Shown here: in pieces, positions 1 through 27,534 of the stretch
Position numbering within the stretch: position 1 is the first letter of the stretch
Layout: each line of letters starts with the position of its first letter
Source of the DNA: Candidatus Fermentibacteraceae bacterium
GTDB lineage: Bacteria; Fermentibacterota; Fermentibacteria; Fermentibacterales; JCC-6
Length of the DNA stretch: 27,534 nucleotides
Direction: 5' to 3'
NCBI GenBank assembly: GCA_041686025.1
Contig: JAWLEP010000036.1
Coordinates: 1-27,534, forward strand
Notes under the pieces: generated by a model
Database searches by the model: none
Told to the model about the DNA's origin: nothing
Seen by the model: only the letters and a program-made list of their open reading frames with translations
Position numbers and translations under genes: made by a program

Positions 1-107
1 AGCGCAGCTTCTTCCCCGGCCCCTACCAGGAGAAGCGGCGATACGTCCGTCAGTGCATGGAGCGTTTCGAGCGGGTGGTGGCGGAGGCGGGTGGCGAAGG
101 GGCCTGA
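1..107 (+). CDS. 3' end of a gene entering the window (…RSFFPGPYQEKRRYVRQCMERFERVVAEAGGEGA*); possibly an adenosine deaminase-family C-terminus
   Basis: Frame starting at nt 3 is open with GC3-biased codons to TGA 105-107 and is followed by a hairpin. The family guess is from memory of the RSFFPG.Y.EKR pattern only. Confidence 0.4.
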   Translation, partial: RSFFPGPYQEKRRYVRQCMERFERVVAEAGGEGA

Positions 108-136
108 CGCCCGATTCGAAGGGGTGGGAGCAAGGT

Positions 137-164
137 AGGGGCTCCGGCATCGGCCGGAGCCCTT
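137..164. terminator. GC-rich hairpin between convergent genes, probable bidirectional terminator
   Basis: AGGGGCTCCGGC-ATCG-GCCGGAGCCCTT: 12-bp stem (one G-U) with a 4-nt loop, between stops at 107 (+) and 184 (-). No long U tract. Confidence 0.55.
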
Positions 165-183
165 CCGCATGTCGCTTTCGCTG

Positions 184-1485
184 CTAGCTTCGGTGCTTGC
201 GGCCCGAGTGGTCCTCCAGCAGGTCCAGGCGTCCCAGCTTACCCAGGAGGTGGCGCCTCCAGGCGTCCCAGTACCTGTTGAGCCTGCGGGGAACCGCGTC
301 CCGGTCCCAGTCCGTGGGCCTGTCCCGGCCGGGGTCGGGGATCACCAGCGAGCCCACGTACTCGGCGTCGTCGTAGACCCTCTCGATCTGGCTGTGGATC
401 TCACGGATGTCATCCTCGGTGACCTCGCCGGTCTCGGTGGCCTTGTAGAACTGCACGGTGACCCTGATGGGAAAGTTGGGGTCCCGCTCGATGGGGAGGT
501 CGTCTATCTCGGTGAAGGGGCCCTCCAGCTCCCCGTGGCCGATTACGGCGGCCTCCACGTCCGAGTCCCGGGACTGCGCGGCGCCCAGGGGAGCTGCGGC
601 GGACTCGCAGCAGACCACATCGTCGAACCAGGTGGACTGCGGGTTGCGCTGCCTGAGGGGTATCTGGATGAGAAGGACCATGTTCAGCCCTTCCTCTCCG
701 GCGGCGGAGACCTGCTGGCCATCGTCGCCGCCGTTGGCCATGAAGTCCGATATCCTCTCCCCGGTGAGGCTTGCCCGCTGGCCGTCCTCGTTGAAGAAGA
801 GCCGCTGGCCCCAGCTGTAGGCCCCCGGCACCGGGTCGCGGGTGTTGTCTATAACCGTCACCGAGGTGCCCTCCCTGGTGGCCAGTATGGTGAGGACCGC
901 CGGGTCTCCCTCGTAGGACTGGTAGTTGAACAGAACGGGGTTGAAGGTGGCGGTGCCGCTGGTCTGTATGGGGAGGAACACCGCCTGGGCGCTTACCAGC
1001 ACCAGGCTGTCGCGCTCGCAGAGCAGCCCGTCCCCGTCGGCCTTCCAGCAGTCGGGGTCGTGCAGGTAGTTGCGCAGGTGGTCCACGTAGTCGCGCAGGG
1101 TAACCGGAGCCAGGTCCTCGCCCCGCTCGTTCCCCGCCAGCAGGAAGAAGTCGTCGGGGTCCAGGTCCGCCGACAAATCGTGGAAGTTGGGGTAGCGTAT
1201 CACCGGCATGCAGGTGAGCTGCTTCTGTCCGGTTGCCGGGTCCTCGTGGTGGACCTGGATGGTCATGTCGGAGATGTTGGGGCCCCAGCAGGACCCGGAG
1301 TAGCGTCCGGTGTCCTCCCAGGTGACGTTCACCACGTCCATTCCGTACCGGCTGGCCAGCTCGCAGGACTTGTAGTCCCAGGTCATCTCCGCCACCCTGC
1401 CTACCACCTCGGCGTAGTCCCGGCCCGCCCCCCGGCCGGTGGAAGCCGTCAGCGCCATGGCAGCTATGAGCATCGCTCTGAGCAT
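184..1485 (-). CDS. Secreted conserved hypothetical protein (433 aa)
   Basis: RBS GAGGGAGG upstream, N-terminal signal-like segment MLRAMLIAAMALTA, strong GC3 codon bias, distinctive motifs VTWEDTGR…SCWGPNISDMT and FNYQS…DPAVL. Confidence 0.8.
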   Translation of the reverse strand: MLRAMLIAAMALTASTGRGAGRDYAEVVGRVAEMTWDYKSCELASRYGMDVVNVTWEDTGRYSGSCWGPNISDMTIQVHHEDPATGQKQLTCMPVIRYPNFHDLSADLDPDDFFLLAGNERGEDLAPVTLRDYVDHLRNYLHDPDCWKADGDGLLCERDSLVLVSAQAVFLPIQTSGTATFNPVLFNYQSYEGDPAVLTILATREGTSVTVIDNTRDPVPGAYSWGQRLFFNEDGQRASLTGERISDFMANGGDDGQQVSAAGEEGLNMVLLIQIPLRQRNPQSTWFDDVVCCESAAAPLGAAQSRDSDVEAAVIGHGELEGPFTEIDDLPIERDPNFPIRVTVQFYKATETGEVTEDDIREIHSQIERVYDDAEYVGSLVIPDPGRDRPTDWDRDAVPRRLNRYWDAWRRHLLGKLGRLDLLEDHSGRKHRS

Positions 1486-1585
1486 CTTGTTGCCTCCCTC
1501 TGCTGCTGGATGTCTTTTCGCTTACGGCACTGATACCGAAGCGGGCCGGGTTCTATTCCCGCGCTGCCGGCGAAGCGCCAGCGTG

Positions 1586-1621
1586 CCGGCAGTTGCGTTC
1601 CCCGGCAGTTTCGTTTAATAA
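1586..1621 (+). promoter_or_regulatory. Direct repeat CCGGCAGTT(G/T)CGTT x2 overlapping a putative sigma70 promoter of the hybrid kinase
   Basis: Repeats at 1586-1599 and 1602-1615. TTGCGT followed after 17-18 nt by TAATAA/AATAAT. RBS AGGAGG precedes ATG 1642. Confidence 0.4.
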
Positions 1622-1641
1622 TCGTGACGTAAGGAGGCTCA

Positions 1642-3675
1642 ATGGACCAGGACCGCGGGGAAGGCGGCTCACTCTTCCGGGCCGACTGTCTCAGCAGATT
1701 CATGCGGGATAACGGGCTGGGCAGATTCTCCCCCGAGGACCTCCTTTCGCGGATACTCACCACAAACCCCGGCATAGTCTACGTTTACAGCGTGGAGAAC
1801 AACCACACGCTGTTCGCCAGCATGGGCATACTGGCCGTTCTGGGATACCCTCCCGAGGAGGTGTCCGGGGACACCGGCTTCTTCCTGAAAGCCGCCCATC
1901 CGGAGGACACGGCCGACATCGCCGATTGGCATCGGCGCGTCCAGAGCCTGGAGAACGGAGGCGTGCTGGAGCACCGCTTCAGGATGCGACACGACCGGGG
2001 CCACTACGTCTACCTGAAATGCAGGGAGACGGTCTTCGCCCGGTACGGGTCCGGAAAGCCGGCCCTGGTGATCGGCAGCGCCACCGACGAGACCGAGGCC
2101 GTGGTGGCGGAGAGGGAGCTGCTGGAGAAGACCGAGGAGCTCCGCCGAAGCGAGGAGCGCTACCGTCTCCTGGTGGAATCCTCCGTGGACGCCATCGTGG
2201 GCGTGGACGCCGACATGCGGGTAATCCTCTGGAATCATGCGGCGGAGAGGATGTTCGGCTACCCGGCGGAGGAGATGCTGGGCGAGAGCCTGCTCCGAAT
2301 AGTCCCCGAGGATCTGCGGGAAAGCAAGACGGAGGGATTCTCCCTCTTCAGCAGGACGGGCGAGGGGGAGGTGCTGGGGGGAGTGCGCGAGCTGGAGGGC
2401 CTGCACAGGAACGGATCTCTCGTTCCCCTGGAGATATCCATCGCTCCGCTGCAGGTGGACCGAAGATGGACCGCCACCGGCATACTGAGAGACATCTCCG
2501 AGCGCAGGAGGGCGCAGAGGCGCCAGCGGAAGATGGTCATGGAGATGCAGCGCATACAGCGCCTGGATGCGGTGGGAGCGCTGGCGGGCGGAATCGCCCA
2601 CGACTTCAACAACATACTGAGCTCCATCCTGGGAAACATATCCATGGCCCGGGAGCTGGCCGAAGACGGGGACCGGCTCAGAGCGCTCATGAACCAGAGC
2701 CATGAGGCCGTGCTTCAGGCCAGGGAGCTGGCGGGTCAGCTGCTCACCTTCGCCGAGGGAGGCGAGCCCGTGCGGGAGGTGATCGACGTGGGCCCCATGG
2801 TGGAGAAGGGCTGCCGTTTCAGCCTGGCGGGCTCCGGGTCGCGGTGCCGGATGGAGCTCGAGCCCCACCTGTACGTCCTCGCAGACGGCGGTCAGATATC
2901 CCAGATGGCGGGCAACCTGGCCCTGAACGCATCACAGGCAATGGAGGGCGCGGGCGACGTGGTGGTACGCGCCTACGCCACCAGCATCGGCGAGAACGAG
3001 CTTCCGGGTCTCCCCCGGGGCGCCTACGTGGCTGTGGAGGTGGAGGACACCGGGCCCGGCATTCCCGAGGACTGCGCCGAGAAGATATTCAACCCCTTCT
3101 TCACCACCAGGCGCGAGGGGCACGGTCTGGGGCTGTCCGTCTGCTACTCCATCGCCCGTCAGCACGAGGGCACCGTACTGGTGGAGTCCGAGCCCGGAGA
3201 GGGCGCTCTGTTCCGGGTACTGCTTCCCCTGTCGGAGAAGCCCGCCGCGCAGGACGGACCCTCCATGGAAACCCGGGCACCGACGGGAGCCAGGGTGCTG
3301 GTGATGGACGACGACGAGGCGGTCAGAAAGGTCCTCAGGCAGATGCTGGAGAGTCTGGGGATGGAAGTCGTCGAGGCCTCCGAGGGCGGGTCGGCAATCG
3401 ACCTCTACAGTCGGGCCGCCGACCACGGCAACGGCTTCGACCTCCTGATAATGGATCTCACGGTGCCCGGTGGAATGGGGGGTGCGAAGGCCATGCGGAA
3501 GCTGGTGGAGCTGGACCCCGCCGTTACCGCGCTGGTCTCCAGCGGCTACTCAAACGACCCCGTAATGGCCAGGTACGCCGAGCACGGCTTCGCCGGAGTG
3601 CTGAAGAAGCCATTCACGCTCAGGGAGCTTAGAAGGGCGCTGCTGAGCACCCTGGGCAGCCGGGGCCAGGGCTAG
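1642..3675 (+). CDS. Cytoplasmic PAS-PAS hybrid sensor histidine kinase/response regulator
   Basis: Two PAS/PAC domains (HPED, WNHAAERMFGY), H-box AHDFNN, N-box NLALNA, DTGPGI, FNPFFTT, GHGLGL, and a receiver domain (MDDD…MDLT…KKPF). RBS AGGAGG. Confidence 0.93.
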   Translation: MDQDRGEGGSLFRADCLSRFMRDNGLGRFSPEDLLSRILTTNPGIVYVYSVENNHTLFASMGILAVLGYPPEEVSGDTGFFLKAAHPEDTADIADWHRRVQSLENGGVLEHRFRMRHDRGHYVYLKCRETVFARYGSGKPALVIGSATDETEAVVAERELLEKTEELRRSEERYRLLVESSVDAIVGVDADMRVILWNHAAERMFGYPAEEMLGESLLRIVPEDLRESKTEGFSLFSRTGEGEVLGGVRELEGLHRNGSLVPLEISIAPLQVDRRWTATGILRDISERRRAQRRQRKMVMEMQRIQRLDAVGALAGGIAHDFNNILSSILGNISMARELAEDGDRLRALMNQSHEAVLQARELAGQLLTFAEGGEPVREVIDVGPMVEKGCRFSLAGSGSRCRMELEPHLYVLADGGQISQMAGNLALNASQAMEGAGDVVVRAYATSIGENELPGLPRGAYVAVEVEDTGPGIPEDCAEKIFNPFFTTRREGHGLGLSVCYSIARQHEGTVLVESEPGEGALFRVLLPLSEKPAAQDGPSMETRAPTGARVLVMDDDEAVRKVLRQMLESLGMEVVEASEGGSAIDLYSRAADHGNGFDLLIMDLTVPGGMGGAKAMRKLVELDPAVTALVSSGYSNDPVMARYAEHGFAGVLKKPFTLRELRRALLSTLGSRGQG

Positions 3676-4889
3676 GGCTCCACCCGCAGAAGCGGCTCGT
3701 GCCCCTGGCGCTTCTCCACATGGCCTACTATGGCCGAGGCTGTGTCACCCTCCTCGTGAAGCCGCTTCAGGACCTCTTCGGCCTGGGCGGGATTCACAGA
3801 GAAGAGAAGGCCTCCGGAGGTCTGGGACTCGCTGAAAACGGTAACCAGCCTGGAGTCTATGCCTTCGCGGACCTCCAGGTGGTCGGCGACGAACTGCCTG
3901 CACTTGCAGACGCCCTGGGGATTGTACTCGTCCATCAGACCGGGAAGACCCGGAAGCAGCGGCACGCTGGAGGCCGAGAACACCATCCTGCTGCCCGAGT
4001 AGCGGGCCATGGGCAGGGCGTGGCCCAGCAGGCCGAATCCGGTTACGTCCGTCATCCCTCCGGTGTCGTAGTCCTCCAGGATTCGAGCCGCGTACATGTT
4101 CAGCCTCTCCATGCCCTCCACCCAGACCCGGTAGAGGTCGGGAGAGAGGCCCTCCTGCCGGTACGCGTTGCAGTATATGCCGGTCCCCAGCGGCTTGGTC
4201 AGCACCAGCAGCTGGCCCGGTCTCACAGATGCGTTGCGGGTTGCCCTCTCGGGGTGGATCAGGCCGGTGACGCTCATGCCGTAGACCATCTCGGTCTGCT
4301 CCAGGGTGTGCCCCCCCATCAGCGCCACTCCCGCCTCGGTCAGCTTCTCCGAGCCCCCGGACAGCAGCGCCTCGATAGCCTCGGCAGGAATCTGGCCCGC
4401 CGGGTAGGCCAGGTGGTTCATGGCGGTGATGGCCCGCGCTCCCATGGCCCATATGTCCGAGAGGCTGTTGGCGGCCACTATCCGCCCGAAGCTGCCGGGG
4501 TCGTTCACTATGGGATAGAAGAAGTCCACGGTCTGCACCAGGGCCTGCTCCGGCGAGAGACGGTACACGCCGGCATCGTCCATGGTCTCCATGCCCACCA
4601 GGAGATCAGGGGTCTCGAACCTCGGCAGCTTTGACACTATCCCGGCCAGCCTGGTCGGGTTGAGCTTGCCGGCTCAACCGGCACAGGGGGCGTAGTCCAG
4701 CATCCGTATCTCCCTGCCGGTGGGTATGGCCCTCTCCGGCTGCTGGCCGTGCTCGCCCTGACCGTAGAGGAACTCGCAGTATGTGGGCTCCCCCCGGCCG
4801 TGGTGGAAGCGGCAGCATTCGGCGCAGTTGCCGCGGCGCTGGCAGTCGGACGGGCAGGGACAGTGCTTTCCGTCGTAAGGCGCTCCCAT
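3672..4889 (-). CDS. selD: Selenide, water dikinase (selenophosphate synthetase); selenoprotein (Sec72 at TGA 4674-4676) with an N-terminal Cys-rich extension, 405 aa
   Basis: ORFs 4674..4952 and 3672..4637 share one frame and are separated only by TGA. Read-through gives IRMLDYAPCAG-U-AGKLNPTRL…LLVGMETMDDAGVY, aligning to E. coli SelD IRLTQYSHGAG-C-GCKISP…LLVGNETRDDAAVY. Core motifs QTVDFF, NSLSDIWAMG, GGHT, LTKPLGTG, TDVTGFGLLGH, QTSGGLL. RBS AGAGGGGAG before ATG 4889. Confidence 0.93.
4624..4670 (-). promoter_or_regulatory. Putative bacterial SECIS element of selD
   Basis: mRNA after the UGA: upper hairpin CCCG-A-CCA-[GGC]-UGG-C-CGGG (4641-4659), apical loop starting with G, 22 nt from the UGA. 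A possible lower stem is GGCAAGCU/AGCUGCC. Confidence 0.65.
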
Positions 4890-5007
4890 GGCTCCCCTCT
4901 GTTGCTGCTCGACACCGGACGATAACCCGCCGGCCCGTCCGCTGCAATGCACACCCGCCGGCCGTAAATAGATAATACGCTGTCCTGCAGCGGTTTATGC
5001 GGGAAAC

Positions 5008-5036
5008 TTGGCCCCCCTTGATGTTCTCCTTATGAT
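5008..5036 (+). promoter_or_regulatory. Putative sigma70 promoter of the yitT-lipoprotein-tatD-tcdA run
   Basis: TTGGCC-N17-TATGAT in an AT-richer intergenic region. Confidence 0.5.
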
Positions 5037-5091
5037 AGCGCCATTCCCGACAATGATTGGTCGATCCTTCCTTCCTCTGGAGGAGAGCGCC

Positions 5092-6039
5092 ATGGGCAGG
5101 TACACGCTCAGGGAGAACCTGGCAGACTACGCCGGCATGCTGGCTGGGTCCGTCCTCTTCGGAGTCGCCTACTCCTGGTTCCTCTTTCCCTTCCGGGTGT
5201 CCCCGGGAGGGGTGGGAGGCCTGGCGCAGGTTCTCTACCATCTCACCGCCGTGCCGGAGGCCTACTGGATGTTCGGCTTCAACATACCCCTGTTCATCCT
5301 GGGATACGTCTTCGTGGGACGGCAGTTCGGTATCAGGAGCTTCGTGGGCATGGTCCTGTCGAACCTCATGTGCTGGGTGTTCACGCCATCGCACCTGGCT
5401 TTCCTGGCCTCCTACGGCGAGATAGTGCACAACGTGGCGCCCGCCGGCGCCCTGCCGCGGCTGGCCGTGTTCTTCGACGGCTCGCGGGAGACCCACATAC
5501 TGCTGGCCTCCGTAACCGGCTCCGCCCTGCTGGGCCTTGGCCTGGGCCTGATATTCAAGTTCCGGGGCTCCACCGGGGGCACGGACATCCCGGTGGCCAT
5601 ACTGAAGAAGTACACGGGCGTTTCCATCAGCACCGGCTACTGGATCGTGGAGTCCTTCATAATACTGCTGGTGGGCGTGGTCTTCGCCCGTCCGGCAATC
5701 GTGGTCTGGGCCTACCTCAACCTCTTCCTCACCAGCAGGATGACCGACCTGGCCGCGGAGGGCCTGCCCTACGTGAAGGCCGTGGTGATCGTCTCCGACA
5801 GGGCGGGGGAGGTGCGGGAGGCCATCTTCGAGGAGCTCAACCGCGGCCTCACCTTCCTGAAGGGCCACGGGGGCTACGACCACCGGCCCAGGGACGTGAT
5901 CTACGTGTGCGTCCACCGCAGGCAGGTGAACCTCCTGCGAAAGATCGTGCGGGACATCGACCCGGAGGCGTTCATGGTGATGCATGACGCCTACGACGTG
6001 ATGGGCTATGGTTTCAGGGAAAGGACCATCACCTACTAG
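5092..6039 (+). CDS. YitT family integral membrane protein (DUF161 + C-terminal DUF2179)
   Basis: Motifs PGGVGGLA, FNIPLF, GSTGGTDI, RGLTFLKGHGGY, IDPEAFM. Multiple hydrophobic helices. RBS GGAGGA before ATG 5092. Confidence 0.9.
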   Translation: MGRYTLRENLADYAGMLAGSVLFGVAYSWFLFPFRVSPGGVGGLAQVLYHLTAVPEAYWMFGFNIPLFILGYVFVGRQFGIRSFVGMVLSNLMCWVFTPSHLAFLASYGEIVHNVAPAGALPRLAVFFDGSRETHILLASVTGSALLGLGLGLIFKFRGSTGGTDIPVAILKKYTGVSISTGYWIVESFIILLVGVVFARPAIVVWAYLNLFLTSRMTDLAAEGLPYVKAVVIVSDRAGEVREAIFEELNRGLTFLKGHGGYDHRPRDVIYVCVHRRQVNLLRKIVRDIDPEAFMVMHDAYDVMGYGFRERTITY

Positions 6040-6066
6040 GACGGGAGCATGTGGAAGGGGCATCGC

Positions 6067-6735
6067 ATGAGACACCTGATCCTCTGCACGGCGTCCGCGG
6101 CAGTTCTGGTTCTGGCCGTATCCTGCGGCGACGATGACGGGGGCACCGGCCCCAGCGGCGGCGGCGCCGGAGACTCGGTCTACTACCCGCTGGCCGTGGG
6201 GAACACCTGGGAGTACAGCCGCAGCGGCACCTACAACGTGGACTCCGTGGAGCACCCCGTCAGCGGGGAGGCCACGGTGGAGATAGTGGGCACAGCCACC
6301 CACTCCCAGGGATGGGACGTCTTCGTGGAGGTCTCCACGGTGAGCGACACCATACAGGGCCTCATGGACACTACCATCGTGGACAGCACCTACCTGTGGC
6401 GGGACGGTGACGGCCTGCACGGATGTCCTCACCTGGGCGACACCGATTCCTGCTGGACCGTGCCGTTCCCGCTGGTGGAGGGCAACACCTGGACCTTCTC
6501 CACCCAGCCCCCAGTCACCGGCGAGGTCCTCTCCATGGACGTGGACGTCACCGTGGGCGCCGGCAGCTTCGAGGAGTGCGCCGAGATGCGCACCATGTGC
6601 CTGGAGCAGGGCAACTACTCGAACACCACCGACTACGCGGAGAACGTGGGCATGGTGCGAAACGTGTTCACCCAGGAGGCGGGGGTCTACAACACCACCG
6701 TGGACATGACGCTGGAGAGCTACCAGGTGCAGTAG
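6067..6735 (+). CDS. Lipoprotein, hypothetical (beta-rich, DUF3108-like)
   Basis: Signal peptide with lipobox LAVS-C followed by GDDDGGTGP. Motifs YYPLAVGNTWEY and VTVGAGSFEEC. Alternative start at 6049. Confidence 0.75.
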   Translation: MRHLILCTASAAVLVLAVSCGDDDGGTGPSGGGAGDSVYYPLAVGNTWEYSRSGTYNVDSVEHPVSGEATVEIVGTATHSQGWDVFVEVSTVSDTIQGLMDTTIVDSTYLWRDGDGLHGCPHLGDTDSCWTVPFPLVEGNTWTFSTQPPVTGEVLSMDVDVTVGAGSFEECAEMRTMCLEQGNYSNTTDYAENVGMVRNVFTQEAGVYNTTVDMTLESYQVQ

Positions 6736-6748
6736 CCGGGGGCCGGAG

Positions 6749-7504
6749 TTGAGACTGACCGACTCGCACACCCACCTGTTCATGGAGCCGCTGAGCGGCT
6801 CCATGGACGCCGTTCTGCACAGAGCCTCCTCGGCGGGGGTGACCCGCCTGGTGGTTCCCGCCTACGACCATGATTCCTGGAGGCCGGTGTCGGCTCTCGC
6901 CGGAAGGCCCGGGGTCTCCGTGGCCCTGGGCCTTCACCCCTGGGCCGCCGCCGAGGGGCTGGGCCCGGCCATCCTCGCGAGGGCCCTGCAGGACTGCAGG
7001 GCCGTGGCGGTGGGCGAGATAGGCCTGGACTCAAAGGTGGACGTGCCCCCGGAGGTGCAGGAGGGTGTGCTCACCGGGCAGCTGGAGGTCGCCCGGGAGC
7101 TGGGCCTGCCCGTGATCCTCCACTGCCGGGGGGCCTTCGACCGTCTGCTCTCCATCATGGAAGGCTTCGGCGGATCCCTGCGGGGCGTGCTCCACGCCTT
7201 CTCCCGGGGCCCGCAGCTGGCAGCGGAGCTGGTGGATCTGGGCCTCTACCTGGGTGTGGGAGGTGCCGCCACCCGTCCCCGGGCCCGGCGCATACGCCGG
7301 TCGCTTCCCGGGATTCCCCGGGAGCGCCTGCTTCTGGAGACAGACTCCCCTTCCATGGGGCTGGAGGGGGTGCCCGCCGGGGAGTCGGAGCCCGCCCACG
7401 TCAGAGATGTCTGCATGGCCGCCGCGGGCATGCTGGGCATGGAGCCGGAGGAGCTGGCGGAGACCACATGGAGGAACGCGGATGAGCTGTTCGGACTGGC
7501 CTGA
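6749..7504 (+). CDS. tatD: TatD family metal-dependent DNase/hydrolase
   Basis: DSHTH, GLHP, GEIGLD, LHCR, LHAFS, LETDSP motifs. TTG start with GGAG upstream. Confidence 0.9.
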   Translation: MRLTDSHTHLFMEPLSGSMDAVLHRASSAGVTRLVVPAYDHDSWRPVSALAGRPGVSVALGLHPWAAAEGLGPAILARALQDCRAVAVGEIGLDSKVDVPPEVQEGVLTGQLEVARELGLPVILHCRGAFDRLLSIMEGFGGSLRGVLHAFSRGPQLAAELVDLGLYLGVGGAATRPRARRIRRSLPGIPRERLLLETDSPSMGLEGVPAGESEPAHVRDVCMAAAGMLGMEPEELAETTWRNADELFGLA

Positions 7505-8228
7505 GAGGTTCGCCCGGACGGTGGACTTCCTGGGGGAGGAGGGTTTCCGCAGGCTCAGGGGGAGCCGGATCGCCGTGGTGGGACTGGGCGGGGTTGGAAG
7601 CCATGCGGCGGTGGCTCTGGCCAGGAGTGGGGCTGGCAGGCTGCTGCTCGTGGACTTCGACCTGGTCACCGAGACCTCCCTGAACCGCAACCCCATTCTG
7701 GGTCCGTCGGACGTGGGCCGGCACAAGGTCGACGCCATGGCCGCCGGCCTGGCCGCCGACTGCCCGGACACCGAATATGAGACCGGGAGGGAGTTCTTCC
7801 ATCACGACACAGCCGGGGCAGTCCTGGACCCGCCTCCTGACCTGGTGGTGGACGCCATAGACAGCCTCAACCCCAAGGTGTCCCTTCTGGAGGAGTGCGT
7901 CCTGCGGGGAATAGAGGTGGTGAGCAGCATGGGGGCCTCCGGGCGCCGGGACCCCTCGCAGGTCAGGGTGGGGGACGTGATGGACAGCAGCGGCTGCCCC
8001 CTGGCCAGGCAGATACGGAAGAGGCTGCGCAAGCGCTCCATAGAGGGGGGAATCCGGTGCGTATGGTCGGTGGAGCCCGACGGGATGGGGCCGTTGGAGC
8101 CGGAGCGGGAGCGGGTGGTGGACAGGGGAAGGGTCCGCAACAGGCTCCCCAGCCTGATCTCCATGCCGGGGATATTCGGCTACGCCTGCGCAGCCGAGGC
8201 CATGGATGCCATCTGCCGCGACCCGTAG
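7482..8228 (+). CDS. tcdA: tRNA threonylcarbamoyladenosine dehydratase (ThiF/E1-like family)
   Basis: GLGGVG, VDFD…SLNR, DAID, SSMGA, CPLARQIRKRLRK motifs. ATG 7482 has a GGAGG RBS and overlaps the end of tatD. Confidence 0.85.
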   Translation: MSCSDWPERFARTVDFLGEEGFRRLRGSRIAVVGLGGVGSHAAVALARSGAGRLLLVDFDLVTETSLNRNPILGPSDVGRHKVDAMAAGLAADCPDTEYETGREFFHHDTAGAVLDPPPDLVVDAIDSLNPKVSLLEECVLRGIEVVSSMGASGRRDPSQVRVGDVMDSSGCPLARQIRKRLRKRSIEGGIRCVWSVEPDGMGPLEPERERVVDRGRVRNRLPSLISMPGIFGYACAAEAMDAICRDP

Positions 8229-8233
8229 AAAGA

Positions 8234-8330
8234 TGGCGGGAACGTGTGGGAATCGAACCCACCCAGGATGGTTTCAGCACCCAACGCCGGATTTGAAGTC
8301 CGGGAGGGACACCAGCCCCCTTCCGCTCCC
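8234..8330 (-). tRNA. selC: tRNA-Sec (anticodon UCA), 97 nt, CCA encoded
   Basis: GGGAGCGG-AA-GGGGGC TGGT GTCCCT-C-CCGGA CTTCAAA TCCGG-long variable arm-GTGGG TTCGATT CCCAC-ACGTTCCC-GCCA. The 6-bp D stem with 4-nt loop, UCA anticodon, long extra arm, 8-position acceptor arm and G discriminator are all tRNA-Sec hallmarks. Confidence 0.96.
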
Positions 8331-8342
8331 GCTGATGGGATA

Positions 8343-8370
8343 AAGATGGGCAACCCCGCCGGAAAGTCAA
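8343..8370 (-). promoter_or_regulatory. Putative promoter of selC
   Basis: TTGACT-N16-CATCTT on the minus strand, ending 12 nt before the tRNA 5' end. Confidence 0.5.
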
Positions 8371-8395
8371 GTACGAGGCGGAGGCTTTGCGGGCC

Positions 8396-8424
8396 TTTAC
8401 CCTGGCGTCATGTAAACGTACGAT
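8396..8424 (+). promoter_or_regulatory. Putative promoter of the HEAT-repeat gene with an overlapping TTTAC-N11-GTAAA inverted repeat
   Basis: TTTACC-N17-TACGAT. Confidence 0.4.
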
Positions 8425-8475
8425 ATTGGTTGCGGGTCTCGGCTGCCGCCGTGTGGATGCCCCTCTTTGGGAAGG

Positions 8476-11088
8476 ATGCAAGTGCCATTCGAAGAGGAAC
8501 AGCTGCAGAGGGTGATCAAGCAGGTAGCGGGGGCGACCCTGAACGTCGACGAGCCCCAGCGCCGTCCGACGGTGCTGCACACCAGGGCCGCCGCCCTCGA
8601 CCCGGAGGAGATTGCCCAGCTTGCGCTGGAGCTGGACTCCAGGGCCTCGGGAGACGTGGACTGCGCCGTTCTCTTCATCATGCTGCTGCACCAGTACGCC
8701 ATGGAGGAATCGGACCTGCAGCGGGACAAGCTGCTGCAGCTGCTCCGCAAGCAGAAACCCGCCCTGGCCGATGCCCTGGGCCGGATGAAGAACGTCGATG
8801 AGAAAAGCCGTCCGGCGGTTCTGGCCAAGATCTCGCTGACCCTCGAGGTGCACTACCTTCTCAACCAGGAGCTGGAGGACGCGGCCATAGCCCCCGAGCA
8901 GATCAGGGGCTGTGACATAGCCCTCTCCGTCCTGGCCGGCAGGTCACCGGGCGATCTGACCCTGCGGCTGGACGGCAACAGCTTCGCCACCCAGGCGCAG
9001 GAGATACTCACCGAGGTCCTGGAGGAGCTGGACTTCATCCGCAAGGGCCAGGCGAACTGGGAGTTCAGGCTGGTGGAGGAAGGCCTGGGCCGCTACGAGT
9101 TCGCCGGAAACCTCCAGTCCTACGCCAGGGGCTCGGGCATGCTGTCCCCCCTGGCCATGAGCCGGATGGCGGAGAACCTGGTCAAGCGCCTGAGCTTCAT
9201 CATCCGCTCCACCAGCATGTACCCGGCGGGGCATCCGGCCATCGAACCGGCCCTGACCTCCTTCATGGGCATGCTGGAGCAGCTGCACCGCGACGAGCCG
9301 ATGGTCACCATAAGCGCCATGGGAAACGAGCTCATGGTGAACGACATGGAGATACGCAGGAGGGGCAAGGTGGTGGACTCCTTCCTGGCGGCCATGGCCG
9401 ACCGCAACGCCAGCAGCCTCAGCTTCCACGCCGGCGTGGACCTGGACTCGGTGATCCGGTTCGCCAACGTGTTCAACAAGTCGCCGCAGTACATCAAGAA
9501 CCACGGCGGACTGAGCCGGCTCATGGAGCGTCGAAGCGTCACCGGCGTAACCTGCGACCAGTTCCGCTACGCACTCGTGTCCAAGGACGGCCAGGTGGTC
9601 ATGGGGGCCGAACCTCCCGAGGAGAGGGCCATAGAGAACCTTATCTTCGGCGAGCTGATAGAGAGGCTGGAGCGCGGCGACTCCCTCCGCGACCTCAGCA
9701 GCGAGCAGCTGGGCGAGGCCCTGAAGAGCGTGCTGCAGGGAACCAGCGAGGGCGTAGAGTCCAAGAAGAGCCTTCTGGCCAACTTCATCGCCACCATCGA
9801 CCCCACCATACTGGAGCGGGGCCTGCTCTCCCGCCGGGACATACAGAGGGACATGTCCTGGAGCGCCGTCCGCCGGATAGTCAAGGCCCGGATAAGGGAC
9901 CTGGCCAGCGCCAACGAGGATGCCAGGCTGGAAGCCCTGGAGCGGCTGATGAGCCTGGCGCTCACCGCGGTGGAGCGGAACAAGGACAACACCGTTCTTC
10001 AGATACTGGAGAACGTGAGCGCCATGCTCAGCTACGAGATCAACCCGGACGCCCTCTACTCCGCCGTGGTCCTTCTGGGAACCGTATGCGGGATGCTCAT
10101 CGAGCGGGGCAAGCTGTCCGCCGCCGACACCGCCGCCCAGGCGCTGGAGAGCGTGCGCGAGCAGGACATGGCCGGCACCGATCTGGTTTCCTCACGCCGG
10201 CGCGCCCTGGCCGAGGCCATGCGGCGCATGGACACCCCCGAGACCGGCGAGAGGCTGGTGGACGCCCTGCTGTCGTACAACGAGGTGGTCTCGGAGGAGG
10301 CGGAGACCCTGGCGGCCAGGGTGCCCATGCGAAACCTGACCTGGCGCCTGATGGAGGTGTTCCTGGAGCCCGACATTCACACCAGGGCCAGGGCGTACAG
10401 GATACTGAAGAACCTCGGCGGCCCGGCGGGCCAGGTGATGGTGGCCCGTCTGCGCAGGCTCCGCGCCGGCTACGAGACCCCCCGGGACCCGGATACCGGC
10501 CGTCTGGAGGACGGCGACTGGTACATAGCACGGAACGCGGTGGAGATACTGGGCGAGATCGGCGAGCGGGACTCCATCCCGGTTCTGGAGAGCCTGTCCG
10601 ACGACCCAGACGACAGGCTGCGGGCCACAGCTCTGAGGAGCCTGTACGGCGTATCGCCGGCGGAGGCAGCCACCATCGCCCTGAAGAAAGCGGGTGACGC
10701 CAGCGAGGAAGTGGCCTCCGTGGCCCTGGAGATACTGGGCAAGCGTCCCGACGAGGCGGAGATGTCGGTGGAGGAGCTGGTGCGTCTCTTCCGCCTGCGG
10801 CCCGACCTGCGCGCCCCCGTCATGAACGTGATCCGGCGCATCCCCGATTCACGGGAGGTCCTGCGGCTGGCGGTGGACAGCTTCGATATACAGAGCGGAG
10901 TCCCCATGGGCAGCCTGGACCTGGCGATGGACGCCCTGGACTACATAAGGCGCTACGGCAGCAGCGAGGACGTTCCGGTGCTGGAGGGCTACATGGAGCG
11001 CAACTCGAAGCCCGGCCTGCTGAAGAAGAGGGGGGACGAGCAGGTCATAGCCGGCGAGATCCGGAAGGCCATACGGGAGATGGGCTGA
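8476..11088 (+). CDS. Large alpha-helical HEAT-repeat domain protein (870 aa)
   Basis: Strong GC3 bias. Internal MYPAGHP motif and C-terminal HEAT-like repeats (WYIARNAVEILGEIG…LSDDPDDRLRATALRSL). ATG 8476 after GGGAAGG; TTG 8467 is an alternative start. Confidence 0.8.
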   Translation: MQVPFEEEQLQRVIKQVAGATLNVDEPQRRPTVLHTRAAALDPEEIAQLALELDSRASGDVDCAVLFIMLLHQYAMEESDLQRDKLLQLLRKQKPALADALGRMKNVDEKSRPAVLAKISLTLEVHYLLNQELEDAAIAPEQIRGCDIALSVLAGRSPGDLTLRLDGNSFATQAQEILTEVLEELDFIRKGQANWEFRLVEEGLGRYEFAGNLQSYARGSGMLSPLAMSRMAENLVKRLSFIIRSTSMYPAGHPAIEPALTSFMGMLEQLHRDEPMVTISAMGNELMVNDMEIRRRGKVVDSFLAAMADRNASSLSFHAGVDLDSVIRFANVFNKSPQYIKNHGGLSRLMERRSVTGVTCDQFRYALVSKDGQVVMGAEPPEERAIENLIFGELIERLERGDSLRDLSSEQLGEALKSVLQGTSEGVESKKSLLANFIATIDPTILERGLLSRRDIQRDMSWSAVRRIVKARIRDLASANEDARLEALERLMSLALTAVERNKDNTVLQILENVSAMLSYEINPDALYSAVVLLGTVCGMLIERGKLSAADTAAQALESVREQDMAGTDLVSSRRRALAEAMRRMDTPETGERLVDALLSYNEVVSEEAETLAARVPMRNLTWRLMEVFLEPDIHTRARAYRILKNLGGPAGQVMVARLRRLRAGYETPRDPDTGRLEDGDWYIARNAVEILGEIGERDSIPVLESLSDDPDDRLRATALRSLYGVSPAEAATIALKKAGDASEEVASVALEILGKRPDEAEMSVEELVRLFRLRPDLRAPVMNVIRRIPDSREVLRLAVDSFDIQSGVPMGSLDLAMDALDYIRRYGSSEDVPVLEGYMERNSKPGLLKKRGDEQVIAGEIRKAIREMG

Positions 11089-11100
11089 TCCCCGAGCTTC

Positions 11101-13638
11101 TCAGTCCTCCCACTTGATCATGCCGGGGATGATCATCATGCCGAACCTGGGGTGTCCGGGAAGGACCCTCACCGTGAAGCCCACGCTGCCGGCCCGGTCG
11201 CACCGCATGGATCCCCTGAAGGTCAGCCTGTCCCCGTCCCTTCCCTCGGATGAGAGCCTGGCGGAGCTGCGGTTCTCCAGGCCGCTCTGCGGCCCCAGGG
11301 TGCCGTAGAGGGCCTCTACGTAGAGGTCCTCGCCCTTCAGCCCGGGCGCGGTCAGCAGCACCGTCACCGGTATGGAGTCGCCCACCGTACAGCCCCCTTC
11401 GGGCACCTCCGCCCGGACCTCCTCGATGCGGACATCGTCCCAGGCCCCGGCCACCGCCGTCTTCCAGACCGCCAGCTTCCTGGCGCTCTCCCAGCCGTCG
11501 GCGGAGAGCGCGGTGGAGTAGCCGTGGGCGGGAAGGTAGAACTCCTCGGTGTAGTCCCGGAGGGTCCTTCCCACGCTGAAGGCCCCGCAGGTGGACATCA
11601 TGGACTTCTGCATCAGCTCCACCCACCGGCGGGGAGTGCCGTCCTGCGACCGCTGGTAGTACATGGGCACGATCTCGTTCTCGATGATGTTGTACAGCGC
11701 CTTGGCCTCCACCTGGTCCTGCAGCTGCGGGTCCGCGTACTCCTCGCCGCTGCCGATGGCCCAGCCGATCTCCGGACGGTAGGCCTCCGCCCACCATCCG
11801 TCGGGTACGCTGACGTGTATGCCTCCGTTTATGCAGGCCTTCATGCCGCTGGTCCCGCTGGCCTCCATGGGCTTTCTGGGGGTGTTCAGCCAGATGTCCA
11901 CCCCCTGCACCAGGTAGCGGGCCATGTCGATGCTGTAGTCCTCCAGGTAGATCACCCGTCCGTAGAAGCTCCGGCCCAGGCAGAGGTGCATGATGTTGCG
12001 GATCAGCTCCTTGCCGCCGTTGTCGTGGGGATGGGCCTTGCCGGCGAAGATGATCTGCACCGGCCGGTCGGGGTCGGTGAGTATGGCCCGCAGCCTCTCG
12101 GGGTCGCGGAATATCAGGGTGGCCCGCTTGTAGGTGGCGAACCTCCTGGCGAACCCGATGGTGAGCGCGTCCGGGTTCAGTATGGGGGTGTCGTCGCGGT
12201 TCTGCTTGTGCATGCCCATCCGGTACAGCTGCCGGCTCCAGTGCTGCCTGGCGTAGCCCACCAGCCTCTCCCGCAGCCGCTGCCGGCCCTTCCACAGCTC
12301 GGACCGGGGTATTCGCTCTATGTCCCGCCAGGCCTCCCCGCCGGCGCCGCCCTCCACCCAGTTCGGCCCCAGGTACCTGTCCAGCAGCCTCTTGATCTCG
12401 TCGGCTATCCACGACTCCACGTGAACGCCGTTGGTTATGTGGCCGATGGGGACGTCCTCCTTGGGGAGCATGGGCCAGACGTCCTTCCATATCCGGCGGG
12501 ACACCTCGCCGTGCAGCTCGGAGACCCCGTTGCGGAAGCGGGAGAACTTGAGCCCGAAGACGGTCATGGAGAAGGTGGGGCTGCCGTTCCTGCTGCCGAA
12601 GTGCAGAAAGCGGTCATGGTCTATGCCGATGGAGTCCACCAGGGGCCCCAGGTACCTCATCAGCAGGTCGTTGGCAAACTCCTCGTTGCCGGCGGGGACC
12701 GGGGTATGGGTGGTGAAGACGTTGCCCGCCTTCGCCTGCTCCACCGCCGCCTCGAAGTCCAGCCCGGCCTCCACCAGCTCCCGCAGCCTCTCCACGATGA
12801 GGAAGGCGGAGTGTCCCTCGTTTATGTGGAACACCGTGGGGTCCACGCCTGTCGCCCGCAGCGCCCGCAGGCCGCCCACCCCCAGCAGTATCTCCTGCCG
12901 GATCCGCATGTCCTTGTCCCCGCCGTAGAGCTTCGTGGTTATCTCCCTGTCATCCGGGGAGTTCTCGGGCAGGTTGGTGTCCAGAAGCAGCAGGCGGACG
13001 TGGCCGACGGCTATCTCCCAGACCGCCGCCAGCGCGGACCTGTCGCCCAGGGGGAACTCCACCTTCAGATGGTCGCCGCCGGCATCGAGTACGGGGCGGA
13101 CCGGCAGGTTGGAGACATCGTAGGAGTAGTAGGTCTCCTGCTGCCATCCGTCGCTGTTGAGGTACTGGCTGAAGTAGCCCTGCCGGTACAGCAGCGACAC
13201 GCCGGTGAGGGGCAGCCCCAGCTGGCTGGCGCCCTTCAGCATGTCGCCGGAGAGCACGCCCAGGCCGCCGGAGTAGATGGGCAGGCTCTCGTGTATGCCG
13301 AACTCCGCGGAGAAGAAGGCCACGCTCATTCCGCTCTCGGCGTGACGCTCCCCGTACCAGGTGCTCCTGGCCAGGTAGTCGGCGAGCTCACCGTGGACCT
13401 CCTCCAGGTGGGCCAGGAAGGCGCTGTCGGAGGAAAGCTCCTCCAGGCGCTCCTGGCTGGCCCTGTTGAGCATCAGCACCGGGTTGTGCCTGGTCTCCTC
13501 CCACAGCGAGTTGTCTATCCAGCGGAAGAGGTCGGTTCCCTGCTGGTTCCACGTCCACCAGCAGTTGTAGGCTATGTCCTTCAGCTGCTGAAGATTATCG
13601 GGTATACTGGGAAGAACTCTGAAAGTCCTGGTTCTCAC
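11101..13638 (-). CDS. glgP: Alpha-glucan (glycogen/starch) phosphorylase
   Basis: FSAEFG, YSGGLGVL, HINEGH, FTTHTPVPAG, ITNGVH, ARRFATYKR, AGKAHP and the PLP site EASGTSGMKA. GTG start with GGAGG RBS. Confidence 0.96.
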   Translation of the reverse strand: MRTRTFRVLPSIPDNLQQLKDIAYNCWWTWNQQGTDLFRWIDNSLWEETRHNPVLMLNRASQERLEELSSDSAFLAHLEEVHGELADYLARSTWYGERHAESGMSVAFFSAEFGIHESLPIYSGGLGVLSGDMLKGASQLGLPLTGVSLLYRQGYFSQYLNSDGWQQETYYSYDVSNLPVRPVLDAGGDHLKVEFPLGDRSALAAVWEIAVGHVRLLLLDTNLPENSPDDREITTKLYGGDKDMRIRQEILLGVGGLRALRATGVDPTVFHINEGHSAFLIVERLRELVEAGLDFEAAVEQAKAGNVFTTHTPVPAGNEEFANDLLMRYLGPLVDSIGIDHDRFLHFGSRNGSPTFSMTVFGLKFSRFRNGVSELHGEVSRRIWKDVWPMLPKEDVPIGHITNGVHVESWIADEIKRLLDRYLGPNWVEGGAGGEAWRDIERIPRSELWKGRQRLRERLVGYARQHWSRQLYRMGMHKQNRDDTPILNPDALTIGFARRFATYKRATLIFRDPERLRAILTDPDRPVQIIFAGKAHPHDNGGKELIRNIMHLCLGRSFYGRVIYLEDYSIDMARYLVQGVDIWLNTPRKPMEASGTSGMKACINGGIHVSVPDGWWAEAYRPEIGWAIGSGEEYADPQLQDQVEAKALYNIIENEIVPMYYQRSQDGTPRRWVELMQKSMMSTCGAFSVGRTLRDYTEEFYLPAHGYSTALSADGWESARKLAVWKTAVAGAWDDVRIEEVRAEVPEGGCTVGDSIPVTVLLTAPGLKGEDLYVEALYGTLGPQSGLENRSSARLSSEGRDGDRLTFRGSMRCDRAGSVGFTVRVLPGHPRFGMMIIPGMIKWED

Positions 13639-13693
13639 GGCAACCTCCGAGGCGGGTATCTCAGCTCAGGTCGTGCGCCCATACGGCAGTATG

Positions 13694-13722
13694 AGCATAT
13701 CCATTGCGCAGGGCGGGGACAA
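13694..13722 (-). promoter_or_regulatory. Putative sigma70 promoter of glgP
   Basis: TTGTCC-N17-TATGCT on the minus strand. Confidence 0.5.
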
Positions 13723-13859
13723 CTCCGGGACCCCGGAGCGGTGTCCCGGAACGGAACGGGGCGGGACCGCGTTTAACAGACCGGTGCGGCCCCGGCCTTT
13801 CGACGGCGGGGAAGCAGGATATATTCCGAACCTGGTTCACAGCAACGGAAGGAGGTCGG

Positions 13860-15896
13860 GTGAGAGCCACCGCGCTGCTGGCTGCGCTGATGATGGTCCC
13901 GGTGTACGCCGGGTCGGTGGAGATGGAGGTCCGCCTGCCCGCTGAGCGCATCACCCTGGTAGAGGGAGGAGGCGGCGTCATGGCCCTGGCCCCCGGTTCT
14001 GTTCCCCGGGGAGAGCCGGGGGGGGCGCTGCTCCCCGCGCTGCCCCTTCTGTACTGCATCCCGGCGGGAGCCTCCGGCCTTGAGGCCCACTTCGACCCGC
14101 TGGAGCTGGACACCCTGATTCTTCCGGGCCCGCCCGCTGCGGCCCGGACCCTCTACCCCCTGGGCTGGACGGGGGAGAGGCAGGGGACCGGGGCTTCCGT
14201 GAGCCGGGAGTCTGCCTTCAGGCCGGAAGACCCCGTCCTGGAGACGGCCACGGGGTCCATGGGAGGCTACACCGTTGCCTCGGTGCTGCTCTCGCCCGCA
14301 GCCCTTCTTCGGGGAGGAAGGCTGGAGGTGGCGGTCCGGGGCACGCTGAGACTGAGCTGGAGCGACGGACCCTCCCGCGCCGAGACCTTCTCCAGGGTGC
14401 GGACCATGGGCGAGGTCCTGCGGAGGGTGGTGGAGAACCCGGAGGACGTCGACCGCTGCGCTCCGCCCCGGCGCGATCCCCTGGGCCCGGACGTGGAGTA
14501 CCTGGTGGTTGCCGACGGGGACTACGCGGCCGACCTCCAGCCCATACTGGACCTGCACTCCTCCCGGGGCCTGTCCACCGGGCTGCTCACGGTGCAGGAG
14601 GCAACGGGCTCCTTTCCCGGCTCCGACGACGCCGAGCGGCTGCGCAACGCCATAATCCACTACCGCGAGAACATGGGAACCGTGTTCGTCCTGCTGGCGG
14701 GTGACGAGACGCTGGTTCCGGACAGGCTGGTATACACAAGGTGCGAGAACGTACCCCCCGAGTACGCCCCCACGGACCTGTACTTCGCAGACCTCGACGG
14801 CACCTGGGACGCCAACGGCGACGGGGTGTACGGGCAGGCGGACGACGGAATGGACCTCTTCGACGACGTTCTGCTGGGCAGGGCCCTGTTCGACGACCAC
14901 GCCACGGCCCAGGCCTTCGTGGACAGGACCGTGGCCTACCAGTCCTCCCCTCCCCCCGGCCCCTGGTCGCAGGAGGCCCTCCTCTGCAGCGCGGTGCTGT
15001 TCGAGGAGATCGGCTACACCGGTGCCAAGGGCGCCGACTCGGTGGCGGCGGCCCTGCCCCTGGACTGGGACGTGACCAGGGCTTACCAGCCGCTGGGGGG
15101 AGACGGCATCGACACCCACATTCCGGTGCTCCAGGACGGCACCGCCTGGAACTACTACGCCGGCCACGGCAACGACCGGGGCATCTACTGGTCCGAGCAG
15201 CCCATGACCATGATGACCGCCTGGCTGGCCGACACCCTCCGCAACGGGGAGAGGGCCGGGATCCACACCAGCATAGCATGCCATCCCGGGGACTACCGCG
15301 ACGGAAGGTGCGTCGCCGAGCGCCTGCTGCAGTGCCCCACGGGGGGAGCGGTATCCGTCACCTTCAACACCACCTACGGCTGGGAGGGCTTCTGGCCCGC
15401 ACTGGGAGCCAGCGAGAAGCTCTGCATAGACTTCACCAGACAGGTCTTCCGGGAGAAGGCCCCCAGCATCGGAGCGGCGGTCTCGGCGGCCCGGGCCCTG
15501 AGGGCGGCCGAGATGCACGGCGGCTACGACCGCACCCTGCAGTCGCTGCTGGCCTGGAACGCCTTCCACGACCCGGCGCTGCAGGTGAAGGGGGTCCCCC
15601 CCGATTACCAGGTGCCGCCCTACAGCCTGTCCATCACCAGCCCCTGGCCCAACCCCTCGCGCCGGGACGCCCCGGTCCGCTTCTCGGTGTCCTTCGACCC
15701 CAGGATGGGCAGCGGCGTCTCCGTGGCCGTCCACGACATCGCAGGCCGGCTGGTATGGAGCAGGGAGATGGCCATGCCGGGAGAGGTGGTCTGGGACGGC
15801 CGGAGGGACGGAAGCCGGGTGCCGCGGGGGGTGTACGTGGTGAGCGCGAGGCGGGGCGCCGCCGTGGTCTCCGAGAAGGTCACCGTACTGGAGTAG
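13860..15896 (+). CDS. Secreted C25 (gingipain-like) cysteine peptidase with propeptide and C-terminal FlgD-Ig/T9SS-like domain
   Basis: GTG 13860 after AGGAGG; signal peptide; FVLLAGD, PTDLYFADLDG, catalytic GHG and SIAC; C-terminal PWPNPS…HDIAGRLV…WDG…GVYVV. Confidence 0.87.
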   Translation: MRATALLAALMMVPVYAGSVEMEVRLPAERITLVEGGGGVMALAPGSVPRGEPGGALLPALPLLYCIPAGASGLEAHFDPLELDTLILPGPPAAARTLYPLGWTGERQGTGASVSRESAFRPEDPVLETATGSMGGYTVASVLLSPAALLRGGRLEVAVRGTLRLSWSDGPSRAETFSRVRTMGEVLRRVVENPEDVDRCAPPRRDPLGPDVEYLVVADGDYAADLQPILDLHSSRGLSTGLLTVQEATGSFPGSDDAERLRNAIIHYRENMGTVFVLLAGDETLVPDRLVYTRCENVPPEYAPTDLYFADLDGTWDANGDGVYGQADDGMDLFDDVLLGRALFDDHATAQAFVDRTVAYQSSPPPGPWSQEALLCSAVLFEEIGYTGAKGADSVAAALPLDWDVTRAYQPLGGDGIDTHIPVLQDGTAWNYYAGHGNDRGIYWSEQPMTMMTAWLADTLRNGERAGIHTSIACHPGDYRDGRCVAERLLQCPTGGAVSVTFNTTYGWEGFWPALGASEKLCIDFTRQVFREKAPSIGAAVSAARALRAAEMHGGYDRTLQSLLAWNAFHDPALQVKGVPPDYQVPPYSLSITSPWPNPSRRDAPVRFSVSFDPRMGSGVSVAVHDIAGRLVWSREMAMPGEVVWDGRRDGSRVPRGVYVVSARRGAAVVSEKVTVLE

Positions 15897-15908
15897 GGCT
15901 CGCCCGGT

Positions 15909-18323
15909 CTAGCGGGGGGAGTCCCTGTCCCGCAGTGCCTGCAGCACGGGGGTCAGGCCGTCCCTGGAGGCCACCCGCTGCAGCTCCTCCACCTCCTCGT
16001 AGCCCAGGTCCCGGCGGGCCCGCTCCAGCAGCTCCTCCATGACCTCGGCCACGCCGGCCCTGATCTCGGGCTGAGCAAGTACGGCGGCCGCCGACTTCGC
16101 CGCCAGGGCCATGTCCCGGTCCCGCAGGAGGGTGGCGGCGGTGGCGATCACGCTGAGCAGCGAAGACCTGGTCCCCCGCTCCAGCGCGGTCTCCAGTCCG
16201 TGCCTGGCCATCTCCCAGGCCCTGTCCTCCCTTCCCGCCATCTGTGCGGCCCTGGCGGCCGTTCCCAGAATCCCCAGGTACTCCAGCCAGTAGCCCGCCT
16301 CCCTGGCGTCATGGACGGCGGTCTCCACTGTCTCCCAGGCCTCCTCGCAGCGCTCCAGCGAGAGCAGCGCCTGGGCCATGGCGCCCCTGGTCACCACCGT
16401 CCGCCGGCTGTCGCCGATGTCCTCGCGGATCTCCAGGGCCATCCTGCTGTAGCCGAGAGACTCCTCGCTGCTGCCCAGGCGCTCGCTTACCTCGGCCAGG
16501 TGATGGTAGGCGTTGGCCATACCCAGGGGCGCCCCCAGCCTGCGGTTGAGCTCCAGGTGCCTCTCGAATATCTCCCTGGCCTCCTCGAACCTGCCGGTCT
16601 GTATGCAGACCTGCCCCAGGTTGCCCAGGCCCTTGGCGTAGTTCACCAGGTCCCCCAGGTCCTCCGAGATCTGCATGAACCTGCGTATGCAGCTCTCCGC
16701 CCTCTCGGCGTCCCCCTGGACGGCGGCTGCGATCCCCAGGTTGTTCAGCGTCCTGGCGCGGCCGTCCTCGTCACCGGCAGCCACGGATAGCTTCAGCGCC
16801 TCCTCGTATCGGACCGCCGCTTCCCTCACCCGGCCGGAGTACTGAAAGACGTTGCCCAGGTAGTTCAGCGTCAGGGCCGTCTCGCGCATATTCCCGTAGT
16901 GCCGCAGTATGAAGAGGCTCCTGGACAGTATCTCCTCCGCCCGGTCCAGGTCGCCGGTATGGAAGATGAACCATCCCAGCCTGGACTGGGCCATGGCCAG
17001 CAGCTCCTCCACGTCCAGGTCATCGCGCCTGATGTGGAGCCTGCGCAGCAGCTCCACCGCGGTCTCGAAGGCCTGCACCCCCTGGAAGAACAGGCTGCCG
17101 GCCTCGAAGAACCCCGTCAGTCCGTCCATGCCCCGGGCCACCAGATCCGTGCGGCCGGACTCCAGCGCCCACATCCAGGCCTTCCGCACGTCCCTCCTCT
17201 GGCGGAAGATCCTGCGGAAGGCCTCCTGCCTGTTGCCCGACCGCATCTCCCCCCCCTGGCTCTCCAGGAAGGACATGTACAGCGCGCAGTGACGGCTGCG
17301 GGCGTCTACCAGGCGCTGTTCCAGCTCGGACAGTCGCTCGAAGGCGAAATCCCGGACGGGGCCGGGCATGTAGGCGCGGTCCTCTCGCTGCGGCCGGAGT
17401 ATCCCCAGCTCCCGCAGAGACCGGAGGAGCCCCGGCTGGGCGCCGGTGAGCTCCCGGGCATGCTCCAGGGGAAATACCCCGGAGAAGACCGACAGCTGCC
17501 TGGTAGCCTGTCTCTCCTCCCGGGAGATCCGGGACCAGAGGATCTCCAGCATGGCCCGGACCACGTACTCGTGGGAGAGGGCGCCATCGCCGCCCTCCGG
17601 CGTCGCCAGGCGCTCGGACAGGTCGCTCCGAAGCGCTGCCATGCTCACCTCTCCCAGCACCGCGGCCGCCAGCTCCATGGCCATGGGGTTGCCCCGGAGG
17701 CTGCGGCACAGCTCCTCCAGGCCGGCCCGTTCCCCGTCCGGAAGCGGGTCTCCATGCAGCTCTTCGAAGGCGGACTGCAGCAGGTGCGGGGCCGGCCCCG
17801 GCTGTCCGCGGGAACCGCGGCACTCCAGCCCGGCGAGGACCAGGCTTGCCGCTCTCGGATGGGAGAGGGGCGGTCTCCTGTTGCACAGGACTACGGCCCG
17901 CCCCAGAGAGGGGAGTAGGGCGTCCAGAAGCCCTTCCAGGCCGTCGAAGTCCTCGATGCCGTCGCAGACCAGAAGCATCCGCCGGCCGTCCAGGTAGGCG
18001 GCCAGCTGCTCCAGCCTGCCCTGGCTGCTGTAGAAGGAGAGCCCCGCCGCCTGGGCCATGGCGGAGACCAGGCGGGGCCGGCTCCTCACGCTCTCCAGGG
18101 CGGCGTAGCCGATGCCGTCGGGGAAGCGCGAGGAGAGCTCCCTGCCGGCCTCCCTGCACAGGCGGGACTTGCCTATCCCTACGGGGCCGTGGACGCAGAC
18201 CAGCTCGTGTTCCAGCAGCAGGCTGCCCAGCGCGTCCATCTCCGTCCGGCGATCTGTGAAGGGGGTAAGGCTCCGGCCTTCGAAGAAGGCGGGCTCGATT
18301 CTGCCGTTCTCTGCATCGGGCAT
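15909..18323 (-). CDS. STAND/NB-ARC-like P-loop ATPase with C-terminal TPR array
   Basis: FTDR..E, Walker A GPVGIGKS, Walker B LLVCDGIE, GNPMAMELAA (GxPLA-like), LSVFSGVF, and multiple TPRs (LNYLGNV, LNNLGI, LGNLG). Confidence 0.85.
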   Translation of the reverse strand: MPDAENGRIEPAFFEGRSLTPFTDRRTEMDALGSLLLEHELVCVHGPVGIGKSRLCREAGRELSSRFPDGIGYAALESVRSRPRLVSAMAQAAGLSFYSSQGRLEQLAAYLDGRRMLLVCDGIEDFDGLEGLLDALLPSLGRAVVLCNRRPPLSHPRAASLVLAGLECRGSRGQPGPAPHLLQSAFEELHGDPLPDGERAGLEELCRSLRGNPMAMELAAAVLGEVSMAALRSDLSERLATPEGGDGALSHEYVVRAMLEILWSRISREERQATRQLSVFSGVFPLEHARELTGAQPGLLRSLRELGILRPQREDRAYMPGPVRDFAFERLSELEQRLVDARSRHCALYMSFLESQGGEMRSGNRQEAFRRIFRQRRDVRKAWMWALESGRTDLVARGMDGLTGFFEAGSLFFQGVQAFETAVELLRRLHIRRDDLDVEELLAMAQSRLGWFIFHTGDLDRAEEILSRSLFILRHYGNMRETALTLNYLGNVFQYSGRVREAAVRYEEALKLSVAAGDEDGRARTLNNLGIAAAVQGDAERAESCIRRFMQISEDLGDLVNYAKGLGNLGQVCIQTGRFEEAREIFERHLELNRRLGAPLGMANAYHHLAEVSERLGSSEESLGYSRMALEIREDIGDSRRTVVTRGAMAQALLSLERCEEAWETVETAVHDAREAGYWLEYLGILGTAARAAQMAGREDRAWEMARHGLETALERGTRSSLLSVIATAATLLRDRDMALAAKSAAAVLAQPEIRAGVAEVMEELLERARRDLGYEEVEELQRVASRDGLTPVLQALRDRDSPR

Positions 18324-18324
18324 G

Positions 18325-18822
18325 TCATGACTTCCGCTGAGTTGGCGGTCTCACATTTATTCTAGGCCCCTCCCCCGGCCGGGTCAAACGCTCCCGGCCT
18401 GCGCGGCTCCCTGTACCGGTGCGTCTTCCCCAGCGGGCCGGAAGCACTACCGCCCTCAGCGCGCGGCCGGGGACTTCCTTCCTCACCACCAGGTAGACCC
18501 CGGGAGGAAGGTCCTCTCCCTCCTCCACCGACTCCGGCCAGGAGGTGCTCACCCCCCGCAGCCCCTTCAGGTAGCCGCCGAGGGCCACGCATCCCATCGG
18601 TGTGGGATAGGACTCCGATGCTGCCAGGCATACGTCGCCGGCGAGGCCGTCGACGCAGTAGAGGCCGGAGCCGGAGCCGAAGTGGGGAGAGGCGACCACG
18701 TCCTCGGCCCCGTTGCCGTTCACGTCCGCTGTCGTCTCGACGGCAATGAGGTCTGTCTCGGGAAGGGCTGTCCAGACGATGGAGGGCGGGGCGGATAGGA
18801 GGGAGATGATGATGAGGATCAT
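18325..18822 (-). pseudogene. Probable internally deleted remnant of a secreted FG-GAP/beta-propeller protein with a sorting-type C-terminus
   Basis: GGGAGG RBS, signal-like MILIIISLL, one DVNGNGAEDVV repeat, then almost directly the tail GEDLPPGVYLV…RAVVLP. The frame then runs on through the next gene's promoter. Confidence 0.55.
18359..18387 (-). promoter_or_regulatory. Near-consensus sigma70 promoter of the ATPase-TPR gene
   Basis: TTGACC-N17-TAGAAT, ending 35 nt upstream of ATG 18323. Confidence 0.7.
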
Positions 18823-18966
18823 TGAGTACCTCCCGTTTGCGGGACTCACATTCATCATTGCGTGCAGTCCCGGAAGAAGTCAATGCCGCCGGGAAGGATG
18901 GGGGAGAGGGGCTCATTGACTATGTTCGGTCCGTATCGGCGAACACCGGAGAGGGGGAGAGGACCC

Positions 18967-19878
18967 ATGGCCCGGAAGAGGCTTCCGTTCCGCAGGCTCA
19001 GGCATGCCGTGGCCATGCCGCTGATGCGGCTGGCCGTGTGGGGGGCCGTGGTCTGTCCGCGCCGGGTGCTCTGGTGGCTGGCGGGCCTTCTGGGATGGGC
19101 CGCCGCCGGGCTTCCCATACGCTCCAACCGGATCATCGCCCGCCACCGCCGGACGGTGATGGCCCCGCAGGGCATAACGGCACGCAGCAGCGACATCTAC
19201 CGCTACGTGCTGGCGGGAATTCTGGACTTCATCCACCTCTCCTACCGCAGCGACGATGCCTTCGGGAAAGTGGTGCGAATGGAGGGGGCGGAGCACCTGG
19301 ACCGGGCTCTGGAGGCCGGAAAGGGCGCCATCGTGATCACCGCACACTACGGGGGATGGGAGCTGATGCCCAGGGCCGTGGTTCTGCAGGGGCACAGGAC
19401 CGCGGTGGTGGGGCGCAGGCTCTGGCAGCCCGGCCCCGCCGATCTGCTGAACAGGCTGCGGGAGAGGCCCGGGGTGCACACCCTCCGCCGCAAGGGCGGC
19501 GTGATGTCCATCGTCCGGCAGCTGCGGAAGAACACCGCCATCGGCATACTGATCGACCAGGACACCAGCCACGTCCAGGGGGACTTCGTGGAGTTCCTGG
19601 GCCGGCCGGCCATGACCCCGGTGGGGCCGGCGGGGATAGCCCTCCGGATGGGAGTGCCGGTGGTGCCGCTGCACATAAGGAGGCGGAGGGACTCCACCTA
19701 CCTGATCACAGTGGAGGAGCCGGTGGACACCTCCGGGTTTGCAGGCGAGGAGGGTGCTCTGGAGCTGACGCAGCTGCTGACCCGCCGCATAGAGGCCTGG
19801 GTCCGGGAGGATCCCCGGCAGTGGATCTGGTTCCACAGGCGCTGGCGCCGCAGCCCGAAGCAGGACCGGGGAAGCTGA
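18967..19878 (+). CDS. Lipid A late acyltransferase family (LpxL/HtrB-like) lysophospholipid acyltransferase
   Basis: TAHYGGWE (HxxxxE), LIDQD, VEFLGRPA, PRQWIWFHRRW. RBS GAGGA before ATG 18967. Confidence 0.9.
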   Translation: MARKRLPFRRLRHAVAMPLMRLAVWGAVVCPRRVLWWLAGLLGWAAAGLPIRSNRIIARHRRTVMAPQGITARSSDIYRYVLAGILDFIHLSYRSDDAFGKVVRMEGAEHLDRALEAGKGAIVITAHYGGWELMPRAVVLQGHRTAVVGRRLWQPGPADLLNRLRERPGVHTLRRKGGVMSIVRQLRKNTAIGILIDQDTSHVQGDFVEFLGRPAMTPVGPAGIALRMGVPVVPLHIRRRRDSTYLITVEEPVDTSGFAGEEGALELTQLLTRRIEAWVREDPRQWIWFHRRWRRSPKQDRGS

Positions 19879-19881
19879 GCC

Positions 19882-20964
19882 TCAGCTCAGGATCCCGTCC
19901 ATCACCTCCTTGACCCGCTGTGAGGCGTTTCCGTCCAGGCCGGTGAAGAAGTAGTCGCGGTACTCTTCCAGCCTCCGCCGCATCTCCTGCGTGGGATTCA
20001 GGGCCAGGGCCACCGCATCCTCCAGACCGTCCGGGGAGGTCATGTGGGGGAAGGCGCCTTCCAGCCACTCCCGGGGGTCGATGGAGAGTATGGGCATCCC
20101 GTCGGAGTGGGTGAGGCTCTCGTGGGGCAGCTGGTAGACCACCCCGTGCCTGCCCAGGGCCAGGAACTCGTTGATCACGCTGGAGGTGTCGCTTATCACG
20201 GTGTCCGCCAGGTGCAGGTAGGGGTAGGCGTCGTACTCCTCCCGGGGCACCAGGTACAGTCCCCGGTGCCTTTCGGCCAGCCTCTGGTAGAGCCGGTGCT
20301 GGGAGTGGGGCGCGTACTTGCCCCCCCACGAGTAGGGGTGCAGCTTGACCACCAGGTTGTACTCCGGCAGCAGGTCGACCACCCTCTCCCCCAGCGGACC
20401 GATGCAGCTGGGGCGGTATGAGGGGGCGAAGAGGACCGTCTTCCGGCCGGGGTCCAGCCCCAGCCTCTCCGCCAGGGCGGAGTCGTCGTAGTGGCCGGGC
20501 CAGAAGAGGGGGTCCAGCTTGGGAAGGCCCGTGATGTGGAAGTCGGCCACGTCCTCCCAGCCCAGGCTGCGCACGTAGTCGTGCCAGTAGCGGCCCTCCA
20601 GGAAGACGTGGTAGCGGAAGTTCTTCTGGCGGGCGATGTTACGGATGCGGAGGGTCTTGATTCCCACCCCGTGGTCCAGGTGGAAGCGGGGCACGTCCCC
20701 GTACCTGGCCGGGTGCTTCAGGGCGTCGCCGCACACCACCGCGTCGAAGCCCCGGGTCTCGCGGGTCACGCTGTAGCCCTGCCGTCGCAGCTGCCGCTCT
20801 ATCTCAGACCTCCGCGAGACCAGGAATACGCCCAGGAAGCGACGCTGGTCCTTTCCCACCCGAACCTGCAGGTGGTAGGAGGGGTCCTGGGCCAGTGCCC
20901 GGTATAGGGGGGAGAGGGAGTTGAGGTAGTACCGCTTCTTCAGGTCGAAGAGCACGCTGGGCAA
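19882..20964 (-). CDS. CDP-glycerol glycerophosphotransferase family protein (TagF/TagB-like)
   Basis: DHGVGIK, TGLPKLD, LFAPSY, VKLHP, ISDTSSV, DGNASQR motifs. TTG 20964 follows AGGGAG; GTG 20979 is an alternative start. Confidence 0.85.
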   Translation of the reverse strand: MPSVLFDLKKRYYLNSLSPLYRALAQDPSYHLQVRVGKDQRRFLGVFLVSRRSEIERQLRRQGYSVTRETRGFDAVVCGDALKHPARYGDVPRFHLDHGVGIKTLRIRNIARQKNFRYHVFLEGRYWHDYVRSLGWEDVADFHITGLPKLDPLFWPGHYDDSALAERLGLDPGRKTVLFAPSYRPSCIGPLGERVVDLLPEYNLVVKLHPYSWGGKYAPHSQHRLYQRLAERHRGLYLVPREEYDAYPYLHLADTVISDTSSVINEFLALGRHGVVYQLPHESLTHSDGMPILSIDPREWLEGAFPHMTSPDGLEDAVALALNPTQEMRRRLEEYRDYFFTGLDGNASQRVKEVMDGILS

Positions 20965-21003
20965 CGGTGCTCCCTTCACGCCGCCCCGGACACGCCGCCG
21001 GGC

Positions 21004-21435
21004 TCAGTGGTTCCTCTTGACGTCCTTCTTTATGCCTGTGGAGGAGATGTCGGGGGTCCGGGGGAGGTAGACCACCCGGCAGATGTCCTCCAGATGGTCG
21101 AACTTCCCCCGCCAGTCGGTTCCCATCACCAGGATGTCCACGCCGCGCTCAAGGATGTCGTCCCGCTTCTGCTCCCAGCAGCGCTCGGGTATCACCTCGT
21201 CCACGAACCTGATTGCCTCCACTATCCTGGCCCTGTGCTCCCAGGGGTAGACGCACCTCTTGCCCTTCACCTCGTTGAAGTCGTCGGTGGAGACCCCGAC
21301 TATGAGGTAGTCCCCCAGCTCGCGGGCCCTCTGCAGTATGCGCAGGTGGCCGTAGTGGAACAGGTCGAAGGTGCCGTAGGTGAGGACCACGGTGCCGCGG
21401 TCCCCGCCCCGGGCGGGAATGGATCTCTCAGACAT
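21004..21435 (-). CDS. tagD: Glycerol-3-phosphate cytidylyltransferase
   Basis: TYGTFDLFHYGH (HxGH), GVSTDDFN, WEQK, MGTDW.GKFD, YLPRTPDISST. Confidence 0.9.
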   Translation of the reverse strand: MSERSIPARGGDRGTVVLTYGTFDLFHYGHLRILQRARELGDYLIVGVSTDDFNEVKGKRCVYPWEHRARIVEAIRFVDEVIPERCWEQKRDDILERGVDILVMGTDWRGKFDHLEDICRVVYLPRTPDISSTGIKKDVKRNH

Positions 21436-21481
21436 GAGTGCTACCCTATTCCCTGCCGTGCCGGAAGGCAATGCCCGACGT

Positions 21482-23377
21482 CTACGGCACCACCACCATC
21501 CTGGCGGTCTGGGCGTAGCCGTCTTCCGTCGTCGAACGGACCAGGTAGGTGCCGGCAGGCAGACGTGATACGTCCAGCTCCCTGGCTCCAGGCTGCATCG
21601 TCACCCGCTCCACCCGCCTGCCGGCCAGGTCGTATACGCTGGTCCGCAGCACCTGCCCCTCCATGCCCGGCCACACCACGGCCGTTGCGGTCCGGGCGGG
21701 GTTTACGCCCAGCAGCATGGTGCCGGTGCCGGCGGGGGGCGCGGGCCTGTCCTCCAGGCCGGTCTTGTTTCCGCAGAGGATGTTGTCGTAGGGGTCGAAC
21801 TCCACCGACTGCGGCGCGAAGCCCACGGTGAAGGTCTCGGTCTGGGTCTGGGCGTCGTTCCACATCACCACCACGGTGTCCTGCGAGGCCCCCTGCACCC
21901 GGAACTGCAGCGGCATCTCGAACACCGGCCCCACCGTCTGGACCTGCTGCAGGTCCACCGTGACCTCCCACTGGCTGCCCGACTGCTGCCAGGAGTACTC
22001 CAGGTCGTATACCGGGTAGCCCTCGCCGTGTATCCAGGTGTCGAAGAACCAGTCGATGTCCCCGCCGGTGTAGGCCTCCACGGCGTCGCGGAAGTCGGTT
22101 GTCTCCACCAGGCCGTAGGCGTACTGGTCGAAGTAGTCCTGCATCAGGCCGAAGTAGTCGACGTCGCCCAGCACGTACCGCAGCATGTGCAGCACGGCGC
22201 CCGCCTTCTCGTAGGTGGTGTAGCTGAATATCTCAGCCGGGGTGGTGGGGTCGGATATGGGGAACATCTCCCCGCTCTGCAGGTAGGGGATCATTATCTC
22301 GTTGAGTACGTAGTCCCGGTACTCGGCCTCGCCGTAGGTCTCCATCCACAGCGCCTCCCCCAGGACGGCGAAACCCTCCTTGAGCCAGATGTCGGTCCAG
22401 TCGGCCATGGTGACGCAGCAGCCCCACCAGTGGTGGGTCATCTCGTGGGCTATCAGCCAGTCGTAGTTGGTGTTGCCGTTCACGGCGAAGGCTACGTGGG
22501 AGACCGCCGAGGTGTGCTCCATGTCCCCCTTGGGGGTCTGCACCAGCGAGAACTTGCAGTCCCAGGGGTAGGGTCCGAAGAGCGTCTCCAGGTTGGCCAG
22601 CATGGCGTCCACGTTCACGTAGCTGCCCAGGGCGTCCTCCACGTCCCAGGAGTAGACGTAGTAGTAGATGCGGGAGTCTGCCGAGTCGTGCAGCACCGTG
22701 TAGTCTCCCACCGCCAGCATGGCCAGGTAGGTGGGCATCTGCTGGCCGAACTCCCAGTGGTAGGTTGCCTTGCCCCCCGCATAGTCCACCCCTGCGGAGT
22801 CCCCGTTGGCCACCGCGTAGAGCGTGTCGGGGCAGGTGATGTGGAAGTCCATGGAGGCCTTGTCGTTCTGGTGGTCCCAGCAGGGGAAGGCGCACTTGCC
22901 CATGCACTGGCCCTCGGTGTAGATGCCCACCCCTATGTGGTAGGTGATGGCGTTGTTGAACCAGAAGCCGCCCCAGGCCTCGTGGTAGGGCTGGCCGGAG
23001 TAGGCCACCCAGATGTCCACCGTGTCCGAGGGAGTTACGGGCGAGGAGGGCACGATGAAGATGGAGTCCTCGACGGTGTAGAAGTCCAGGGGCCCCGTGT
23101 CGTCCCACACCGAGTCGGCGGCCACCTGGCGCAGGTCCAGCCTGATCTCGGAGACCGTCCCCCCCGCCGAGGTGAGGGTGATGCCGGTTATTCCCTCTAT
23201 CTCCTCTGTGTCCCGGAACACCTCGATGTCCACGTCGTAGTGCAGAATGTCGCAGGGGTTGGGCGGATGATCGACCAGACGCAGGGCCCGGGCGGCCACC
23301 GCGGGCCTCCTCAGGGCAGAGTTGTCCAGACGCACGTGCGGCTGGGCGCAGAGCACAGCGAGCAACAGAGACAGCAT
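21482..23377 (-). CDS. Secreted M1 family zinc aminopeptidase with C-terminal T9SS-like sorting domain
   Basis: Signal peptide; FPCWD…DKA, GDMEH (GxMEN variant), HEMTH-x18-E, YEKAGAVLHMLR; tail NPA…VYDLAGRRV…LPAGTYLV. Confidence 0.92.
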   Translation of the reverse strand: MLSLLLAVLCAQPHVRLDNSALRRPAVAARALRLVDHPPNPCDILHYDVDIEVFRDTEEIEGITGITLTSAGGTVSEIRLDLRQVAADSVWDDTGPLDFYTVEDSIFIVPSSPVTPSDTVDIWVAYSGQPYHEAWGGFWFNNAITYHIGVGIYTEGQCMGKCAFPCWDHQNDKASMDFHITCPDTLYAVANGDSAGVDYAGGKATYHWEFGQQMPTYLAMLAVGDYTVLHDSADSRIYYYVYSWDVEDALGSYVNVDAMLANLETLFGPYPWDCKFSLVQTPKGDMEHTSAVSHVAFAVNGNTNYDWLIAHEMTHHWWGCCVTMADWTDIWLKEGFAVLGEALWMETYGEAEYRDYVLNEIMIPYLQSGEMFPISDPTTPAEIFSYTTYEKAGAVLHMLRYVLGDVDYFGLMQDYFDQYAYGLVETTDFRDAVEAYTGGDIDWFFDTWIHGEGYPVYDLEYSWQQSGSQWEVTVDLQQVQTVGPVFEMPLQFRVQGASQDTVVVMWNDAQTQTETFTVGFAPQSVEFDPYDNILCGNKTGLEDRPAPPAGTGTMLLGVNPARTATAVVWPGMEGQVLRTSVYDLAGRRVERVTMQPGARELDVSRLPAGTYLVRSTTEDGYAQTARMVVVP

Positions 23378-23512
23378 GACGAACCCCCCGGGCAGATGGC
23401 GCTACATGGGCGGAGCCCGGCACGGGCCCCAACCTCCCGGCTGCATAATGATACGGGACCGTCCCGCCGTCTACCTGGCGTCCCGGGCGGGGCAACTGCG
23501 AACGGTTGAACC

Positions 23513-24316
23513 CTATGGGGGCGAGGGGGTAAGCAGGCAGGCGTCCTGCGCGGTGTCCCGGGAGCCCAGGGGTAGGCGGCGGATGCTCTCAAGGCCCGGA
23601 GGCAGCAGACCCTCCAGGGCGCCGGGGGGGTGGTAGGCCAGGCAGTACCTGGTGCCGCTGAACTCCGGCTCCACCACCACGGGCCTGCCGGCGTCGAAGT
23701 CCCCGACGAGGCTGGAAGGGATCTCGTGGCGCCTGGAAGGTCCCTTCACCGTGACCAGGGCGATGCCGCCGGGACCGAGGATCCTGCCCATTTCCCGGAG
23801 CAGGAACCTCTGGTGGGGAAGGCTCAGGTGGCAGATCACAGCCACCGCCAGGACCAGGTCGAAGGACTCCGGACCGAAGGGCAGCGGCTCCGAGAGGCCG
23901 GTGCGGACGAAAGCCCCGGGCAGGTTCCTTCCGCACCAGCGGACCGCCTCTTCGTCGATGTCGGCCCCTGCAGCCGCCGGCGCGCCGGACGGAGGAAGGT
24001 GCCTGAGGATGCGCCCGCAGCCGCACCCCAGGTCCAGAAGGCGCCCAAAGCCCGGCAGGGGCCGGCCCATGTCCGCCAGCATCTCACCCACCGATTCCAT
24101 CCCCCGGCGTCCGGTGGCCAGGAACCGGGCCGTGTCGTAGTCGGCCGCAGACCGGAAGCAGAGGTGGGGAGGGGGGACGGGAATGCCCCCGTCGGTCCGC
24201 GTCCCGCCAAGGAGCCACGCGGCGGTCCTGGCCCGGCCCACTGCCAGCCGGTAGACCCTTCGGACGGGGCGGAGCAGACCCAGACGCCCCAGGAGAGCAC
24301 CGACGGTCCTCCTCAT
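23513..24316 (-). CDS. Class I SAM-dependent methyltransferase
   Basis: LLDLGCGCGR, GADID, LPFGPESFDLV, RILGPGG. Start overlaps the radical SAM stop (ATGA). Confidence 0.88.
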   Translation of the reverse strand: MRRTVGALLGRLGLLRPVRRVYRLAVGRARTAAWLLGGTRTDGGIPVPPPHLCFRSAADYDTARFLATGRRGMESVGEMLADMGRPLPGFGRLLDLGCGCGRILRHLPPSGAPAAAGADIDEEAVRWCGRNLPGAFVRTGLSEPLPFGPESFDLVLAVAVICHLSLPHQRFLLREMGRILGPGGIALVTVKGPSRRHEIPSSLVGDFDAGRPVVVEPEFSGTRYCLAYHPPGALEGLLPPGLESIRRLPLGSRDTAQDACLLTPSPP

Positions 24317-25590
24317 CCCGATGTGCCGCTGCCCAGGCCCTCGGCCAGCTCGGAAAGCGGCTCCTCCAGGGGCCCCATGTACTCCACGGGATCGTAGCGG
24401 GGATTGTGCTCGCCGGGCCTGCGGACGAGGGCCTCCACGTGCCGGAGGATTCCGGCCGCCTCCTCGCGGCGTCCAGCCCGGAGAACGGAGAGTCCGACCT
24501 CCAGGAAACCGCCGATCCGCCGCCGGCTTACCGTGCAGTAGTCGGCGGTAACCACGGTACCCGCTCTACCCGGACGCCTGGCCGCGTACAGCCATACTCT
24601 CCTCGCCGCCCGGTAGGCGGCCTCGTTCCGTTGCAGCCAGTCCTTCCAGCCGTCCCGTGCCTCCATACCCCTGCAGGTATCCACCCCGATCCTGCTGCGG
24701 GGAACCCCCGCCTCCACCAGTGCCTTCGAAAGCCCCCGGCCGCCGGTGATGGTCCGCGACCACCTGCCGATGTGGGTGAGAACGAACCGGAGCTCGTGAA
24801 CCCCGCTCCTGCGCGCCATTCGCCAGGCCCGCTCCAGGTGGTGGGGCCGCGAGTTGTGCTCGAAGAGGATGTAGTTCCATACGATCCGGGTCCCCGAGTC
24901 CCTCTCTCCCGCCATCCTGGCCATCTCGGCCAGGAAGGTCCACGCCTTCCGGAAGTCGCCCCCGACCCTGTACCCCGCGTAGGATTCAGGGTCCACTCCG
25001 TCGATGGACATGTGGATCTGGCTGGGGCCGGCATCCAGTATCGCCGGGTCCGGCTCTCCGTTGGCGTTGGTCCGGAGGATGATGAAGCTGTCGGCCTGCT
25101 TCTCCCTGGCCAGGGCCAGCAGCCCGGGCAGGTCGGGGTTCCGAAGTGGCTCCCCGTGGCCGGAGAAATCGAATGTCCTGACGGCAATGCCCGCACTGCT
25201 GAAGTCACGGAGGGTCTTCTCCAGGATGTTCCGGGGCATTGTGCGGGGAGGCCTTCGAGCCCGGCGCTCCGCCCGGGTCGCACAGGCGGGGCATTCCAGG
25301 CCGCACAGCACCGAGGGCTCCACCTGCATCACGTCCACCGTCCGGGGGGAGAACCCCGGCCGGCCGGAGGGCCTCAGGCACAGGCAGCCCGGGCAGACCT
25401 CGGGGTGGGGAAGGAGCGCCCCCGCCAGGCGCCGGGCCGCCCTGCCGCAAGGCCCGCCGGGGGCGTATGCCGCCGACCTGTCCAAGCCGGGGTCCCACGG
25501 CAGCAGGACCCGGTCGCTGCCGACGTCGTCCCAGCAGGTGAAGTCCCCGTTGGCCCGCAGGAACAGGCTGTCCGCCGCAGGGCAGTGCAT
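24313..25590 (-). CDS. Radical SAM protein with N-terminal SPASM/twitch-like Cys segment
   Basis: CGLECPAC (CxxxCxxC), GHGEPL, TNAN, SIDG..ESYAGYRVGGDF, YILFEHN. N-terminus C…LRANGDFTC…CPGCLC. Confidence 0.85.
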   Translation of the reverse strand: MHCPAADSLFLRANGDFTCWDDVGSDRVLLPWDPGLDRSAAYAPGGPCGRAARRLAGALLPHPEVCPGCLCLRPSGRPGFSPRTVDVMQVEPSVLCGLECPACATRAERRARRPPRTMPRNILEKTLRDFSSAGIAVRTFDFSGHGEPLRNPDLPGLLALAREKQADSFIILRTNANGEPDPAILDAGPSQIHMSIDGVDPESYAGYRVGGDFRKAWTFLAEMARMAGERDSGTRIVWNYILFEHNSRPHHLERAWRMARRSGVHELRFVLTHIGRWSRTITGGRGLSKALVEAGVPRSRIGVDTCRGMEARDGWKDWLQRNEAAYRAARRVWLYAARRPGRAGTVVTADYCTVSRRRIGGFLEVGLSVLRAGRREEAAGILRHVEALVRRPGEHNPRYDPVEYMGPLEEPLSELAEGLGSGTSG

Positions 25591-25623
25591 GTGAACCCCG
25601 CCTTCCAGAAAGGGCCCGGTGCC

Positions 25624-25989
25624 TCAGTCGTAACGGCTCTGCCTAAGCTCCTCCAGCCTCTGCACCGTCTGGCGCATTGCCTTCTCCCGTGCGGTGAAGA
25701 AGCCCTTGAGCCTTCGAATCAGGTCCAGCTGCAGCTCGGGTTTGCCGGAGTAGTAGTCGTGCTCGATGAGACCGGCCGCCCACTCCACATTGGAACGTAC
25801 TATGTCCGGGACCTTCTCCCCGTCGTGCCTGACCGCCTCGCTGGGGCAGACTCCGTGGCAGACGCCGCATCGAATGCAGGCGTCATCGTCTATGCTGGCC
25901 GTTCCCCCCTCCAGCGAGATCGCATCCGCGCAGCATTCGTCCAGACATATCCCGCATCCGGTGCATCTGTCTTCGCTTATCCATGGCAT
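25624..25989 (-). CDS. 2x[4Fe-4S] ferredoxin-like protein with C-terminal helical extension
   Basis: CTGCGICLDECC and CIRCGVCHGVCP. RBS AAGGTGGAG before ATG 25989. Confidence 0.9.
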   Translation of the reverse strand: MPWISEDRCTGCGICLDECCADAISLEGGTASIDDDACIRCGVCHGVCPSEAVRHDGEKVPDIVRSNVEWAAGLIEHDYYSGKPELQLDLIRRLKGFFTAREKAMRQTVQRLEELRQSRYD

Positions 25990-26014
25990 GACTCCACCTT
26001 CCCGCCTTTCGGCC

Positions 26015-26461
26015 TCAGTTGTACGCCAGCCGGGTATCACGGTCCGCCATGACCGGCGCTGTGATTTCCCTCCATTCCGGGCTCTTCCATGTACCCAGCG
26101 GTTCGTGGACATCCAGGTACTTCTGTGGAATGGGATGGGTCCCGTAGACCACCTCCAGGCCGTACCTGGTTTGTATGAAATCCGAGAAGAAACGTACGTA
26201 GGGGCAGGGCGGGTAGCCGACTATCAGGCCGGTGGCGAGATGGATCACGCTGGCTCCGTTGGACACCATCTCCCCGACGGCGTACTCGATGTTCCCTCCC
26301 GGACAGCCGTCGCAGGTGGTATAGCCCACCAGCTGCAGCTCCCCTTCGCGGTACCGGCTGAAGGCACCCTCGCGATTCCTCACCGACCGCAGGCACTTGC
26401 CGCCGGCACACCTGCGGTACCTGTCGCAGATGACTATGCCGATTCCGGTGTGCTCTTCCAT
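26015..26461 (-). CDS. CGGC domain (metal-binding) protein
   Basis: IGIVIC…CAGGKC…GAF…VGYTTCDGCPG…IHLATG…PPCP…GTH pattern. GAGG RBS before ATG 26461. Confidence 0.88.
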   Translation of the reverse strand: MEEHTGIGIVICDRYRRCAGGKCLRSVRNREGAFSRYREGELQLVGYTTCDGCPGGNIEYAVGEMVSNGASVIHLATGLIVGYPPCPYVRFFSDFIQTRYGLEVVYGTHPIPQKYLDVHEPLGTWKSPEWREITAPVMADRDTRLAYN

Positions 26462-26627
26462 TGGAATGCCTCGCCTTCCCGCTGAGTGATGTGCGCCTTG
26501 TGCCCATGCCCGGAAGAACCGGGGACCATTCCATAGCCGAACAGTATCGCCCCTGGGCGACATCGGCGCAAGTAGGTCTTTGCCGCCGCCCATGCAGCCC
26601 CTATGCTCTTCGGGAAGGAGGGTCTGC

Positions 26628-27404
26628 ATGCAGTCGAGTCCCCGGGAGGAACTGCGGGTGCTGGCAGGACGAATACGATCCTGCGCCGCCTGCGGACTGA
26701 GCGAGACCGGGAGGAACGCCCTTCCGGGCGAGGGCGACCCCGATGCCAGGGTGTTGCTTATCGCCCTTTCGCCCGGCAGGGTGGAGGACAGGGAGGGCCG
26801 CATGTTCCTCGGCCCCTCCGGAGACGTGCTGGACAGGCTACTGGACCATGCCGGGGTCCGCCGCAGCCGGGTCTACATGACGAACCTGGTGAAGTGCACG
26901 CTTCCCAAGAACCGCCGGCCCAGGGCCCGGGAGATAGAGGCCTGCGCCCCCTGGCTGGAGCGGGAGATCAACGTGGTGGGCCCCAAGGTGCTGGTGCCCC
27001 TCGGCTTCTACTCATCCCGCTATGTGATGAGCACCCGTACCGAAGACGCTCCCCGGGGCCGCCCCGACTACCGGCCCCTCTACGGCGAGCTGCTGCTTTC
27101 GGGGAGGACGTTGATCTATCCTCTTCCCCATCCATCGTCACTGCTCTATCGGCCGTCACTGGAGCCGGCTACCGAGGAGAAGTACGACAGGCTGCGGGTG
27201 CTCACCGAGCCCTGCCGCTGGTACCCGGTCTGCCCCATGAAGCGCTACTTCGAGGCGGGCCTGATTGACAGCCGTTGGGTCGACCTCTACTGCCTGGGCG
27301 ACTGGAGCCGCTGCGTACGGTTTCACTGCGAGGAGAGGGGCGAGCCGCATCCGGACTGGATGATGCCCGACGGCAGCCTCCGCGAGGACCTCGGGAGCCA
27401 CTGA
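26628..27404 (+). CDS. Fe-S uracil-DNA glycosylase (family 4/5-like) with an extra C-terminal Cys-rich domain
   Basis: CAAC, GEG, FLGPSG, TNLVKC, NRRP…EIEAC, HPS motifs. RBS AAGGAGG before ATG 26628. Confidence 0.85.
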   Translation: MQSSPREELRVLAGRIRSCAACGLSETGRNALPGEGDPDARVLLIALSPGRVEDREGRMFLGPSGDVLDRLLDHAGVRRSRVYMTNLVKCTLPKNRRPRAREIEACAPWLEREINVVGPKVLVPLGFYSSRYVMSTRTEDAPRGRPDYRPLYGELLLSGRTLIYPLPHPSSLLYRPSLEPATEEKYDRLRVLTEPCRWYPVCPMKRYFEAGLIDSRWVDLYCLGDWSRCVRFHCEERGEPHPDWMMPDGSLREDLGSH

Positions 27405-27424
27405 TCTGTTGCGAAAGCCCGCCC

Positions 27425-27534
27425 CTAGAGCCAGTCCTTGCGCCTGAAGTACAGAAGCATGCCCAGAGCCACCAGGGCCATGACGCCCAGGGCGCCGTAG
27501 TAGCCCCAGGCCCAGCCCAGCTCGGGCATGTGGT
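27425..27534 (-). CDS. corA: 3' end of magnesium/cobalt transporter CorA (partial)
   Basis: Minus-strand frame reads [35 protein letters not shown], the MPEL loop and last TM helix of CorA. Confidence 0.85.

Follow-up and report, generated by a model that had tools for sequence, protein, structure and literature searches.

In this study, we describe a selD gene from the window (the whole stretch of 27,534 nucleotides of contig JAWLEP010000036.1 from a Candidatus Fermentibacteraceae bacterium) in which a small N-terminal domain with six conserved cysteines and one conserved histidine is joined in frame to a SelD core, ahead of a UGA codon that encodes selenocysteine (Sec72). Our comparison of genomes points to a fused architecture that is phylum-wide and apparently undescribed. 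The Sec-type fusion is nearly fixed in the phylum, whereas published SelD fusions are almost all Cys-type, and it opens a widespread, unstudied Cys-rich family to assays. It also exposes an annotation blind spot, caused by the splitting of the fused gene at the UGA.

The fused gene, its selenocysteine and its N-terminal domain

The complete gene (3672-4889, minus strand, TAG included) encodes 405 amino acids: it begins with the ATG at 4889, is read through the TGA at 4676-4674 and ends at the TAG at 3674-3672. Ahead of the ATG lies a purine-rich ribosome binding site (RBS), AGAGGGGAG (4900-4892, minus strand; anti-SD duplex of -7.5 kcal/mol), which confirms the claim of the first-pass annotation that the N-terminal start has an RBS of its own. 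A PAS histidine kinase gene (1642-3675, plus strand) converges on selD with a 4-base overlap at the selD stop, and a gene for a YitT/DUF2179 membrane protein (5008-6039, plus strand) diverges from it, so that the fused selD is probably transcribed alone; within 3500-5200, no match to a sigma-70-type promoter was found on the selD strand. Contigs from RNA libraries are identical to the window at 4683-4869, 4684-4896 and 4600-4750, and a contig from a relative extends over 3754-4758; as contigs only, which may derive from DNA, they were not counted as proof of expression.

The SelD core (residues 60-405; 3675-4712, minus strand) is over the cut-off for both PF00586 (AIRS) and PF02769 (AIRS_C), and its TIGR00476 score (310.1 bits for a cut-off of 125) places it in SelD, with PRK00943 at 280.6, under its cut-off of 299. 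The best Foldseek matches of the predicted model are SelD structures (TM-score 0.92 to 2yye_A, by target length), the nearest being those of Aquifex aeolicus and E. coli. The invariant residues are C69-x-x-U72, K75, D104, D105, D122, N141, D145, H194 and D281, with U72 and K75 aligning to C17 and K20 of E. coli SelD; we take the catalytic Sec/Cys and Lys and the conserved Asp/Asn to have the roles that they have in SelD. We infer that the core would make selenophosphate from ATP and selenide, the usual product. The gene thus shares with Sec-type SelD (TIGR00476; 2yye/2zod, 3u0o) the fold, the catalytic Sec/Cys and Lys, the Asp set and the UGA with its SECIS, and differs in about 58 extra N-terminal residues with the Cys6-His domain and in an invariant CxxU. 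Similarity to SelD begins at residues 59-61, ahead of Met63, and the domain is kept in frame among relatives of the 405-residue frame through the UGA; the first-pass annotation had argued on the first of these grounds for a true fusion, and both bear it out. A clade-specific C328-K-C330 lies in the C-terminal SelD domain (3900-3908, minus strand), at a place where E. coli and Aquifex SelD have no cysteines; C330 occurs in 12 of 30 aligned relatives, and the CKC motif in 69 of the 120 best database homologs. Clades without this motif have a G-x-x-N-type stretch there, and another cysteine, C240, is present in 19/30.

The UGA (4674-4676, minus strand), which stands opposite Cys17 of E. coli SelD, encodes Sec. 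It is TGA in 30/30 aligned relatives and is followed by a bacterial SECIS-type hairpin (4641-4659, minus strand; +18 to +36 from the U of the UGA), for which 92% of 232 alignment cells are paired and 30 cells carry a two-sided change, a level reached in 0 of 500 shuffles, compared with 19-50% paired in slid controls; in the pair formed by columns 21 and 33, the changes fall at third codon positions. Since folding of the single sequence gave no significant signal (z between -0.93 and 0.04 in four windows), the case for the hairpin rests on covariation. The genome carries selA and selB, both over their cut-offs, and a tRNA-Sec gene (8234-8330, minus strand), 3.3 kb upstream of selD with opposite-strand genes between. 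Together, these observations support the recoding that had been proposed from the sequence of the window.

The N-terminal domain (residues 1-44; 4758-4889, minus strand; ligands at 4776-4862) follows the pattern CxC-x3-C-x5-CxxC-x3-H-x8-C. Its ligands C10, C12, C16, C22, C25, H29 and C38 are invariant in 30/30 full-length relatives and, together with P11, in 26/26 aligned domains, far more than chance would give; among 145 homologs, C10, C12, C22, H29 and C38 are found in all 145, C16 in 144, C25 in 143 and H19 in 118. The domain, which begins MGAPYDGKH, had been described as a 7-Cys/His unit: six cysteines and one histidine are indeed conserved, but the seventh cysteine (C26) is found in this genome alone (1/30), and the spacing holds except that the last spacer, counted from the conserved H29, is x8 and not x7. 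Outside the ligands, only P11 and G20 are conserved on the surface across the fused clade, the remaining surface residues being variable but basic. In five groups of kin, the domain has a pN/pS (as uncorrected proportions) of 0.05-0.26, compared with 0.12-0.31 in the first 250 codons of the core; by these codon comparisons, purifying selection acts on the domain as strongly as on the core. The predicted model has a pLDDT of about 90 over residues 11-40 and one main helix with otherwise little secondary structure, which would suit a fold organised by metal. For residues 1-48, Pfam and NCBIfam gave no match, a profile search of PDB sequences with the domain gave no solved relative, and a fold search of the model against PDB and BFVD found nothing, a 40-residue metal-organised fold being hard for such tools. 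When two SelD cores (73-405), Zn and the domain (1-44) were modelled as one complex, the score was 0.21 for a mark of 0.32, which counts neither way. Between domain and core lies a variable linker (residues 45-59; 4713-4757, minus strand), recognised by low pLDDT and by the alignment of relatives: residues 46-59 have a pLDDT below 50 and are predicted to be disordered, both length and sequence vary, and the distance from the last Cys to Sec is 25-37 residues.

A second product could in principle arise from the internal AGGGAG (4715-4710) and the ATG of Met63 (4703; together 4701-4715, minus strand), a possible second start found in this genus only. The AGGGAG is present as the first-pass annotation had reported, and in this genome its anti-SD duplex is as strong as that of the upstream start (-7.7 compared with -7.5 kcal/mol), the two being about equal in the sister species too. 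However, the position of Met63 is Met in 4/30 and Leu in 26/30 full-length relatives, which argues against a conserved short isoform. Between the domain and the CxxU motif, 5/39 fused loci have no ATG, GTG or TTG and 17/39 no ATG, and a duplex of -5 kcal/mol or stronger precedes the upstream start in 27/39 and the internal start in 12/39; moreover, the AGGGAG is itself coding sequence of a conserved G-R-E stretch. A short SelD form, not conserved, may thus be local to this genome and its sister species, and translation from Met63 only is not what these loci suggest. The same reading holds that under low selenium the UGA acts as a stop and releases a 71-residue Cys-rich peptide with a sensing or metal-binding role. 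Such a product would contain the complete domain, like the free homologs of 40-60 residues, and a gene with an RF-1 domain lies upstream in 6/25 fused loci, all close kin. To our knowledge, however, every Sec gene yields some termination at its UGA as a by-product, and the 71-residue database entries are output of gene callers and not evidence of a protein. We therefore consider it improbable that the gene was shaped to give several products.

Distribution, origin and kinship of the fused domain

All 31 loci first retrieved, from 30 genomes, carry the domain in frame ahead of the UGA. In Fermentibacterota (the phylum as named by close homologs), 65 of 70 genomes have a SelD match and 62 of 70 the fused form, counted by hand as a match beginning within the domain and continuing past the UGA (60 whole, 2 partial). 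The three non-fused genomes comprise G005 (95% complete), which has an unfused close relative as the only SelD found, G002, which has another SelD type only, and G042, which has a C-terminal fragment only. Across three families the fusion is kept in frame at 47-85% identity. The search for the same fusion in other genomes, proposed in the first-pass annotation, was therefore positive, and relatives that encode the Cys-rich frame separately, with no link to selD, were not the pattern encountered. Outside the phylum, 1 of 40 loci is fused (G263), with an N-terminal part identical to a protein named Ca. Sumerlaeota, and the phylum of G263 has the fusion in 2/75 genomes; homologs that end at the SelD start carry Planctomycetota and Sumerlaeota names, and such matches ending in the SelD start number 19 among the best 150 of 414 representatives. 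Metagenome loci are fused through the TGA in 4/58. In a midpoint-rooted FastTree of 60 SelD cores, with few outgroups, all fused copies lie together on the same side of a split (support 1.0), and two copies of the G263 group and two unfused copies are nested inside. This topology fits one origin, an inter-phylum transfer and at least two losses.

No gene neighbourhood is conserved across the phylum among the 56 of 82 listed neighbour frames that were scanned. The RF-1-domain gene mentioned above (about 140-160 amino acids; L005, L007, L008, L009, L010 and L012) lies directly upstream on the same strand; we take it to be ArfB-like by its size. Genomes of genus g9 (e.g. G009, G012, G015, G018, G021) each have two fused selD paralogs from different subclades, and a fused and an unfused selD stand in tandem in G025:C329.

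The first-pass annotation had noted a resemblance to DUF6485-type proteins, and kinship with this family is supported here. The fused domain has the DUF6485 (PF20095) ligand spacing CxC-C-CxxC-H-C, but is tethered to an enzyme; the additional Cys of the CCEC motif and a TYDRS-type tail at the C-terminus, both found in the consensus of 39 free homologs, are missing from it. Neither the query nor any of 26 fused domains (0/26) matches PF20095 at E values up to 10. A profile of the fused domains aligns to the 39 free homologs with an hhalign probability of 97.4 (E 1.2e-11), a kinship that is partly circular because the free homologs had been found with a related profile. Independent support comes from two free paralogs of the phylum that pass the PF20095 cut-off, that of this genome scoring 52.2 for a Pfam cut-off of 24; as a lead, the nearest Atlas clusters (scores 0.90-0.91) have PF20095 in 31-58% of their members. 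From the paralogs and the clusters, we regard the domain as a relative of DUF6485 and not as a member by threshold.

Free homologs of the domain, of 40-60 amino acids, are many, and a profile of the 145 homologs has matches in 119 of 348 genomes outside Fermentibacterota. A linkage of the free genes to selD was considered and rejected: selD is present in 51/119 outside genomes with a domain match and in 112/229 without (43% vs 49%; Fisher p 0.31, kinship ignored), and no SelD core lies beside the free domain genes in 39/39 genome loci or in 54/58 metagenome loci. The selenium connection is thus a property of the fusion, and elsewhere the domain has a role independent of selenium. Among the 90 scanned frames of the 140 listed around free DUF6485 loci, the neighbours are varied. 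A separate free DUF6485 gene stands besides the fusion in many genomes; in this one, it lies at G000:C17:27479-27679 (plus strand), about 9.5 kb upstream of selA-selB on one contig, an arrangement not seen in the other genomes examined.

The absence of the domain from the best 120 database homologs of the core (0 with the domain or the catalytic motif) is explained by gene callers that cut the gene at the UGA; of 66 short database matches, 58 end at the residue before Sec. We found no publication that describes the SelD-Cys6-His fusion (subscription reviews of SelD lay beyond the search), and none on DUF6485, on selenocysteine in Fermentibacter or on selenophosphate in Hyd24-12; the accessible part of a 2026 review (PMC13188914) does not mention the SelD fusion. 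In the accessible text of the 2015 survey by Mariotti (PMC4561486), the catalogued extensions are NADH-dehydrogenase-like, NifS, methyltransferase and a Plasmodium one, prokaryotic fusions are Cys-type save one, and other extensions seen in single species are said to have been left unreported. The earlier claim that this domain is absent from the known SelD fusions is borne out as far as the available text of that survey and of Zhang and Gladyshev (PMC2398784) extends, and no catalogued instance of the fusion came to light.

Possible roles of the domain in selenium handling

Known SelD fusions offer a point of comparison. Ndh-SelD and NifS-SelD likewise have an extra domain on the N-terminal side and an active-site CxxC/CxxU, as far as the accessible text describes them (PMC2398784, PMC4561486), but their partners are large enzymes and the fusions are Cys-type with one reported exception, whereas the present fusion has a 40-residue module, is Sec-type in all copies read and is usually the sole SelD type of the genome. 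It has no N-terminal oxidoreductase or PLP domain in Pfam or NCBIfam, and TIGR04369 (109.9 for a cut-off of 700) matches the core only. The accessible text of Zhang and Gladyshev gives CxxC/CxxU in all SelD fusions and in about 5% of single-domain SelDs (PMC2398784). One outside genome (L202, G036:C74) has a Cys-type SelD with a fused NifS-like domain, recognised by inspection; fusions of this type are known. A different Cys-rich module occupies the same place ahead of the catalytic loop in 13 loci of a separate Cys-type SelD clade; it has an unrelated Cys spacing, Cys in place of Sec and an extra CMD domain. These SelDs (L127-L139, in the phylum of G263, and L201, in G028) have a six-Cys N-terminal module, and L128 adds a C-terminal AhpD/CMD with selA directly upstream.

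Based on these comparisons, our tentative preference is for a Zn-organised module that is tethered beside the Sec loop and helps to hold, reduce or hand over selenium. The fold of the domain would be organised by metal, with one or two Zn ions the likeliest, and the flexible linker would hold the domain some 30 residues before the mobile CxxU loop in each subunit of the SelD dimer. The metal-thiolate cluster may then hold or reduce incoming selenium, or re-reduce a C69-U72 selenylsulfide, and so feed the Sec loop; the core would make selenophosphate as usual, with the domain improving the reaction and not strictly required for it. This reading agrees with the presence of the fusion in 62 of the 65 genomes with a SelD match, with ligands that are near-invariant in 145 homologs, with the low pN/pS and the one-helix fold of the domain and with C69 (invariant, 30/30). 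Known N-terminal SelD partners are described as redox or selenium-delivery domains (PMC4561486, accessible text), the unrelated Cys-rich module is placed likewise, the N-terminal loop with the catalytic Sec/Cys is reported to stay flexible in the dimer until substrate binds (bioRxiv 10.1101/2020.01.28.922716, accessible text) and the in vivo selenium donor to SelD is called unsettled in the consulted portions of PMC13188914 and PMC8538045. Other observations sit less well with selenium handling: free DUF6485-like genes occur regardless of selD, two unfused SelDs nest in the fused clade (one of them the only SelD of G005), CxxU is found in unfused SelDs too (L076, L123, L124-L126), the UGA stands at the catalytic position of each fused copy read there, with no Cys-type fusion of the domain found, and the 7-8 ligands could all bind structural metal and leave no reactive thiol.

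In an explanation without thiol chemistry, which we hold to be less probable, a structural Zn module would offer SelA, a Sec lyase/NifS-like donor or tRNA-Sec a surface to dock on, or would act as a lid that orders the flexible N-terminal loop. All ligands are conserved on a variable but basic surface, free homologs with no selenium link fit a generic scaffold, and the N-terminal region of SelD/SEPHS2 is, in the accessible part of one preprint, required to bind SelA and Sec lyase (bioRxiv 10.1101/2020.01.28.922716). Yet beyond P11 and G20 the fused clade has no conserved non-ligand surface, and selA is adjacent in 1 of the 25 fused loci with listed neighbours (L072). An Fe-S cluster that relays electrons, or that switches SelD by sensing oxygen or iron, appears rather unlikely. 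Six Cys and a His could hold one, radical SAM genes flank 5/39 free DUF6485 loci, and P-loop ATPases of Mrp/NUBPL type or with a ferredoxin lie directly upstream in 2/2 metagenome fused loci (L145, L150); however, the spacing is not of ferredoxin type, no Fe-S family in Pfam, NCBIfam or PDB matches, and most homologs have His at two of the eight positions (H19 in 118/145, H29 in 145/145), as is more typical of Zn sites. Finally, the chance fusion of a neighbouring small gene, carried with no benefit to SelD, strikes us as very improbable: free genes for the domain are common (119/348 outside genomes) and the domain was lost at least twice, but it has been kept in frame in three families at 47-85% identity and through a transfer between phyla, it is under strong purifying selection, and many genomes also keep a free DUF6485 gene.

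To return to the selenium-handling module, one specific form of it, of which we are doubtful, is a tethered shuttle in which the metal-thiolate cluster captures a perselenide or selenotrisulfide and passes it to Sec72, perhaps via C328-K-C330. If this were true, a whole phylum would have solved selenium delivery inside SelD, and the DUF6485 superfamily would gain its first biochemical role. As regards the delivery of toxic selenide to SelD, a 40-residue tether beside the catalytic loop could be tested by a single deletion.

Further selenoprotein candidates

A genome-wide scan with a SECIS pattern gave mostly noise. Two genes (L203 at G000:C35:27177 and L204 at G000:C39:16594, both plus strand) encode FG-GAP-repeat proteins with a signal-peptide-like start and an in-frame UGA followed by Cys, and the hairpin after the UGA has the same loop as the selD SECIS. 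Their homologs occur in 38/41 genomes of the phylum, with up to 9 matches each and nearly all with one TGA. As no NCBIfam selenoprotein model matches them, no relevant literature was found and the accessible part of the 2026 review does not mention them, they look like an undescribed, expanded family of secreted selenoproteins. A further gene (L205, G000:C7:61263, plus strand), which has no Pfam or NCBIfam match, is a candidate selenoprotein, with a signal-peptide-like start, a C-G-D-U motif (CxxU) and, past the UGA, a strong hairpin. In a search of weak power for longer proteins with the Cys6-His domain, 2 of 1403 candidates had it, and neither is a full SelD fusion. Seven proteins (P0072, P0074, P0088, P0089, P0121, P0136 and P0137) have the domain, then a predicted amphipathic stretch and a CPx/CSS end, and could represent a second UGA-truncated architecture.
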